Below, piece by piece: positions 1-64,000 of a stretch of DNA of 64,000 nt. This DNA comes from a virus: IMG/VR virus record IMGVR_UViG_3300031841_005424, positions 1 to 64,000 of that record, one strand, 5' to 3'. The first letter of the stretch is position 1. Every line of letters begins with the position of its first letter. The translations under genes were made by a program, and so were the position numbers. The notes under the pieces are model-generated. The model ran no database searches. It was not told the origin of the DNA and worked only from the letters and a program-made list of their open reading frames with translations.

Positions 1-110
1 ACCTCGCTGGCTTTGAACAAGATTGATTTTTCCAGTTCTTTACGAGTTGGAAGTTTGAATGTTTTTCCACACACTTTGCATTCTTGATATAGAATCTCAA
101 TGTTGTTCAT
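1..110 (-). CDS. partial small protein with CxxC motif (runs off window)
   Basis: ATG at 110 overlaps the stop of 107..313 (ATGA); reads MNNIEILYQECKVCGKTF... Confidence 0.55.
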   Translation of the reverse strand, partial: MNNIEILYQECKVCGKTFKLPTRKELEKSILFKASE

Positions 111-313
111 TCTTTTTTCACCGCAAGTTTCTCAACATACGTGCAAGGCTCTTGAGTCGTCTCTCCATGTGCCCAATGAATAGTCAGGCGGTCATCTAGG
201 TGACCACTGTATGACTTACCATAAAACCCTCGCTCTACTTCAAGCACTATCCCAATCCCTACTTCGTTGTTAGAGTATTTGTGCTTTGCTCTTACCAAGT
301 CACCTACTTTCAC
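107..313 (-). CDS. KOW/SH3-like microprotein (MKVGDLV family)
   Basis: MKVGDLVRAK...GIGIVLEV...LTIHW pattern; 4-nt overlap with upstream gene. Confidence 0.7.
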   Translation of the reverse strand: MKVGDLVRAKHKYSNNEVGIGIVLEVERGFYGKSYSGHLDDRLTIHWAHGETTQEPCTYVEKLAVKKE

Positions 314-525
314 TCTTTGTTTTCCTCACGAAATATTCCGTTCTCTTCAGTAAGAACCATAACTTCGTATTTATTGGTGAGGGTGTTCCACAACTCTTTT
401 CCAGCAACAGAACACTCTTTTCCAAAATAACCTTTCAGCCACTGATGCCGTTCCCAAGAGTTGGGCATAGGAACAAAAATAGAACCTGCTTCATTGTTAG
501 TTCTTATGAACTGACATTGTTTCAT
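310..525 (-). CDS. hypothetical protein
   Basis: ORF with GGGAGA SD upstream, coupled to next gene. Confidence 0.6.
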   Translation of the reverse strand: MKQCQFIRTNNEAGSIFVPMPNSWERHQWLKGYFGKECSVAGKELWNTLTNKYEVMVLTEENGIFREENKE

Positions 526-539
526 TCTTTATTCTCCCT

Positions 540-570
540 AAAAAGGTGTTAGGCAACCAACCCACCTAAC
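540..570 (-). terminator. intrinsic terminator-like hairpin
   Basis: GTTAGGT...GCCTAAC stem followed by ACCTTTTT on minus strand. Confidence 0.5.
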
Positions 571-779
571 TGACTGTTTCCAGTCCCACCCGCAGATTAG
601 CAATCATGGAGTTTATCCCTCTCCCGCTTCATCCTTACAATCAGGGTATCTTCATTATACAATAGAGTGGTGGGGTTTAAACCCACAGGTGTTCAAGTAT
701 TCCTTTGTTAGACTCTTATTCCTTGAACCGGGTTGTGTATCGTCTCAGTAGAACCCTGCGTAATACCGCCTCACTCCAT
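540..779 (-). ncRNA. candidate structured non-coding RNA or long structured leader
   Basis: starts ~7 nt after a perfect TTGACA-17-TATAAT; nested pairings ATGGAGT/ACTCCAT, TTAC/GTAA, CAGGGT/ACCCTG, ATACA/TGTAT, GTTCAAG/CTTGAAC, GTGGG/CCCAC, GACTG-GAAA-CAGTC; ends in terminator-like hairpin. Confidence 0.45.
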
Positions 780-847
780 AATACAATTATACTCCATTTA
801 GAAGTAAATGTCAACCTTTTGTCTCGCACCAAGTCACCGACTTTCAT
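716..847 (-). pseudogene. truncated or overwritten MKVGDLV cassette
   Basis: begins MKVGDLVRDKR with the conserved junction, then runs into the promoter and loses family pattern. Confidence 0.4.
786..814 (-). promoter_or_regulatory. sigma70 consensus promoter
   Basis: TTGACA-N17-TATAAT exact consensus. Confidence 0.85.
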
Positions 848-1019
848 TGATAACCTCACATTCTTCTTGGATATATTTCTTAGAAAAAGAAATCGGTTTT
901 GTGGAATAACTACAAAGAACCTTGTACGGTTCCTTCGTCCTTAAATCACCGATACTAACAATAAGTCCTGGTGAGTCTTCGGGCCATCGTTTGTCTATTA
1001 TCAAATCACCGACTTTCAC
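834..1019 (-). CDS. KOW/SH3-like microprotein (MKVGDLI)
   Basis: GTG start at 1019 after GAGGT SD; ends EVINESR*. Confidence 0.7.
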   Translation of the reverse strand: MKVGDLIIDKRWPEDSPGLIVSIGDLRTKEPYKVLCSYSTKPISFSKKYIQEECEVINESR

Positions 1020-1164
1020 TGATAACCTCACACCCTTGTGTCATGAACCACTTAACCTGACCATCGTGAAAAACTTTCATTGCCCAACCCTGTGGTTCTA
1101 CCCAAAGGACAATGCCTGGATAGTTCCAGCTTCCCGTGTATGAAACCAAATCACCGACCTTCAT
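1006..1164 (-). CDS. KOW/SH3-like microprotein, 52 aa (below ORF-track cutoff)
   Basis: MKVGDLVSYTGSWNYPGIVLWVEPQGWAMKVFHDGQVKWFMTQGCEVISESR*; fills the gap exactly between neighbours. Confidence 0.75.
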   Translation of the reverse strand: MKVGDLVSYTGSWNYPGIVLWVEPQGWAMKVFHDGQVKWFMTQGCEVISESR

Positions 1165-1336
1165 TGATTATTGATACCTCGTCCTCATAAAACCAATGTT
1201 CCTTGGAGTCCCTAAACAACACAAGAACCTCTACCTCTCTATTGGTACCTGTTGGGCGGTACAACTGCTTGACTAAGCCCAGCAATGAACCAGAATCATT
1301 GGCAAATGGTACCTCAACCAAGTCACCGACTTTCAT
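1151..1336 (-). CDS. KOW/SH3-like microprotein (MKVGDLV)
   Basis: MKVGDLVEV...LGLVKQ...VLVLF...WF...EVSIINEGR*. Confidence 0.75.
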   Translation of the reverse strand: MKVGDLVEVPFANDSGSLLGLVKQLYRPTGTNREVEVLVLFRDSKEHWFYEDEVSIINEGR

Positions 1337-1593
1337 TTTTTGTGCCCCCTCATTTTAGCGAACTTTAAATCACGCCGGTCCAACCACACATCGTGGTCTG
1401 CTAGATTGGTTCTAAATCCTGCCATTCGACGGTTACTAAAATTGCTATTGTTCCACAACACTTCATAATAGTACCACCCACAAGTTGGACCCTTGATTTT
1501 AGAGATTATTCCAATATCCCCATCTCTAATCCAAGATGTTCTTTTTACCTTCTTACCGTATGAAGACAATTCTACCAAGTCTCCAACCTTCAT
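1333..1593 (-). CDS. KOW/SH3-like microprotein (MKVGDLV)
   Basis: MKVGDLVEL...IGIISKI...YEVLW...RRDLK. Confidence 0.75.
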   Translation of the reverse strand: MKVGDLVELSSYGKKVKRTSWIRDGDIGIISKIKGPTCGWYYYEVLWNNSNFSNRRMAGFRTNLADHDVWLDRRDLKFAKMRGHKK

Positions 1594-1790
1594 CGGCCGA
1601 TGCCTTTTGCTGCCTGCACTGTGCCAACGTACTGGTAGGCACCCTTATTGTAAGCGGGTGCTGAACACTTGGCTCGTCTGGACGCCTCACGCATGGCTCG
1701 AGTGCTTCCACAATCCAAGCAAGTTCGATAACCCAAGGCCTGGCGCGCTGGAGCATACTCTTCAAAACAATCAATACAAGTGGCTTTCAT
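1590..1790 (-). CDS. TraR/DksA-type C4 zinc-finger protein
   Basis: CIDC-x-E-x4-R-x-A-x5-CLDC spacing typical of the DksA/TraR zinc finger. Confidence 0.65.
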   Translation of the reverse strand: MKATCIDCFEEYAPARQALGYRTCLDCGSTRAMREASRRAKCSAPAYNKGAYQYVGTVQAAKGIGR

Positions 1791-1942
1791 TAGTGAATCT
1801 CCTTGTTATCTGTTGGTAGTAAATACATCTTAACATCATTTAGAACTTCTGTCAAGACTTCTGCTTTGTCTGGATTATCCCAATTTTCGGCAAACTTTTG
1901 GTTAAGTATCCGAACAATCATTTCAACATCAAGTGTTCTCAT
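1790..1942 (-). CDS. hypothetical protein (likely start MRTLDVE)
   Basis: AAGGAG SD before ATG at 1942. Confidence 0.55.
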   Translation of the reverse strand: MRTLDVEMIVRILNQKFAENWDNPDKAEVLTEVLNDVKMYLLPTDNKEIH

Positions 1943-2096
1943 TTCTACTCTCCTTGATTTCTTCCATAATAGAAACAACCTTCTTTCTCCAAGGTCTCGA
2001 CAAAAGGTTAAGCAGTTCTTCTTTTTTCTCGTCACTCTTATCAACCCACATGCGCGCGATGCGCCGGGCACTGGCAAAAGTCGATAGATTCAACAC
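1929..2096 (-). CDS. small helical protein, 55 aa (not in track)
   Basis: MLNLSTFASARRIARMWVDKSDEKKEELLNLLSRPWRKKVVSIMEE...; resembles 3293..3448. Confidence 0.55.
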   Translation of the reverse strand: MLNLSTFASARRIARMWVDKSDEKKEELLNLLSRPWRKKVVSIMEEIKESRNENT

Positions 2097-2281
2097 TTTT
2101 CTTTCTCCATAGTCTGCAGATGTTCCCCTAAAATCTCTTCATAAAAAAGGCTATCTGTTCCTTCTCTAGTCATCATAACACGCCAGATACCCTGCTTAGT
2201 CTTGTGCTCGCCTAAAACATAACCATACCTTACTGTGTTGTTTTTTGTTCTTTGTTGAATAAGTTGCCCGAGCTTAAACAC
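2090..2281 (-). CDS. SH3/KOW-like microprotein
   Basis: MFKLGQLI...YGYVLG...WRVMM; downstream of sigma70 promoter. Confidence 0.6.
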   Translation of the reverse strand: MFKLGQLIQQRTKNNTVRYGYVLGEHKTKQGIWRVMMTREGTDSLFYEEILGEHLQTMEKEKC

Positions 2282-2309
2282 TGTAGCCCTCTTTGTTGTT
2301 TATATTATG

Positions 2310-2338
2310 ATAATAGCAGGATATGTGCTATATGTCAA
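2310..2338 (-). promoter_or_regulatory. sigma70-type promoter
   Basis: TTGACA-N17-TATTAT. Confidence 0.75.
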
Positions 2339-2339
2339 G

Positions 2340-2385
2340 AAAAAAATGGCGGCGATTCGGGTCCGCAAGAATCCCGAATCACCAT
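2340..2385 (-). terminator. intrinsic terminator after hsp20
   Basis: GATTCGGG...CCCGAATC stem then T-run on minus strand. Confidence 0.7.
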
Positions 2386-2391
2386 GGTGTG

Positions 2392-2817
2392 TTACTTGAT
2401 GTCAATCACCAAAGGATTGGCCTCTGGACGGGTCGGAACCCTAATGCTCAAAAGACCATTCTCAAACGTTGCTTCCGCTTGTGTCAAGTCAAGATTGTCA
2501 TCGTAATTGACATATGTTCTGGTGAAGTTCCGGCGAGCAATACGAGACCTTTTTTCATTGTTCTCGTTCACTGTACCGGTAATGGTAATAGTCCGCTTTC
2601 CTGGCTGGACGTTAATATCTAACTCTTCTCGAGTGAAGCCAGCTAAAGCAAATTCTAATACCGTAGAGCCATCGTCGTCTCGATAGATGTCGGCAACGGG
2701 ATAACCCTGTGTGGATGCCTTCAAGTGACTAGGGAAGTCACTGAAGAAGTTATCAAAAACCTCGTTGATAACTTTGTGGCCTAACAAACCAGGCCTATAT
2801 GTGGCAATTGCATTCAT
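2392..2817 (-). CDS. hsp20: small heat shock protein (Hsp20/IbpA family)
   Basis: YPVADIY, EFALAGF, IARRNFTR, ATFENGLLSI alpha-crystallin motifs; AAGGAGG SD. Confidence 0.95.
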   Translation of the reverse strand: MNAIATYRPGLLGHKVINEVFDNFFSDFPSHLKASTQGYPVADIYRDDDGSTVLEFALAGFTREELDINVQPGKRTITITGTVNENNEKRSRIARRNFTRTYVNYDDNLDLTQAEATFENGLLSIRVPTRPEANPLVIDIK

Positions 2818-2890
2818 GTTTGTTTCCTCCTTATTTAAGCAAGTTGCAATATCGTACTCGTTAATCCCTTGCGGCGGTTAACAGTGTACT
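2818..2890 (-). promoter_or_regulatory. structured 5' UTR with ROSE-like RNA thermometer
   Basis: CUUGCUU-AAAU-AAGGAG hairpin sequesters the SD with a bulged G; upstream GCAA-loop hairpin. Confidence 0.6.
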
Positions 2891-2895
2891 TTCTA

Positions 2896-2923
2896 AGTAT
2901 AGCAACATTTCAAACATTGTCAA
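2896..2923 (-). promoter_or_regulatory. sigma70-type promoter for hsp20
   Basis: TTGACA-N16-TATACT with extended TG. Confidence 0.7.
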
Positions 2924-2940
2924 GGAAAAAAATACTTTTT

Positions 2941-3126
2941 TTACCAAGCAGTGTATTCGTTGTCAAAATCTTGCTCTGCTGTTTCCTGAAGTGCAATCCT
3001 TGGTTCATTGCCTTGGACCAAGAAACCTCGAAGCTCCAAGTGGCAATGAAGTTCATCGCTCGTCATATTTGCAAAATCTTCTCTTGCAAGAGAAACACTT
3101 CCGCCCTCATGAGTATCCAAAAACAT
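2941..3126 (-). CDS. hypothetical protein
   Basis: GGAGG SD before ATG at 3126 (MFLDTHEGG...). Confidence 0.55.
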   Translation of the reverse strand: MFLDTHEGGSVSLAREDFANMTSDELHCHLELRGFLVQGNEPRIALQETAEQDFDNEYTAW

Positions 3127-3128
3127 TG

Positions 3129-3212
3129 TTATGGATTCCTCCACCAGTCAATAAGTACTTGGCCAACCCAAAGGCCTACAGCAATCGTAATAACGCTTCC
3201 AATAAATCCCAT
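3129..3212 (-). CDS. 27-aa single-TM micropeptide
   Basis: MGFIGSVITIAVGLWVGQVLIDWWRNP*; tiles the intergenic gap exactly. Confidence 0.5.
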   Translation of the reverse strand: MGFIGSVITIAVGLWVGQVLIDWWRNP

Positions 3213-3213
3213 T

Positions 3214-3315
3214 TTACTTCTCTTTTCTCACAATATATGGCGCAGCGATAACAGCTGCTACTAAAACAATGCCAGTTGCAACGCAAATAGCATCAACGAT
3301 CTTTTGGCGAATCAT
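3214..3315 (-). CDS. 33-aa single-TM micropeptide
   Basis: MIRQKIVDAICVATGIVLVAAVIAAPYIVRKEK*; GAGGA SD. Confidence 0.5.
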   Translation of the reverse strand: MIRQKIVDAICVATGIVLVAAVIAAPYIVRKEK

Positions 3316-3448
3316 CCATTATCCTCTTGAACTCTTCAATTACTTTAATCCTATCACGTCCCGGAATAGAAGTCAAGATTTTTGTTCGTTCTGGTGGAGG
3401 AAATTGTATTAAATGCCTTGCTATACGCCTAACGTTGTTTATGTTCAT
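3293..3448 (-). CDS. small helical protein (start MNINNVRR)
   Basis: GGAG SD before ATG 3448; similar to 1929..2096. Confidence 0.55.
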   Translation of the reverse strand: MNINNVRRIARHLIQFPPPERTKILTSIPGRDRIKVIEEFKRIMDDSPKDR

Positions 3449-3452
3449 GACC

Positions 3453-3605
3453 TTAAATCTCCGATATTGAGACGATTCTCCAATCAGAGCCCATAATAGC
3501 CCTTTGGACATTCGCCTGTACTACTGCCTCTGAGAAAACTACTTTTTCCCAGAAGAACCTTTGCACAGTTTCTTCTCTTTTCAAGACAACCTCAAATTGC
3601 TTCAT
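3453..3605 (-). CDS. hypothetical 50-aa protein (not in track)
   Basis: MKQFEVVLKREETVQRFFWEK...WRIVSISEI*; tiles between neighbours. Confidence 0.55.
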   Translation of the reverse strand: MKQFEVVLKREETVQRFFWEKVVFSEAVVQANVQRAIMGSDWRIVSISEI

Positions 3606-3607
3606 GA

Positions 3608-3874
3608 TTACGACCCCGATACATGATGACCAGGGTACATCGTTTCCGAGGCCAAAAAACAGTCTGTCGCGTCGACTCGAGAAGGGTTCTTCTTCGTGTT
3701 GTCGATTAGCTTCAGGTTTGCATAAACCTTCTTATTTTTCATATCCAAGTCCAATCCGACGACGCGGGCAACATACGAATAGCCAGACATTTTTACCCTA
3801 ACTCGGTCACCTGCTTTGATCTTATTTGGATTCCATTGGTCGAACAATTTCTCAATATCTCTATTCGAGAGCAT
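3608..3874 (-). CDS. SH3/KOW-like protein
   Basis: IKAGDRVRVK...ARVVG; AAGGAGG SD. Confidence 0.6.
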   Translation of the reverse strand: MLSNRDIEKLFDQWNPNKIKAGDRVRVKMSGYSYVARVVGLDLDMKNKKVYANLKLIDNTKKNPSRVDATDCFLASETMYPGHHVSGS

Positions 3875-3895
3875 AAGCTCCTCCTTTTTTCGTTT

Positions 3896-3981
3896 TGGTA
3901 GCTAGGGCGGGACTCGAACCCGCAAGGTCTAGGACCGGCAGATTTTAAGTCTGCTGTGTATACCAGTTCCACCACCCAGCC
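3896..3981 (-). tRNA. tRNA-Leu(UAA)
   Basis: acceptor GGCTGGG/CCTAGCT, anticodon arm GCAGA-CTTAAAA-TCTGC, long variable arm, GGTTCGAGTCC, encoded CCA. Confidence 0.95.
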
Positions 3982-3992
3982 AAATAAAAATG

Positions 3993-4065
3993 TGGAGCAC
4001 CTGGGACTCGAACCCAGAACCAGCGGATTAAAAGTCCGATGCGCTGCCAATTGCGCCAGTGCTCC
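3993..4065 (-). tRNA. tRNA-Lys(UUU)
   Basis: acceptor GGAGCAC/GTGCTCC, anticodon loop CTTTTAA, GGTTCGAGTCC; CCA not encoded. Confidence 0.93.
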
Positions 4066-4083
4066 TAACGCTATCTTTTCTCT

Positions 4084-4112
4084 ATGATATCAAGCTTTTT
4101 TCTATGTGTCAA
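4084..4112 (-). promoter_or_regulatory. sigma70-type promoter for tRNAs
   Basis: TTGACA-N17-TATCAT. Confidence 0.75.
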
Positions 4113-4252
4113 GCAATTTTTATGCGAGAAAACCTAATTTTATCTCCATGCTCTTTTTCGAGCTGTTTCTTTCTCTTCTCACAAATCTTCCTAAGAGCAT
4201 AAATATGCTGCTTTCTGCCATTGTCGATTCTGTACTCGAGATGATAAATCAT
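4109..4252 (-). CDS. basic 47-aa protein (not in track)
   Basis: MIYHLEYRIDNGRKQHIYALRKICEKRKKQLEKEHGDKIRFSRIKIA*; ATG abuts upstream stop. Confidence 0.5.
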   Translation of the reverse strand: MIYHLEYRIDNGRKQHIYALRKICEKRKKQLEKEHGDKIRFSRIKIA

Positions 4253-4438
4253 TTACTTATAGCTCATTTCAATAAGAAAGCAGGCAATCACCAGCATTAT
4301 CCCTAAAGTAAAATAAAGAAACACACCAAGACAACCACCTTTGGCAGCTGCCCAAATGACCTCTCCAGGGTCCTTGGCCTCTTTTGAAGAACGGTATGCA
4401 AAGATACCAGCCATAAGCCACGCTATTGCTCTGAGCAT
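4253..4438 (-). CDS. small membrane protein
   Basis: two hydrophobic segments. Confidence 0.55.
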   Translation of the reverse strand: MLRAIAWLMAGIFAYRSSKEAKDPGEVIWAAAKGGCLGVFLYFTLGIMLVIACFLIEMSYK

Positions 4439-4641
4439 TTTCTCTCCTTTTGACGAATGATCGCTCTTAAACGTTGGTTTTCTTCTTCTAGTTTAGTTCC
4501 ATACTCTAGAAGCCTATCGTTCTCATAGCTGACTTCCTCTATTCTCGAGTCTTCAATACAATTCTTCACAGACAGTACCAAAGATAGAAACACAGCGAAC
4601 AAAGCCATCTTTTCAAGTCTAGTCATGCTTTGAGATCTCAA
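4423..4641 (-). CDS. N-terminal TM plus coiled-coil protein
   Basis: hydrophobic N-terminus, KLEEENQRLR heptads. Confidence 0.55.
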   Translation of the reverse strand: MRSQSMTRLEKMALFAVFLSLVLSVKNCIEDSRIEEVSYENDRLLEYGTKLEEENQRLRAIIRQKERKCSEQ

Positions 4642-4666
4642 GTAAGCCTCTATTCTTTATATTTAT

Positions 4667-4695
4667 ATGATATCAAGTCGCAGAGATGATGTCAA
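4667..4695 (-). promoter_or_regulatory. sigma70-type promoter
   Basis: TTGACA-N17-TATCAT. Confidence 0.75.
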
Positions 4696-4949
4696 GTATT
4701 TTCTTTAGTCTTATCTTGGATAAGGTTTTTTAGGAGGCCGATTCTTTCATCGTCAAAATACGGAGTCCCTGGTAAGCCTTCTTTTGAGAAATAACCATCC
4801 TTAAACCAAAACACTTTCATACTAGACTCTTCTACCTCAACCACAATTCCAATCTCAAGACTTTTGATAGGTAATGACTTTAGTGGTGTTACCGAACCAT
4901 CAGGGTTATAGTAGAACGGGGTGAAATATAAGAGATCACCGACTTCCAC
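4692..4949 (-). CDS. KOW/SH3-like protein (MEVGDLL)
   Basis: VGDL...IGIVVEV...KVFWF; conserved junction with upstream gene. Confidence 0.7.
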   Translation of the reverse strand: MEVGDLLYFTPFYYNPDGSVTPLKSLPIKSLEIGIVVEVEESSMKVFWFKDGYFSKEGLPGTPYFDDERIGLLKNLIQDKTKENT

Positions 4950-5151
4950 TTACAACCTCCAACATCCACCTAGGATAGTCTGCAATCTTGGTTCTCTCTC
5001 CCCAAGTAGCGTATACGCGGAACCAATCCTTATCTATTTGCGAGAATATCACCCCCTTTGTAGCGCGGGTGCGGTCAAACGGATAATGACTGTTATTGCC
5101 TCTTCCAGGTTTTATGAAAACTAAATCCCCAACATTCACCAGTCGTTCCAA
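4936..5151 (-). CDS. KOW/SH3-like protein
   Basis: VNVGDLVFIK...GVIF...FRVY...LEVVSGSR*. Confidence 0.7.
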   Translation of the reverse strand: MERLVNVGDLVFIKPGRGNNSHYPFDRTRATKGVIFSQIDKDWFRVYATWGERTKIADYPRWMLEVVSGSR

Positions 5152-5531
5152 TCTTTGAATAAATCTAGATCTGCGTAGTCCGATGGATTCAAGTCTTTTT
5201 GGAGGTCCTTTTCAGGCTTCTTACGAACAAGGCGAGTTCCACTAAATGCTTCATCGTGCGCATCCATCACTCCTTGGGCCTCGATCACTGGCCAGTCTCC
5301 GGCGCCGCCAACATAAACTCTAAGTTTATCTCCATTGCCGAGCGTTAACACAGGGTCTGCGTTCTTTACCAAGGGGTGCTCAACAAACCTCATAGCCGTA
5401 AAATATTTTGTGCTTGTCGCAGACCTGTGACTGCCAGGGATTTTTAGCGGAAACAATCCTCGACTGTTTGGCTTACTTATCCTTCTCTCTCCATGAAAAA
5501 GAAAAGAGATATGTCTTATCTTATTGTTCAT
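5136..5531 (-). CDS. hypothetical protein
   Basis: 131-aa ORF in tight operon. Confidence 0.6.
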   Translation of the reverse strand: MNNKIRHISFLFHGERRISKPNSRGLFPLKIPGSHRSATSTKYFTAMRFVEHPLVKNADPVLTLGNGDKLRVYVGGAGDWPVIEAQGVMDAHDEAFSGTRLVRKKPEKDLQKDLNPSDYADLDLFKDWNDW

Positions 5532-6208
5532 CTTTTTCTCTTTAGATCAGACTCATGGGCATATATTGGTGACACCTCACCAGTAAGTAGTATCTTGTAA
5601 ATTCTTGCTCCTTTTGCAGAGCGAGTAATTGGAAGGGCATCCGTCTCCAAGATGAAACCAACATGATTTGGCCGTGGTGGACGCATTCGAGTGATACCAC
5701 GATTTGCCAAAGGGATCTTGTTGTTTGCCCGAATCTGAATGCAATCAGATTTATGAAATTTCAATGCTGTATCATATAACTTTGTGATCTTTAAGGCATA
5801 TTTGTTTTCGCAGAAACTCTTCCACTCTGCTCTAGATAGCACAAAATCATCTGGATTTGACAGAACTCTTTTCACAATCTCCTTATAGTACGGAGGATTG
5901 TATTGGTAGTACTGTGCTACTCGATATGCAATCTTTCTTCTCTCTTTGTCAAAGCATTTTCTCCAATCTCTCTCTAGCTTGATTCCTTCATCACTATACT
6001 TTTCCATGAGAGTTTTTAACCACCTATTTTGAGAAAAAGAAAGTTGCTCTTTTTCAGAGAGATGATACTGACAAGATTTCATGAAGTTGACTTCTCTGTC
6101 AGTTGCATACTCCAAACTGCGAATGATAAGGTCACTCACCTCTGTTAGATTGTACTCAATGACATTCCACTTTTCATCTTTCTGGTTACCCCATTTGTGC
6201 CAACCCAT
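5528..6208 (-). CDS. hypothetical protein with C-terminal SH3-like region
   Basis: 226-aa ORF, GGAG SD, downstream of promoter. Confidence 0.7.
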   Translation of the reverse strand: MGWHKWGNQKDEKWNVIEYNLTEVSDLIIRSLEYATDREVNFMKSCQYHLSEKEQLSFSQNRWLKTLMEKYSDEGIKLERDWRKCFDKERRKIAYRVAQYYQYNPPYYKEIVKRVLSNPDDFVLSRAEWKSFCENKYALKITKLYDTALKFHKSDCIQIRANNKIPLANRGITRMRPPRPNHVGFILETDALPITRSAKGARIYKILLTGEVSPIYAHESDLKRKR

Positions 6209-6243
6209 TTTATAAAATCTCCAAAAAACTGTTTTATAATATG

Positions 6244-6272
6244 ATTATATGAAATATTCTCGAGAAAGTCAA
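6244..6272 (-). promoter_or_regulatory. sigma70-type promoter
   Basis: TTGACT-N17-TATAAT. Confidence 0.75.
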
Positions 6273-6454
6273 GATATATCTTTGATGTCTGTAAAATCTT
6301 CAGTAAGCTCAGAGCAGTGGTACCATCCAGATGGGACATTTCTGTCTAGAAATACCATGTATGCCATGAAGTCCATAACAGCGAAACATTTACCCATGCA
6401 CTTAAATCTAGTGGAATAAAATATTGCATTTACTTTGAGATCTTCCTTCTTCAT
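6269..6454 (-). CDS. small SH3-like hypothetical protein
   Basis: ORF in operon. Confidence 0.5.
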   Translation of the reverse strand: MKKEDLKVNAIFYSTRFKCMGKCFAVMDFMAYMVFLDRNVPSGWYHCSELTEDFTDIKDIS

Positions 6455-6462
6455 GCTTTCAA

Positions 6463-6717
6463 TCAGGGCGTTTCAAAAGTAATCCGCATGGTGTGTATAC
6501 GATTAACAAAGTCCTGATTCTCTTCGGAAACATATCCCTCTTGTACTCTTTCTAAATTATCCTCTTCTAATTCTGCCCACTCGCCATTGGTTGGAATATA
6601 GATAAGATGTTTTTGACTAGATGGTGTCGTTTGGATATATATTCCGATCTCGTCTTTTATATTGAGATCAAAAAGGTCATAGTCTATCAAGATCTTGACT
6701 TCTTCTCCTCTTTTCAT
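6463..6717 (-). CDS. SH3-like hypothetical protein
   Basis: MKRGEEVKIL...IGIYI...LERV. Confidence 0.6.
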   Translation of the reverse strand: MKRGEEVKILIDYDLFDLNIKDEIGIYIQTTPSSQKHLIYIPTNGEWAELEEDNLERVQEGYVSEENQDFVNRIHTMRITFETP

Positions 6718-7022
6718 TCACCGTCCCTTGAGATAAGTCGATTTTCCTTTAAAATATCTGAAATTTCTTGACAGAGGTTCAATCTGTCCTCGTAATCATC
6801 ACAACATGCAGCATTATTCTTCTCTAGGGTCTCCCTGATCAGGATGAAGACCTTTTCATATGAATTGCTTGCTTGTTTGAGGCTTTTGCTGTCTAAAAAA
6901 TCTACCGTAAAACCCCTAACGGAGCGTTCCATGCCACTCTTTTGGCTTGGGCACTCTTCAAGTTGCCAGTAGTAGCCATGGCCCTTCCTCTTGTTACCCA
7001 TAATCAGGTCCTTCCATCTCAT
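6714..7022 (-). CDS. hypothetical protein
   Basis: ORF in operon. Confidence 0.6.
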   Translation of the reverse strand: MRWKDLIMGNKRKGHGYYWQLEECPSQKSGMERSVRGFTVDFLDSKSLKQASNSYEKVFILIRETLEKNNAACCDDYEDRLNLCQEISDILKENRLISRDGE

Positions 7023-7194
7023 TCGCTAGTATTATTAAAGAATCAGCCAATTCAAATGCCGAATCTGCATCGAGGTCAATACGCTGGTTTTCACCCAGCA
7101 ATATGGTTACAGTTTTACCTTCTTGAAATAATTCTGCAAGAATAGAGTCTCCACTTGGTGTGTTTATGTAAAAACACTTCTTATTAAAGGTCAT
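6994..7194 (-). CDS. hypothetical protein
   Basis: ORF downstream of promoter. Confidence 0.55.
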   Translation of the reverse strand: MTFNKKCFYINTPSGDSILAELFQEGKTVTILLGENQRIDLDADSAFELADSLIILANEMEGPDYG

Positions 7195-7220
7195 TGGTCA
7201 CCACTTTACTTTCTTTAATG

Positions 7221-7249
7221 ATAGTACTATATTTCTTCGGTCTCGTCAA
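7221..7249 (-). promoter_or_regulatory. sigma70-type promoter
   Basis: TTGACG-N17-TACTAT; -35 lies in a 21-bp tandem duplication. Confidence 0.55.
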
Positions 7250-7466
7250 GCGTTTCTTCGGTCTCGTCAAGTATTTCTTGAGACTCGTCTAGGGGAAAGA
7301 GTCTCCAGTATTTATATTTGACGATATCTCCCTTGAGCATACCAGTCTCAACACGCACATTGTAGTGGTCTTTACCTACATGCCCAATGACAACACCCTC
7401 TACTTTTAGGGGTCGACCAAAAGGAAAATCTAGTACCTTAACTTTATCGCCTTTTTTAAACTCCAT
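7227..7466 (-). CDS. KOW-motif protein
   Basis: FKKGDKVKVLD-x-PF...EGVVI (NusG/ribosomal KOW-like). Confidence 0.65.
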   Translation of the reverse strand: MEFKKGDKVKVLDFPFGRPLKVEGVVIGHVGKDHYNVRVETGMLKGDIVKYKYWRLFPLDESQEILDETEETLDETEEI

Positions 7467-7508
7467 ACATTTAAATAGTTTAGAGTCTTCAATATTGCTT
7501 CAGTCTAG

Positions 7509-7661
7509 TCAATCAGGATCCTGAAGTCTCTTTTTAACCTCTTTCCTGATTGTCTCCGCGAGGGCCAGAGATAAATGTTCTCTGGCGCGCTGTGAGGCCA
7601 AGTTTATCTGAGATTCTTTGACTCTTTCAAGATATTCGAGAATTATATTTTCTAGTCTCAT
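7509..7661 (-). CDS. 50-aa helical protein (not in track)
   Basis: MRLENIILEYLERVKESQINLASQRAREHL...; TAATG coupling with MTase stop. Confidence 0.55.
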   Translation of the reverse strand: MRLENIILEYLERVKESQINLASQRAREHLSLALAETIRKEVKKRLQDPD

Positions 7662-8674
7662 TATCTTTCGCCCCCTATCATTAGTATCTCTCTCGCTGCT
7701 TTAGCAGAATGAGAATCATCTGCTTCTTTCTTTTTTCTACCTACAGTATAGGTTACATCAAAGTATTCTATTTTGCAACCTTTATTTCTGTTTTCAAAAA
7801 AGCCATCTCCCCAATCGCGATTCGATAATAAAGAGTATGATCCACTATTGTATGAATGGTGAAAGAAGTCAAGGACTTTTTCTTGGAAAATATCATCCAA
7901 GTTGGTCCCATAATCAGCAAAGGTCCTCTCTTCTTCCGAGGCTGACCGATAAGGAGGGTCTAAGAAGACAAAGGAACCTTTCCCGATGGACTGGAGCGTA
8001 TCGGCAAAATCACATGAAGTAATAGTACACTTTTGGAGTGCTTCGTGCCACTTTTGTACGTTTTCTTTGTCATAAACCGTGTCTGTTTGCCGCATAAGGC
8101 CACAAGGGGTGTTAAAGCGACCATGACCCTTGCCAAGCTGCCAAACGCCGTTAAAGGCTGTTTTCATTAGGAAATAAAGGACTCCTGCTTCAAACGATGG
8201 ATGCCAGTTTTGATAGCTTTCCTGATAAGACTGACGAATCTTAAAGAAGAAACTTCTTCTTGTTTCTTTCTCCTTGTAAATCTTGTGCCAATCGTACTTG
8301 TTTCCCTTTAGTTTAAACTTCTTCTCGAGATCTACATCTTTTGCACCTGTTGGATGATCAACCCAAACGGTCTTGTTATCTTTCTTTGATTTTTGCTTTG
8401 GGGGATCAAGGTCCAAATATTTTGATGACAATCTATCCATCGTTGCCGTGAAGGTAGGCAAATCATCTCGAATGGCCTGATAGATGCCAATGATGTGTTC
8501 GTTAATATCATTGATAAAGAAATTGGCATCTGGGTTCTTTTCATATGCCCAGGTAAACATTGCACCTCCACCAAAAAAAGGCTCATGATAAGAGTCAAAA
8601 CTTTCAGGAAGAAAAGGTGCATAATGTTCTAAGAGCTTGGTCTTGCCACCAGCCCACATAAAAAGAGGTGTCAT
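7661..8674 (-). CDS. Dam/D12-class N6-adenine DNA methyltransferase
   Basis: WAGGK, EPFFGGG (SAM motif I), FNG...FNTP, FLDPPY (motif IV), LSN. Confidence 0.93.
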   Translation of the reverse strand: MTPLFMWAGGKTKLLEHYAPFLPESFDSYHEPFFGGGAMFTWAYEKNPDANFFINDINEHIIGIYQAIRDDLPTFTATMDRLSSKYLDLDPPKQKSKKDNKTVWVDHPTGAKDVDLEKKFKLKGNKYDWHKIYKEKETRRSFFFKIRQSYQESYQNWHPSFEAGVLYFLMKTAFNGVWQLGKGHGRFNTPCGLMRQTDTVYDKENVQKWHEALQKCTITSCDFADTLQSIGKGSFVFLDPPYRSASEEERTFADYGTNLDDIFQEKVLDFFHHSYNSGSYSLLSNRDWGDGFFENRNKGCKIEYFDVTYTVGRKKKEADDSHSAKAAREILMIGGER

Positions 8675-9153
8675 ACAATATCCATAATTTGTTGGGCAAC
8701 TTCCTCGATGTTGCCAAAGTCTTCCTTCATAATAGCATAGTTCTCTTCTTCTAGCAAGAGAGAAAACTCATTAATGTATTTTTCTTTCTGAAAGGTCTTT
8801 CCCGAAAAAATAAAGAAGAATGGCTTTGGAACAGTACCATACTCCCTTGAAACTTTCTTCTGAAGGGGTTTGGACAAAAACTTATATACCCTTTCGTGAG
8901 CGTTTCCTCCGTTATTGCCTGTCTTCTTTTCGATGAAGATCTTCTTGCCAGACTGGCGATTGGTGATCATGGCGTCTAAGACAACTCCCCTTCGGGAGCC
9001 ATAAATCTCAAGTTTTTTCGGCTTGAGAGTCACCTCATAATAATCTGGCAGGTGTTTTGCCAAAGCGGTGACGATCGCTTCCTCGCCTGTGTCCCCAATG
9101 ATTCGGGCACCAAGTTGCCAGTTACCTCTGTCTGAAAGATGTTTCGCTGCCAT
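8671..9153 (-). CDS. MunI/EcoRI-like type II restriction endonuclease
   Basis: LD...FIEKK (PD-ExK) and GNAHER signature; ATGA-coupled to the MTase. Confidence 0.75.
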   Translation of the reverse strand: MAAKHLSDRGNWQLGARIIGDTGEEAIVTALAKHLPDYYEVTLKPKKLEIYGSRRGVVLDAMITNRQSGKKIFIEKKTGNNGGNAHERVYKFLSKPLQKKVSREYGTVPKPFFFIFSGKTFQKEKYINEFSLLLEEENYAIMKEDFGNIEEVAQQIMDIV

Positions 9154-9157
9154 TATC

Positions 9158-9706
9158 TTAATCTCTTACCAATGAATGTTTATAGCAAACTGGCTGGTAA
9201 GCCTCTGCTCCTCCAACCAATACTTCTTTTTCTTCTTTGCAAAGACGCTCTGTGTAATAAGCATCCCTATCACACTTAGCACACACAGCAGGGCACACCT
9301 CTATACTAGTTGCCCAAGGCATAATACCCTTAACCTCTTCAAATGCGGTATAGCCCGTAGGCTGGGAGGACAATTGTAGAGTAGATATTAGAATGGTCTT
9401 CCCTTGCCTATAGAGGTCAAAGCAAGCGCGGGCTGACCCTGGGATCATAAACATTTCATCCACGGCCACAACGTCATGCTCTGTTGCTCTTTCAAACATT
9501 TCTGCACCTGTTCTCACCAGTACAGAAGTGTGCTCCTGTCCTTTGTGTGTAACCACCTTACTATCAGAATATCTGTTGTCCATTTTTGGTTTGAACAAGA
9601 TAGTGCTCTTGTTTTGGTATCGGTATCTTTCCAGTGCCGCAAGCATTCTGGTAGTTTTACCGCCAAACATTGGTCCAGTAAATATTTTGAGTTCAGGTGA
9701 TTTCAT
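9158..9706 (-). CDS. tdk: thymidine kinase
   Basis: GPMFGGKTT P-loop, DNRY, VDE, CAKC...GG...Y-x-PVC zinc lasso. Confidence 0.95.
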   Translation of the reverse strand: MKSPELKIFTGPMFGGKTTRMLAALERYRYQNKSTILFKPKMDNRYSDSKVVTHKGQEHTSVLVRTGAEMFERATEHDVVAVDEMFMIPGSARACFDLYRQGKTILISTLQLSSQPTGYTAFEEVKGIMPWATSIEVCPAVCAKCDRDAYYTERLCKEEKEVLVGGAEAYQPVCYKHSLVRD

Positions 9707-10204
9707 TTACAGCACCACCGAAAAGGTTCCACCGTTATGCTCAACACTAGCAGTCCAGCCAGAAGCAGAACTTGGTGACTCCTTCAGTTGACCCAAGGTT
9801 GTTTTGAGCGTTGAGGACACAGTGCAAACTCCACGCTTGTGGTCGTACTGCTCGATGCTGGTTTCAATGAGAGAGTCAAGTTCCCAAAAGTTCTCCTTGA
9901 TTTGCTCTGTGACATAAGTCTCAAAATCAAAATCACCTCTCTCATAATCTTCAAGAAGGTCTTGGTCTCTCAACTCATCAAGAGCATTGCTGTTTGTCCA
10001 ACCAACCGTGGCTGCTAATGTATAATCAGTAATAACTGATGCTACATGGTCTGCTGTAACAGTTTCCTGAACTGCGTCGCTCTCCAATTCGCCAGTCGAA
10101 TGCCAACCTTCGTGTCGGTCCTCATAGGTTAAAGTTACAATAGTATCGTCATTCCCAGGAATGTTATTTACATCGCTCATGTTTTCTCCTTTATTGTTAA
10201 GCAA
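9707..10204 (-). CDS. acidic hypothetical protein (probable start MSDVNN)
   Basis: AAAGGAG SD; downstream of promoter. Confidence 0.65.
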   Translation of the reverse strand: MLNNKGENMSDVNNIPGNDDTIVTLTYEDRHEGWHSTGELESDAVQETVTADHVASVITDYTLAATVGWTNSNALDELRDQDLLEDYERGDFDFETYVTEQIKENFWELDSLIETSIEQYDHKRGVCTVSSTLKTTLGQLKESPSSASGWTASVEHNGGTFSVVL

Positions 10205-10226
10205 ATGTGTTTCACATTGTTTTTAT

Positions 10227-10255
10227 ATATTATCGTATCTTTCGGGATTTGTCAA
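10227..10255 (-). promoter_or_regulatory. sigma70-type promoter
   Basis: TTGACA-N17-TAATAT. Confidence 0.65.
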
Positions 10256-10563
10256 TCAAAAAAGTGACAGTTTTCTCTTTGCCAGGCGAATTCGATTGTG
10301 TCGCAATCTTCAGGCCGAAGGATCCAACAATATTTGCTATTGTCTTTCGTGTCACCGTAACATTGTGGTGTGCATAGTTTTCCATGCTCTCTTGATTCTG
10401 GGTTGTGACAGATCCATATTTCATTAGATCGCACTAATGCATCTAATACATCTGTCGTGATCGGAGTCGGGGTCGGGGTCGGAGTGGTGGGATCTGGGTC
10501 TTCCATTGCTACCTGATAACTACAGGCGACCAAGAAAATAGCGAACAAAGTCTTTTTAAGCAT
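10252..10563 (-). CDS. small Cys-rich lipoprotein
   Basis: MLKK-hydrophobic-LVAC lipobox, PT linker, six further Cys. Confidence 0.7.
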   Translation of the reverse strand: MLKKTLFAIFLVACSYQVAMEDPDPTTPTPTPTPITTDVLDALVRSNEIWICHNPESREHGKLCTPQCYGDTKDNSKYCWILRPEDCDTIEFAWQRENCHFFD

Positions 10564-11023
10564 AATCCTTTTCTACTACTATTAGTGCTCCCAAGTTGTG
10601 CTCGCTTTCGTGGTGGCATGACCAGCCATATTCTTCCACAACCATAGTAGCAATACCTCTCATCTTGTCAGAAGTGCCTGTTATTATCTTACAGGGAAGC
10701 TCAATAAAATTTAAGAACTTTTTTATTTTTTCTTCTGCGTCCTGATGTCTTGTCCCGTGAAGATCAAGAGTTCTCATTTTTCTTTGCATTCTCCTTCTTT
10801 TTGACGTACTATAGCTTATGAAGACCTTTGAGTTGGTATCGACGGCGCTCCAAAGATTCTCTTTCTTTAGGCGGCCCTCGTAGCCCTCCATTATGTAGTA
10901 TATGTATTTTGGTGTAACCTTAACAACTAGACCGTTGTTTTCACCTGCGATGATGAGATCGCCTTTTCTTATCTTGTAACCTTGCAAGTCTATTCCTTTC
11001 TTTCTTCCAGCTTGAAAAGCCAA
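10556..11023 (-). CDS. KOW plus Smr domain protein
   Basis: IRKGDLII (KOW) then TLDLHG...KIITG...NLGALIV (Smr). Confidence 0.75.
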   Translation of the reverse strand: MAFQAGRKKGIDLQGYKIRKGDLIIAGENNGLVVKVTPKYIYYIMEGYEGRLKKENLWSAVDTNSKVFISYSTSKRRRMQRKMRTLDLHGTRHQDAEEKIKKFLNFIELPCKIITGTSDKMRGIATMVVEEYGWSCHHESEHNLGALIVVEKDYA

Positions 11024-11274
11024 TTGGTCGAAACCATACCCATTGAATCGGTAATCCTATTTTGACTAGAAACCATATTCATAAAAAATCTTTCGTACTT
11101 AGTGCCGGGTTGCATCTTTACTAGTCCCAGCTCCCTGTGGTTTGTTCTCCCGTCGCTGAGTTCGTGGACATCTATTATCTCCAGAAGAACCCCTATCCAC
11201 TTCTTGCCGTGAAGAAGATGGTATACAAGATCTCCCACTTTCAGCCCTCTGACGATCGATGTCTTTTTGTGCAT
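10990..11274 (-). CDS. KOW/SH3-like protein
   Basis: LKVGDLVY...IGVLLEI; start uncertain. Confidence 0.6.
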   Translation of the reverse strand: MHKKTSIVRGLKVGDLVYHLLHGKKWIGVLLEIIDVHELSDGRTNHRELGLVKMQPGTKYERFFMNMVSSQNRITDSMGMVSTNWLFKLEERKE

Positions 11275-11340
11275 AGTAAGATAATACTCCTAAAGTAATT
11301 AAGGAGACTATCCACATAACGACCACTATTCTAGTAAAAT

Positions 11341-11955
11341 TCACGTACTCATTTTCCTCTTCACACAATCATACATATTTACCGATGCCAGTAAACAAAG
11401 ATCACTAACACAAGACTGCGCGACGTCGCCCCTTCTTCTATCCTCAGCATCCTTCAGCACAAACTGCAGTTTTCTGAATGCTTTTTCACAGTTCATATAA
11501 AACTGAAAGGCATCCAACATTGCTGAAAAGCTAGAAAACACAATAGATCGTGAACGAGAGGTGAAATCTGACACGCCATGCTTTTTCACTTCTAGACGAA
11601 AGATAACATCTGTCTTTGCATCGGACCCAGATTGAGAGCGGGACATGGAAAAAATAGGCTTAACGATCAAATCTACCAATTTCAAATTTTGAAGAGATAC
11701 GTAGTCTTTCAAAAAAAGATGGTGACAAGTGGTAAAAATAGCATCGACGAAACCGTGAGCGACGACACCATCAAACGAATGACGAACAACGTTATTGGAC
11801 TCTGAAAAATCAAAAGAAAAATCAACAGATGTCTGACTTTCCAAGCTTTCCTGAATGCTAATAGCCACTGGATTCAGCTTTATGATATCGTCACCCAAGC
11901 GGGAGACAAACATTTCTCTAACATCTTCTCTGCGAAAATCATCTGGGGTTTTCAC
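11341..11955 (-). CDS. stand-alone LeuA allosteric (regulatory) domain-like protein
   Basis: HGFVDAIF...LKLVD...GSDAKTDV...SIVFSSFSAMLDA parallels the isopropylmalate synthase C-terminal domain. Confidence 0.55.
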   Translation of the reverse strand: MKTPDDFRREDVREMFVSRLGDDIIKLNPVAISIQESLESQTSVDFSFDFSESNNVVRHSFDGVVAHGFVDAIFTTCHHLFLKDYVSLQNLKLVDLIVKPIFSMSRSQSGSDAKTDVIFRLEVKKHGVSDFTSRSRSIVFSSFSAMLDAFQFYMNCEKAFRKLQFVLKDAEDRRRGDVAQSCVSDLCLLASVNMYDCVKRKMST

Positions 11956-14615
11956 TATTCTAGCCTTTCAAGACCTGCAGAGACCTTGAAGACAGATTTC
12001 ACGTTTTGTAACTTCTTGGTGTCTCTTAGTATCCTAGCCTTGACATCTTCCGGGGAACGAAAGGTGCCGGGTGTCGAAGGAATAAACTTAATCGATAGGC
12101 CAGCAATGTAAGCCCCCTCTGAAATTTTCTGGTTCTTTACAACCACCGTAACTATCGTTACATTCTCGAGGGCTCGCAGATCGGCCAAGATATCATCAAG
12201 GCCTCGGACGCGATCGGATTCTGTGGTCAAGCTATAGGACAACATACAATAGAACTTGTAGATACCCCTTTGGCGGGAACGGCCCTTTTCTTCAAAAATC
12301 GCGCTCTCCACTTCACTAAAAAAGCTGTTTTCTGTTACTCTTCCTTTTCCTAAGAAGGCGTCAATCTCTTCAGCTATATCAATATTCCCTAAACCATGGC
12401 CGTGGGCCTGTCCCTCAGAAACAAAAAAGTCGTCCTCGGTAAAGGGAATCTCCTTTTCTTGTGGGATCACTCCGCCGCGCTGGAGGTACATCCACAAAGG
12501 AACCAATACATAACGGGCTAACTCTTGGTATAGGTCGTTTTCGGTGCCAAGCTTTTTCGATTTCCAAAATCTAGAAGAAATAGAAACTTGCCCTGAATGA
12601 TCGCCCTCAGGACGGTCAAGGCGGTCAAGGGTAGATTTAAGGGCGCGGGTATCACCCCCGAATGACGGATCAGTGAGCGCTTCTCTTGCCATGGCAATTG
12701 TCTGTCTTGCTATATCTGGTAAACCTTCAACAAAGTCTCGCTTGGCTTGGAGCACCTCCGAAGCTATCTCCGATGCTGCTTCCGCTACTGCATTAATGAC
12801 CTTTTCATAATTTTGATCGATAAACTCAACAATATTTAGTACTACATCGATCTCCTGCTGATCTGCTTCCGGGTTCTCCAGAGAGAGCCTAATCTTACCC
12901 TGAAGCCATTCAGTGGAAGGCTGGAGCACATCCAATATATATACCGACAAGGTTTCTGGTATACTTAAATCTTGAATTTTCTTTTGGGCCAGGCCCTTGA
13001 TTGGGAGAACTAGCTGCTTTGCTGCGTAGTCCTGAATCTCTCTATTTAAAGATTGTAGCTTTGAGTCCACTCTTTGTTTTAGTTCTGTTGACGCATACCC
13101 TGAGGGGACTTTTTCACCGAAGGCGTATACTAGTCTTGGAGGCATCCCGGTGACCGGAAAGCTGACCTTACTCTCAAACCTTATTTCCTCTTCACCCACT
13201 GTGTCAAACTTAACAATCTTAAGGTTGTTTAGCTTTGGCTCAGCTATCTCCAAGCTGTCACTAAAAGCATCAAACGCGCTATCCGGAATAAACTCTCCAT
13301 CCATAAGAAACTTCAAAACCACTCTTCGAAGAGTAGCGTGTTCTGAATCTATTTCTGCCATCTTGTCAAGAAAATATTCATACCCATCTGGATTAGGTTC
13401 TGCTTCATCAGCGCTGACCCTGAAACTGAACCGGGTGACTCCGGAATAATCTTCGATCTCTACGTCTTCTAATCCGAAAATCCCTGCTTCGTAGACCCTG
13501 TCAGATATTCTACTAGCTAGCATAGCTATTTCTCTGTAGTCGTCTGGTAATGGTACTTCTCCTTCTTCAAAGATACTGTTGTCCAGTTCTACGTCGAATC
13601 CGCCGGACATCATGACATAGGCACCGTCGCCATAATCACCCACTTCCGCGTCATAGTAACCATGCTGAATCTTAGAATGATATTCTTCGTTAAGCTCATT
13701 GATCCTAGCTTCCCAGCCTGACGTTACATCTGGTGGATCGGTGAGTATGTTTTCTGATCCTGCAAGCAAAAGCTCATCTGCAAATTCCTCAACCTCTTCT
13801 CGTTCTTCATCGTCCAAATCATCAATGGGGTTTTGACCAGTTCTTTTGTGATTAAGGGAGACGGCATTAATGAAAGCTTCGTAGCCGATTTCGTCATCTC
13901 TAGCGTCGAAAAACTCTTCATACTCACCATCACTATCATAAACAACAGCAATCTTATGTAATGGTAGATTATCCTCTATATTGTCGAACCTCATCATTAC
14001 GAAACCCTTTCCGTCTGATGTATATTGATCAAAATAGTTTCTAGATTTCTCTGCGGAAATGCACCACCTTGTATTTCTTCCATAAAAACAAGAAGCTTCT
14101 TTTGTTTTTGGTCGAACCGCAAAGACATCATCGTCGTCATATACGATTTCAGAACCCTCCATAGCCTGCTCTTTCTTTCTCTCTCTCTTTTTTGCCTGGG
14201 TTTCAGGCAACTCATCTAGAGCAGACCTGAGACTGCTTTCATCAAATTTGTAGATATCTTTTTCTTTCATTCTTTGTTGGTTTTTTTCAAACTCGGATAT
14301 CAAAGTAAGAAAGTCATCAGCCACTGCAAGGACAGCTGGGCTGTTCGCTGTTCGATGAGGCCACCATGGTGGATTGCCCATATCCTCTTCATATTTGTTT
14401 TTCATCTCTCTGGCAAACCAGAGCAAATACTTTGAAACACCCCTAGGCCCGAGGGAGTTTTCTATTTGTCGGCGGGCATAGTTTATCCATCCGCCCTCAT
14501 CAAGTAAGGGATACTTTTTTTTGATATCCTTAACCTTCGCCTCTACGATTAGGTCAGGATATCTCTGCTCGAGAAGAAAGCTTCTCCATTTTTTCTGAAA
14601 TTTCATAAAAAACAC
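11955..14615 (-). CDS. large acidic hypothetical protein, probable internal virion protein
   Basis: 886 aa; ACTATTTA motif upstream; N-terminal FLLE/LIVE candidate prohead-protease sites. Confidence 0.7.
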   Translation of the reverse strand: MFFMKFQKKWRSFLLEQRYPDLIVEAKVKDIKKKYPLLDEGGWINYARRQIENSLGPRGVSKYLLWFAREMKNKYEEDMGNPPWWPHRTANSPAVLAVADDFLTLISEFEKNQQRMKEKDIYKFDESSLRSALDELPETQAKKRERKKEQAMEGSEIVYDDDDVFAVRPKTKEASCFYGRNTRWCISAEKSRNYFDQYTSDGKGFVMMRFDNIEDNLPLHKIAVVYDSDGEYEEFFDARDDEIGYEAFINAVSLNHKRTGQNPIDDLDDEEREEVEEFADELLLAGSENILTDPPDVTSGWEARINELNEEYHSKIQHGYYDAEVGDYGDGAYVMMSGGFDVELDNSIFEEGEVPLPDDYREIAMLASRISDRVYEAGIFGLEDVEIEDYSGVTRFSFRVSADEAEPNPDGYEYFLDKMAEIDSEHATLRRVVLKFLMDGEFIPDSAFDAFSDSLEIAEPKLNNLKIVKFDTVGEEEIRFESKVSFPVTGMPPRLVYAFGEKVPSGYASTELKQRVDSKLQSLNREIQDYAAKQLVLPIKGLAQKKIQDLSIPETLSVYILDVLQPSTEWLQGKIRLSLENPEADQQEIDVVLNIVEFIDQNYEKVINAVAEAASEIASEVLQAKRDFVEGLPDIARQTIAMAREALTDPSFGGDTRALKSTLDRLDRPEGDHSGQVSISSRFWKSKKLGTENDLYQELARYVLVPLWMYLQRGGVIPQEKEIPFTEDDFFVSEGQAHGHGLGNIDIAEEIDAFLGKGRVTENSFFSEVESAIFEEKGRSRQRGIYKFYCMLSYSLTTESDRVRGLDDILADLRALENVTIVTVVVKNQKISEGAYIAGLSIKFIPSTPGTFRSPEDVKARILRDTKKLQNVKSVFKVSAGLERLE

Positions 14616-14650
14616 CTTTATATTCTAAATAGTAACTTGTAAAGGACCGT

Positions 14651-14989
14651 TCAATAAAAAATCTGTATTGCTATAATCAACATAGAAAGAAACAAACAGA
14701 GCATGGTTTTGGTTGTGAACATTGACTCTCCCAGCAAATAATAGGTCAATATTGGAAATATCACAAATCCAGTGCAAGAGCCGATAAAACGAGCAGACCA
14801 AACAGAACCAGTCGCTTCGCTTACAAGCTTCCATGCGTACCAGAAGGATATACTAGCGGGGATTCCTATAGCTATGGCAGATAATATCGGCTTGTCTTTC
14901 CACCATTCTGACATTTTCTGTAAGTTAAGTTGATACCAGCCAAAAATTTGACCTAAAAAAAATATTGCAATACCTAGCCAGAGCTTCAT
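14651..14989 (-). CDS. 4-TM small membrane protein (SMR/DMT-like)
   Basis: four hydrophobic helices, LLGE before last TM. Confidence 0.6.
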   Translation of the reverse strand: MKLWLGIAIFFLGQIFGWYQLNLQKMSEWWKDKPILSAIAIGIPASISFWYAWKLVSEATGSVWSARFIGSCTGFVIFPILTYYLLGESMFTTKTMLCLFLSMLIIAIQIFY

Positions 14990-15336
14990 CAGTGTACTCT
15001 TAAGGAAACGTTGCCAATATTAGAAATAACAGCCATTTCTAAGCTGTGGGCTAACGTCGCAATCAATTGTATTTCCTGTGCCGATAAGTGTACCTCAGAT
15101 ACGTCTGCCTCAATCGACTGTTCTTCTAGTTCGCTTATGCGTTCGTTGAGGATCTGAGCTGATAATCTCATCTCTAACAACGAGATAAGAAGGTCCCCCT
15201 TTAGTTCAAAGAGGCCGCTGTAATGATCTTTTAAGAGGGAGTCTGCTCTTTGAAGGTAGGAAGAAACGGGCTCGTTTATCGCCTTTAACGTAGAGACCTT
15301 AACTTTAAGTGCATCACTTTTGGACGACTTGTCCAT
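14989..15336 (-). CDS. hypothetical helical protein
   Basis: ORF in operon. Confidence 0.6.
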   Translation of the reverse strand: MDKSSKSDALKVKVSTLKAINEPVSSYLQRADSLLKDHYSGLFELKGDLLISLLEMRLSAQILNERISELEEQSIEADVSEVHLSAQEIQLIATLAHSLEMAVISNIGNVSLRVH

Positions 15337-15339
15337 TTC

Positions 15340-15600
15340 TTACTCCTCTTTCTTTGTTTCAACTATTAGTTCTGAATATCCACCTACTTTTCTAGTATAG
15401 CCTGTGGCCTTGTTGTTTTCAAGTATAATCGGAACCGTTTCCTGATCATAAAACTTTTTATAGTCCTCCAAGATATGCTGTCGGGTTTCATAGTCGCAAA
15501 AAACATATTCCAAGGGCATACTTTTACAATAATCTACAGCAAGGGCACAGAAGGTACAACTCGACCTTCCAAAGATTAAGTACCTAATATCGTTAGCCAT
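15340..15600 (-). CDS. glutaredoxin
   Basis: CTFC active site, TVPII, VGGYSEL. Confidence 0.9.
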   Translation of the reverse strand: MANDIRYLIFGRSSCTFCALAVDYCKSMPLEYVFCDYETRQHILEDYKKFYDQETVPIILENNKATGYTRKVGGYSELIVETKKEE

Positions 15601-15880
15601 TTAAGAGCCTTGTCTTTGCAGAAGCATCATTTATCGCTGAATAGATATGATCAGCTGTACCTACAGCTATGACTTCTTCGATTTTGCTGCCATGGTTAAT
15701 TTTCAAGAGAGAGAACTCAGCACTCGAAAACTCGGATTTCTCTAGAAGCAAAAAATTCTGCGCTCCATCATAATCAGTGATCGAAACTATATTGGAACTG
15801 TTAACATACATACTTTTGCAGTATATATCTCTTTTATAGCCATTGTTCTCTATCATTAATCTCTTTATTTTTATAAGCAT
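15593..15880 (-). CDS. hypothetical protein
   Basis: ORF in operon. Confidence 0.6.
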   Translation of the reverse strand: MLIKIKRLMIENNGYKRDIYCKSMYVNSSNIVSITDYDGAQNFLLLEKSEFSSAEFSLLKINHGSKIEEVIAVGTADHIYSAINDASAKTRLLNG

Positions 15881-15890
15881 TTTACTCTCA

Positions 15891-16175
15891 CTACTCTAAC
15901 GTTTTCAACACAAAGGCACAAATAAGACCCACAACACTGGTGAAAAGTGTCCAAATCATCTTAGAGGATGTTGTTTTCCAGGTCTCCAACTCTCTCAGCC
16001 TTGCATACAGGCCTTGATCGGGATTATAGACTGCTTCTTTTATTTTAGCGATGTCTTCTGACATCTCTTCTTGTTTATCTCTCAAAACATCAATACCATT
16101 ACAAACCTTGTCAAGCTTTCCTTGCATTTCCAACATACAAAGTCTATTTTCTTCATTCATAGCGCAGCCCTCCAC
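15891..16175 (-). CDS. coiled-coil protein with C-terminal TM (XhlA/holin-like architecture)
   Basis: heptad repeats then hydrophobic C-terminal helix. Confidence 0.55.
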   Translation of the reverse strand: MEGCAMNEENRLCMLEMQGKLDKVCNGIDVLRDKQEEMSEDIAKIKEAVYNPDQGLYARLRELETWKTTSSKMIWTLFTSVVGLICAFVLKTLE

Positions 16176-16206
16176 ATGTTTATACTACTCTTGTAAGTAG
16201 TATTCT

Positions 16207-17772
16207 CTAGTGGACAATACTGTGATTAGTCAATAAAAGAGTACTAGCAACTGAAATAGCATTCTTTACAGCGCATCTAGTAACTTTCGCTGGATCAATG
16301 ACTCCTGACTGGAAGAGGTCTTCTTTTTTGTTTGTAAGAAAATTGAAACCCTCTTTTTCGCCGCAGGCACCAAGGGTTAGTCTAAGCACCTCTGGGTTGT
16401 GTCCTGCGTTGACAGCCATGGTGTTAAATGGTGATTGTAGCGCTTTTCTGATAATGGTGAGTGCAGTTTCCTGTTCTTCGTTATCAAACTCCACGTCTAA
16501 GGCTTCTGAAACCTTCAGTAGGGTCATACCACCTCCGAGAACAATCCCCTCTTGCTGGGCACTATTAACGGCTTCCAGAGCATCTTCGATTCTGTGCTTC
16601 TTCTCAACCAACTCTACTTCAGAGTTTGCACCAACACGAATAATACCAACGCCAGAAGAGAGACGTGTGATTCTGTCCTGAAGGCGGGCTGCAGCATGAA
16701 GGTCCTCAGTGTCTTCAATTTCATTTTTGATCTCCTCTATTCTAGATTCTACCAAGTCATAATCTCCCTCACCATCAACTACAGTAGTTCTAGACTTACT
16801 GATCTCGATAGAGCGAGACGTGCCAAAATCAGACAAAGACACATCAGATAACTTATGTCCCATAGTCTGTTGTAAGAAAGTGGCTCCAGTTGCTGTAGCA
16901 AGATCACTCATAATGCCTCTTCTATCTTCGCCATAACTTGGAGCCTTAACGGCTGCAACTTTCATAGAACCTCTGATCGTATTCATAATCAAAGCTGCTA
17001 AGGCCTGACCTTCGATCTCTTCGGCAACAATGACGAATGGCCTGCCCTCTCGGGCGGCAATTTCAAGTGAAGGCAAGATATCTGCAACTTGCTCAATCTT
17101 GTTATCGGTGATAAGGAACATTGGGTTATCGTATTTGACGAGTCCAAGTCGCTCATCAGTAACGAATGCCCTGGCAGCATATCCTGAGCTGAATTTAAAC
17201 CCCTCCACCAGTTCCAGGGTTGTCTCGTGGGACCTGGCTTCCTCGATTGAAATAGAGCCGTTCTTACCCACCTTATCTACTGCCGTGGCAACTAGGTCCC
17301 CAATGACTGCATCATTGTTTGCAGAAATTGTAGCTACATGTCTGACGTCCTCAATTGAGGATACGGGTGTAGCCAAGGACGAGATGCCTTCACAGACAAC
17401 TTCGCAGCATTTATCTAGGCCTCTCTTAATCTCGATAGGGGAGACGCCGGCCTCAATGTGCTTATTAGCCTGACGGAGAATTTCTCTAGCTAGAATCGTA
17501 CTAGTAGTAGTCCCATCACCTGCTTCAGAGTTGGTCATCGCAGAAACCTGCTTGACAATCTGGGCTCCAGCATTCATGTGAGGGTCTTCAAAATCCATAT
17601 TCACCGCAACGGTGACTCCATCTTTTGTGATGAATGGCATCTTATCTTTCTGGTGGATAAGAACATTTTGACCCTTTGGTCCAAGGGTAGTCGCAACATA
17701 ATCAGCCAGAGTATTCACTCCCTCTAAGACCTTGTTGCGTAAGGTCTGGCCGTGTTCTAACTTAGTAGTCAT
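16207..17772 (-). CDS. groEL: chaperonin GroEL
   Basis: TLGPKG, ITKDGVTVA, AGDGTTT, AVKAP-x-YG, GGG, GVIDPAKV; no GGM tail. Confidence 0.97.
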   Translation of the reverse strand: MTTKLEHGQTLRNKVLEGVNTLADYVATTLGPKGQNVLIHQKDKMPFITKDGVTVAVNMDFEDPHMNAGAQIVKQVSAMTNSEAGDGTTTSTILAREILRQANKHIEAGVSPIEIKRGLDKCCEVVCEGISSLATPVSSIEDVRHVATISANNDAVIGDLVATAVDKVGKNGSISIEEARSHETTLELVEGFKFSSGYAARAFVTDERLGLVKYDNPMFLITDNKIEQVADILPSLEIAAREGRPFVIVAEEIEGQALAALIMNTIRGSMKVAAVKAPSYGEDRRGIMSDLATATGATFLQQTMGHKLSDVSLSDFGTSRSIEISKSRTTVVDGEGDYDLVESRIEEIKNEIEDTEDLHAAARLQDRITRLSSGVGIIRVGANSEVELVEKKHRIEDALEAVNSAQQEGIVLGGGMTLLKVSEALDVEFDNEEQETALTIIRKALQSPFNTMAVNAGHNPEVLRLTLGACGEKEGFNFLTNKKEDLFQSGVIDPAKVTRCAVKNAISVASTLLLTNHSIVH

Positions 17773-17796
17773 GTAACCTCTCTTTGTTATACTACT

Positions 17797-17824
17797 ATTA
17801 TAATGTAATTTGAAAAAAAGTCAA
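17797..17824 (-). promoter_or_regulatory. sigma70-type promoter for groEL
   Basis: TTGACT-N16-TATAAT. Confidence 0.6.
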
Positions 17825-17838
17825 GTGGTTTTTTAGTT

Positions 17839-19776
17839 TTATTCTTCACTGGCCTGCTTGAGATCAGTTGTTCTTTGAATGATGTCGTTTGAAGCGTCGA
17901 TAGCTGCGTCTGCCATAGCTTCGTCTTGCATCCCGCCAGCCATGTAAGAATAGGTGTTGTCTTGTACGTTCTTTACGCTTAAGAAGATACCGAAGATAGC
18001 ATCGTTAATAAGACTAGTCATTCTGTTTAGCATGTTTTGTGTATTCTGCATACCTATTTGAAGTTCTGCAAACTTTGGCTCTGTCTGCCCTTCTGGTAAC
18101 GTTCTTTGTTTCGTGAGGGTGTGGACTTTTGCCACGACAGATTGGTTTAGGTTGAACTGCTCGGTTGTAAGATACCCATAACATTGCTTTAGTGCAGCTT
18201 TTCTCTCCTCGTCGGAGCGACCTTCGGCATTATACCATTTTAATGATTCCTCAATTGAGGCAAACAAATTAGATGGTCCGCCACCAGATTTCAGCTTCCC
18301 AAGACGCTCATCTTTTAGTTTGGATTTGGAATAAACAGATAGAACACTGTCTTCGCCTGCTGCTGTTCCTTTTCCACCATTGTTAGCGTTCTTTGCACAA
18401 GTAGCTAGATTCCTTGCCTTCGTTTTTAACGCCTTGGCATCAAGGCCTTGGACGGCTGGATGGTTCGCTGCTTGTGCTTGCGTTAAAGCACCGAGTATAA
18501 CACTCTGCAAAGCACTCCATCCTTTACGGCCGTCGTCTCCTCTGGCGTCTTGACCCATCATTTTTGAGTCGCCCCTAGAAACATAAGCTGGGGTTGGCTC
18601 AAAGTCTTCTGGAGGCTCTTCTCCCTTCTTTTCTAGCTTTTCAAGATACTCCTTATCGGGACTGTAAAATACGAAGTAGGTGTCTTCTGTGGACCAGTTT
18701 ATTGCTGCTGTAATCATACGAAATAGATCCTCATCTACTTGGCCCATTTCATTTCCATTTGCAACCTGTGTTTCATTATACACTGCAATTTCTTTCTTGA
18801 AAGCGTTCAAAAATACATTCTCAAGCTGTTCTGGAGAAGGGACAGCGGAACCTGGTAGAGTTGCTGCAAAGTCAGGTGTCTCGCCAGACATGAAAGATAC
18901 AGGAAGCTGAATGCACTTTTGAGACTTTGCTGATGAGCGGGCGAGGATGTCAAATACGTTTTCCAGTGTAAAGTCAAACTGATACCAGCGAAGTATTCCG
19001 TTGATGTCTAGACCTTCTTTTTGGCCACCTTCAAACTCTTTTGTTACCGCAAGATAACGCATGAATGGGTGGTCAAAAGCCTCCTTCTGTTCTGCTAAAT
19101 CGTTCGCTAGATCGGTAAATGAACCACCAACGTGCAGTTTGCCTTCCTGATAAAGCTTTAGAGAGATAGGCGTGTTTGTTCCATCTGCTCTTGAAACAAA
19201 GTCAGCAATGGTTCCTGTGTTTGCTTTAACCTGATAACCAGAAACAAGAACAGCAAGGAAAGCTTCAAAGTTAAACCCTGCTGATGCAGCATTAAAGTTT
19301 GAGATAACTTTTGTAAGTGTCTTGAAGAAGGTTAAATACCCAAGAGCCGCTGCGATTTGTCTTGGCATTGATGAACTACCTTCTGGAAACATTTCCTGCA
19401 TTGCTGCGTCGGGGTCGTCATAGAACTTTGCCAAAGAGTTAATTTTTGTTTGGAAGCTGTCACCTTGGATTTTGGAAAGAAACTGCTCTAGCTTCTTTCT
19501 TTCGGGGCCAGAGACTGCTGTGTCTCCCTCACCTGTAAGGTTCGTCCATCCAAGTTCCGAAACTGCAATCTCTGGGACTGCCTGCAAAGTCATTGAGACT
19601 TCTTTTCTCTCATTAACAAACTGCTCTCTAAGAAGCTCTATTTCGCTTTTGTGGGTCTTAAAAAGCTTGTCTTTTTCTACCTCATAGACTTCTGCGATTA
19701 GACCATAAAGGTCTCCAAAAGTTGAAAGCGATGGTTTCTTGTTGTTCTCAGATAAAAATTCTTTGTGCCAGGTCAT
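17839..19776 (-). CDS. large hypothetical protein with PD-(D/E)XK-like motif, probable virion protein
   Basis: AGFNFEAFLA...IADF...ISLK; N-terminal FLSE. Confidence 0.6.
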   Translation of the reverse strand: MTWHKEFLSENNKKPSLSTFGDLYGLIAEVYEVEKDKLFKTHKSEIELLREQFVNERKEVSMTLQAVPEIAVSELGWTNLTGEGDTAVSGPERKKLEQFLSKIQGDSFQTKINSLAKFYDDPDAAMQEMFPEGSSSMPRQIAAALGYLTFFKTLTKVISNFNAASAGFNFEAFLAVLVSGYQVKANTGTIADFVSRADGTNTPISLKLYQEGKLHVGGSFTDLANDLAEQKEAFDHPFMRYLAVTKEFEGGQKEGLDINGILRWYQFDFTLENVFDILARSSAKSQKCIQLPVSFMSGETPDFAATLPGSAVPSPEQLENVFLNAFKKEIAVYNETQVANGNEMGQVDEDLFRMITAAINWSTEDTYFVFYSPDKEYLEKLEKKGEEPPEDFEPTPAYVSRGDSKMMGQDARGDDGRKGWSALQSVILGALTQAQAANHPAVQGLDAKALKTKARNLATCAKNANNGGKGTAAGEDSVLSVYSKSKLKDERLGKLKSGGGPSNLFASIEESLKWYNAEGRSDEERKAALKQCYGYLTTEQFNLNQSVVAKVHTLTKQRTLPEGQTEPKFAELQIGMQNTQNMLNRMTSLINDAIFGIFLSVKNVQDNTYSYMAGGMQDEAMADAAIDASNDIIQRTTDLKQASEE

Positions 19777-19796
19777 GATCTATCCCCTTGGTATAA

Positions 19797-20516
19797 TTAG
19801 ATTATTTCGTCAGCAATGCCCAACTTAATTGCTTCCTCTGCAGAGATGTAAACATCTCTCTGAGTCTTGAGCATTCTCTTGATCTTCGTCTTGGTCATCT
19901 TCGTATATCCAGCCAAGGTTTCTATGTAGCTGTCCTGAACCCACTTGATTTCTTCTAGCTCATTTTCCATATTGAAGATTGTTCCGCCGGCTCCTGCGAG
20001 CACGTTATGTAACATGATCCTGCAGTTCTTGCCAATCTTTCTACGGCCTGGGGTGCCTGCTGCCAGAATCGGTACACCTGCAGACATAACCTTACCTATT
20101 CCTATTGTCTCTATGTCGCAAGTTCTTTCCTTTATCATGTCCATAACATCCAAGATAGAAAACATATCAGATGCTACTCCACCATGAGTTGAAACGTACA
20201 TCTGAATAGGTCTTGCGACGGTCAAGACTGGAGATTTTGGATCAGATGGATTCTCGAAAATCTGTGTAAGAGAGCTGCTCTCTAAATACAACAAAGCAGC
20301 AACCACATCTGCACCTCGGGGCTCAGATATATCCCCATAAAGGCTTATCGTTCTTAATTCTGGAGTATCATCCTGGGGTGGCTGGATATTGTTGATAATA
20401 ACGAATTTTTTATCATCAATCGAGTCTAGTGTCGTTGGCTCCAAGTCTATGTGTTGGAGTTCTTCTGCTTTCTTTTTCTTGTTTTTGTTCTTTTTGTCTT
20501 TCTTTTTATCGCTCAT
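19797..20516 (-). CDS. clpP: ClpP-family serine protease
   Basis: STHGG, GKVMSAG (catalytic Ser), RIMLH (His), RDVYISAEEAIKLGIADEI. Confidence 0.92.
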   Translation of the reverse strand: MSDKKKDKKNKNKKKKAEELQHIDLEPTTLDSIDDKKFVIINNIQPPQDDTPELRTISLYGDISEPRGADVVAALLYLESSSLTQIFENPSDPKSPVLTVARPIQMYVSTHGGVASDMFSILDVMDMIKERTCDIETIGIGKVMSAGVPILAAGTPGRRKIGKNCRIMLHNVLAGAGGTIFNMENELEEIKWVQDSYIETLAGYTKMTKTKIKRMLKTQRDVYISAEEAIKLGIADEII

Positions 20517-20761
20517 TTTATCTCTTTCACAATAATATTGTTGTCTAAGCTGCCTATAAAAGCCACAAACTCATCATTTGATGAGAAAACTTTCTTAAAA
20601 ATTAATATTTCCTCATCCTTTGTCGTATCCACACCTTGTGCGACATTAGACCAATCCGAAAACATGTCAAAAATATATTTTTCTTCTTCTACGGGGAAAG
20701 ACAACTGAATTCTATATTCGTTTTCTTGCCTCCAGAAGACCCCTCTTGTTTTTTCTTTCAT
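20513..20761 (-). CDS. hypothetical protein
   Basis: GGAG SD; extended -10 TGTTATAAT upstream (~20802-20810). Confidence 0.6.
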   Translation of the reverse strand: MKEKTRGVFWRQENEYRIQLSFPVEEEKYIFDMFSDWSNVAQGVDTTKDEEILIFKKVFSSNDEFVAFIGSLDNNIIVKEIK

Positions 20762-20831
20762 AACAAATGCACTCCGAAAATTGTGAGCACTTGTTATAAC
20801 TATTATAACAGAAATGTTTTAGCATGTATAT

Positions 20832-20866
20832 AAAAAAACCCCAAAGATTTTAGTCTTTGGGGTTTT
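20832..20866 (-). terminator. intrinsic terminator (possibly bidirectional)
   Basis: AAAACCCCAAAGA/TCTTTGGGGTTTT perfect stem with T7 on minus strand. Confidence 0.85.
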
Positions 20867-20893
20867 GGATCCAAATGAGTGAAAATAAGATCC

Positions 20894-21451
20894 TTACTTG
20901 CTATTCATCTTCTCGCGAATAATACGCTTTGTTACTCTGCGAAGAATCTCCTGAACAACAGCATCTCTGTCTTCAAGAAGGTCCTCCTCCTCTTCTTCCT
21001 CAGGCTCGCCCATGTCCATCTCTGGCTCTTCCTCAGGCTCACCCATGTCCATCTCTGGCTCTTCCATCTCTGGCTCTTCCATCTCTGGCTCTGCAGCCAT
21101 GGCTTCCTTCAGACGCTCGCCAAGCTCAATAAGGACCTGAGCCTCTTCCTCGGTAAGGCTGATGTCTGCGTCACCTGGCTCTTCGTCCATGTCCATGTCC
21201 ATGTCGAGTTCCATGTCCTCTTCGTCGGCGGCTTCTTCTTCCTGCTCAGTGATCTCTTCTTCCTGCTCAGTGATCTCTTCTTCCTGCTCAGTGATCTCTT
21301 CTTCAGTCTCGTTAATCTCTTCTTCGTCGTCTCTCTTGTTCATCTTTCCATAACCCATCTCCTGAATGAAGTTATCAGTGAGGGGCGATGTATTTGCCAA
21401 CGCCATAAATCGGCGGACTGTATTTTCGTTAAGTAATTTCTTGTCACTCAT
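20894..21451 (-). CDS. highly acidic low-complexity protein, probable prohead core/internal protein
   Basis: E/D-rich with repeated I/L-x-E motifs; ACTATTTA motif and AAGGAG SD upstream; own terminator. Confidence 0.7.
   Translation of the reverse strand: MSDKKLLNENTVRRFMALANTSPLTDNFIQEMGYGKMNKRDDEEEINETEEEITEQEEEITEQEEEITEQEEEAADEEDMELDMDMDMDEEPGDADISLTEEEAQVLIELGERLKEAMAAEPEMEEPEMEEPEMDMGEPEEEPEMDMGEPEEEEEEDLLEDRDAVVQEILRRVTKRIIREKMNSK
21234..21304. repeat. 21-bp tandem repeat x3 encoding EITEQEE
   Basis: tcttcttcctgctcagtgatc repeated. Confidence 0.9.
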
Positions 21452-21521
21452 TTAAAAAATCTCCTTTTATACACAAAATGGTGTGAAATACATAAATAAA
21501 TAGTGCTTTTACACTATAAAA

Positions 21522-21737
21522 TCATTTTTTTATTCTCTTTGAAAGCTTCTTCAAAGCCTGCTTTTCGATTTGCGATACCCTAACCAAAGATATGTGCAAT
21601 CTTTTCGCCACTTCCTCTAGAGTCATGGCTCCATGTTTCTCTATCGCAGTAAGGGCACAGTTGTCGTCTTCTGGGTAGTCAATCCAGTATCTATAGTTTT
21701 GTTCGTTCTTTTCAATGTTTTCTTTATTCTTCTTCAA
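21522..21737 (-). CDS. stand-alone sigma-70 region 4 HTH protein
   Basis: MTLEEVAKRLHISLVRVSQIEKQALKKL matches sigma region 4.2. Confidence 0.85.
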   Translation of the reverse strand: MKKNKENIEKNEQNYRYWIDYPEDDNCALTAIEKHGAMTLEEVAKRLHISLVRVSQIEKQALKKLSKRIKK

Positions 21738-22038
21738 AGTCTTCCTCTATTAGATCAAATATAAAATTCTTCTCGTTCTCTGTCAAACCTAAATCATGCA
21801 AAATTTCCTCCCCTTGTTCTATTTCTTTCACAGAGGCTTTTCTCTTTCTCTTTCCCATTGAGCTTTTTTCAATCTTTATTCTTTCCACTATCTTAGCCAT
21901 CTCCAAATCGTTGTCGACATATAACTTTACTAATCCCCTGAAAAAGTTTCCCTGAGTTAATCTGTCATACCTCAACCTAACAATCATTCTAGCGTGCTGG
22001 TCATCAACTTCTTTAAATTGTATTATCTTCGTTTTCAT
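21724..22038 (-). CDS. hypothetical protein
   Basis: ORF coupled to IMPDH and sigma-r4 genes. Confidence 0.65.
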   Translation of the reverse strand: MKTKIIQFKEVDDQHARMIVRLRYDRLTQGNFFRGLVKLYVDNDLEMAKIVERIKIEKSSMGKRKRKASVKEIEQGEEILHDLGLTENEKNFIFDLIEEDFEEE

Positions 22039-23072
22039 CTGGACAAGATATGAGTACTGCTCTCTAATTGACCTGCTGAAGATTGCTGAATAAAGTCAGC
22101 CACAGACTGCATTTCGGAAATACTTCTTGCTCCAGAATAAGACAGACCAGACTTTATGTTCTTCACAAGATTAGCAATAATATTATTGACGGAACCCTTA
22201 TATGGTATGGTGGTGGAAATACCCTCCAGAGACCTTGCTTGTCCCCGCCAGGCAACCTGTGCCTCGACACTGGCCATACCTCTATAAACCTTATATTTCT
22301 TATCAGCTTTCCCACTCAGAACCTCTCCAGGACTTTCATCGGTGCCAGCCAACATAGAGCCGAGCATAACAAAATCAGCACCAGCAGCGAGCGCCTTCAC
22401 GATATCTCCAGAGGTCTTTATACCCCCATCGGCGATGATTGCCGCACCAGGCGTGTCCCTGCAATCATAGACAGACTGAAATGTTGGCACACCATGACCA
22501 GTCTGAATCCTTGTGGAACAAATAGATCCTCCTCCTATACCTATTCTTACAGCGTCGGCTCCCCACTCAGACAAATCAGAGTAACCTTCCGCAGTCGCGA
22601 CGTTACCCGCAATAATGGCGATAGAGTCAGCATGTTTATCTCTGAGAGATTTGATAGTTCTTTCGACCAAAACGTGATGGCCATGGGCAACATCAACACA
22701 TATTAGACGGGCGCCGGCTTCGATAAGGTCCTCAGCCCTCTTTACGCTGTCCTTAGAAGCCCCGATTGCTGCAGAGAGCTTTCCCGCAAATACATTCGAT
22801 TCTAACTCGAGTATATCTCTCGTTTCATGCAAGATTCTTATTTGCTCTTCTGCACTCTTATATCTGTGCAAAATACCCAAACCGCCATGGCGAGCCATAG
22901 TTATCATCATGTTTGATTCAGTGACCGTATCCATGGGGCTTGAAATTATCGGCATAGTAAAATTGACATTACCAATAGTCGAGTTTAGACTAACTTCGTC
23001 TCTCGTCCTGATGTTGCTACTCTTCGGCACCAGTAGTATATCATCAAACGACAAAACTTGCTTAGGTCTCAT
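22035..23072 (-). CDS. guaB: IMP dehydrogenase / GMP reductase family (no CBS domains)
   Basis: [47 protein letters not shown]. Confidence 0.88.
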
Positions 23073-23358
23073 TGTTTAGTGTTCCTCCTTGGTCAAAACA
23101 GTCAAGACAAAGAAGATCCAAGTTCTCACTCTGCTGATTAATCTTCCAGTTATCAATCTTCTCATCTGGATGTGGTGGCCTTTGACATGACGAACATACC
23201 ACCATCTTTTTAAACTGTCTCATCCTCTTTTTAAATTCCTTGAAGACAGTCTTTTGCTTTTTTCTTGCGATCTTCCTTGCTAAACTCATTTTATTCTCCT
23301 GTAGATCCAAAGCCGCCAGTGCCACGAGCGGTCCTTCTAGAATACACCATATCTTCAT
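23062..23358 (-). CDS. small zinc-finger protein (probable start MSLARK)
   Basis: CSSC...CLDC. Confidence 0.55.
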   Translation of the reverse strand: MKIWCILEGPLVALAALDLQENKMSLARKIARKKQKTVFKEFKKRMRQFKKMVVCSSCQRPPHPDEKIDNWKINQQSENLDLLCLDCFDQGGTLNNET

Positions 23359-23746
23359 CTATTTCAACAAGAATCGGAGAGGATATTGGAATAAACACAC
23401 CTTGAGCCAACTTCGTCCCCGGTTCAATAACTTGCTCAGTTGTTCCTATGTTTTGAAGGTTCACGAACAATTCTCCATCATAGCCACAATCCACAACACA
23501 GGCTCCGGTGATTAACTGTTTCTTGGACGCTACACCCGACTTGTTCATAATCTGGAGCATATGCCCCTCCGGGACGCCAATCTTTAGACCTGTTCCCAAG
23601 ATTGCAGACTGATTAGGCTGCAAAACAACAGGTTCATTGTTCTCTGGGGCAAAAAAGAAATCCATACCCGCGTCGAGGTCATGGGCCCTCAGCGGTAGTC
23701 GTGCGGATTCCCTCAATCTATAAACTCTAACTTTTTCTTTAAGCAT
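23291..23746 (-). CDS. dut: trimeric dUTPase
   Basis: DAGMD, KSG, VVDCGYDGE, AQ, RGTGGFGSTG motifs I-V. Confidence 0.95.
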   Translation of the reverse strand: MLKEKVRVYRLRESARLPLRAHDLDAGMDFFFAPENNEPVVLQPNQSAILGTGLKIGVPEGHMLQIMNKSGVASKKQLITGACVVDCGYDGELFVNLQNIGTTEQVIEPGTKLAQGVFIPISSPILVEIDEDMVYSRRTARGTGGFGSTGE

Positions 23747-24380
23747 TTCTCTCTCCTTTTGTTTTTACGTCCTGCTCCTCAAGAAGTGTATATGTAAAAC
23801 TGTTTCCAAACTTGTCGGCGCACTTGTTGCAAGTATCCATAAACTCATAAAAGTCCTTACTTGATTGAAACACTTGGCAACCAGCTGACACGCCATCAGT
23901 GTATTCTCTTTCATCAGAGCCAAACTGACGGTGGATATTAATGCCATAAAACCCCTCGTGCTCTGGACCCACATAATCTGGAGTAGTATCTCTGTTGGTG
24001 TCTCTCCAAATCCTCACCTTTCCATTACGTTGACATAGAGCTGTATACTTTCTCTTTCCTCCATGAATATCGATCTTATACACTCCCCTATATTGATCCG
24101 GTACCAGAATCGCAGTGCCCGTCGAAACGATAGGTTTTGTCAGTATCCTTGTACCAGGCTCTGTGGTTGCTGGGTACATGTCACACACCCATTGGCCATT
24201 AATCTTATAGAACAAATTAATAAAATCATCAAACTGTGATGCATCACCTGAATCATTTCTCACTCCTATGATATTGAGATTATAGTCTCCGTTTTCAAAG
24301 AATGCATAACCCTTGTTCTCTAAGGTATCTTTATAATGTTCTGCCATTATCTTGGCAGCAAGCCCTGTTATTCTAGACAT
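23739..24380 (-). CDS. YkuD/L,D-transpeptidase-like cell-wall enzyme (candidate endolysin)
   Basis: GINIH...SAGCQV His/Cys motif. Confidence 0.55.
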   Translation of the reverse strand: MSRITGLAAKIMAEHYKDTLENKGYAFFENGDYNLNIIGVRNDSGDASQFDDFINLFYKINGQWVCDMYPATTEPGTRILTKPIVSTGTAILVPDQYRGVYKIDIHGGKRKYTALCQRNGKVRIWRDTNRDTTPDYVGPEHEGFYGINIHRQFGSDEREYTDGVSAGCQVFQSSKDFYEFMDTCNKCADKFGNSFTYTLLEEQDVKTKGERNA

Positions 24381-24390
24381 TACTTTCTCC

Positions 24391-27300
24391 TTATGCTAAT
24401 AATTTAAACATCTTTCTAACGCTGAAGGTTGAGAACCCCCAATTCGGGTCATACTTTAGTCGTGCCATATATGGACGGTTAATATGGACCACGTCTTTGT
24501 CAGGGTCAACACCCCAGCATCTTATTGTGTTAGTCTCATTGTTGTCGTCAATAACTTTCACAACAAAGAAACTCTTTCCGTTCTTTGATTTCTTAAGCTT
24601 GCATTCTCTTGGGATAAACCAAGTTACGCCAAGCTCTGGATCATATTCAGAGATGGGTGGAATATAAAGCTCGTTAAGTTTGTTCCTTACCTCTGGGGTC
24701 ACCACAGCATTAATGGGGAACACTCCGGTCAGGCTAACCAAATATTCTAGTTTCTCTTCTTCTGTAAAGTCTCCCTCTGGAGCATAGGTTACTATGTTTT
24801 CTTCTAAGTTCTTTTGCTTCCTAGGCCGGTCGATCACGCATGCGGACCAGAAGTGTCTTAAACCAGTAAACCTATCATCTACAAGATCATTCAAAGCCTG
24901 TGCCCTACACAGTGCGTCAAGAGCCTTTTTATTCAGCTTAGAGTATCTTACCTCTTCATGAAAGAGAAACTCTTCAATCGTGTTGAAAGGTCGGTGCTCT
25001 ATAATCTGCTGAATAGCTACGTCGCCAAGTCCCTTGATTGAAGTTAGAGGCTGGACCAGGGTCTTTCCGTCTTCTGCGATATCCCACACAACCCCAGAAG
25101 TATTGACGTTTAGTGGCTCCACAGAGTATCCCATAGATTTTGCAGTTGAAATGGCTCGCTCTTTTCTTGTTTCTGGTTCCTTATCCAAAAAGGCAGCTAG
25201 CCACTCTGCAGGATAATAATTCAACAACCAAGCACACTGAAAGGACAGAATACAGTAAGATACAGCGTGAGACTTGTTAAAACCATAACCTGAAAAGTAT
25301 TCAAATTTATTCCATAGCTCTCGAGCTTCATGCGAAGCCATACCCTTCTCAAGGCAACCTTTGTGGAACTTGTCAAAGATCTTATCTTTTGCTTCCTGTA
25401 CTTCTCCCGTGCCCTTCTTGGTGAGGAGCTTTCTAAGTTTATTGCCCTCATCAAGAGAAAGGTTTTTGCCCAACTTGTGAGCCAACATAGCGATTTGCTC
25501 TTGAAAGATAAGAAAGCCATAAGTCTCTTCTGTTACTTCCCGAACAGTATCATTGAGATAGTCTACCTCATCTGGTTCTTGTTTAGCTCCAACATACATC
25601 TTATCAACACCGGCCGAGAGTGGGCCTGGACGGTAAATGCTGGTAATGGCTGCTAGATCCGTGATGTTGTTTGGTTTCGCGTTCTTGCAAAAAGATTGTG
25701 CTCCTGCCTCTGTGAATTGAAAGATTCCTGCCCACTTTCCAGAATGAAACACATTCCTCCAAACACTCTCATCAGATAGATCAATCTTGTCGGGATGAAG
25801 ATACTCGTCATAAAATTTCTTGATGTGCTCAAAAGTAGGCTTTTCTACATTGTGGTGTCGCCTGAGAATGCGATCAATGGCACCTTCGACCATCCTAAGG
25901 GAAGCCAGGCCAAGAATATCAAACTTAATGAAACCCATTGGCTCGAGATGTCTAACGTTTTGACCTTCGCTCCAAGGAGTCTGTCGAACACCACCACTGT
26001 TGATTAGGGGCATCCATTCGTTCAGGCGCTCTCCGACAACTACACCACCTGCATGACGACTGGCTGATCTTGTTTGACCATAGAGCGTCTCAACGTGGGT
26101 TTTGATGTGTGGATATTTTGTCAAAAACTTCTGCAATGTTTCTGAAAACTCCATCAATTCCTCAAAGGTCGGAGCATACACACCGGCAGTAATACCGTGC
26201 TTCTTCTTGGCAAGTGGTGTCGCTTCATGAACCATTTTGCTTGTTACATTATTGACTTCTGTAAACTCAATGCCATAGAACTTTGAGATGTCTTTAATAA
26301 GAGAACGCAGCTGTAGAGTGTTCCAGTTTGTAATCGGTACAACAGTATCGTCACCCCATTCTTCAATCAAATGTTCTTTAAGGGCCATTGGGTCCGACAC
26401 ATCGTAATCGATATCTGGATAACCTGTTCCGCCCTTTGTCAAGAATCGCTCAAACTGAAGCCCGTACTTGATTGGATCAACCTGGGTAATACCTAGGACA
26501 TAAGATACTAGCGAGCCTGCCGCAGAGCCTCGTCCGGGGCCAGCTAGCTGCTTCTCGACGGCCATGTCAGCAATTGCCTTCATCGTTAGAAAGTATTTTG
26601 AGAATCCACGATCCTCAATGACACCAACCTCATACCTAAGCCTCTCGACATATTCCTGATTGTTCTGCAGACCCAATGCTCGAAGGCCTTCGACCGAAAG
26701 GGCTGCTAAGGTCTGTCCAGCGGTTGATCCCTCTGGAACTACAAAATCTGGTAATCTCACAGTATTATCAGGTAGAAAAGCCTCAATCCTGTTGTGAGCT
26801 ATGTGGTGTGTTCTTTCAATAGATGCTCGAACCAAATTATCATCGTATTCTACACCACAAAGTTCAGAATAGTGCTTGTAACTCTCCCACATCTGATCGC
26901 CGTTCTTTGGGTAAAGTTCATAGCCGATCTCCTCAACTGACACTGGCAGCTCGTCAGAAAGATAGTCTGGCTTGCCCTTTCCTAGCCAACCTAGACGCTT
27001 GTAAAGTTCTCTATCCTTCCAAACACTCTCGTTGTAATAGTGAGAGTCCGCCGTAGAGATAAGCTCAATGCCGAATTCGTGATGCATCTGAATAATGTAC
27101 TGATTAAGTTCATGCTGTTCTGGTACGTTGTTCCACTGAAGTTCTCCGTACCATCTATCGCCAAAGACAGACTGCATCTTTTGGGTGGTCTCTCTCATCG
27201 CATCCAAGATAGCATCAGGGCCATCGTCCCTATTTTCCCAATAGTTTCCAGCATATACGCCGCCGAGACAAGCAGAAGCAGCGATGACGCCTTTATTGTA

Positions 27301-27858
27301 CTTCTTGAGTAGCGCATAATCGACACGGGGATATCGATAAAAGTGATCTCCGATATAACTGGTAGAAATCATCTTAAAGATATTTTGCAGGCCTTCCTGG
27401 TTTTGGGCCAAAAGAATTAGATGCCTTCGACGGTTCAAAATGGACTTCATCTTCTTCTTTGAAGCCTCGTTCTCAACTGTCGTACCGGATAAGCCAGCGT
27501 CGTATTCTGACTTGTTCTTTGCAGCGGCTTTGACTAACTCATATTCTTTCTTCCAATTTGCGACGGAAGGAATGAAGTACGCCTCGACGCCAAAAATAGG
27601 CTTAAACTCCTTGCCTTCTTTCTGCATCCTCTTTGCATGCAGAACCTGACCTGCAAGACCATTGGCATTTCCGTGGTCCGTGAGAGCGAGGGCGTCCATC
27701 CCGTTGTTAAACGCAAAGTCCATGTGCTCATTCGGATATCCGAGCGCATCAAAGGGAGATCCAGCCACAGAATGTGCGTGGAGCCCCACAAAAGGAATGC
27801 TTGATTTATTTCTTGACTGAGTCAATGATTGCCTCCAAATCAGCCTTAATGTACTCAA
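24391..27858 (-). CDS. dnaE: DNA polymerase III alpha subunit (probable TTG start at 27825)
   Basis: PHP HAHS/LTDHG/DSHY, GRGSAAGS, PDIDYD, HAGG, KFDILGL, FNKSH; GGAGG SD before 27825. Confidence 0.97.
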   Translation of the reverse strand: MSTLRLIWRQSLTQSRNKSSIPFVGLHAHSVAGSPFDALGYPNEHMDFAFNNGMDALALTDHGNANGLAGQVLHAKRMQKEGKEFKPIFGVEAYFIPSVANWKKEYELVKAAAKNKSEYDAGLSGTTVENEASKKKMKSILNRRRHLILLAQNQEGLQNIFKMISTSYIGDHFYRYPRVDYALLKKYNKGVIAASACLGGVYAGNYWENRDDGPDAILDAMRETTQKMQSVFGDRWYGELQWNNVPEQHELNQYIIQMHHEFGIELISTADSHYYNESVWKDRELYKRLGWLGKGKPDYLSDELPVSVEEIGYELYPKNGDQMWESYKHYSELCGVEYDDNLVRASIERTHHIAHNRIEAFLPDNTVRLPDFVVPEGSTAGQTLAALSVEGLRALGLQNNQEYVERLRYEVGVIEDRGFSKYFLTMKAIADMAVEKQLAGPGRGSAAGSLVSYVLGITQVDPIKYGLQFERFLTKGGTGYPDIDYDVSDPMALKEHLIEEWGDDTVVPITNWNTLQLRSLIKDISKFYGIEFTEVNNVTSKMVHEATPLAKKKHGITAGVYAPTFEELMEFSETLQKFLTKYPHIKTHVETLYGQTRSASRHAGGVVVGERLNEWMPLINSGGVRQTPWSEGQNVRHLEPMGFIKFDILGLASLRMVEGAIDRILRRHHNVEKPTFEHIKKFYDEYLHPDKIDLSDESVWRNVFHSGKWAGIFQFTEAGAQSFCKNAKPNNITDLAAITSIYRPGPLSAGVDKMYVGAKQEPDEVDYLNDTVREVTEETYGFLIFQEQIAMLAHKLGKNLSLDEGNKLRKLLTKKGTGEVQEAKDKIFDKFHKGCLEKGMASHEARELWNKFEYFSGYGFNKSHAVSYCILSFQCAWLLNYYPAEWLAAFLDKEPETRKERAISTAKSMGYSVEPLNVNTSGVVWDIAEDGKTLVQPLTSIKGLGDVAIQQIIEHRPFNTIEEFLFHEEVRYSKLNKKALDALCRAQALNDLVDDRFTGLRHFWSACVIDRPRKQKNLEENIVTYAPEGDFTEEEKLEYLVSLTGVFPINAVVTPEVRNKLNELYIPPISEYDPELGVTWFIPRECKLKKSKNGKSFFVVKVIDDNNETNTIRCWGVDPDKDVVHINRPYMARLKYDPNWGFSTFSVRKMFKLLA

Positions 27859-28039
27859 GGTCTTGTAATAGTGTTTCGTTGTTCTCTTCGTCTAGATATA
27901 TCCCAGAACAGAATACCCTAAAAAACAGTTGCTGGTCAAGTGCTAAGTTTCTGAAATGGAACGGCATCTTTGCCGAGTCCTTTAGATAATAGGGAACACT
28001 GTCATACAACTCTTCGATATTTGCATCTTTTAATCTCAA
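27806..28039 (-). CDS. hypothetical protein
   Basis: AGGAGA SD; fills gap. Confidence 0.5.
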   Translation of the reverse strand: MRLKDANIEELYDSVPYYLKDSAKMPFHFRNLALDQQLFFRVFCSGIYLDEENNETLLQDLEYIKADLEAIIDSVKK

Positions 28040-28048
28040 TGTTGTCTC

Positions 28049-28882
28049 CTAAATTGTAAATGGTTTTGCCATCGTTTTTGGCATTTTCTTTATGTTTAAA
28101 TCTGATTTATAAAAATTCTTTAACGAATCCCATGAGTCTAAATCATGGTACTCACTTATCTCGAGCTTTTTATCTATTACTATTTTATCATTCTTGAATA
28201 TTTTGTCAAGCGTAAAATTCTTTGCAGACCATCTTTCTGCTAACGGTATGTTTTTGTTTCCACCTGTGTTCTCTCTGTTGATATTTCTCCTAAACTCGAG
28301 CCAATCCTCTGGTGTAAAACTAAATGGTAAATATAAATTGTCTCTTACCGTTTTTCCTTCATATGAGCCATAGCACTTCTTCCCAGCTCGGATGTCTGCC
28401 CTTATAGACTTCAATGATTTTACGTCATATATGCCATAGGGGAAAGAAACATAATAACTAGTCGGCGCAACCCATCTAGAAATCTTCTTTGAGACTATAA
28501 ATGCGGTTAGGGCTCCATGCAAAACAGACCACCCTAGAGTATCTTTTCTGTTTCTATCTCTCTGGAGAACCGGCGCATAGAAAACCGGTATATATTCTTT
28601 TGATAGGTGCGGGATTCTTTTATAGCCCCAGCTGGCATATATGTCTGGGTTTAGTACATAATCTCCTATTCTTTTCTTAATAAGAGGAGCGGAGTCATCA
28701 TTGCAAATAATCCAGATTGAGTTGCACTTCATGACTGCACATTCATAAACAGAACGCTCAATGGCCGTCATACCCTCTCCCAGAGGCTGAAGACAGTCTG
28801 GCCATGGTAGATCCAGCATATCACTTCTACCTGTGATAGGAATTATGCCTGCTAAATTTCTACCTGCTGGTGCAGTGTTCAT
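28049..28882 (-). CDS. divergent nucleotidyltransferase (NTP_transferase-like fold)
   Basis: AGIIP...LPWPDCLQPLG...IERSVYEC...IWII and late DLDSW resemble sugar-nucleotidyltransferases. Confidence 0.5.
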   Translation of the reverse strand: MNTAPAGRNLAGIIPITGRSDMLDLPWPDCLQPLGEGMTAIERSVYECAVMKCNSIWIICNDDSAPLIKKRIGDYVLNPDIYASWGYKRIPHLSKEYIPVFYAPVLQRDRNRKDTLGWSVLHGALTAFIVSKKISRWVAPTSYYVSFPYGIYDVKSLKSIRADIRAGKKCYGSYEGKTVRDNLYLPFSFTPEDWLEFRRNINRENTGGNKNIPLAERWSAKNFTLDKIFKNDKIVIDKKLEISEYHDLDSWDSLKNFYKSDLNIKKMPKTMAKPFTI

Positions 28883-29651
28883 TTAATATTTCCTGTATAC
28901 TCAAAGACATAAACTTTACTTTCTCAGTGCTTTCAAATACGTTTTTGTCTATAGGTATTACGTATCTTTTGATATGTTGCACTGTTGGTTTTTTATAAAT
29001 GTCTGTGCCGTTCTTATATTTTCCTTTTTCTTTTAGTCCTTTAAATCCCATATCTTTAATAAGCTTTCTTAACTTGAATAAAACTATTGTATCAGAATAG
29101 TCGAAATCTTGCAACTGTTCTTGCCTCAGATTTGAGACGGTGACTACATCTGTGACCCACTTGGCGCCATCGATTCTCATAGAGTTGTAAAAATATGCTT
29201 GATTTAGTAGATTGTCCGAAGTTTGAACTGGATCTATGTGGGTTGTGTTTCTACCCATTCTGGATACTTTGAAATCATCTACGACCATGTAAGAATTTTC
29301 AAAGTGTTCTATTATTTTGTTTTCATGTACTACGTTCAAGGTTTCAAAGATATAACACCTTTCAAACTCAAATCTACACAAAAGATTATCACCAAACAGG
29401 CTGATAGTTTTGTCTTCTATCCTTATTTGCTTTACATCTTGGTAATCTAGGCCTTTTGCAAGGAGACCTAAGTGGAGTTTTATCTTTTGCCAGATTTGCT
29501 TTTTGTTTGTTGTACCAAATAAAGCAAAGTCATTATATTCTTCGAAAAAATAAGGCAGGTTGGGAGCACTCTGGATATGATAATGTCCGTTGAGATAAGC
29601 ATAAAGTACTGATTCTACAGAGTGTCCTATGACGACATTCTCTAAAAACAC
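28860..29651 (-). CDS. hypothetical protein with degenerate Rossmann-like N-terminus
   Basis: NVVIGHSVESVLYA resembles a VVIGxGxxG strand-helix. Confidence 0.5.
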   Translation of the reverse strand: MFLENVVIGHSVESVLYAYLNGHYHIQSAPNLPYFFEEYNDFALFGTTNKKQIWQKIKLHLGLLAKGLDYQDVKQIRIEDKTISLFGDNLLCRFEFERCYIFETLNVVHENKIIEHFENSYMVVDDFKVSRMGRNTTHIDPVQTSDNLLNQAYFYNSMRIDGAKWVTDVVTVSNLRQEQLQDFDYSDTIVLFKLRKLIKDMGFKGLKEKGKYKNGTDIYKKPTVQHIKRYVIPIDKNVFESTEKVKFMSLSIQEILNEHCTSR

Positions 29652-31855
29652 ATCTTCATCTCATCAAAGGAGGCAGGAATATACCCCACTTCATAATCAC
29701 GATCAGGAAAACTCATCAGCGCAGCTGCTTGCTCTTCGCGATTGGGGGCGCAAACTTGGTCTAATATCGTCATCAAGTTGTCGTACATCTGTTGGGCATT
29801 CGAAGTAAGATTAAAATTATTTCCTCCTGATGCGAGAGCTATTTCATCCCAACCGTAAAAAGCCAAGGCGAAAGTATATAGGGTCGTATTTGGAGACGCA
29901 GCAACAGCGGCTCGAACATCCCCCACCTGAAACCTAGGTCTCATGTAAGACTGCTCGTCCTCATCAGAAAAAACAATAATGATTCTATCCGTATTAGGTC
30001 GCCAGTTTAAAATAAAGTCGTCTTTCGGTGGCTCCGAGCCTGTACCTGGAGACCATTCTCTTTCGTTTAGTGCGACATGGCCGGGTGCCAAGTTCCTCAA
30101 AGATAACATCACCGCGTCCATTAACATCTCCATTCCGCCATCAATCTCCTCTGTATTAATGCCCATGAAAGTATTAAAGAACTGATCAAATGGAGCAATA
30201 TCCGAGATAAGGCGCAATAACTCGAACTCTGAACCCGGAAAGTCTGGGTGATCTACCCTTACTGGACCCAGGATGAGACCCCAATGAATGATATCTTCAG
30301 CCGCAAAGTGCTGACCGAAACGAGATAAAGCTGACGTCACTGCTCTGATCTCTGCATCCATGGATCCGCTAGTGTCAATGATTAGCAAAATATCTGTTTG
30401 TCTCATTTCTTCGCCAAAATCTGTTTGTCCGTCGCAATCATCATCTGCACCATTACAAATCTCCTGTTGTGGTACGGTCTCACCAGCACAAAGATCTTGA
30501 ACCCACTCTCCATCTTCGGGTGCAGCTCCCCATCTCCCTTCTTGGCAAGTTTGTTCACCAGGAGCACAAATACCCACACCTAAAGTATCTCTAGGGCCAG
30601 TATAACAAGCCTGCGACAAGCCTTCATCTATCACCTGATCGCAATCTTCATCAAAATTGTTGCAAATCTCTGAAGGGTTTGGCTGTCCTACGCGGGGATC
30701 ACAATCTTCTGGTACTTCGGGAAAGTGGGAGCAGAGCGCTCTGCACTCGCCCATTTGTAGTAGGGTACAATCAACATCCAAGCATTCACAAGTCTTAAAG
30801 CCAACGCCGCAAAGTAAAGGCTCTTCGGTGCAAGGCACCAAAACGCCAACCTGATCGGGCGTACAATCGCATTCTATTTCTTCATCGGGGGCACCGTCAC
30901 AATCATTATCCAAACCGTCACACACCTCGTCTTGTGGTTGTCTGGCTGTGCATCCGGCCCATTGAGCGCCCAAGCACACCTCAACACCTCTCTCGCAAAT
31001 AGTCTCACATTCCCTTACTAGGTTTTCGTCTGTTGCCTCGTCACAATCATTATCTATTCCATCGCATACCTCTTCTGGTAGTTCTCCGCATAAATCACAA
31101 CGGTTTCGCTGCCCTTCATCGATATCACCATCGCAATCATCGTCGATAAAGTTACAAATATCCTCACTAGGTTCGCGATTAACACAATCTACAACTACAC
31201 CGTCCCTACAAAGTGCAACGCCGGGGCCACACTCATCTTCACACAAAACCGGATCTTCATCGATCAATTCATCGCAATCGTCATCTTCTCCATTACAAAC
31301 TTCTTGTTCTCCACAATCAGTACAAGGACCATGAACAATATTCCCTTTATCACACAATACCCTTTGTCTACCTTGTCTGCCATCCTCTAGTTGGCACTCG
31401 AACCAACGCAAAAAATCCCGCGAAGAACCCGGTGGGCAATTGTGCGTAATAACACACTCACTACGATATATAATACTTGGAGGAGGACACTCTGGGTCCA
31501 CACCAAACTCACAAGGCTCTTGTTGGTCTCCGCAAATATCAATAACAACCTGCATTGAAGAAATCTCTGTTCCTCCGCTGGGTGGACAATACCATTCCTG
31601 AGTTGAGCAACATTCAGGCCGGCAAGTGCAGTACCTTTCATGGTCTAAGTTTGTAACCACGTCACAAGGCGTTAGAGATTGATCTGGTGTTCCCAAGTCT
31701 TGGGGCACAATAAACGCATAGTCAGGACCGGCATCTTTTAGCAATGCGTCCCTTCCGGAACCTATAGACGTGTCTTGTGTTATCAGCTGTTGATTTGGCG
31801 GATCATCAGAACACCCCCACAGCACAAACGCCGATAAAATAATGATTTTCTTCAT
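29642..31855 (-). CDS. Cys-rich lipoprotein with six MopE-like metal-binding repeats and a C-terminal VWA domain
   Basis: start MKKIIILSAFVLWGC (lipobox); C(N/D)xxDxDCD repeats x6; DILLIIDTSGSM MIDAS. Confidence 0.85.
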   Translation of the reverse strand: MKKIIILSAFVLWGCSDDPPNQQLITQDTSIGSGRDALLKDAGPDYAFIVPQDLGTPDQSLTPCDVVTNLDHERYCTCRPECCSTQEWYCPPSGGTEISSMQVVIDICGDQQEPCEFGVDPECPPPSIIYRSECVITHNCPPGSSRDFLRWFECQLEDGRQGRQRVLCDKGNIVHGPCTDCGEQEVCNGEDDDCDELIDEDPVLCEDECGPGVALCRDGVVVDCVNREPSEDICNFIDDDCDGDIDEGQRNRCDLCGELPEEVCDGIDNDCDEATDENLVRECETICERGVEVCLGAQWAGCTARQPQDEVCDGLDNDCDGAPDEEIECDCTPDQVGVLVPCTEEPLLCGVGFKTCECLDVDCTLLQMGECRALCSHFPEVPEDCDPRVGQPNPSEICNNFDEDCDQVIDEGLSQACYTGPRDTLGVGICAPGEQTCQEGRWGAAPEDGEWVQDLCAGETVPQQEICNGADDDCDGQTDFGEEMRQTDILLIIDTSGSMDAEIRAVTSALSRFGQHFAAEDIIHWGLILGPVRVDHPDFPGSEFELLRLISDIAPFDQFFNTFMGINTEEIDGGMEMLMDAVMLSLRNLAPGHVALNEREWSPGTGSEPPKDDFILNWRPNTDRIIIVFSDEDEQSYMRPRFQVGDVRAAVAASPNTTLYTFALAFYGWDEIALASGGNNFNLTSNAQQMYDNLMTILDQVCAPNREEQAAALMSFPDRDYEVGYIPASFDEMKMCF

Positions 31856-31907
31856 CTCTATTCCTTTGATTTTGTAGTGAATTTGGAACTGCTGCACATT
31901 GTATCTG

Positions 31908-32612
31908 TTATTCCAAGTTATATTTTCTCATATAAGCTGCCACAGACTCAGGAAAGTGCTCTTTCGCAATCTGAAGGCATGCCTTTGCAACTTGCTGTAT
32001 CTCCCATTGGGCGCCCTCATGCATTCTTAAGCCAACAAACTTCAGCAAATTGTGCAGGTTTACAGTTCCATAGTACTGAGTATACAAGTTCTGAGGTAAT
32101 ACCCCTCTTGCTTGCTCTCGGCAAACTCCAGATTTCAAAAGGGCTTCATACAGACTAATGCTTCGAGAGTGATGCATCCTTACAGCCTCTGAGGCCTTTT
32201 CAAACCCAATGGACATATAAGAAGAGTCAAGAATTGGGTTCACCATCTCATCATTACTTGCCTGTCTGTTGCTCTTGTGCTGGGTTCTAAACCCTTGAGG
32301 ACTATAAAAATCCATATCAACAGAAGTATATCGCCTACTGATCTCATTATAGGCCCAGGTTCTGTGTCGGTGGTGCTGTGATCTTATGAAAAGAGGAACC
32401 ACAAAGCGCATTGTAACAGAACAATGCTCAAATGGACTGCTGTGGTTATGCTCCATGAGATAGTTAATGAGCTTAATATCTTTTTGATCAATTTCATTCT
32501 TTTCGGTCCCAAAACTCACTCGGGCTGCATTGACGACTGTTAAGTCGCTGCCCATATGAGATATATATTCTACAGAACCAATATTGTCTCCAAAAAGATC
32601 AATTCTCATCAA
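31908..32612 (-). CDS. thyX: flavin-dependent thymidylate synthase
   Basis: AARVS, HSSPFEH, RHR-x7-SRRY, EQARGVLP, AQWEI. Confidence 0.97.
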   Translation of the reverse strand: MMRIDLFGDNIGSVEYISHMGSDLTVVNAARVSFGTEKNEIDQKDIKLINYLMEHNHSSPFEHCSVTMRFVVPLFIRSQHHRHRTWAYNEISRRYTSVDMDFYSPQGFRTQHKSNRQASNDEMVNPILDSSYMSIGFEKASEAVRMHHSRSISLYEALLKSGVCREQARGVLPQNLYTQYYGTVNLHNLLKFVGLRMHEGAQWEIQQVAKACLQIAKEHFPESVAAYMRKYNLE

Positions 32613-32934
32613 TCCCTCGCATAATACCTACAACATAATTCTCCAAAACTGTATAATAAGATTTGTCTTTAACAACAACCTCTTCGATCATTGAGGCGTC
32701 GACAACAATAACTCGTGATGTCGAAGCGGATCCTCTCAGCTGTCGCATTGCAGAAGAACAGTCTGCTGCAACATCTACAACTGTAGCCGTGACATAACGT
32801 GCTTCTTCTGGTTCAAAACCATCAGGTAGGATGACCCCGCTAGGGGTTGTGTTGTCTGTGTCCTTAGTGCCGGAATGCGGTACGATAGTCAAGTGGCGAT
32901 TAACTGGTTTAAGTACAGGTGGGATTTTAAACAT
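32599..32934 (-). CDS. GroES/gp31-like co-chaperonin
   Basis: LKPVNRHLTI...TTPSGVILPD mobile loop...ATVVDV...ENYVVGI. Confidence 0.7.
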   Translation of the reverse strand: MFKIPPVLKPVNRHLTIVPHSGTKDTDNTTPSGVILPDGFEPEEARYVTATVVDVAADCSSAMRQLRGSASTSRVIVVDASMIEEVVVKDKSYYTVLENYVVGIMRGIDEN

Positions 32935-33196
32935 TGATGGTACCTACCGCTCTCTTAAGCTTGTTGAAATAATCAGTCAGCTGCTCCATATCTGTGTCTG
33001 ACTTTACGAGTCTATAGGCTTTTACAGCGAGGCGCATCTCTTCCTTGGAAAGCCAACCATTATCGTTATAGGATTCACGAAGGTCCCTTCGTTGCTCCTT
33101 AAAAGGCTCCATTGCATCTTCGATTGCGGCGAACTCCTTCACAAAATTAGAAAGGTGCTCTTCTGTTGTTAACAACTTTTCATTATCAGAACTCAT
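32927..33196 (-). CDS. DsbA/GapR-like dsDNA-binding protein
   Basis: helical IEDAMEPFKEQRRDLRESY...G...MRLAVK pattern. Confidence 0.55.
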   Translation of the reverse strand: MSSDNEKLLTTEEHLSNFVKEFAAIEDAMEPFKEQRRDLRESYNDNGWLSKEEMRLAVKAYRLVKSDTDMEQLTDYFNKLKRAVGTINV

Positions 33197-33226
33197 GTTT
33201 TCTCCTTTATTTTAAGTTCTATATAA

Positions 33227-33255
33227 ATAATAGTTCATTGTATCATGTTTGTCAA
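33227..33255 (-). promoter_or_regulatory. sigma70-type promoter
   Basis: TTGACA-N17-TATTAT. Confidence 0.7.
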
Positions 33256-33261
33256 TAGCTT

Positions 33262-35124
33262 TTATACAAATTTTATTTCACAGGCTCCGCCAGCACAAGC
33301 TGCCTCACCCTTAAGGTCTGTGTTGTCCTCTTCTTCGTTAATTTGAGTAAGATCAATTGACGTCAAGGAACCCATAAGTGCTTCATAGGTCTCCTTTGAA
33401 CAATCCTCAAAGGGAGCCTGCTTATAGGTGTGATCCGAAAACGGAAGCACAGATAGCCCATTATAGCTCTTTCTGTTTTCCCACATCCACTCTCCAACGT
33501 CTGCCCATTCAGCATCTTTAATAGAGATGGTAGCGGAAATATTGTGAGTGTTCTGACCCTTGCGAAAACCAGGCTTAACCCACTGATCTGTCACGCTTTT
33601 AACTCTCTTTAGCAGCTGAAGGGCTGATTCTGTTCGAAGAATCGAGCCTTCTGGAGCCTTTTGTGGCACAGAAATAACTGCAGTTGTGTGAGGGCTAAAA
33701 TATTCATCCTCAACAAGTTCTGAGTGATTAGTTGCCAAATAGTTATATATTGCTTCGCTTTTACCTACTCTTAGACGTCTAATATAATAATCATTATGCC
33801 AAGCGTGAATACCAGAGCTGGTTCCCAAAGTCAAAGATGTGGTTCCTGCAGGCTTAACACAGGTTGTTCTTGCTGCCGGATTGATTCCCAAAAGTTCTGC
33901 AACACGTGCATTTTCTTCTTTGACGCAATTAGCCGCTTCGGTCATATCAAGCTTGAGCACTGCCCCAGAGGCGATACCAGTCATAGAAACGCCGATGAGA
34001 GCGTCTTTTTCAGTTGTCCTACGCCACACATCACGAAGGTAGTGAAAGTCCGTATAACTGGCTTGTAGCGTGCCTATAAAGGCAGCTGCACGGACTCTTT
34101 CATTAAGATCTTCCTGGTTCTCGACATTAGAGACATTTACCTCTGTGAGATTACAGAACTGATAGGGTCGAAGACCAATCTCGCAGCAAGGATTAGTTCC
34201 CCAATCTTTATCATTTGAGAAATAGAAACCAGGCTCGCCGGCACCAGATGCCTTAACTCTGTCCCATAGGTTCATAAAATACTCTTTATCAATCTTGTGA
34301 CGCAAAAGAACCACCGAGTTGTTCGCTCTTCCTCTCTGAGGGTTAGTCTCCCACCAATTACCGGACTTTGCAGCGATCATATCCTCATCGTCTGCGGAAA
34401 ATAGTGAAATCAGAGCAGCCCTACGGATACCGCCTGCCAGCACAGCGTCAGCTATATGACAGATCATATCGTGTACTTCGATTGGCGTTAGTTTATCTCC
34501 ATTTTCCTTCTGTGACAGCATGCCTTCCAGCTTTACTAAACACTCACGAAGAGGTTGTGGTCCTGGGGCTTTACCTCCAGAAGTAATGAGAGCAGCACCT
34601 TTCGGGCGAATATCTGAAAAATCAAAACGAAGACGTGAACCTCCGTTAAAATAAGAGCGGACGAGTGCCTTTACAGCATCTGCCCAGCCCTCAATAGAAT
34701 CGTTAACGAGAAACCTTCTCGTGCGCTTAGAGTTGGGAAGCGTAATCTCTGGCAACCTCTCAACATGGTGCTTCTGTACTGAATATCCCACTCCTGTTCC
34801 GCCAAGAAGCAAAAACATAGCTTCACCAAAGCAGCGCCAGTCATCAGCAGGCATAAAAGCACAGTTAAAGATACGGTTTGGTGCAACTTCGATGGGCTTG
34901 CCACCAAATTGCATCGAGCGCATAGAAGGAAGAACCTTCTTATCAAATACCATTTTATAAGCTTTTCTAATCTGAAGTTCCATGTTCGGAAACTTCTTAA
35001 GGTGCATGTTCATATTCCTAGTTACAAGCTCAGCCCAAGTTTCCCTGCGTTGCTTATCCTCTAGATATCTAGCATACTTCATATGCACAGTGATCTCTGA
35101 TAAAATTCTATTTGATAATTCCAT
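33262..35124 (-). CDS. ribonucleotide reductase large subunit, probably class II (B12, monomeric type)
   Basis: RRETW, FNC, GGIRRAA, NPCCEI, CVKPAGT, C-terminal CAGGAC; no nrdB in window. Confidence 0.85.
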   Translation of the reverse strand: MELSNRILSEITVHMKYARYLEDKQRRETWAELVTRNMNMHLKKFPNMELQIRKAYKMVFDKKVLPSMRSMQFGGKPIEVAPNRIFNCAFMPADDWRCFGEAMFLLLGGTGVGYSVQKHHVERLPEITLPNSKRTRRFLVNDSIEGWADAVKALVRSYFNGGSRLRFDFSDIRPKGAALITSGGKAPGPQPLRECLVKLEGMLSQKENGDKLTPIEVHDMICHIADAVLAGGIRRAALISLFSADDEDMIAAKSGNWWETNPQRGRANNSVVLLRHKIDKEYFMNLWDRVKASGAGEPGFYFSNDKDWGTNPCCEIGLRPYQFCNLTEVNVSNVENQEDLNERVRAAAFIGTLQASYTDFHYLRDVWRRTTEKDALIGVSMTGIASGAVLKLDMTEAANCVKEENARVAELLGINPAARTTCVKPAGTTSLTLGTSSGIHAWHNDYYIRRLRVGKSEAIYNYLATNHSELVEDEYFSPHTTAVISVPQKAPEGSILRTESALQLLKRVKSVTDQWVKPGFRKGQNTHNISATISIKDAEWADVGEWMWENRKSYNGLSVLPFSDHTYKQAPFEDCSKETYEALMGSLTSIDLTQINEEEDNTDLKGEAACAGGACEIKFV

Positions 35125-35125
35125 T

Positions 35126-36517
35126 CTAATTTCCTCCGTTTCCTTCTTTACTACTCTTTTTAAAGACTGCGTATTTTTGCTTCAAATTGTCTAACCTCTC
35201 TTTAGAGGACCTTTCCACTATCTCACCTATAGACTCGTTTGTCTTATTTAGGACTTTTATTTTTACATTGCTCGTATCCATAAAAATAGGAAATATTAAA
35301 CCGTCGGGCCCATTCCTGTTTTTAGCAAGAAAGATGCGACCCTGATTGGTATTCTTATCCTCAATCGTTCTTGAAACAGTAAAAATAAAGTCTGCGACAA
35401 AACACTTATTGAACGCCTCTGATATCGATTCCATTGTTATTACTTCGGCATTCAACCCAGACCTATTCGTTTGTGATGCGGTCCACACAGGGCAACCACA
35501 TTCTTGTGCTAAGCCTCGCAACTCTTCGTAAATAGTCTCTAGTTGGTGCCTTTTTTCTGTCTTATTCGAAGATTCTGGCTTAATCAAATCTCCATAATCT
35601 ATGATTATCATGTCGGGCGTGAAATCTCTTCTTCGTAACTTATCGATATGATTTCTAATTGTCTGAATCGTTGCGGACCTAGTTGGATATTCCTTTACGA
35701 TCAATTTTCCTGTCAAATCTTTGATTTCATCATAAATCTTTTCTTTAAAAACCGCTAGATTCTTTAATTCAACACCTGTTATAGATGAATCGTATCTACT
35801 GGCCACAATAGTGTCTGCTAGCTCTAGCGTATAGTGCAGTACGTTCTTGCCTTGCTTAAGTGCTTGGGCGCCCAAATGAACCAAAACCATTGACTTGCCG
35901 GCACCAGTAGGTGCAACAACGACACCTAACTCGCCCTTTCCCAAGCCGCCCTTTGAAATGTCGTCAATCTGTTGCCATCCAGTTGAAATCGGATCTCGAG
36001 CACGGATTTCAAACCTCTTTTCAAAGTCCGCAATATATTCATACCCAAAAGAGTTATCAGAACCCAGCTTTAAAGCCCCGTCAATAATTTTAGACACTTC
36101 ATCAAAAGATGAAGACTTAATGAGATCAACTGATTTGATAAGTGCTTCTTTTAATTTTTGCTTTTTACAGAAATCAAGCGCAGTATCTTTGATATATTCA
36201 GAAGAGTTTGGGATGTGGCCTTTTGCCAGAACCCTTGCATAATACTCCCTGATTCGCACCTTGATTGATTCTGGTTCTGCATCCAAACCTGTTCGTATGA
36301 TGGAATGCATAATATTAGATGTAGGGTGGACTCCATACTTCTTTCTATACTCCTTGATCTTTTTGACGAAAACTCTAAGATGCTTCAACTCAAGGAAGTT
36401 GACGTCTAGAACCTCAAACATCTGATCAGCAAATGGCCTATCATTTAAGACAAGATGACACAAATCTTCCTGAAAAGATTTTCCAAATTTTGAAAAACTG
36501 ACTGTTGTAGGTTCCAT
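35126..36517 (-). CDS. DnaB/gp41-like replicative helicase
   Basis: APTGAGKS, YTLEL, IIIDY, TASQTNR, KNRNG. Confidence 0.93.
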   Translation of the reverse strand: MEPTTVSFSKFGKSFQEDLCHLVLNDRPFADQMFEVLDVNFLELKHLRVFVKKIKEYRKKYGVHPTSNIMHSIIRTGLDAEPESIKVRIREYYARVLAKGHIPNSSEYIKDTALDFCKKQKLKEALIKSVDLIKSSSFDEVSKIIDGALKLGSDNSFGYEYIADFEKRFEIRARDPISTGWQQIDDISKGGLGKGELGVVVAPTGAGKSMVLVHLGAQALKQGKNVLHYTLELADTIVASRYDSSITGVELKNLAVFKEKIYDEIKDLTGKLIVKEYPTRSATIQTIRNHIDKLRRRDFTPDMIIIDYGDLIKPESSNKTEKRHQLETIYEELRGLAQECGCPVWTASQTNRSGLNAEVITMESISEAFNKCFVADFIFTVSRTIEDKNTNQGRIFLAKNRNGPDGLIFPIFMDTSNVKIKVLNKTNESIGEIVERSSKERLDNLKQKYAVFKKSSKEGNGGN

Positions 36518-36557
36518 GATCTCCCTTGGTTTATTTATTTAGGTACTATATCAGATT

Positions 36558-37523
36558 TTAATCTGAAAAGGAAGTGATAATGTCATTAAATTTTTGCTCT
36601 AGGTCTGACATATTCACTGTTAACACACCATCTTGCAGCATCAATTTTCTCACTTCAGTTTGGTTATAATGTGGCTGATACTCTTCAAGAGTTTGATCTA
36701 TCCTGGTTTTACACTGGATAGACATTTGTGGTGAAGAAAGTTGCATAATATCATAGTTTTCCTTGATTATTTCTTCAGATTCCAGCACATTTTGATATAC
36801 CTTTAGTTTATTATTGTTGGAATCAGATGATTCGTCCAGAATATCAGATATGTAATAATCCTTATCTTCTTTTAAGAAAGGGAATCGTTTTGCAACGGTG
36901 CCCAATCCTACTCTAGGCACACCTGCAAGATTGTCGCTTGGGTCACCTGCCATAGCTCGAGCCAGAGCAAAATTCCTAGGATGAATACCATACTTCTCGA
37001 TAACGATGTTCGTATTTAACACCTCTTTTTGAATTGGCCTAAACAAGAGTGTCCTGTCATCCAACAATTGAATGAAATCTTTGTCGGCTGAAACAATAAC
37101 CTTTTGCCATTCCTGAAATGTTGAAGAAGATTTAATGTAAGATATCACATCATCTGCTTCTACCTCTGGTTCCATGAACTGAATGATTGGCGTATGATTG
37201 AGATACTCTATCACTCTGAGTTGCTGCCAAAGTTTGTTGTTATCTGTGTCTTGTGGCGTCATCCCATCAGAATCCCAATTGACCCTTAGAGGCTTTCTGC
37301 CAGCCTTATAATTCTTGTTCATGGATCTGCGCTTTCGTGATCCGCCTTGTCCATCCCAAACCACCACAATCATATCTGGTTTTGTTTCCCGAGTGATCTT
37401 GTTCAGGATGTTAATAAAGGTACGCATTCCTCCAATGGGGTTTCCGTTCGGATTCTTGCTAGGATCTACGATATAACCTCGCAGAAACTGATTGAACGCA
37501 TCTACAATCATTACTCTCTTCAT
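36558..37523 (-). CDS. 5'-3' exonuclease / flap endonuclease (T4 RNase H / Pol I N-terminal family)
   Basis: IVD, YKAGR, EADD, SADKDF, GDPSDNL-x-GVPRVG. Confidence 0.93.
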   Translation of the reverse strand: MKRVMIVDAFNQFLRGYIVDPSKNPNGNPIGGMRTFINILNKITRETKPDMIVVVWDGQGGSRKRRSMNKNYKAGRKPLRVNWDSDGMTPQDTDNNKLWQQLRVIEYLNHTPIIQFMEPEVEADDVISYIKSSSTFQEWQKVIVSADKDFIQLLDDRTLLFRPIQKEVLNTNIVIEKYGIHPRNFALARAMAGDPSDNLAGVPRVGLGTVAKRFPFLKEDKDYYISDILDESSDSNNNKLKVYQNVLESEEIIKENYDIMQLSSPQMSIQCKTRIDQTLEEYQPHYNQTEVRKLMLQDGVLTVNMSDLEQKFNDIITSFSD

Positions 37524-37543
37524 GTTTTATTCTCCAAATGAAT

Positions 37544-37564
37544 GGCCCGCCAGATAGGCGGGCC
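37544..37564 (-). terminator. GC-rich hairpin after recA (terminator or processing stem)
   Basis: GGCCCGCC/GGCGGGCC; weak U tract. Confidence 0.5.
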
Positions 37565-37572
37565 TGGTAGGG

Positions 37573-38715
37573 CTACTGAATCTCTTCGGAGAGATCTTCC
37601 GAATCGTAAAAATCAGTAGCGTTGCCTTGTCTATTCTTGAATTTCAGAATAACATCCTCGTCCATGATTGTCAAGACGCTTTTACGAAAATCTTCCTTTT
37701 GAAGCTTTTCTGCCCACTGCTTTCGCTGGAACTTTTCTTCTGAGCCATCATCCTTTACCAGAGCAAACCATGCTCCAGATTGCTTCAGTCTCTCAGAAAC
37801 TTGAATTGCATCAAACCAACTCTCCTCATCTTGAACGCCGATATCTTCATCACCCCAAAGAATCTTGAAGTTACAGGTTCTGCCGGCTGTACCAAAACGA
37901 GACTTCTCAAGCTTTACCTTGACCTCAGAGCCAATACGATATCCGTTTTCATCGGTAATAAAAGAGGCCTTTGCCTTTCGAGCAGTAAGCCAAACTCGGA
38001 GAGAGTAGGCATATGACATTGCCTTGCCACCCGGAGTGAAATAAGGTGTAGTCATAGCCTCTGCAGGGGTTCGAGCTGCCATGTTTGTCTTCAACTGATT
38101 AAGAACCAGCAACGTTGCATTAGCATCTGCAATAGGGATAGTCAACTTGGCCATACCCTTCGACAGAATTCTTGGCTTTACGGCCATAGAAGACTGAGGG
38201 TTAAAGTCACCCTCAACATCTGAAATGGAAGGCGTTAGCGCTAAAGAGTCCCAAATAAACAACCACTTGTTACCGGTGCTCAAAAGCTCTTCCATAGTCT
38301 CTAATACAAACTCTACTGACTCCGCTTGAACATACATGAGCCTCTCGAGATCACATCCTGCTCTCTCCAGAAAACTAGGGTCCAGAGCAGATTCTGAATC
38401 GAAATAAACAACATCGATCCCCATCTTTTGGGCATTGCCAGCAATCTGTGCTGCCATAAATGACTTACCAGTTGCTTCCAGGCCGGCAATCTCTGAGATC
38501 TTGCCGACTGGAACACCCGCTAGTTTACCCTTGCAGATGATTGAATCTAACCACCTGGACCCCGTAGGGATCCATTCAGTGACTTCAGTTGGGTTATTAT
38601 CTTGAAGAGAGTGTGCTACTTCTCTTCCTGCTTTCTTATTGATAATACCGCGAACGGCAGCAATATCAAGAGAGCCTTTACCCAATTTTGTAGTTTTTGT
38701 TTTTGCTCTAGCCAC
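37573..38715 (-). CDS. recA: RecA/UvsX recombinase
   Basis: IPTGS, GLEATGKS, FDSE, WDS, LNQL, TPGG, KSRF. Confidence 0.93.
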   Translation of the reverse strand: MARAKTKTTKLGKGSLDIAAVRGIINKKAGREVAHSLQDNNPTEVTEWIPTGSRWLDSIICKGKLAGVPVGKISEIAGLEATGKSFMAAQIAGNAQKMGIDVVYFDSESALDPSFLERAGCDLERLMYVQAESVEFVLETMEELLSTGNKWLFIWDSLALTPSISDVEGDFNPQSSMAVKPRILSKGMAKLTIPIADANATLLVLNQLKTNMAARTPAEAMTTPYFTPGGKAMSYAYSLRVWLTARKAKASFITDENGYRIGSEVKVKLEKSRFGTAGRTCNFKILWGDEDIGVQDEESWFDAIQVSERLKQSGAWFALVKDDGSEEKFQRKQWAEKLQKEDFRKSVLTIMDEDVILKFKNRQGNATDFYDSEDLSEEIQ

Positions 38716-38726
38716 CGTTCTTGCTC

Positions 38727-39485
38727 CTATGAGTTCAAAAGATCGTTAAAAGCTGCTTCGACAGCATTTGCGGATCCTTCAATTTCTGTTGGTTTTCCAT
38801 ACTTTTCGACTTCCGTATTTCCGGTTTCGCCTGACAGAAACTGATCCAGAATAGACTGGACCTCCTCTGTTGCCTTTCTTTCGAAAAGGGAATCAAAATC
38901 CGGAATAGTCTCGAGAAGTTCTGCACAACGCTCATCTCCACCGACTGCATCATCACAAAGAATGGTCTTTCGGGGGCGCGGTCGGATATCTGTTCGTGGG
39001 AAGCTGGCTCCAGGCAATTTCCCATACATCAGCTTCAAGTCGTTTCCATTTTCTGGATCTGTGATGTCTCCGTAGTCCGGGTCGAGCACGATAGTCAGAA
39101 GCTTTTCATATGCCATCTTACCATATCCCCAAATACGAATCCCCTGGTCCTCTTCTCCTCTGACCAAAACAGGGGAAAAGAAACGCTGCTTTGCGAAAAG
39201 ATCCTTGGCCTGGCGCTTACTCTCTTCAGTTCCCTCGTTCCAAAGCTGGTTTGCAAAGTTACAAACCGGGCAGTCATCTCCAAAGTTCCTCTTGGGGCAT
39301 AAGAAGCCAGATGTGCCAACGTTATAGTGGAAAAACCTCTCCTTGAAGGGGTCGCCGTCGGGAGTCGAAACGATCCTGACATTATTCTCTCCGTCTTCTG
39401 GGCGCCAAAACTGATTCTTGGTGCTGTCACCCTTTCCATTCAACTTATCGAGCTTTGCTCGCATTGCGTCTAAATTAAGTGCCAT
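38727..39485 (-). CDS. gp32-like single-stranded DNA-binding protein
   Basis: FWRP, H...C...CPVC zinc site, YGDITDPENG, acidic tail. Confidence 0.88.
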   Translation of the reverse strand: MALNLDAMRAKLDKLNGKGDSTKNQFWRPEDGENNVRIVSTPDGDPFKERFFHYNVGTSGFLCPKRNFGDDCPVCNFANQLWNEGTEESKRQAKDLFAKQRFFSPVLVRGEEDQGIRIWGYGKMAYEKLLTIVLDPDYGDITDPENGNDLKLMYGKLPGASFPRTDIRPRPRKTILCDDAVGGDERCAELLETIPDFDSLFERKATEEVQSILDQFLSGETGNTEVEKYGKPTEIEGSANAVEAAFNDLLNS

Positions 39486-39567
39486 ATTTAATACCTCCTA
39501 TGGTTATTGTTGTTTTTTTGCACTCTCGGCTATAGCAGGTCAGCAAATATCCTGACCAACTGTTGTA

Positions 39568-39596
39568 ATACTACTATATTTTTATTGTTCTGTCAA
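39568..39596 (-). promoter_or_regulatory. sigma70-type promoter for SSB/recA
   Basis: TTGACA-N17-TAGTAT. Confidence 0.65.
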
Positions 39597-40430
39597 CTGT
39601 ATTTTTGGAGAAAAATATTCGACATAAATGTAGTCGTTTTCGTATTGTGTCGAATAGATGCCAAAATAAGCTTTTCTTTCGTCTGCTATTCGGGCCTTGA
39701 CGCTAGTGGTCAAATCCCTAAGTAGACTACCTTGTGTCTTTAGTTTTTCCTCATTAATACCAAGGTAGTATAACACCTCCACTTCTTGCTTAAAAGGAGA
39801 AAACATCCTATCTTCACAATTGATGCTGCTGACACCAATGGTTCTTATTCTACAAGATTCCCTTATCTTTGAGAAGGTTGACATCACTGGTTTTGTGTTT
39901 TTGAAAAGCTCAATCATGTGATAGCTGTCACAAAAGATAGAATTTATCTGACTATAAAATTCGTAAATGTTTGCATCATCTCCTAAAAGATCTTGAAGGG
40001 TCTTGTTATCTACAACGGTAATATCCCTGAATAAGCCAGAACGCGCATATTCCTGTAGGACAGCTTTTACAACCTTTTCTTGCAAAAGCTGCTCATCTGA
40101 AAGAAAATCAAGAACCGGCTGAAAATAGACTACCCTTATGCTTGTTCCCTTCTTGTGAAGAGACTCTAAAATCTTTAGGCTCATAGCTGAGGTCTTTGAG
40201 GCTCCGCAGACAAAAAAGGTGACTTCTTCCTTAATTTTGCCAAGAAACTTGATCTTACTCAGTAAATTTAAGTTTTCATATTGTTCTGCTGAGTCTAGCT
40301 CTGGAACAATATAAGTGTTTTTAGAATTTTCACCATTATTTTTGATTCTATAGATGTTGTATTGTTCATACTTTTCTAAAGAGGTCACAATGTTGCATGC
40401 TGCGTTACCGAGAGCCAAAATATTCTTCAA
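39582..40430 (-). CDS. divergent tubulin/FtsZ (PhuZ-like) protein
   Basis: N-terminal ILALGNAACNI, FFVCGASKTSA at the GGGTG position, VVDN...INS. Confidence 0.55.
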   Translation of the reverse strand: MKNILALGNAACNIVTSLEKYEQYNIYRIKNNGENSKNTYIVPELDSAEQYENLNLLSKIKFLGKIKEEVTFFVCGASKTSAMSLKILESLHKKGTSIRVVYFQPVLDFLSDEQLLQEKVVKAVLQEYARSGLFRDITVVDNKTLQDLLGDDANIYEFYSQINSIFCDSYHMIELFKNTKPVMSTFSKIRESCRIRTIGVSSINCEDRMFSPFKQEVEVLYYLGINEEKLKTQGSLLRDLTTSVKARIADERKAYFGIYSTQYENDYIYVEYFSPKIQLTEQ

Positions 40431-41566
40431 ATTGTTACCTTCCTCATTTCTCCAAAATTCTTTCCAATACTCACGTTAGATAAGAACCTGCCAAAAAGAT
40501 TTGTTTCAAAAATATTCTTTATCTCTTCTACGAGACAGGAATCTTCTCTAGCAAAATCAAGAACAACAGAGTCATGCATCGTAAAGGCAATAAAGCTTCT
40601 TTTTCCTCTTAAAAGTTTCATTATATCGTAAGCGTTACTCAACACTATATCACTAGTTGTTGATTGAAGCAAATAATTTAATGCTCTTCTTTCGTCTACA
40701 GACAACCTTCTGCCAAATGGAGTTTGTATGGAATCGTTTACAAAATGTTCTAAATATGCTTTTTTATTATAGATTCTATCATAAACCTCATGCTCTGACT
40801 TTGGGTTATACAGCCAGGCAAAAAACTGCTCTTTTGCCTGTTCTCTGGAAATCCAAGGCTCTATCTGTTTCGTGTTCCAAGAGTGTATATCTTCTTTGGG
40901 TTGCTCAACACCAGAAAACGCTAACAGTGTTCTAATTTCAGCGCCATTTAAATCTAGCTCCAGATATAAATCATTTTTAGGCTTTATGTTTGATCTTTCG
41001 TTTTTATGTAAATTTAATACGGGAAATGATCCTTTTTTTGTTGCAAGTCTTCCAGTGGCAGAGGAGAACATATCGTACATCACCCTCTCGTCATTTCCAG
41101 AGACTTCGATATCCTGGTTTGCTATTTCTGATGTTAGGACGTGTATTTTGTGCAAAATATCATAGTCTGATGGCCTATCTATCTCTTTGGAAATACCCTT
41201 CATCGCTGACTCTCTCAAAGTGAGCCACCTGTTTAAAAGATGATCAGGCAACAAATCATAGAAACACAGAGAAGCAAGGTCTATTTTAGCTGTCAAAGCT
41301 GCTTTTTTCTGCGATTCTATCGCTTCTGCAACGCTTTTCATGTATATTGGATCACTAGAGTATCCTTCTAGGGATTCCGATCGCAAATAAAGGCTTAAAT
41401 AAGTATATTTAGCGTCTTCTTGTAGAATAGGCGAATGTTTCCAGGCAAAACTTGATTCTTTCAATATCTGCGAAAAACCCTCAAAGTAAACCTGACCTTC
41501 TGTGAAAATACCTACACAATTGTTTTCGATATTAAGTGCTTGGATTATTCTCTCTTCTTGATTCAT
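40427..41566 (-). CDS. miniature family-A DNA polymerase (polymerase core only)
   Basis: ATGRL, motif A DLNGAEIR, motif B R-x3-K-x3-F-x3-Y, TPFGR, NYLLQS, motif C HDS. Confidence 0.85.
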   Translation of the reverse strand: MNQEERIIQALNIENNCVGIFTEGQVYFEGFSQILKESSFAWKHSPILQEDAKYTYLSLYLRSESLEGYSSDPIYMKSVAEAIESQKKAALTAKIDLASLCFYDLLPDHLLNRWLTLRESAMKGISKEIDRPSDYDILHKIHVLTSEIANQDIEVSGNDERVMYDMFSSATGRLATKKGSFPVLNLHKNERSNIKPKNDLYLELDLNGAEIRTLLAFSGVEQPKEDIHSWNTKQIEPWISREQAKEQFFAWLYNPKSEHEVYDRIYNKKAYLEHFVNDSIQTPFGRRLSVDERRALNYLLQSTTSDIVLSNAYDIMKLLRGKRSFIAFTMHDSVVLDFAREDSCLVEEIKNIFETNLFGRFLSNVSIGKNFGEMRKVTI

Positions 41567-42707
41567 ATATACTCTTTATTATTTCCGCAGATATCTGCCC
41601 GATCTTACCTGTAGCTTGTTTTATACCATAGATCCTATAGTTTTGCAAGACAATTTCTTCATTTTGTCTGAAAGCTTCATCTGAATATTTTCCAAGCTCC
41701 ATCATGCGGACCATAAGTAAAAGGCTCAACCATTCCTCAGAAGAGAGCATCTCAATCTCTGGTCGGAACACATTACTGATCTCAGTTGAGGAGCTTCTAT
41801 TATTATAGCGTATTTCTGTGAAGAATGGAACTTGTTTCTTTATATCGTTGTACGTTTTTATGACAAAGTCCTGCAAATCATATAAATCATCATCGTGAGA
41901 TTTGAGGCGATATATTGAATCCATGATTTTTTCTACATCATAAGGTGCCGCATTCTCATCCAAAGCTGCTCCAGCCTTCCGAATTCTAGTTTTTATTGTT
42001 GGGTGCTCCAAATTGGCGTGCAATCTCCAAGGGCTATATTTGTCGACAAAAAAACCGTTAGAAGAAGCATAGTCCAAAAAACATTGGAAATTAGGGCTTT
42101 GTATTATTTCACCTTTCTCGAAATCACTATTGTAATCCAAATTCGATAGTTCTACGGACAATCCAGAAGTTCTAATATTATTGTGTCTCGAAAGTATGAA
42201 TCCGCTCCTCGTTACCGGGAATGCGTTAATGTGGGTTTTCAATAATTGCTTTAAAGCAATCAAATAGCATCTGTAGTCATTAACGGTGCGGTCATTCTGC
42301 AATAGAGAAGAATACTTGATAGAAACATAGGTCAAATAATCGCCATATAGCGGCTCTAAGGGCTCATATCCCAAAACCGGCACTACACCATCCAAAAAGG
42401 GTGGATACCCTCTTGTAGTGTTCTCAATGCGCGTGGTATAGTCGTTTCTAAAGGCATTGAATGCCTTCGCAACAAACCCAAGACATCTAACATCACTAGC
42501 TATATCTCCGATTGAAATCATAACATCGGGGTCGTCAATCAAATAAACTGGCTCATAGTTCTTGTTGATCAGGCCATATGAGAAATTGTTGTATAACGTG
42601 TCGATCATCCCAGGAAAATCAACCAGAGTCTTATATTTAAGCCTCTCACTAAACTCTGCTTTAAGCGTAGAAGTAGAACCGCCTAAAAATGTTATTTTTT
42701 CAGCCAC
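41532..42707 (-). CDS. hypothetical protein (end of baseplate operon)
   Basis: 391-aa ORF coupled to upstream gene. Confidence 0.7.
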   Translation of the reverse strand: MAEKITFLGGSTSTLKAEFSERLKYKTLVDFPGMIDTLYNNFSYGLINKNYEPVYLIDDPDVMISIGDIASDVRCLGFVAKAFNAFRNDYTTRIENTTRGYPPFLDGVVPVLGYEPLEPLYGDYLTYVSIKYSSLLQNDRTVNDYRCYLIALKQLLKTHINAFPVTRSGFILSRHNNIRTSGLSVELSNLDYNSDFEKGEIIQSPNFQCFLDYASSNGFFVDKYSPWRLHANLEHPTIKTRIRKAGAALDENAAPYDVEKIMDSIYRLKSHDDDLYDLQDFVIKTYNDIKKQVPFFTEIRYNNRSSSTEISNVFRPEIEMLSSEEWLSLLLMVRMMELGKYSDEAFRQNEEIVLQNYRIYGIKQATGKIGQISAEIIKSIYESRRENNPST

Positions 42708-45489
42708 GTCCTCTTAATCTCCCCGTAACATCTCTACCTATAACTAGAACTACTGCCTTATCTTGTGGCCTCGAATCGTCAATCTCAACTATCTCTCCTC
42801 TTACTAGGTTGTACCTAACGGCTCCTGAATTGATATTTTTACTCTTGTCAATAACTCCTGGGATGGAAGATCTAGTCGTTTCTTGATTTAGAATATAGTC
42901 ATTGGAAATCTGTCTCGCAAGGGTACTGTCCATAACTCTTTCACCAGTGAGGGGATCGGTCAAGCTTTCCAGTTGGTTGACATAATTAACTTGAGATACG
43001 TTGGGCAAATCCGTAGACAAGGGAGCAGGGTCGCCTGGGATTGCGTCATTACTAGGTCTTACCTTGTTTATAAAGTCGATAGTCCTTGGAGACATCTCGA
43101 CTCCTGATAGGCCCAATTGATCCCCAACTGGTGCGCCAAAGGAGCAATCAAGATCCGTGCTCAGCACACCATTGGAAAACGTGGTTTTCACTCCTAGTAC
43201 TGAATAATACCCGCCCAAACCTATCTTGAAGGCCGGGGAGTCAGTGTCGGTGGGCGAACCAAATCCAATATTATTGGGGTTTATAAATATTTGACTCCCC
43301 GGAAAAAACAAATTGTTTCCAATCATAGAGATGCTAGCCTGGTATGGCATTTTAAGTTCATCATACAATCCGACTTGATTTGTCATTAACTGCTCTTGTG
43401 CAAAAGGTACATCAAATCTACTAAAATTTATTTCTTTTATTAATCCTCGATTCTTTCCCAATAAGAAATGATAAATACCGTCTCTAGAATCCTTATCTTC
43501 ATTGCCGGCACGATCAGAGGCTAATTCTCTATCAACTTTTTGAAAAATGACAAAATAATCATTTTCGTCTGTTATCCCTAAAGCTCTAAAGTCTTTCTGA
43601 GGGCTGGGTACTGCTTCTGGATCAAGATCTGCACTCTTTGCTATGGCGCTCCTAAGTTGTGGACCAGTGTATGTCGCAGATACAAAGCTTGGGGGCGCTG
43701 ATATAATTTGAGGCGCTATTCCTACATTAGACCATGCTCTACCGAAAGCGTTTGGCAATAGAGTCGAAATACAGTCATTTAAAAACTGTGGTACCGTATA
43801 AGTGTTCCTATACGAGTTAATGATTTTGTCATACATGAATTCCTGGTATAGTTCCAATGACACTGGTATATCGGCTATATTTATTCTTGCCATTTCCTCA
43901 TCCCCTGATGAGGTGTGGTGCTTATATTCAATATCCGCCATGAACACTTTAAAAGTTGTCAGCTTCTTTATTGCTCCATTTATGACCGCTATTATTTTGT
44001 TTTTTTCATCCTCTGATTTTTTCGAAATAGCTAACAGATCCTTAAACTCGTTCTCTGTGACTTTTAAGGAGGTGGCGAGAGCTTTTCTAAATTGTTGATC
44101 TCTGTCTTGGATGTCTTTAGGGATCAATGGTAACTTTTTTAGCAATTGCGCCGACTCTTTGAGAGACTCTTTTGTCTTTAAAAAGAATGCCTCTATCAGA
44201 TCCCCGAACAAAACATAGTTTATTGTCCTGTTTGAATTATCCAGATCGTTTATCATTTTAGTTAATTCTTCGGATTTTCGGTTTTCATTTTCGATCTGGT
44301 CCTTTGGGGGTTCTTGCGACTTTCCTGTCAAACTAGTTGATGCTTCTGTGGGCGCCGTTGCCGTAGTGTCACCCATGACAGTGTATTCTAGCATCTTCAG
44401 ATCATTATCGGAAGTCTTTGTCACCAAAGAATGTATTTTGTTTTTAGACTCTAGAATTTCCATTATCTTTCTTATTTCTAGCGCCTTTTGTATTTGGCTC
44501 CTCCTTGAAGACCCTGGAGTCTCTGGCTTATCTTTCTTGTCTAGAGAGTCTGTGTTTTTACCCTCTGAGGAGAAAAGTTGCCTTATATTTGCCCTTTTCA
44601 ATAAATCAGTCGGAGTGTCTGTTGAGCTAAATATTTTATCTCTGGCTGTATTATTTATTCTAGCTGTATATTCTATATTTATCTCTGCAGATCCATCTTG
44701 TTTGACCTTGATGTCGTGCTTTATAACGTTCATGCGAAGGGCCAAATTTGAACTTTGGATCTCCCTTATTTCCTCTTGTGTGAACAAACTCAAACTTGAA
44801 GGAGGGATGCTGTACCCTAAAGTAGCTGCTACTTCAATAGGCCGCTCCAAATCACCAGACGTAACTGTTGCTCCATTAACTTCCTTTTTTTGTGCGCTCC
44901 TGGCAATAGAAATCGTAAATAAATCAGCTAATCTTGCATAACCAGGCTGTTTATCAAATATATTAGCCAAGTTATCCACATATAGTTGTAAATCCGCTTT
45001 CAAAAACCTTGGGGCTGTAAATGGATCTGTACCCAGGAAATCAACAGAAAAAGTTTTCACTCCCGAAGCCTTGAGTCGGCTACGCCCCTGTAGTGTCGCT
45101 GCTTCGTCACCCAAAGAAGATATAGGAAAAAAGAAAGGAGTATATATGTCGTCCTGCACCAAAAAAAACCTTATTTCTGGTACCAATGCAGTAATCTTGT
45201 GAGTCTCAAGATTAAAAAAATGTGCTTTTATAAGCTTTTCACCTGCAGAGTCCCTTGAGTTGTATATTTTAGACATAACTGACTCTGGACGATAGCTGCC
45301 AACCAGCCTATGGATAGAAGTAGCGTCACCGCCAGGAGACAAATCGCTTGACTTTAAACCTGAAGACGCCCCCTCTGTTGAAGCTCTTTCTCCGAAGCCC
45401 AATCCGCCTCCCGAAAAATGCAGAAACATAAGAAAAGCCTGCGGGTGGAAATGGTTTAAAATAAATTCTGATTTTTCTTTAACTGACAT
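42700..45489 (-). CDS. probable baseplate hub protein (gp27/VgrG-like)
   Basis: position after LysM/gp53-like gene; C-terminal YQASISMIGN...PG...GGYYSV hub-like motif. Confidence 0.55.
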   Translation of the reverse strand: MSVKEKSEFILNHFHPQAFLMFLHFSGGGLGFGERASTEGASSGLKSSDLSPGGDATSIHRLVGSYRPESVMSKIYNSRDSAGEKLIKAHFFNLETHKITALVPEIRFFLVQDDIYTPFFFPISSLGDEAATLQGRSRLKASGVKTFSVDFLGTDPFTAPRFLKADLQLYVDNLANIFDKQPGYARLADLFTISIARSAQKKEVNGATVTSGDLERPIEVAATLGYSIPPSSLSLFTQEEIREIQSSNLALRMNVIKHDIKVKQDGSAEINIEYTARINNTARDKIFSSTDTPTDLLKRANIRQLFSSEGKNTDSLDKKDKPETPGSSRRSQIQKALEIRKIMEILESKNKIHSLVTKTSDNDLKMLEYTVMGDTTATAPTEASTSLTGKSQEPPKDQIENENRKSEELTKMINDLDNSNRTINYVLFGDLIEAFFLKTKESLKESAQLLKKLPLIPKDIQDRDQQFRKALATSLKVTENEFKDLLAISKKSEDEKNKIIAVINGAIKKLTTFKVFMADIEYKHHTSSGDEEMARINIADIPVSLELYQEFMYDKIINSYRNTYTVPQFLNDCISTLLPNAFGRAWSNVGIAPQIISAPPSFVSATYTGPQLRSAIAKSADLDPEAVPSPQKDFRALGITDENDYFVIFQKVDRELASDRAGNEDKDSRDGIYHFLLGKNRGLIKEINFSRFDVPFAQEQLMTNQVGLYDELKMPYQASISMIGNNLFFPGSQIFINPNNIGFGSPTDTDSPAFKIGLGGYYSVLGVKTTFSNGVLSTDLDCSFGAPVGDQLGLSGVEMSPRTIDFINKVRPSNDAIPGDPAPLSTDLPNVSQVNYVNQLESLTDPLTGERVMDSTLARQISNDYILNQETTRSSIPGVIDKSKNINSGAVRYNLVRGEIVEIDDSRPQDKAVVLVIGRDVTGRLRGRG

Positions 45490-45490
45490 T

Positions 45491-45838
45491 CTATCTTTCT
45501 CTTGTGGCTATTCTCAATGCTACGTCTAACTCTTTTGGAATGTAAACAATATCTCCAATTTTGAAATGCGCATCAGTTGGCTTGTTATTATACCACGCAA
45601 TAATCCACCAATAATCAACATTTCCATAATATTCATAGGCAAACTTGTAAAGTTTATCTCCAGTCGAATAAATTCTTTGAATCGAAGTGAGGTTTTGCCT
45701 CAGTTCCTCCTCTGTTGGGTCTCCTGATGGCATTCTTGATAAAATTTTAGTAGTTTCTATGAATCGTCTATCGTGAACGGTATTTCTATGAAATTTATCA
45801 ATGATTTCAGTAAATCTGTATGTATTTCTACTGGTCAT
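45491..45838 (-). CDS. LysM/gp53-like baseplate wedge protein
   Basis: GDKLYKFAYEYYG...WWIIA..N...GDIVYIP. Confidence 0.8.
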   Translation of the reverse strand: MTSRNTYRFTEIIDKFHRNTVHDRRFIETTKILSRMPSGDPTEEELRQNLTSIQRIYSTGDKLYKFAYEYYGNVDYWWIIAWYNNKPTDAHFKIGDIVYIPKELDVALRIATRER

Positions 45839-45853
45839 AGTCTTGTTCCTGTA

Positions 45854-46555
45854 TTAGTCTGTTAGTAATCTATCAATATTTGCTGAGTTAAGCCTGGCAT
45901 TATCTCCTCCCTGGTTTGTTACAGATGTTGAAACTCGACCGGTCGAATAAGGGAATTCTTTAGTCAAAAATTCGGTTGTTTCTGCATCCCAGCCCAACGG
46001 AGATTCATGTTGAGGCACAAAATTAAAACTAATGTTAAACTTTTTAGGGTACAATTCTCCAGATCTTTCTACAAAATATCCCATTTCTTTATCTGGTTCA
46101 AAATTGACCCCTTCTATACAACCAAGTAAAGCGCCGCCAGCTGCACCGGCTGACTGGATCATATTCACAAATTTGACTCTTAGCAAAGGTGGGGCTTTGA
46201 TTGTTCTCCCTACGGATCCGCCAGAGCCATCAAGCGGAGCACTATATACGGGATACATCATCCTTACAAGTGTTTGAAACTTTTCCAAATTCTCTATAGC
46301 ACTAGTAAAATTTGGAGACAAAACGTCAAATGCCACTGATAAGCGACGAGTCGTATCCTGGTATGGTTTGATAGGATCATTTCTTCCGAAGATCTTCTCA
46401 CTACCCCAACCGACCTGATAAGTATCTCTGTATTCTGTTAAAAAAGCAGGAAATGCTACAGTTGTGTTTGTTGCAACATGAGTTAAAACTACTTCTTGAT
46501 TTTTACTCTTTGCAACATCATTAAAATTTGTAAAACTCATGTTTTTATCCTCCAA
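45854..46555 (-). CDS. tail tube initiator-like baseplate protein
   Basis: W...FGRNDPI..Y..T.R, PPL.RVKF; position after tape measure. Confidence 0.65.
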   Translation of the reverse strand: MEDKNMSFTNFNDVAKSKNQEVVLTHVATNTTVAFPAFLTEYRDTYQVGWGSEKIFGRNDPIKPYQDTTRRLSVAFDVLSPNFTSAIENLEKFQTLVRMMYPVYSAPLDGSGGSVGRTIKAPPLLRVKFVNMIQSAGAAGGALLGCIEGVNFEPDKEMGYFVERSGELYPKKFNISFNFVPQHESPLGWDAETTEFLTKEFPYSTGRVSTSVTNQGGDNARLNSANIDRLLTD

Positions 46556-46558
46556 ACA

Positions 46559-48142
46559 TTACTGTGGTCCGATTGTTATTTCGCCCTTGCCGTCGATTAT
46601 TTTAATGGTCATTCCTCCGAAAGCATTAGTTATCGCGTCAGTAATAGACCCAAGAACTTGTTGAGTAACTGTGATCTTTCCAATGTTCTCTTGCATCCCC
46701 TTGGCTATCGCCGCGCCGGCTGCGGCAGCGATAGTAGAATCCATTTTCGTAACGTTGTCTCTAACAAACTTGTCTATACTCGAGATCATGTTATTTGTCT
46801 TGGTCAAGACGCCAGCAATATTCACACGTTCAATAATTGGCCTTCCCTGATCATCCATTGCAACCTGGCCGGTAGCTTTAGCAGCTTGTGCCATAACTAT
46901 CGTAGGAATAGAAGCTCCTGCTTCGGATAATCCTTTAGTAAATTTATTTAAACCTTCAAGTGTTTTCTCCTCCATCTCGACACCTAATCTAAGCATCTGC
47001 AGCTGCATTGTCTCTAGTGGTGTTCTGGTTTTATTGATGGTATTTATCAAAAAATCCATGGTATCGCCGAGTTGTCTAGATTTGATCGTGTTGGGATCCG
47101 CAGCTTCGATTCTTGCCATGGCGCCCCTTTCGTCGAGGGCAAGGTCCCCTCTGAGGAATCTTCTTGTTTCTTCTACACTTCCGAACCCAAGAGACTTTTG
47201 AAGTGCCAAAATCTCGAACTTACCCATATCTTCAATACTGCGACCAGATTCCATGATCGCTGAGCGTACTCGAGTGGCGCGCTCTGTCTCTGTCATGGTC
47301 AACAACTCCATGCTGTTGAATGCAGACTTACCCAAAATCTGGTTTAATTGACCTGCCATTTGGGCTGATCCCCTAAAGGTATCAAGATTTTGACCAAAGA
47401 CATTCGTTAAAGCGCCGAAGCTGATTCCAGTGGTTGTCGACATCTTTTGCAGACCAATAAAATTATCCATCATCTGATCTGCAGAATAAGCAAAATCCTG
47501 CTGGGCTCTACGAAAGTTTTGCGCCAGCTCCCTTCCCGAGACTGGTATCTCCCTCTGGACATTGATAAGAGTAGAAGTGAGCGCGTCTATCTCTTGCTCA
47601 TTGCTGTTGAAAGCTAAGGCTGCAGAGTCAACGATTTTTGCAAATTCCCCTATATTGAATCCTGCTCGATCAAGAACAACTGATTGTTTCATCAATGATT
47701 CTTGAAAGTTTTCATTCGTAAAAGCCAAAACTTTTGTCGATGCTGCCCAATCTTGATTGATCCTGGCTCCAGCTTTAGCATTACCATTGAACAAGATGCT
47801 TGCCCTATTTGCCGCATCGATGGCCTTTGAAAAATCAAACATCTGGCCGGTGAAACCCTGTTGGAGATAGTTCTGAGTTGCCTTTGTGAGTTCTTGCGTC
47901 CTTTGTATCAAGGAATCAAATTGCTTATTGATCCGTTCCGTCGGCCTGAGTGCTTCCTCTATTGCTTCTGCGATATTTGTTACACTTTTGCCTATAGCTT
48001 GACGGACCTCTCCCGGTCTATCATCATCCCTGCCGGCGCCTAGGTCAATGCCGCGCTGCCTGAACACTTCTCGCAGGCGTCGAAGTTCGCCCTCATCTGC
48101 ATCCCGGACGGCTTGAACAATCTCGTTTATTTCTAATCCCAT
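46559..48142 (-). CDS. tape measure protein
   Basis: long helical A/Q/G-rich protein after tail chaperone genes. Confidence 0.7.
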   Translation of the reverse strand: MGLEINEIVQAVRDADEGELRRLREVFRQRGIDLGAGRDDDRPGEVRQAIGKSVTNIAEAIEEALRPTERINKQFDSLIQRTQELTKATQNYLQQGFTGQMFDFSKAIDAANRASILFNGNAKAGARINQDWAASTKVLAFTNENFQESLMKQSVVLDRAGFNIGEFAKIVDSAALAFNSNEQEIDALTSTLINVQREIPVSGRELAQNFRRAQQDFAYSADQMMDNFIGLQKMSTTTGISFGALTNVFGQNLDTFRGSAQMAGQLNQILGKSAFNSMELLTMTETERATRVRSAIMESGRSIEDMGKFEILALQKSLGFGSVEETRRFLRGDLALDERGAMARIEAADPNTIKSRQLGDTMDFLINTINKTRTPLETMQLQMLRLGVEMEEKTLEGLNKFTKGLSEAGASIPTIVMAQAAKATGQVAMDDQGRPIIERVNIAGVLTKTNNMISSIDKFVRDNVTKMDSTIAAAAGAAIAKGMQENIGKITVTQQVLGSITDAITNAFGGMTIKIIDGKGEITIGPQ

Positions 48143-48201
48143 ATACTGTGGATTCCCTTATGATCTCTCATATAGAATAAATAGGCAAGAAAAGAGTTTT
48201 A

Positions 48202-48370
48202 TTATTCTGGTTTCTGTTCAAAGTCTCGCACTAAGCGCTCGACAAACCATTCTCGTAGGCGAACTGGCAAACTATAAGCCTCTGTGAAAGACCAGTTTGC
48301 ATGCTTCATAAGTATGAAGATTGATTCGTAAGTAGATTTCTCAACATATTCTTTAGTTAGTCCAAAACCA
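48202..48370 (-). CDS. gp51-like tail/baseplate chaperone C-terminal segment (possibly reached by frameshift)
   Basis: FGLTKEY...WSFTEAYSLPVRLREWF; overlaps 3' end of upstream gene, no good SD. Confidence 0.55.
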
Positions 48371-49243
48371 GCCCACAGAAAAGGGCACCTCCTTTTCCGC
48401 TGTGGCAGAACATTCAGAACAAGCAACTTCTTGGCTCGTATCAAAGACTGGAATGTTGGTGTTATGGACTATCTTTATTTTTCTTGCATCTGCAGAAGGT
48501 AGAACTTCTGTTAATTTTGCTAAATCTGAAGGGTCTGTCTCTCCGTTGGCTGAGACGAGGACTCTTCTTAAGAATTCTATTGTGTCACTATGGGGCAAAG
48601 ATAATTTTTGCTTTTGTTCTTTTGATTTGGCCAAATAAGCAAAATCTTCATTGTTTAAGATTCGGATCACAACATTAAGCTTTGTGACAGGCAACTCAAA
48701 AGATAGCGTTCCGCTTGTCTTATCAAATGTCCAGTCATCTCCATCTTCTATAGTGAATTTTTCTGTTTTTGCCTTGTCCAACATATCAGATAAACTAATA
48801 TCAACTTCTCCGGTGTGACCACACTCTCCACAGTTGTGGATGATTGTTAGCTCGTCGCCATATCCTGTTTTTCTAGCTGCAGTCAATAAGGCAACCTTAT
48901 CACAATCAATAAAGTCTGAAGCTTTAACACCTGGTGTGATCAAAAGAGAGTCAATTAACTTATCAAACACAATACCTTGCTCGAGATAGCTATCATTTAT
49001 CATGATATCCTCTTCTTTAGCAGTCATCGCCTTAAGTTCGATAGTCTCAACACCTTTTAGGGGGCTGTCTTCACTATAGAAATTGCCGCCACTAGGCAAA
49101 TAAACTATTTCTGTTGCGACTGCAAAGGAAAGCCCAAATGGATTGGGCCTTTCTTGCGGAACTTCCGGTAAAACCGGTGTTGGGGTGGTGTTAATTGGTT
49201 CTTTTTGTCTAGGTACTCTATTGCGGTTGGTATTTCTTCCCAT
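48353..49243 (-). CDS. gp26-like baseplate hub / tail assembly chaperone
   Basis: LPSGG..Y, MTAKEEDI, AR..GYG, CxxC twice, ELPVT. Confidence 0.8.
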   Translation of the reverse strand: MGRNTNRNRVPRQKEPINTTPTPVLPEVPQERPNPFGLSFAVATEIVYLPSGGNFYSEDSPLKGVETIELKAMTAKEEDIMINDSYLEQGIVFDKLIDSLLITPGVKASDFIDCDKVALLTAARKTGYGDELTIIHNCGECGHTGEVDISLSDMLDKAKTEKFTIEDGDDWTFDKTSGTLSFELPVTKLNVVIRILNNEDFAYLAKSKEQKQKLSLPHSDTIEFLRRVLVSANGETDPSDLAKLTEVLPSADARKIKIVHNTNIPVFDTSQEVACSECSATAEKEVPFSVGWFWTN

Positions 49244-49277
49244 GCTTCCTCTTTAAATAAACTAAAACTCTGTATTA

Positions 49278-49865
49278 TTAACCCTCTGGGTTAAAACCAG
49301 CTCCAGCTTGGCTGTTGAAGGTCCAAAGTGTCGAGCCAGCGTAGTTGCCAGTAGCTGTGCGTCCCTCTAAAGTTGCGTAGTCATATTTGATGGTGACATC
49401 AATGTTCAACAATTCATCGGAACTATAATCTAGTGTATCAAAAGTTGCGGCAGTTATTAAGGGGTTTTTTATTACCCAAGTCTCAATAGGGGTTGTTCCA
49501 TCTGCAGAGAGCTGAGAGAGCTTTATCTCTGTTCCTAGAGCATCAACCATGCCTTGCTTGGAGATTGTAGCAGCTGCTGCCTCTGAATACTCACTTGGGA
49601 TGACATACCCAGAATTCTCTAGGATCTTGTAAAGGCTCTTTGTTGAATCGGGATCAACAGGATCAACAATCTTAATCTGTACCTCGTCCCATGTAACGCG
49701 GCCTGGATAATAAAACTCGTAGTTTAAGAACTGATGTGGTGTTGTTGCGACCTTGTAAGCCGGCTTCTTCACACTCTTGACTACAAACTGTGGTACGCCA
49801 GACCAATAAAGAAGCCACCTAAACTTTCTCTTTGGCTCGACTGTTTTTTCACTCCAAAATGCCAT
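49278..49865 (-). CDS. tail tube protein (gp19-like)
   Basis: EPKRKFRW, YPGRVTW, ETW, LDYSSDE, YDYA; follows sheath. Confidence 0.88.
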   Translation of the reverse strand: MAFWSEKTVEPKRKFRWLLYWSGVPQFVVKSVKKPAYKVATTPHQFLNYEFYYPGRVTWDEVQIKIVDPVDPDSTKSLYKILENSGYVIPSEYSEAAAATISKQGMVDALGTEIKLSQLSADGTTPIETWVIKNPLITAATFDTLDYSSDELLNIDVTIKYDYATLEGRTATGNYAGSTLWTFNSQAGAGFNPEG

Positions 49866-49907
49866 TATTTAAGTCTCCTATTAATATATATTATTCTCTA
49901 CGTTTTT

Positions 49908-52799
49908 TTAGTCCTCAAAAGAGGCTCCGGAGCGAGTTATAACAAAATCTACTGCGATAAACTCGATAGCGCGCGCTGGCTTCAAGAAAATCTTTGCGTA
50001 CATAATGTTTCTGTCGATAAGATCCGGAGTTGTCGTGGTTCTATCGAGCACCACTTTAAAGTCAGCCAAACCAAGGCGAGTCTTTACACTCTCGAGGAAA
50101 GGAACGACTTGGCCAGTGAATCGGTTCCATGTGGCCGGCAAGTTCTGGTCGAACAACAAGCCACTGGCAATTCTCGATACCTCTTTCTTAACGAAAATCA
50201 ACAAACGTCGAACATTGATACGATCCAGAGCCGATGGTGTCATTTGCAAGGTCTTCTGACCAAAGACAACCAAACCCTCTGAAACAAAAGAGGCAATTGG
50301 ATTAATATTCGCCTCATAAAGGGTGTCTCTTTGAGAAGAAAGCAGTTGCTCTGAAGCCTGTAGGACTGGCAATCCGGCATTACCCTCATTGAGGCCTCCT
50401 CGGTTGAAGCCAGCAGGAGCAAACCAAACTTCATCTCTCTGCTCGGTGTAACCCATGACACCCAGAGCAATAACCGAAGGTGGTGCCCAAACATCCCTAG
50501 AGTTAATCGTATCTCTGACCTTTACCCAAGGATAGTATGTGGCTCCGTAAGAAGAGTTGATCTGACGTGCCTTAAGTGCTTTTGCACTCTTTTCTGGGTT
50601 AGTATTATCAACCCTATCCTTAAATGTGCTGCAGCGCTGCTCATGAGGAGGAATATACACATCTGGAAGGTCAATGATTGCAAGAGCATCTGCTCTAGCT
50701 TCACAAGTTTGAATCAATTTCGTCGTAAGAGAAGCGTTTGTGATGCCAGGCATGGCTGCAAGGTTCATTTCAATTGCCTCTGGGTCTCTCACTAACTCAA
50801 TAGCTCTATCAATTGAGGCATGTGCGTAGCTGGTTCTAGTTGTCGAATCAGCATTTACTATTCTCATATTGAATGGGTCAGCCTCAGTGACATCCACCCC
50901 GTCAAAACCATGCGCTAATGGCATGGAGAAAGTAGATACAACACTTGCAAGTGCTGATGCAGAAGCGTTGCTTAAGGAAGTGTAAGCCGTTCCAGCACGT
51001 TGAGAGCCGCTAATAAATGCTACGCTTGTAGGCTGGAATGTACTTAAATCTGCAACGTTAGCTGTCGTAGTGCCGGTCAGGAAGACCTCATCCATCGAAA
51101 AGATATATGAATATTCACCTGTGGAAGCAATACCGCTAATCTGCTCATTCAAAATCGCACTGCTGTTCCAAGAGCTAGCCCTTCTTAAGTGGTCTTTCAT
51201 GCCCTTATTAACAACTGCGAAACTGCCCGTACCATTTGCATCCTTTAGATATTCGGTACTTCCGAGGATGTATTCGGATGCCAGGTCTGCACTTCTAGAG
51301 CCTGTCACAACGCGGGGACATTGTGGCCACTTCAAAGTCAGCGCTTTGCTCCCGTGAGCTGCCCCGAAGTTAATAGACTGGTTTAACCACTCACTCGCGC
51401 CGTCGAGAGTGCCAGCACCAGAACCGTCTAGCGTTTCTGTTACAGCAGTGGGTACGATAGGCCCAAAGAAACCGAAAGGCACTGAGGCTGGGTCAGTTGG
51501 CCCATTTTCACCGACAGCCTCAGACATTTCGACACGAATGTAACTAGACTGGTTCGGATAGTTGCCGTATACCTTGTTTCTCTTCTCTACTGCGTCCCAC
51601 TCAAAATACTGATCACCGATGCGGCGAGCAATAAAGTTGTTAGAGTTTGGATTAAGGTTTAAGTTTTCATAACTGTCAACAACATATATACGATCACCTC
51701 GGCGCTGTTCGACAACAACATCAAACCGACCATAAGAAGACGGGCTGCCGGGATCGGCAATCTTGATGTTTGCAATCTTAATATTCAGATCCATACCCTG
51801 CTCGCCCTCTTGAATTGCAATAAATCTAAAGAGCCTTTCAAGATTCTCGGGAGCAAAAGAACCTGTTGCACCATTATACTGCGGGATTACCCATCCAGAT
51901 CGAGCTGCAGCAAGTTGATGCTTATCGCTCTTGAAGTCTTCCATAGACTCGCTGAGCTTTGCTGCAAAGACAAACATAGCCAGAGTTCCGCCGGAAGTGG
52001 TAACTTCTTGAACTATTCTTTCATACTCCTCTTCAAATGTCTCACCGAGCCAATAGTCTTCCGCCAAAGAGCCAGAACTAGGAGCAATAACATTGCTGTT
52101 TGTGGCAACCGGGTTGGTATTGAGAACGTCTCTTATGAAATTTTTACCGTTACGGAACGAAACAGTCTTGTTTACCGTTTTAACCGGAGAGCTGTTATTC
52201 TTCAGAGCTATTGTAAACTGGTGACCGGAAGTAGAAACTGGCTGAACCTGTACTGAGGATCCTGCAGCCTTCGCGTAGGAGGAAGTAACAGTAGCTGGGT
52301 CTGAATAGAGTGCGCCGTTAACACCAAACTCGAAATTTGCATCATTAGTATAAACTATTGCTGCAAGTGATGCAGAGAGCGGACCACCGGAAGAACCACT
52401 TTGGCCTACAAACAGACCAAAAGCGTTTGTGGCTTCCCATCCTGCCTGACCTGCATCAGAAGCATCATCACCCTGAACGCCTGCAAGACGAATCACAGTT
52501 ACTGGTGAATCAATGTCTGCTTTTAGATAAGCCTGGGCAGCATAGGGCGCATAGGCTGGTGCCAATAATCCATTTCCATCTCTCCATGGATCCTGACCTT
52601 CATTACCAGGGATTGGCTCGCCAAAGACTTCAACAAACTCTTGGAACGATGATACCTTTACTGGTTTCATCGCGGGCCCTCTTCTAGTGCGACCTATTAT
52701 TACTGGTCCGACACCATCACGAATGGCTGGAAGCTGGCTATTATCAATCTCACTCAAGAAGACACCAGGCGAGACAAACTTAAATTTCTTTGCAGACAT
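49908..52799 (-). CDS. tail sheath protein (gp18-like)
   Basis: FVSPGV..EID, WFAPAGFNRG, INPI, GQKTL, LDRINVRRL, KPARAIEFI. Confidence 0.96.
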   Translation of the reverse strand: MSAKKFKFVSPGVFLSEIDNSQLPAIRDGVGPVIIGRTRRGPAMKPVKVSSFQEFVEVFGEPIPGNEGQDPWRDGNGLLAPAYAPYAAQAYLKADIDSPVTVIRLAGVQGDDASDAGQAGWEATNAFGLFVGQSGSSGGPLSASLAAIVYTNDANFEFGVNGALYSDPATVTSSYAKAAGSSVQVQPVSTSGHQFTIALKNNSSPVKTVNKTVSFRNGKNFIRDVLNTNPVATNSNVIAPSSGSLAEDYWLGETFEEEYERIVQEVTTSGGTLAMFVFAAKLSESMEDFKSDKHQLAAARSGWVIPQYNGATGSFAPENLERLFRFIAIQEGEQGMDLNIKIANIKIADPGSPSSYGRFDVVVEQRRGDRIYVVDSYENLNLNPNSNNFIARRIGDQYFEWDAVEKRNKVYGNYPNQSSYIRVEMSEAVGENGPTDPASVPFGFFGPIVPTAVTETLDGSGAGTLDGASEWLNQSINFGAAHGSKALTLKWPQCPRVVTGSRSADLASEYILGSTEYLKDANGTGSFAVVNKGMKDHLRRASSWNSSAILNEQISGIASTGEYSYIFSMDEVFLTGTTTANVADLSTFQPTSVAFISGSQRAGTAYTSLSNASASALASVVSTFSMPLAHGFDGVDVTEADPFNMRIVNADSTTRTSYAHASIDRAIELVRDPEAIEMNLAAMPGITNASLTTKLIQTCEARADALAIIDLPDVYIPPHEQRCSTFKDRVDNTNPEKSAKALKARQINSSYGATYYPWVKVRDTINSRDVWAPPSVIALGVMGYTEQRDEVWFAPAGFNRGGLNEGNAGLPVLQASEQLLSSQRDTLYEANINPIASFVSEGLVVFGQKTLQMTPSALDRINVRRLLIFVKKEVSRIASGLLFDQNLPATWNRFTGQVVPFLESVKTRLGLADFKVVLDRTTTTPDLIDRNIMYAKIFLKPARAIEFIAVDFVITRSGASFED

Positions 52800-52901
52800 A
52801 TTAACTAATCTCCTTAAAATCAGGCTTTTCCTTAAAATTAGGATTCATGTAAAAAGTAAAATATTACTTTAGTAAATAGTTGTACGTTTTTTCAAAAGAA
52901 T

Positions 52902-52939
52902 AAAAGAAAAGAAAAGAAAGCCCCGGCCGAAGCCGGGGC
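52902..52939 (-). terminator. intrinsic terminator
   Basis: GCCCCGGC-TTCG-GCCGGGGC (UUCG loop) then U-rich tail. Confidence 0.9.
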
Positions 52940-52982
52940 ATTTTGGGTGAGAAGTGTGAGGTAAATTTTGGTAAGTATTCTT

Positions 52983-55900
52983 TTAGGCCTTAATGTACTT
53001 GACAACAACCTCATCTGCAGCCACTAGGCTGTTTGCACCAGCGAGTGAGAGGGTTGTGTTGCCTGTACCGCCAAGAGCGTAATCGTAGTCCTGCGACTGC
53101 ATCATACCATTGACGAATACGAAAACAGATCCTGTAGAAGCAGGTGCCTGTGAAAGGGTACCAACAGTACCACTAACTGCGACGTCAGAGCCAGTGAAGC
53201 GGTCCTCGATTGAAAGAATCGACATAACGCCACTTGAAACCTGAAGACCGTCACCAGCCTGGAAGCTGGAGATATCATCAATGCTCTCAAGCTGATGGGT
53301 GCTGCCATCAGAATCCAACATCAAGAACTTGTCGCCAGAGGCAACCGCAACATCACTGTACTCGGAAATGTCAAGCTCAAGTGCGCCACTCGAAGCAGCA
53401 ATACCGTCTCCTGCGATAGCAGTAGCGTAGTCAGCCAAGCTCTCCTTCTTGGTGCTGTTGTCTGTAGCATCAACAAACAAGAAGCTGTCAGCCGATGCGT
53501 CAACGTCTGCTGCTGAAATTTCGTTGAAATCTACAGCGAGAACACCACTAGAAGCACTAAGACCGTCACCAGCAGCTGCGGTCATGATGTCTGCAATGCT
53601 CTCCTTCTTTGTGCTGTTGTCTGTAGCGTCAATGATAGCAACACTGTCAGCGCCGACATCAACAGCTGCAGCAGCAAGATCATTGAGATCCAAGTTGACA
53701 TCGTCGGCATTAACCGAAAGACCACCGTTGCTAGCATTAACAACAGCAAGAACACCACTAGAAGCAACAAGACCGGCGCCTGCCTGGAAGCTAGAAATGT
53801 CATCAATGCTTTCAAGCTGATGAGTGCTGCCGTCAGAGTCGAGCATCAAGAACTTGTCGCCCGAAGCAACTGCGACGTCGCTGTACTCAGATATATCAAG
53901 CTCTAGTGCGTGAGAGCTAAGTGCCAAACCATCACCAGCAATGCCAGAAGCCAACTGAACTTCGTCAGAAGCAATCTGGAAAGAAGTGCTGTTTGCCTGA
54001 ACTGCAAGAACACCACTGGAAGCTGCAAGAGCGTCACCAGCCATGAAAGTGGCGATATCATCAATGCTTTCCTTCTTGGTGCTGTCATCAGTTGCATCGT
54101 GGAAGACAAACTTGTCACCAGAAGCAACAGAAGCATCAGAAATCTCAGAAGCGTCCATCGAGAGAACACCGCTAGAGGCAGCAAGACCATCACCAGCCAT
54201 GAAGGTGGCGATATCATCGATGCTTTCCTTCTTAGTGGTGTCATCAGTTGCGTCATGGAAGACGAACTTGTCGCCAGAAGCAACAGCTGCATCGGAAATC
54301 TCAGATGCATCAACCGAGAGAACACCAGAAGAGTGCGCCAAACCGTTACCTGCAACATCGCTGGTAACCTTTGCAGAACCAGATGCAGAAAGCATATCAG
54401 CGCCGTCAAACTTAACAACCTGGCCGGAAGCCATGTTGAGGTGATCGGAAAGATCCCAAGAATCAACACCGTCATAGAGGAACGAAGCCAACTCGCTTCC
54501 GCCCTCTCCCGCAATGTTGATGCCGGCACCGCCGGCAGCTGCAATCTGGCTGTCGTTCGAACCTGAAGCAAGAACCATTGCCTTATCGGCGATTGCTACG
54601 ACAGTAGAATCAACAGTTGTCGTCGTACCCTGAACTGTTAGGTCACCGCTCAAAGTAAGATCGGTAAATTGTGGGCTGTCGCCAGTACCGAGACCCAAGC
54701 TTGTACGAGCAGTGTTGCCGCTCTCATAAGCGAAAGCGCCAGCACCAGTAGCAACGATAAACTCACCGTCAGCTGAAGCGGCGCCGAGGCTGTCGAGGTC
54801 TTCTAGAACACCGTCAACAGCGAACTGTCCACCAGAAGCAACAATACCGGTACCGGAAGCCATGGCAGAAGCTAGGTCTGCAATGCTTTCCTTCTTGGTG
54901 CTGTTGTCTGTTGCATCAATGATAGCGATGCTGTCAGCAGAAGCATCAACTGCAGCTGCAGCAAGATCATTAAGGTCAATGTTAATGTCATTAGCATTAA
55001 CAGAAAGACCACCATTAGTGGCATTGACAACAGCCATAACTGCCGAAGAAGCAGTCATACCAGCACCTGCGAATAGGGCTGCGATATCGTCAATGCTTTC
55101 CAACTGCTCGGTTGATCCATCGGAATCAAGAACAAGCAATTTGTCGCCCGAAGCGATCTGAACATCGGAGTATTCAGAAAGATCAAGACTCATAACACCA
55201 CTGGAAGCAGCAAGACCTGCTCCAGCGAGGCCGGCAGCTACGTCGTCATTCAACATAGCGTCCTGAACAGCGTCATTGGCGATAGTAAGAGCACCACCAG
55301 CTGCGATTGTTGCGTCACCGGAAACATTTCCGAAGACTGCGTCCTCGAAGTCACTAAAAGTGATCTTCTTAGGAAGGTTGCTCGAGTCTGCATCTGCGAA
55401 TGCAAGAACGTCAGTCTGAGCGATTGATGCGGCCGAAAGACCGGCAAGGTCAAGAACAAGTGCGGACTTAGCATCCGCCGAACCCGACAAACCACCTGAC
55501 CCTGAAAGGGCAATCTGTCTTGCTGAAATTTGTAGTCGCTTAGCCATTGCGTTTCCTCCTCCAGATTCGGCTGCTCCGCCGGAAAAACTGGTTATAGATA
55601 GGTTAGTTGTACTCGATGACTCAACATCACTGCTGTACTTCACCGAGGTTATTGTTGTGTTACCTGCTGTACCGTGATTATCATTAGTTAAACTTAACGT
55701 GCCAGCACTTGCTACCGCTGTTATCTGAATAGGCATGCTATTAATGATATCAGCAAGATATGCGGCCATGGCTGTTTCAGAGCCAGATGTAGAGTTGCCT
55801 GGTCCATACATTCGTATGTCAGTTGAGTTGTTTTGGATCGAATACACAGGCTCGTCAGGGGCGCTAATCTTTGCAGTAACATACCCTGCACCGGTACCTG

Positions 55901-56612
55901 TTGTTATGTGATTCCAGAAAACATCCTTACTTGTGTTTGACCAGGAGCCAGATGCTCTCTTTAGTCTTACCATCATAGGAGCCTTTGAGATACCGTTTGA
56001 TTCTGCACCAATTTGCAGATACGTGGTACTCAAGACTCTGAGGTAGGTAGAAGCATGAAGGCTCATATCTCCATCTGTTCTAGCCTGCTGTAGAATATAC
56101 AGCATCTCATTAGTGAAAGTCCCTGCCGCAAGTCCTGCTCCACTACTGCCGTAGGTGTTAAGCTCGTACTCGCCAGAAGAAACCTTTCGAGAATGTGTTG
56201 CATTTGTGACGTCTGCAGTAAAGCTGGACGTATTAACAAATGTGACATTAACTGTGTTTCCATCATAGTCTTTAAATTCTAGAACTGCAGGTGTTGAACC
56301 GCCAGTAGAAATATCCTGAAAAAAGGATGCATCTTGGCTCGCTGCTCCAAAATTTAGATACAAATAAGCAACATGATTTGCATTGGTTGTGTCATTACCA
56401 TAAATTGTAACAACCTTTGACGCATTGCCGTTAAAGATGTTGTTATTGTTCGATGTACCTAGGGCTGCTTGGTCTCCCAATGCACTACCAACAGTTTGCC
56501 CCATATAAAATGTGACTTGACTGTGGCCGTTGCCCTGTCCATCATCAATGGTAATTCTTGCATGTCGCTCAGGTATGCCTGTAAAGACTATTTGTCCTGT
56601 TGCTTTTGCCAT
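52983..56612 (-). CDS. repetitive acidic fibre / neck appendage protein
   Basis: 1209 aa; ~10 repeats of ~50-60 aa (D..E.SD..VASGDKF...D.TD.STKKESIDDIA...AGDGL); between neck and sheath genes. Confidence 0.75.
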   Translation of the reverse strand: MAKATGQIVFTGIPERHARITIDDGQGNGHSQVTFYMGQTVGSALGDQAALGTSNNNNIFNGNASKVVTIYGNDTTNANHVAYLYLNFGAASQDASFFQDISTGGSTPAVLEFKDYDGNTVNVTFVNTSSFTADVTNATHSRKVSSGEYELNTYGSSGAGLAAGTFTNEMLYILQQARTDGDMSLHASTYLRVLSTTYLQIGAESNGISKAPMMVRLKRASGSWSNTSKDVFWNHITTGTGAGYVTAKISAPDEPVYSIQNNSTDIRMYGPGNSTSGSETAMAAYLADIINSMPIQITAVASAGTLSLTNDNHGTAGNTTITSVKYSSDVESSSTTNLSITSFSGGAAESGGGNAMAKRLQISARQIALSGSGGLSGSADAKSALVLDLAGLSAASIAQTDVLAFADADSSNLPKKITFSDFEDAVFGNVSGDATIAAGGALTIANDAVQDAMLNDDVAAGLAGAGLAASSGVMSLDLSEYSDVQIASGDKLLVLDSDGSTEQLESIDDIAALFAGAGMTASSAVMAVVNATNGGLSVNANDINIDLNDLAAAAVDASADSIAIIDATDNSTKKESIADLASAMASGTGIVASGGQFAVDGVLEDLDSLGAASADGEFIVATGAGAFAYESGNTARTSLGLGTGDSPQFTDLTLSGDLTVQGTTTTVDSTVVAIADKAMVLASGSNDSQIAAAGGAGINIAGEGGSELASFLYDGVDSWDLSDHLNMASGQVVKFDGADMLSASGSAKVTSDVAGNGLAHSSGVLSVDASEISDAAVASGDKFVFHDATDDTTKKESIDDIATFMAGDGLAASSGVLSMDASEISDASVASGDKFVFHDATDDSTKKESIDDIATFMAGDALAASSGVLAVQANSTSFQIASDEVQLASGIAGDGLALSSHALELDISEYSDVAVASGDKFLMLDSDGSTHQLESIDDISSFQAGAGLVASSGVLAVVNASNGGLSVNADDVNLDLNDLAAAAVDVGADSVAIIDATDNSTKKESIADIMTAAAGDGLSASSGVLAVDFNEISAADVDASADSFLFVDATDNSTKKESLADYATAIAGDGIAASSGALELDISEYSDVAVASGDKFLMLDSDGSTHQLESIDDISSFQAGDGLQVSSGVMSILSIEDRFTGSDVAVSGTVGTLSQAPASTGSVFVFVNGMMQSQDYDYALGGTGNTTLSLAGANSLVAADEVVVKYIKA
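53240..54340. repeat. intragenic near-tandem repeats (~150 bp units) in fibre gene
   Basis: near-identical units, e.g. ELDISEYSDVAVASGDKFLMLDSDGSTHQLESIDDISSFQAG x2 and DASEISDA.VASGDKFVFHDATDD.TKKESIDDIATFMAGD x2. Confidence 0.85.
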
Positions 56613-56694
56613 TTAAAATCCTCCTGTTTTTGTTTTACACAGGCTGACTGTTATATTATGTGATTAAATAAAATGGTAAGGTAAGATTAGTAAA

Positions 56695-57120
56695 TTAGTC
56701 TTTATTAAAAATAACTTTTTCACTTTCGCTGGTCGGTAACTGAACTGAATATCCCTCTGAGGGGATTCCGTACTCTAATCGAAGAGAGTCTAATTCCTGA
56801 TAGAAACCTTTTGTTGCTTCAGAGATTTCTTGTAGTAGCTGTCTCTTTCTTGATTCATAAGTAAGAACGAGATCTGCTATTGCAGTTTTTGATTTATTAA
56901 CTCGCTCAAATTTCTCAAACAATACTCGAGACTCTTCCTCGGTACACTCTAAATAGTGTGAATCAGCCTCAACTTCCTCATTTTCTTCGTCGTGAAGTGG
57001 GGTTTCTTCTAAGTCCTCAGGATCTGAAGATATTATTTGATCTTCCTCTATTTCTGTCTCTTTTTTTGATTCACTTTCCATTGCTTCTACAAGATCTTTT
57101 AATTTATCTAAAATACTCAT
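56695..57120 (-). CDS. acidic coiled-coil protein, paralog of 57448..57819
   Basis: shared C-terminal Y.v.LP....EK..F motif. Confidence 0.65.
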   Translation of the reverse strand: MSILDKLKDLVEAMESESKKETEIEEDQIISSDPEDLEETPLHDEENEEVEADSHYLECTEEESRVLFEKFERVNKSKTAIADLVLTYESRKRQLLQEISEATKGFYQELDSLRLEYGIPSEGYSVQLPTSESEKVIFNKD

Positions 57121-57138
57121 GTGTATGTTTTTCTCCCA

Positions 57139-57378
57139 TTATGAAAAAAGAATTTTCTTAAGATTCCTAACATTATTATCAAACTTACAAAAATCAGACT
57201 CTAAAAATTCTAGAGACTTAATTTTGCATTCTTCATTCGAGTCTTCGAACTGAAAGATAAACTTGCCCGTTTCGGCTCTCTTGCAAGTAACCAGCTTAAA
57301 GCCCTGTAATTGCAAATAGGCAGCAATACCAATGTCGCTAGTTGTGAAAAGCTTAATGTTATCTTGTGTATCCGACAT
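57139..57378 (-). CDS. DUF5659-like small protein
   Basis: FTTSDIGIAAYL...G.KL...FIFQF. Confidence 0.6.
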   Translation of the reverse strand: MSDTQDNIKLFTTSDIGIAAYLQLQGFKLVTCKRAETGKFIFQFEDSNEECKIKSLEFLESDFCKFDNNVRNLKKILFS

Positions 57379-57447
57379 CTATTTACCCTCCAATATCTTT
57401 ATACGTACAAGATAAATAGAAGTTCCGTATTGATATCGCCAGGTGTT

Positions 57448-57819
57448 TTACTCTTTTCTAACGAAATAGCCCTTTTCGCCAGAACTTGCCGGAAGCTTAA
57501 GTTCGTAAGTAAGATTTTCATCAATATTTAGACTATTTTGAAGCTTCTGAGCCATAGAGTATAGGTCTGCTTGACCGTAAATGATTTGATTCATTAGGTT
57601 TGCCTTGTTTTTCTCGAATTGGAGGCACATATTTGAGAAATATGTCTCAAGATTCTCAAGACGGGCCTTGAATTCAAAAACTGGCTGTACGTTTTCCCAA
57701 TCAACCTCAATGATTTCGCCAGTTTGAGAAGTATTTGTGTTTTCTGCTGTTTCTGTTGTTTCTGTTGTTTCTGTTGTGCTTTCGCTTACGGGAAGCTTCT
57801 TTTTTGTTGCTTTGGCCAT
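57448..57819 (-). CDS. coiled-coil protein, paralog of 56695..57120
   Basis: AAGGAG SD; YELKLP...EKGYF. Confidence 0.65.
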   Translation of the reverse strand: MAKATKKKLPVSESTTETTETTETAENTNTSQTGEIIEVDWENVQPVFEFKARLENLETYFSNMCLQFEKNKANLMNQIIYGQADLYSMAQKLQNSLNIDENLTYELKLPASSGEKGYFVRKE

Positions 57820-57880
57820 TGCTTAATGCTCCTTTTAGTGTTTTAGCCTGTTAATAATATATCACACCAAAAGAATATTT

Positions 57881-59104
57881 TCAACCTTTTATGTAAGTAA
57901 TTCGCACCACATCGCTTGGATCTAAGTCATATTGAAAAACAATCTGATTTGAGCCTTGCACCACATAATCGTTTGTTGCCCCAAGCGCTTGAATCACACC
58001 GTTAACAGTTACAGTCTCCGTGTTCGACCTAATGTCATGAATAGTTGTAAAAGTCCTCTTATCACCTGGTAGCGCTTCGTCCTCCTCCTTTAGCACCTCG
58101 TTTATAGAAAACCTAGAAGCCATTTCTGATGCCAGATTATCAGTTGTGACCACGTTTGCAGAAACATTGGCGCCTCCGCCAGTACCACTCGTGCTGAAAA
58201 AACTAGCAGCTGGAGCATTACCCAAGATATAGGGCGACATCAACAAAGAAGCTAATACCTCTTCCGGAACCCCTGCAAGGCCATAGTATGCCCCGTATTC
58301 ATGTTCTGGAATCTCTCCTAAAGTAATTCTTTCTCTTGGTATCTTTATCTCCACTGCGTTCTCTCTTATTGCATAGTGGGGCTTTTCTCTGTTCTTACCC
58401 TCTCCCACAATATAACCTATTACCTTAAGACTTATCTTGGTCTCAAATTTCCGTTCATCGGATGAAAAATCATTTAAGTTGTCATTAGAAGTAAAATCAG
58501 GCTGAATAAATCCTTCATATTTATGATCTTTTTCAGTCAAAGTAACAAAGTTAATGGTTCCAGGCTTTGTTATAAAAGGTGTCATCAGGTCATTCATTTG
58601 CTGCTGGTATTCTGTTCTTAAGGTTATCTCATAAGTCACCTCAACGTTTACCGGCATAGGAACCGAAACGGTTCTATATACAACCTTTGGATTAGGGCCT
58701 GGGTAGTTTTTCTGACCATAAAGCCTAAGAGCATCAGCGTTAGCAAATTTAAGCGTCTTTTGTTGGAATATTGTTCTCGTGATATTTAGAGCGCCGCCTT
58801 TGTCATCTTGGTTCTCCGGAACATTACCCTGGAACACACCTGGACTTTGTCTTGATTTAACAAAGTTTGTTCTGCGTATCGAAATAATAGGCAACACTAA
58901 TAAACCTTGCTGGTCTCTTATCTCCTTGTTACTCTTTACTTGGAAGGCTCTTTCTGCGGTACCCCAAATAACTGGTACTGGCTTGAAACCTTTGTTAGTA
59001 AGAGTCGATAAATTGAGTGATTCTACAAAATTTAAAACAGACTGATCTATCGTTTCTATAGTGGAGACTTCAAAATGTACTTTTTTATCAACTGTTTCTG
59101 ACAT
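57881..59104 (-). CDS. tail terminator / completion protein (gp15-like) with C-terminal extension
   Basis: PVIW...ER, LPIISI.R, P..V.V.YE......QMN; follows gp13/gp14. Confidence 0.7.
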   Translation of the reverse strand: MSETVDKKVHFEVSTIETIDQSVLNFVESLNLSTLTNKGFKPVPVIWGTAERAFQVKSNKEIRDQQGLLVLPIISIRRTNFVKSRQSPGVFQGNVPENQDDKGGALNITRTIFQQKTLKFANADALRLYGQKNYPGPNPKVVYRTVSVPMPVNVEVTYEITLRTEYQQQMNDLMTPFITKPGTINFVTLTEKDHKYEGFIQPDFTSNDNLNDFSSDERKFETKISLKVIGYIVGEGKNREKPHYAIRENAVEIKIPRERITLGEIPEHEYGAYYGLAGVPEEVLASLLMSPYILGNAPAASFFSTSGTGGGANVSANVVTTDNLASEMASRFSINEVLKEEDEALPGDKRTFTTIHDIRSNTETVTVNGVIQALGATNDYVVQGSNQIVFQYDLDPSDVVRITYIKG

Positions 59105-59588
59105 TGAACAAGCCCTCTCTAGCTCTTACGCATGTTGCTGCAATTTCAAAACTTGATTCTACTTGACCGAACAGCCATTTTGGCTCCTCAAGGGTTAAAA
59201 TCTCATACATGTGTTCGCCATATTGTATAAAATCACCTTCTCGAACAAAAAGATCTTGATCTTCTGTTAATCTCCTTTTATGGAAGGCAACAGATATCTT
59301 CTCAACCCTATCAACACCTAGAGGTGTCGTAGTCGTTGTTTGTGACTGATATTTAACCATCGCGTAGACTCTGATTGGGTCCAAAAAAGATTTATCGATC
59401 GATTCTCCATAAAGCTTATGGAATTTTGTATGTTCCAGACTTATTGGATAATATACTATAGTCTGGCCGATTACTCTTTCAATGACCTCATCATTAACCT
59501 GCTTTACAAAGTCCTTTTCCTTTTTGCCAGTAAATAATGGCGGGGGAGGACTTGCAGGTTGTGACCATCTGTTGTCGTCGCTTGCCAT
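59088..59588 (-). CDS. neck / head-closure protein (gp14-like)
   Basis: E.I...GQ.IVYY, LYGE...K.F, REGDFI. Confidence 0.75.
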   Translation of the reverse strand: MASDDNRWSQPASPPPPLFTGKKEKDFVKQVNDEVIERVIGQTIVYYPISLEHTKFHKLYGESIDKSFLDPIRVYAMVKYQSQTTTTTPLGVDRVEKISVAFHKRRLTEDQDLFVREGDFIQYGEHMYEILTLEEPKWLFGQVESSFEIAATCVRAREGLFNVRNS

Positions 59589-59593
59589 TTATA

Positions 59594-60853
59594 TTACCCC
59601 ACAAAAATATAGTTTGGAATCTTCTGGACTGTCTTTTCTGCATTTTCCAACATTGTTGAGTCTCTCTCAGATAATTTAAGATAAGTTAATTCCGACAATG
59701 TGGTCTTCAACTCTTCTCTTAATTTCTGTTGCTCATCTTTTGCCTCAGCCAATAGGGCTGGGCCGTTTAGAGTAACCTGCTCGCCGGGGATTGGCACCGT
59801 CCCGAACTTGGACCTTACTTGGCCCAAAATCTCCTTGCAGAGGGCCAATGCGAACCTTCGAATCCACTGTTTACCTATTGCGTTGATACTAACAAATGGT
59901 ATATTACCAATCGGAAGAGTGTTCATGTTATTGACACCATCTTGCGCAGGATCATCACCTTCCCAAACATCCTCAGGGATCGAAAAATCAACCCACATCT
60001 TTGTTGGGCCACCAGTATATGGTATCGGGAACAATCTTAACTTATTGTTCTTCAGCTCATAAGAAAAATGAGACATCCTTGTGTATATCGCGTCCTCAAA
60101 AGCCATGGCTTGTGCTTTGTTGTGCCAAGCTGGAATCAGCTGAAAAGTCGAATCATCAGAGAACTGGCCATAATTATGCAAGTTACCCACGACGTTTAAG
60201 CCACCATAATACCCAAAGAACCGCCACATGGCGTGAGGTGTCTTATAATACACCTTCTTAACAAGAATCTTTTTATCACCAACAGACCCGGAAAATTCTG
60301 TACTGGTTGATATTATGTCTTGCAGATCATAATCTTGCTTTCCCGTTTCAATATTAACACTGGCAGAGAACTGTATAGAGTTCTTTAGTCCGATGTCTGC
60401 GCTTACGCCCTCTGTGGTTCTCCTTGACATCCCATAATCAAATCTAGGATATTTTAAGGCGACATGTTTGCCTCCCAGAGAGGAAGATAGAGAGCCAGAC
60501 ATTATATTGCCCTTAGAATCAAAACTACCTGTTGTGCTTCCTAGGGCATCTGAAAGCATGTTTGTTGCTTGGTGGACGTTTATTAGATAAGAATATTCCA
60601 ATACAGCTTCTTCATATGCTGCATAAACATTTCCTTCTGTGATCTCTAGATCAAGAACATCGCCTCCAAGCTTTTTATATACGTAAGATACTTGATCTAC
60701 CGCGCCGGATAAGAATTCGGAAGAATAAAGCGGAGCAGTGTCGTCTGAATAAATCTTATATGGCAGCGCATCATTAACATTCGATATAGTGCCCGTCACA
60801 GGCAGCACTACTGCAGAGAGCGTGCTGACTGGGGTCAGAGTAGGTAAAGACAT
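59594..60853 (-). CDS. neck / head-tail adaptor protein (gp13-like)
   Basis: KLGG..LDLEI, WIRRFALALCKE.LG..RSKF..VPIPG..VTLNG. Confidence 0.85.
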   Translation of the reverse strand: MSLPTLTPVSTLSAVVLPVTGTISNVNDALPYKIYSDDTAPLYSSEFLSGAVDQVSYVYKKLGGDVLDLEITEGNVYAAYEEAVLEYSYLINVHQATNMLSDALGSTTGSFDSKGNIMSGSLSSSLGGKHVALKYPRFDYGMSRRTTEGVSADIGLKNSIQFSASVNIETGKQDYDLQDIISTSTEFSGSVGDKKILVKKVYYKTPHAMWRFFGYYGGLNVVGNLHNYGQFSDDSTFQLIPAWHNKAQAMAFEDAIYTRMSHFSYELKNNKLRLFPIPYTGGPTKMWVDFSIPEDVWEGDDPAQDGVNNMNTLPIGNIPFVSINAIGKQWIRRFALALCKEILGQVRSKFGTVPIPGEQVTLNGPALLAEAKDEQQKLREELKTTLSELTYLKLSERDSTMLENAEKTVQKIPNYIFVG

Positions 60854-60917
60854 TCATTGTCCCTCGCTAAATATAGTTATTCAATATAACTAGTATTTGA
60901 GGCTGGCAAATGGCTGA

Positions 60918-61301
60918 CTAGTCTGTTTTTGTTTTGGTAGTGCGGCGTTTACGAGCTGTAGTCTTCTTAGTCGTGGTAGTTTTTTTAGTTGTTAGCTTCT
61001 TTGTTACGGCCTTCTTGAGGCCATTTGGCTTATTGTTCGAAGTTGTTTCGACTTGCTGTAGCTGCAATTCAGGCTCTAAAACTACTGTAGGAGAATCCTC
61101 TTTTATGTTCTCTGGTTCTTTGTTTTTAACAACAATGATATCGGATTTGCTTTCTTCTATTAGGTCTTTTGTTGTGACAATTTCCATACCAGATGAGGTG
61201 TCCTCTATGTTTGTAGAACTTTCTTTTGATTGTTCTAATCCAATGTTTTGCCTTAAAGTAGCAAATTTCTTTTTAAGTAGTCTGCGCTTTTTCTTTCCCA
61301 C
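60918..61301 (-). CDS. Lys/Thr-rich basic-tailed protein
   Basis: AAGGAG SD; C-terminal KKTTTTKKTTARKRR. Confidence 0.6.
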   Translation of the reverse strand: MGKKKRRLLKKKFATLRQNIGLEQSKESSTNIEDTSSGMEIVTTKDLIEESKSDIIVVKNKEPENIKEDSPTVVLEPELQLQQVETTSNNKPNGLKKAVTKKLTTKKTTTTKKTTARKRRTTKTKTD

Positions 61302-61303
61302 GG

Positions 61304-61471
61304 TTACTCCTTTTCGTCTTCGTCTTCATGAGGGCAAGGCTCCTCTTCGCATTCATGCTCCTCAGCAGCAGGCGCCTCTTTCACAACCGGCTCAGGTGCT
61401 CTTCTAATCAATCCGTTCAATTTTTCTGCAAGTCTTTGCAGAAATCTCATCTTCTTTTTCTTGACCGCCAT
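61304..61471 (-). CDS. 55-aa basic/acidic bipolar protein (not in track)
   Basis: MAVKKKKMRFLQRL...EEHECEEEPCPHEDEDEKE*; GGAGG SD and ACTATTTA motif upstream. Confidence 0.65.
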   Translation of the reverse strand: MAVKKKKMRFLQRLAEKLNGLIRRAPEPVVKEAPAAEEHECEEEPCPHEDEDEKE

Positions 61472-61513
61472 TTTGAATATCCTCCATTCAGGCTATGTAT
61501 TAAATAGTTCTTC

Positions 61514-61544
61514 AAAAAAGAAAAGCCCCGCACAAGGCGGGGCT
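61514..61544 (-). terminator. intrinsic terminator after major capsid gene
   Basis: AGCCCCGC/GCGGGGCT stem then TTTTCTTTTTT. Confidence 0.88.
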
Positions 61545-61584
61545 CAACTCAATAGATTTCTCTATTACTTGTTATTGGGCGCTA

Positions 61585-63345
61585 TTAGGCACCGGACTCA
61601 CCGAGGAGACCACGGACAACAACAAGGCCGTACATGTCAGGACGTACCATCTTCTTGGCATAGCGCGTCATGACGCCCTTGCGAGGTACGAAGTCCTCGG
61701 TGCCAAAGATGGTGGGAGTGACCTGCAACGGTACGTATGGAGCATAAACGAAGCCGCTCTCGAGGAACGAGCTACCCTTACGACCAACGAGGATAACGTT
61801 GCGCAAGAAGTAAGGATCAACATAAACGTCGAACTTCTTGCTTAAGCTACCGGCGCGGACTGCGCCGATTGTGCCACGGTCCTGATCAGCAGTAACGCTT
61901 GCGCGGAAACCGCTGGTGAACTCAAGGATGTTAGCAACCTCAGGCGAACAAACAACAAAGTTTGCACCACCGCGAAGTGTCTTTCTGTGGATCTGAGCGC
62001 TTACATCATTGATAGTCTCAATGAGTGTCTCATACCACTCGCTAACAGTACCAGTGAAGTCAGGAGCAAGTGCGCTTGCACCAATTTCATTGCCGTTGCT
62101 GTCAACGAAAAGACCTGGTGCACGGCTCCAGTAGCGAGTACCAGCAGTTGCACCGTTTACAAGCTCACCTAGAAGCTCGCGGTCGATTTCCAAAGCAATC
62201 TGCTCAGAAAGAATACCGGTAAGCTCAACCTCTGCGTCCAAGTTGTGATAGGCGTTAAGGTCCTGACCCAATTCTGGAGACCACTTTGCCTTCAACTTCT
62301 TGGTCTGAGCGGTAACAGCAATGCTATCGACCTTGATGTCGATTTCGGCGATAGTTGACTTAGGATCAGTTGCTGATCCTGCATTACCAGTTCCTGGTCT
62401 TGGTTCTTCAAGACCCCATGGATCGTTACCAACAACAGAACCAACAGCGCCTCCGGCTTCGAACTGATCCACGATTGGATGTGTAAAAGCTATGGTAGCA
62501 GCCGCTGCAGGTGTTGGTGCACCGCCAGTCTGATGGATAACCGCAAGCAAGTTGCCGGATGCATCCAGCTGCGTCAATCTTCTGATATGCTTACCAGCAG
62601 TCGTTGTTACAACGACGCCAGCAAGGTGACCTGAGTCGAGAGTCGAAGGGACCTCTGAAGCTGAAACGGCGAGTACAGAGATTTGATCTGTGTCGTTGCT
62701 TGCCAAAAGATCAGCGTCATAACGAATAGCCTTAAGCGCAGCCTTACGGAAGTCTGTGTCGCCGAGCTTGATATTTGCTATTGTAGAAGCCGACAAAGAA
62801 TAAACTCCGTTATCTACAAACTGGCTAGCCTGCATTGTGACGATGCCAGTAGCAGAACCAGAAGGAGCCGCAAAAGCATTACCAAGGTTGTAATGACCGC
62901 CGGCTCGGCCTTGGCTGTCAGCTGAAAGCTGAACACCACCAGTCAACTGACGACCGACGATGTTACCACCGTACACTGATAAGTCAGCCTCAGCACCAAG
63001 ACGGCTGTCCTGATGTGTAAAGTCAAGGAAGAAGATGAGGCCAGATGGCAAGCTCATCGGCTGTACCGAGACAAGATCGTTAGCAATCAATCCACCGAAA
63101 ACACGGCGAACGATTGGGAAAGCAACTGCTGCGAAGCCTTCGACATCGCCAGCTGCCATAGAAGAAGCCTCACGGAGAAGCTCCTTGGCCTGGTTCTCAA
63201 GCAGAACGGCCATGCCCTGCTTCTGCTGTCCGTCGTTAAGTCCCTCAAGAAGACCAGTCTGCTCCCACTTGTTGAGCAGAGCCTCACCTTCCTTGCGAAC
63301 GTCACGAGTGACAACACCTTCAGTTAGTTTTTGTAATACAGACAT
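61585..63345 (-). CDS. major capsid protein (gp23-like)
   Basis: KW...GLLEG, LLENQ, VSVQPM..PSGLIF, KLKAKWSPE..QDL.AYH..DAE.EL, YAPYVPL, GVMTRY. Confidence 0.97.
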   Translation of the reverse strand: MSVLQKLTEGVVTRDVRKEGEALLNKWEQTGLLEGLNDGQQKQGMAVLLENQAKELLREASSMAAGDVEGFAAVAFPIVRRVFGGLIANDLVSVQPMSLPSGLIFFLDFTHQDSRLGAEADLSVYGGNIVGRQLTGGVQLSADSQGRAGGHYNLGNAFAAPSGSATGIVTMQASQFVDNGVYSLSASTIANIKLGDTDFRKAALKAIRYDADLLASNDTDQISVLAVSASEVPSTLDSGHLAGVVVTTTAGKHIRRLTQLDASGNLLAVIHQTGGAPTPAAAATIAFTHPIVDQFEAGGAVGSVVGNDPWGLEEPRPGTGNAGSATDPKSTIAEIDIKVDSIAVTAQTKKLKAKWSPELGQDLNAYHNLDAEVELTGILSEQIALEIDRELLGELVNGATAGTRYWSRAPGLFVDSNGNEIGASALAPDFTGTVSEWYETLIETINDVSAQIHRKTLRGGANFVVCSPEVANILEFTSGFRASVTADQDRGTIGAVRAGSLSKKFDVYVDPYFLRNVILVGRKGSSFLESGFVYAPYVPLQVTPTIFGTEDFVPRKGVMTRYAKKMVRPDMYGLVVVRGLLGESGA

Positions 63346-63369
63346 TGTATTATACCTCCAAAAAATGTT

Positions 63370-64000
63370 TTATTTCGTTATACCTGCTAATCTTTGCAAT
63401 CTTTCGAATGCGGGGTTAGCATTCCCCTTTTTTTGCTCTTCACGAGCGCTTACAAGCAGCGTAGACCTTCTAGAAACGGCTTCACTGAGGCTATTGACCT
63501 TCTTCTCTGCAGGTGAAGAGGTGACAGTCTCAAGAAGTGTATCAAAGATTATCTTTGCTTCTTGTATAGTTTCGGCTTTCGAAATGGATTCAACAATTCT
63601 TTCTTTTTGTCGCTCATTCAGGGAGGCATTTTCCAAAGCCCGACTAATATACAACAGCTTTGCGTTGGAGATATTTGCTGATTCCAACTTTTCTTGCAAA
63701 GTCTCTAGTGTTGTAACATATTGTTTGTTCTGCGCCTCTAATTTAGTGGCTGCAGAAGCTAAAACCTTGTTTTCTTCTTGAAGACTTGCGACTGTTTTGC
63801 GCAATTCCTCATTTTCTTTTTTTGTTTCGCTATCTTGTTCTCTTGCAAGCAGCATAGACTCGTATTCTCTCATGATTGGCTCAGGAGTGCCGGCCCAACC
63901 AGACTTTTGGGGCTCAAAATCCACTCTAACTCTTTCCATGAGGTCATCTATATCAATTTCTTCATTATCCAGACCTAATTCACTTAGTGCTTCCGCTACC
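63370..64000 (-). CDS. prohead core scaffold protein (gp22-like), 5' end outside window
   Basis: coiled coil, NAKLLY, C-terminal RLQRLAGI; frame stays open to window edge; directly upstream of MCP. Confidence 0.8.
   Translation of the reverse strand, partial: VAEALSELGLDNEEIDIDDLMERVRVDFEPQKSGWAGTPEPIMREYESMLLAREQDSETKKENEELRKTVASLQEENKVLASAATKLEAQNKQYVTTLETLQEKLESANISNAKLLYISRALENASLNERQKERIVESISKAETIQEAKIIFDTLLETVTSSPAEKKVNSLSEAVSRRSTLLVSAREEQKKGNANPAFERLQRLAGITK

Follow-up and report, generated by a model that had tools for sequence, protein, structure and literature searches.

Phage RNAs that resemble tRNAs, such as RNA C of bacteriophage T4, have been known for about fifty years, and we know of no copy of its gene, rnaC, that is embedded in a tmRNA. 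tRNA-shaped modules also occur as the t-elements of plant mitochondria and in the tRNA-like/miRNA transcripts of MHV68, where tRNA-processing enzymes can define the ends of RNAs. RNA C itself (species 1 RNA) is a phage-encoded, non-decoding, stable and tRNA-shaped RNA whose gene lies with tRNA genes; its function is still unknown (PMC9697503). Further points of comparison are the mascRNA of MALAT1, a tRNA-like processing module adjoining another RNA (PMC11693755), and the YrlA-type Y RNAs, which carry a tRNA-mimicking domain and some of which are found in phages (RF02553; PMC4201824). The genes for tmRNA have been described in standard, group I intron-containing and permuted forms (PMC11915505), and T4-type phages carry PeSL cassettes, which are composite terminator/promoter sequences (PMC2839356, PMC4122927).

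The locus considered here is found on the minus strand of a 64,000 nt stretch of viral DNA (positions 1 to 64,000 of IMG/VR record IMGVR_UViG_3300031841_005424; hereafter the window). It carries a genuine conserved non-coding RNA of marine phages. Positions 778 to 540 consist of two independent modules: A (778-663), a tRNA-shaped RNA gene, is joined to S (657-540), a separate three-hairpin leader and terminator. Our preferred reading, to which we give a probability of roughly 55%, is that 814-540 constitutes a composite early transcription unit made up of a promoter, the tRNA-mimic gene A and the portable leader/terminator S.

Organisation of the locus

An earlier examination of the letters alone (the sequence-only reading) had proposed that this region specifies a conserved, structured non-coding RNA fed by a promoter and bounded by a terminator. 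This central claim holds: 247 nt are 95% identical in two relatives (L012 and L013), beginning at about the predicted transcription start (~779), whereas the flanking protein is only 61% identical. The RNA family belongs to abundant marine and estuarine phages and is unannotated, being either missed or mis-annotated by current tRNA, tmRNA and Rfam tools. No match to the region, as DNA or as protein, was found in the GenBank phage collection, and an invariant 21-mer of module A had no match in a search of one genome per prokaryote species. The first guess at the lineage, a T4-like cyanophage, was dropped because even the best helicase match, in Microcystis phage Mel-JY01, reaches only 39% identity.

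Table 1. Coordinates of the features at the locus, numbered along the window.
Feature	Position	Strand	Details
Sigma70-type early promoter	786-814	-	TTGACA 814-809, 17-nt spacer, TATAAT 791-786
Truncated MKVGDL-type microgene remnant, 43 aa	716-847	-	ORF list; spans the promoter into module A
Module A, 116-nt tRNA-like RNA, five-helix cloverleaf	663-778	-	MFE fold, RNAalifold consensus and covariation
Acceptor-like stem, 5' strand UGGAGUG	772-778	-	7 bp with 669-663
Acceptor-like stem, 3' strand CACUCUA	663-669	-	U662 next, at the discriminator position; CCA not encoded
D-like arm GCG/GUAUUA/CGC	758-769	-	3-bp stem, 6-nt loop, no GG
X arm, at the anticodon-arm position	730-756	-	5-bp GGGUU/AACCC, 17-nt loop starting with invariant CUACUGA
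Y arm, at the variable-arm position	691-728	-	7-bp GUUCAAG/CUUGAAC, 24-nt loop with GGAAUA twice
T-like arm GUGGG/UUUAAAC/CCCAC	670-686	-	Adjoins the acceptor 3' strand directly; double changes in 3 of 5 pairs
Module S, long form	540-657	-	5' single strand AAUGAAG, hairpins H1-H3, U run
S hairpin H1	649-644 with 591-586	-	Carries the 42-nt insert (635-594)
S hairpin H2, GACUG-GAAA-CAGUC	585-572	-	GAAA tetraloop
S hairpin H3, terminator-like stem and U run	570-548 and 544-540	-	Terminator scan
RBS GGGAG and 71-aa gene	538-534; 525-310	-	Conserved RBS; ORF list

The promoter matches the consensus at 12 of 12 positions and is the only exact TTGACA-17-TATAAT in the 64 kb. Sites with at most one mismatch number seven in the window, all on the minus strand, where 0.57 would be expected. 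The predicted start, A779, is one base 5' of module A. In relatives the -35 and -10 hexamers are kept at the same distance within different surrounding sequence; a promoter with at least 9 of 12 matches ends 5-13 nt (mode 7) 5' of the first acceptor base in 49 of 66 distinct contexts, and the distance from the -10 hexamer to this base is 5-8 nt in 37 of those 49. The conserved promoter cassette, ACAAAAGGTTGACA..., starts directly after the eighth codon of the 43-aa MKVGDL-type ORF (compare the S-only cassettes). A second candidate promoter, TTTAAA-16-TATAAT (681-654), is built from the T loop and the A/S junction, is not conserved and was rejected.

The earlier observation that 526-715 holds no credible ORF also stands. 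In the 29-aa frame at 597-686, seven base changes in L012 cause six amino acid changes; in this frame and the mini-frames MKLPRL and MKRERDKLHDC the substitutions are mostly non-synonymous, and the ATG is lost in L012; all of these coding readings were rejected. RNA-library contigs from four studies cover both A and S, though these are contigs only and could include DNA, and one 142-nt RNA-library insert crosses the A/S junction (619-760). Contig cover ends near 776-785 in three RNA runs, but loose ends contributed by relatives make these ends uninformative.

The distribution of A and S is patchy: one relative that is 95% complete (G003) has none, others have them once or twice, and the number of copies per genome is one to three. 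The modules also occur apart. Module A is found alone, followed by a U run, in three loci (L004, L018 and L023), in the first of which it is separated from S by 470 nt containing an ORF; S is found alone behind promoters in L003, L027-L029, L033 and L036. A partial copy lies at L113:10882-10996.

Structure and conservation of module A

The cloverleaf is the minimum free energy fold of the single window sequence of module A. When 17 copies were aligned with MAFFT, RNAalifold gave the same structure as their consensus, with 27 pairs, eight of which show double changes. In this alignment 98.9% of cells are paired, compared with 92.4 ± 0.7 in shuffled alignments and about 40% with the pairing partner shifted. 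Amongst 64 distinct copies, 98.5% of cells are paired, double compensatory changes are found in 12 of the 27 pairs, and there are 88 double-change cells against 23.8 ± 3.8. The family alignment (A7) was fitted to the model; the independent MAFFT alignment (A4) agrees, but its 17 copies are closely related. G-U pairs are retained in the stems across the 64 copies, hence the fold is strand-specific. The folding energies of A (z = -1.29), S (z = -0.91) and the whole of 540-779 (z = -0.12) are no better than those of shuffled sequences, so the folding-energy check suggested for the last of these gave no support. The window copy scores 152 bits with R1, the model built from module A.

The single domain of about 174 nt that had been drawn from ATGGAGT to ACTCCAT does not survive; the 5' 116 nt close on themselves through UGGAGUG (778-772) and CACUCUA (669-663), which covary. 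In this acceptor-like stem 36 sequences have A-U and 15 have U-A at pair 1; at pair 2, G-C is found in 36, A-U in 13 and G-U in 8. The divergent copy L140 has UGAAGCG/CGCUUCA. The two hairpins originally placed inside the larger domain, GTTCAAG/CTTGAAC and GTGGG/CCCAC, are the Y and T-like stems; when the sequence-only reading was checked they were paired in 100% of cells, with two double-change pairs each. Counts of covariation upheld the local hairpins and not the long-range helices.

The D-like stem is invariant in 63 sequences, and because it never varies it is neither supported nor refuted by covariation. The X stem is 100% paired, with one double change in each of two pairs and a U-G pair kept in 62 sequences, but it varies so little that covariation hardly tests it; in the R1 alignments the X arm is aligned to the anticodon arm of a true tRNA-Leu. 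Its loop is 15 nt long in L140. The Y stem has double compensatory changes in five of seven pairs and 98.6% of its cells are paired, with a nearly invariant loop of 22-24 nt across the family. In the T loop, U1 is present in 60 and A5 in all of 62 sequences, position 4 is always a purine and positions 2-3 are variable. The X and Y loops, together with a 30-nt block at the 5' end, are nearly invariant in 62 sequences, while the stems vary, and both loops are retained in L140. A kissing interaction between the D and Y loops (GUAUU/AAUAC) was rejected, the D loop of L140 being AGAGCA with the Y loop unchanged. The D arm may resemble a ribosomal RNA loop, and the GGAAACA loop may be Yfr2-like; no conclusion here draws on either resemblance.

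Module A resembles a class II (Leu/Ser) tRNA in the order of its parts: a 7-bp acceptor stem, 2 nt, a 3-bp D stem, 1 nt, a 5-bp stem, a long extra arm, and a 5-bp T stem with a 7-nt loop adjoining the acceptor strand. It departs from this class in having 15-17 rather than 7 nt in the 'anticodon' loop and 22-24 nt in the extra-arm loop, in not encoding CCA, and in lacking both U8 (position 8 is A or C) and G18G19, with T-loop positions 2-3 unconserved. The Rfam tRNA model (RF00005) does not match A at E values up to 10, and ARAGORN finds no tRNA in the region, nor in 12 copies of A with the intron option. Rfam as a whole gave no match to 540-814, either in a search of the entire window at the gathering threshold or in one of 400-950 at E values up to 10. 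Aligned arm for arm with R1 are tRNA-Leu(UAA) and, from T4, tRNA-Ser (24.6 bits), tRNA-Leu (16.2) and rnaC (15.0); the model built from A thus weakly matches true class II tRNAs and RNA C.

For rnaC, it is the 3' 105 nt, comprising the acceptor, long extra arm and T arm, that align, with a score like those of genuine class II tRNAs. Beyond the tRNA frame rnaC shares no homologous sequence with A, and the resemblance is one of kind; rnaC is also extended at its 5' end, and its T loop is the canonical UUCGAAU. T4 rnaC is classed as a late RNA (PMC9697503), whereas module A lies behind early-type sigma70 promoters. The t-elements, mascRNA and the MHV68 transcripts differ in being eukaryotic or organellar, and the sequence-invariant loops of the phage module suggest a function of A itself. 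Unlike YrlA, A has no Ro-binding closing helix and does not match RF02553; the idea of a Ro/Y RNA was rejected, as no TROVE/Ro gene (PF05731) is present in the five related phage records G000-G004, of which G000 is 43% complete, and no protein partner of A came to light.

Module A in tmRNA genes and tRNA clusters

In relatives, module A occurs in or near tRNA and tmRNA clusters (for tRNA clusters, L140 and L121), and it is contained within tmRNA genes, such as that of L084, that otherwise match RF00023 end to end with 84-108 bits. The insert lies in a hairpin 3' of the tag reading frame. The known interruptions of tmRNA are group I introns in the T loop and circular permutation, and a tRNA-shaped insert is not among the three gene forms (PMC11915505); our search of the literature found no description of such a tmRNA. 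No tmRNA was detected in the window by ARAGORN or in G000 with RF00023. The acceptor of A carries G3-C70, not the alanine-type G3-U70 of tmRNA, and ARAGORN reports a false tag peptide inside a member of the family.

That module S is a tmRNA fragment is kept as no more than a lead: the blastn match is only 23/30 identities with E ~0.02 on a tiny database, and R2, the model built for S, does not match tmRNA hairpins. Gapped alignment of the 42-nt insert of S with pieces of A gives a score of 44.5, compared with 27.9 ± 4.5 for shuffled sequence, which is suggestive only.

Module S and the downstream gene

The three-hairpin fold of S was predicted by RNAalifold from 23 copies. A short form of 72-74 nt lacks the 42-nt insert. 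Both the GAAA-tetraloop hairpin and the terminator-like stem with its U run, noted from the letters, are real, the latter being found by the terminator scan; in L025, H2 is replaced whole by a different 5-bp tetraloop hairpin, and in L003 and L036 the H3 stem is exchanged for GGCGAG/CUCGCC and the U run is absent. The covariation in S is based on single events. The H3 loop, UGG..GGUUG, is conserved, as is the unpaired 5' stretch, AAAUGAAG. A closing helix GGUG/CACC around H2 and H3 was discarded, as the ACC spacer is not conserved.

Elsewhere S and an RBS of the GGGAGAGAAGAAAATG type precede differing genes, the products of which begin MNNIEDI.., MTDEIK.. or MKVGDL..; L002 and L005-L011 contain homologues of the 71-aa gene with neither A nor S upstream. 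In our preferred reading S is a self-standing cassette, placed close to promoters and moved from gene to gene. The suggestion that the RNA is a leader for the gene at 310..525 could apply to the S part only, and S precedes unrelated genes in other phages. In this the locus may be akin to the PeSL cassettes, small composite promoter-and-terminator units that adjoin small genes in plastic regions and mark where genes have been shuffled: promoter and S stand before unrelated genes, and the cassette in the window cuts into a microgene. It differs from them in its order, here promoter, a conserved structured leader of 75-116 nt, terminator and RBS, in the low copy number per genome given above and in the phage lineage, which is not T4-like.

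Interpretation

In the preferred reading, the sigma70 promoter would start the RNA either on base 1 of module A or on the base preceding it, and the polymerase would go on through S, where the last hairpin and U run would act as an intrinsic terminator. Transcripts would either stop there, as an RNA of ~240 nt, or read into the 71-aa gene with its conserved RBS. Module A would be a self-contained tRNA-mimic gene on a class II frame, its 7-bp acceptor stem stacked on the 5-bp T arm and its T loop bearing the U...A signature. With an anticodon loop enlarged to 15-17 nt and a variable arm of 7 bp and 22-24 nt, it could therefore not decode normally. Its 5' end may come directly from transcription initiation, or from RNase P, and host tRNA 3'-processing enzymes would cut its 3' end, so that a stable RNA of ~116 nt is freed and the mRNA begins with S. 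Through its near-invariant X and Y loops the freed A might then engage a partner that binds tRNA, acting as a decoy or sequestering RNA and not by reading codons. Judged from shape and conservation, the most likely role of module A is that of a tRNA mimic.

A possible, though not probable, alternative, compatible with this best explanation, gives S a regulatory role as a leader or attenuator, either by itself or together with A: its promoter-proximal hairpins would decide between a stop at H3 and the U run and read-through into the downstream gene, in response to a ligand, a protein or, in the manner of put-type RNAs, the polymerase. The order of promoter, 75-nt structured leader, terminator, RBS and gene does recur before varied genes, the 5' strand and H3 loop are conserved, and H1 accepts a 42-nt insert and H2 a whole-hairpin swap, as the peripheral stems of an aptamer would. 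However, no alternative pairing of S with covariation was found that could serve as an antiterminator, there is no Rfam match, the covariation of S comes from single events, and in L003 and L036 H3 persists, its stem exchanged, where no U run follows, so that termination cannot be the purpose in every case.

It seems rather unlikely that A is merely a cis-acting processing signal, a 'punctuation' or t-element at which host RNase P and 3' enzymes would cut to set the ends of mRNA and tmRNA and whose excised piece would be functionless. Copies of A at mRNA 5' ends, in tmRNA, with tRNA genes on either side or separating an ORF from S (L004, L040) would suit such a role, and the acceptor/T-arm minihelix is the best-covarying part. 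Yet for this purpose the acceptor/T-arm shape would suffice, and the near-invariance of the X and Y loops and the 5' block, with the loops kept even in L140, goes beyond it; moreover, most copies of A begin at the transcription start, making a 5' cut unnecessary, and in seven contexts the order is promoter or ORF, A and U run, with nothing downstream to process.

Of similarly low probability is the proposal that A is a mobile, protein-free, tRNA-shaped intervening element of tmRNA hairpins, tRNA clusters and 5' leaders in marine phages. Such an element would be tolerated since its own acceptor stem closes it off, and either the tRNA-processing enzymes of the host would excise it or the RNA into which it had inserted would keep it as an extra domain. 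Were this so, the S leader in the window would descend from an A-bearing tmRNA hairpin, and there would be a fourth form of the tmRNA gene, in standard order, and either split into two base-paired pieces or endowed with a second tRNA-like domain.

That A is a working, aberrant, Ser-like class II decoding tRNA, with the anticodon ACU at the start of its enlarged loop, is very improbable. The X loop always begins CUACUGA, which fits Y32-U33-NNN-R37-N38, the frame is of class II, the best match to R1 from outside the family is T4 tRNA-Ser, and copies are found in tRNA clusters; against this stand the length of the loop, the failure of ARAGORN (with or without the intron option) and of the Rfam tRNA model, the base at position 8, the D loop without GG, the unconserved T-loop positions 2-3 and the copies embedded in tmRNA. 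We consider it equally far-fetched that A and S are selfish, MITE-like miniature DNA insertions with no function at the RNA level. The patchy distribution, including the absence from G003, the varied insertion contexts and the remnants, such as the partial copy in L113 and possibly the 42-nt insert of the long S, would be expected of these; but compensatory changes maintain helices with conserved G-U pairs, which on the opposite strand would be A-C mismatches, the modules keep a fixed orientation with respect to promoters and genes, and in those flanks that were examined visually neither terminal inverted repeats nor target duplications were apparent.

Least credible is a single ~240-nt rod with a purine-rich bubble, 6S-like or a decoy, since, for all that the closing ATGGAGT/ACTCCAT is perfectly complementary over 7 nt in the window and the unit is bounded by promoter and terminator, all three variable positions of this outer helix break the pairing in 10 full-length relatives, the remaining long-range helices either fail in 9 of 10 sequences or form in just 55% of their cells (CAGGGT/ACCCTG has its A-U pair only in the window, and ATACA/TGTAT is the one at 55%), in relatives with a short S neither ACTCCAT nor GTAA is present and the further partner strands are incomplete, in L004 a gene lies between the two halves, the folding energy is no better than that of shuffles, and the end-closing rod of 6S RNA (RF00013) is not found in these separable modules, which match neither that nor any other Rfam family.

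The A family offers unusually clean material, combining a strongly covarying frame with invariant loops that point to a specific partner and with consensus early promoters that give leaderless transcription. The setting of the module also varies, since it is found by itself, joined to an mRNA leader or inserted in tmRNA, and these arrangements amount to natural 'experiments'. If A is excised by tRNA-processing enzymes, this would amount to tRNA-type punctuation in a phage and a new interruption of tmRNA; if it stays in place, these phages would make a tmRNA with two tRNA-like domains.

Structure of module A

Module A is a conserved, strand-specific, tRNA-shaped RNA placed at transcription starts. 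In the window it lies within an MKVGDL-type microgene array, with two tRNA genes some 3 kb away, and on the minus strand, the direction of the window genes, and is followed by module S, a three-hairpin leader with a terminator. RNAalifold predicted five helices in module A from a MAFFT alignment of 17 copies, the first four separated by spacers of 2, 1 and 1 nt, and the same cloverleaf is the minimum free energy structure of the window sequence alone. Standard pairs occupy 98.9% of the pair cells in this alignment, compared with 92.4 ± 0.7% in shuffles and around 40% with slid partners, and double changes are found in eight pairs. A metagenome scan anchored on the loop motifs identified 78 further loci. 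When 93 copies (64 distinct sequences) were aligned with R1, the model built from module A, 98.5% of cells were paired, 12 of 27 pairs had double changes and double-change cells numbered 88, against 23.8 ± 3.8 in shuffles; because R1 itself shaped that alignment, independent support is taken from the 17-copy MAFFT alignment. The fold is strand-specific, because G-U pairs are conserved. In a divergent copy (locus L140, 97.6 bits) the acceptor is UGAAGCG/CGCUUCA and the D loop is changed, but the X and Y loops, which occupy the anticodon-arm and variable-arm positions respectively, keep their sequences.

The sequence-only reading had instead proposed an RNA of about 240 nt with a rod-like domain of about 174 nt, loosely recalling 6S RNA and closed by an outer helix ATGGAGT/ACTCCAT. 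Across 10 full-length relatives, the pairing of this helix is broken at all three variable positions, and UGGAGUG pairs locally with CACUCUA (669-663) instead, with A-U, U-A, G-C and G-U alternating. Two internal helices of the rod also fail in the same relatives: CAGGGT/ACCCTG has its A-U pair in the window alone, and pairing in ATACA/TGTAT reaches 55% of cells. The 3' partner strands of the rod are absent altogether from the loci with a short form of module S. Folding of the 240-nt RNA is not more stable than that of shuffled sequence (z = -0.12), and Rfam gives no match either at the gathering threshold or at E values up to 10. The smaller elements described in that reading hold: its two local hairpins are 100% paired, with double changes, in the 10 relatives; the GAAA hairpin is present; and a scan recovers the terminator-like hairpin (570-548) with its U run.

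Coordinates and dimensions of the predicted features
Feature	Location	Strand	Details
Module A helix 1			7-bp stem uniting both ends of A
Module A helix 2			3-bp hairpin
Module A helix 3			5-bp stem, 17-nt loop
Module A helix 4			7-bp stem, 24-nt loop
Module A helix 5			5-bp stem, 7-nt loop; abuts 3' strand of closing stem
Near-consensus sigma70 promoter	2310-2338	-	one mismatch
Near-consensus sigma70 promoter	4084-4112	-	one mismatch
Near-consensus sigma70 promoter	4667-4695	-	one mismatch
Near-consensus sigma70 promoter	6244-6272	-	one mismatch
Near-consensus sigma70 promoter	21758-21786	-	one mismatch
Near-consensus sigma70 promoter	33227-33255	-	one mismatch
Truncated microgene ORF	716-847	-	43 aa, MKVGDL-type; encloses the promoter of the unit
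tmRNA gene with A insert	L084:214-673		~117-nt insert, otherwise standard
tmRNA gene with A insert	L085:2222-2679		~117-nt insert, otherwise standard
tmRNA gene with A insert	L119:1608-2067	-	~117-nt insert, otherwise standard
tmRNA gene with A insert	L091:375-850		~117-nt insert, otherwise standard
tmRNA gene with A insert	L107:94-580	-	~117-nt insert, otherwise standard
tmRNA gene with A insert	L124:2371-2860	-	~117-nt insert, otherwise standard
Ordinary tmRNA gene	G001:193170-193509	-	near-complete related phage record
Ordinary tmRNA gene	G002:52650-53026	+	near-complete related phage record
Ordinary tmRNA gene	G003:154191-154526	-	near-complete related phage record

Promoters

The promoter recognised from the sequence, TTGACA-17-TATAAT (814-786), is indeed an exact match and the sole one in the window, where seven sigma70 sites with at most one mismatch are found, every one on the coding strand, as against 0.57 expected. 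Contexts of module A that were distinct and untruncated numbered 66, and 49 of them have a sigma70-like promoter (cut-off at least 9/12) upstream. The distance from the end of the -10 hexamer to acceptor base 1 is 5-13 nt (mode 7; 5-8 nt in 37/49), hence transcription is predicted to start at or beside the first base of the cloverleaf. On the 3' side, the 66 contexts continue with long S (22), short S (23), a U run (7) or something else (14). In the 43-aa ORF enclosing the window's promoter, the conserved promoter cassette (ACAAAAGGTTGACA...) comes after the first eight codons, and the ORF looks like a microgene cut off by the arrival of the promoter, A and S unit.

Comparison with tRNAs and T4 RNA C

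Module A has the frame of a class II tRNA. R1 gives weak but consistent matches to the true tRNA-Leu(UAA) of related phages (20-25 bits), to T4 tRNA-Ser (24.6 bits) and T4 tRNA-Leu (16.2 bits), and to T4 RNA C over its 3' 105 nt (L052, phage T4 70908-71046; 15.0 bits), the alignment being arm for arm in all of these. The T loop retains U1, a purine at position 4 and A5, but not positions 2-3; other tRNA features are missing, the loop in the anticodon position being 15-17 nt long, position 8 being A or C and the D loop lacking GG. Neither ARAGORN nor Rfam calls module A. Its closest described counterpart is T4 RNA C, the function of which is still unknown (PMC9697503); minimum free energy z-scores are -4.57 for T4 rnaC and -0.83 for rnaD. 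The enlarged X loop (window 735-751, minus strand) opens with CUACUGA in all relatives, followed by 8-10 extra bases; this heptamer fits the anticodon-loop pattern pyrimidine-U-NNN-purine-N, and would display ACU.

Module S

Module S is a separate conserved leader/terminator cassette. In its short form (72-74 nt) the single-stranded 5' segment AAAUGAAG precedes three hairpins placed side by side, H1 to H3, whilst the long form found in the window has a 42-nt insert within the H1 loop. The entire H2 is swapped for a different 5-bp hairpin with a tetraloop in L025, and in L003 and L036 the H3 stem becomes GGCGAG/CUCGCC, with the loop kept and no U run after it. A conserved ribosome binding site (GGGAGAGAAGAAAATG type) and then unrelated genes follow S, and both S and A are absent from other-phage homologues of the 71-aa gene in the window; S is therefore a portable promoter-proximal leader/terminator. 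In role, though not in layout, it recalls the PeSL cassettes of T4-type phages (PMC4122927).

Mobility of the unit

Both modules are mobile between contexts. Relatives were fetched as loci encoding the downstream 71-aa protein, and two of these (L012 and L013) match window 779-533 at 95% identity over 247 nt, with identity starting at the predicted transcription start; for the flanking protein the identity is just 61%, and the promoter region is divergent, yet TTGACG-17-TATACT stays in place. In L004 the unit is split: a gap of 470 nt, holding a 101-aa ORF, separates A (5' 113 nt) from S (3' 129 nt). In IMG/VR, pattern scans located the modules in approximately 35 contigs, the arrangements including a promoter with A and long S, a promoter with A and short S, a promoter with S alone, and A by itself with a U run behind it. 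L113 has, besides a full copy of A, a second and partial one about 0.8 kb away (L113:10882-10996, minus strand; 45 bits), in which the 3' half is intact and the 5' half divergent. In L040, A and S are directly preceded by a tRNA 5' half (acceptor strand and D arm; 4175-4215, minus strand), into which the end of a 90-aa ORF extends and which ARAGORN does not call, with six intact tRNAs nearby.

The window covers the initial 64 kb of a 78.6 kb IMG/VR record, estimated to be 43% complete, from a phage distant from all isolates: the best match of its helicase, in Microcystis phage Mel-JY01, is 39% identical. Runs holding the stretch are metagenomes from seawater, marine, estuary, sediment and freshwater samples.

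Expression and possible function

RNA libraries of four different studies yielded contigs that overlap A and S in part, and one 142-nt adaptor-flanked insert crosses the junction between them (619-760) with zero differences. This is consistent with A and S being transcribed as one RNA, although the contigs show neither strand nor ends and the libraries may contain DNA. Module A would be released by tRNA-processing enzymes; alternatively, its 5' end could be set by transcription initiation and its 3' end by termination. It may then work as a tRNA mimic through the invariant X and Y loops. That the cloverleaf is purely a processing signal is less likely, since conservation of the loop sequences goes far beyond what the shape by itself would demand, and a 5' cut is unnecessary for most copies. 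No Ro-type partner gene was found in five related phage records (G000-G004, of which G000 is 43% complete).

Module A within tmRNA genes

At eight loci (L083-L085, L094, L119, L091, L107 and L124), module A also occupies a hairpin a short distance downstream of a tag reading frame, for example ANNNNYELALAA, the real tag in L084. ARAGORN predicts tmRNA genes of 458-460 nt around A, reading a false tag, 'DPDRGIRV', from inside it; the Rfam model RF00023 spans these 460-490-nt genes from end to end (84-108 bits) and accommodates A as a large insertion. The forms of tmRNA gene in a recent survey are standard, group-I-intron and permuted only (PMC11915505). A 407-nt tmRNA (L099:8151-8557, minus strand) has an unrelated 44-nt two-hairpin insert in the hairpin position used by A elsewhere, and is followed, to about 7824, by a terminator, a promoter, A and long S. 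At L112 (~610-1000), promoter TTGACT-17-TATGAT and A precede a tmRNA of which only the 3' portion is present (pseudoknot region, T arm and CGCUUCCACCA); the 650 nt upstream show neither a 5' nor a tag portion, and the locus may represent a relic or half of a split tmRNA.

The 42-nt insert of long S (594-635, minus strand) aligns with pieces of A as found in tmRNA, namely the 5' end, the Y-arm strands and the T-stem region, scoring 44.5 against 27.9 ± 4.5 in shuffles (maximum 41.6), and may be an internally deleted copy of A. Were it so, paralogy would account for the ATGGAGT/ACTCCAT complementarity. The 5' strand of H1 resembles the A-hosting tmRNA hairpin (23/30); however, R2, the model built from module S, gives no match to tmRNA hairpins, hence a descent of S from such a hairpin is only a lead.

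Ordinary tmRNA genes are present elsewhere in three related phage records, one of which, G003, lacks A. In L037 the tmRNA lies at 1815-2117, with an S cassette 650 nt downstream, beside tRNA genes. These related large marine phages (G001-G003 and L037) have full tmRNA genes of their own.
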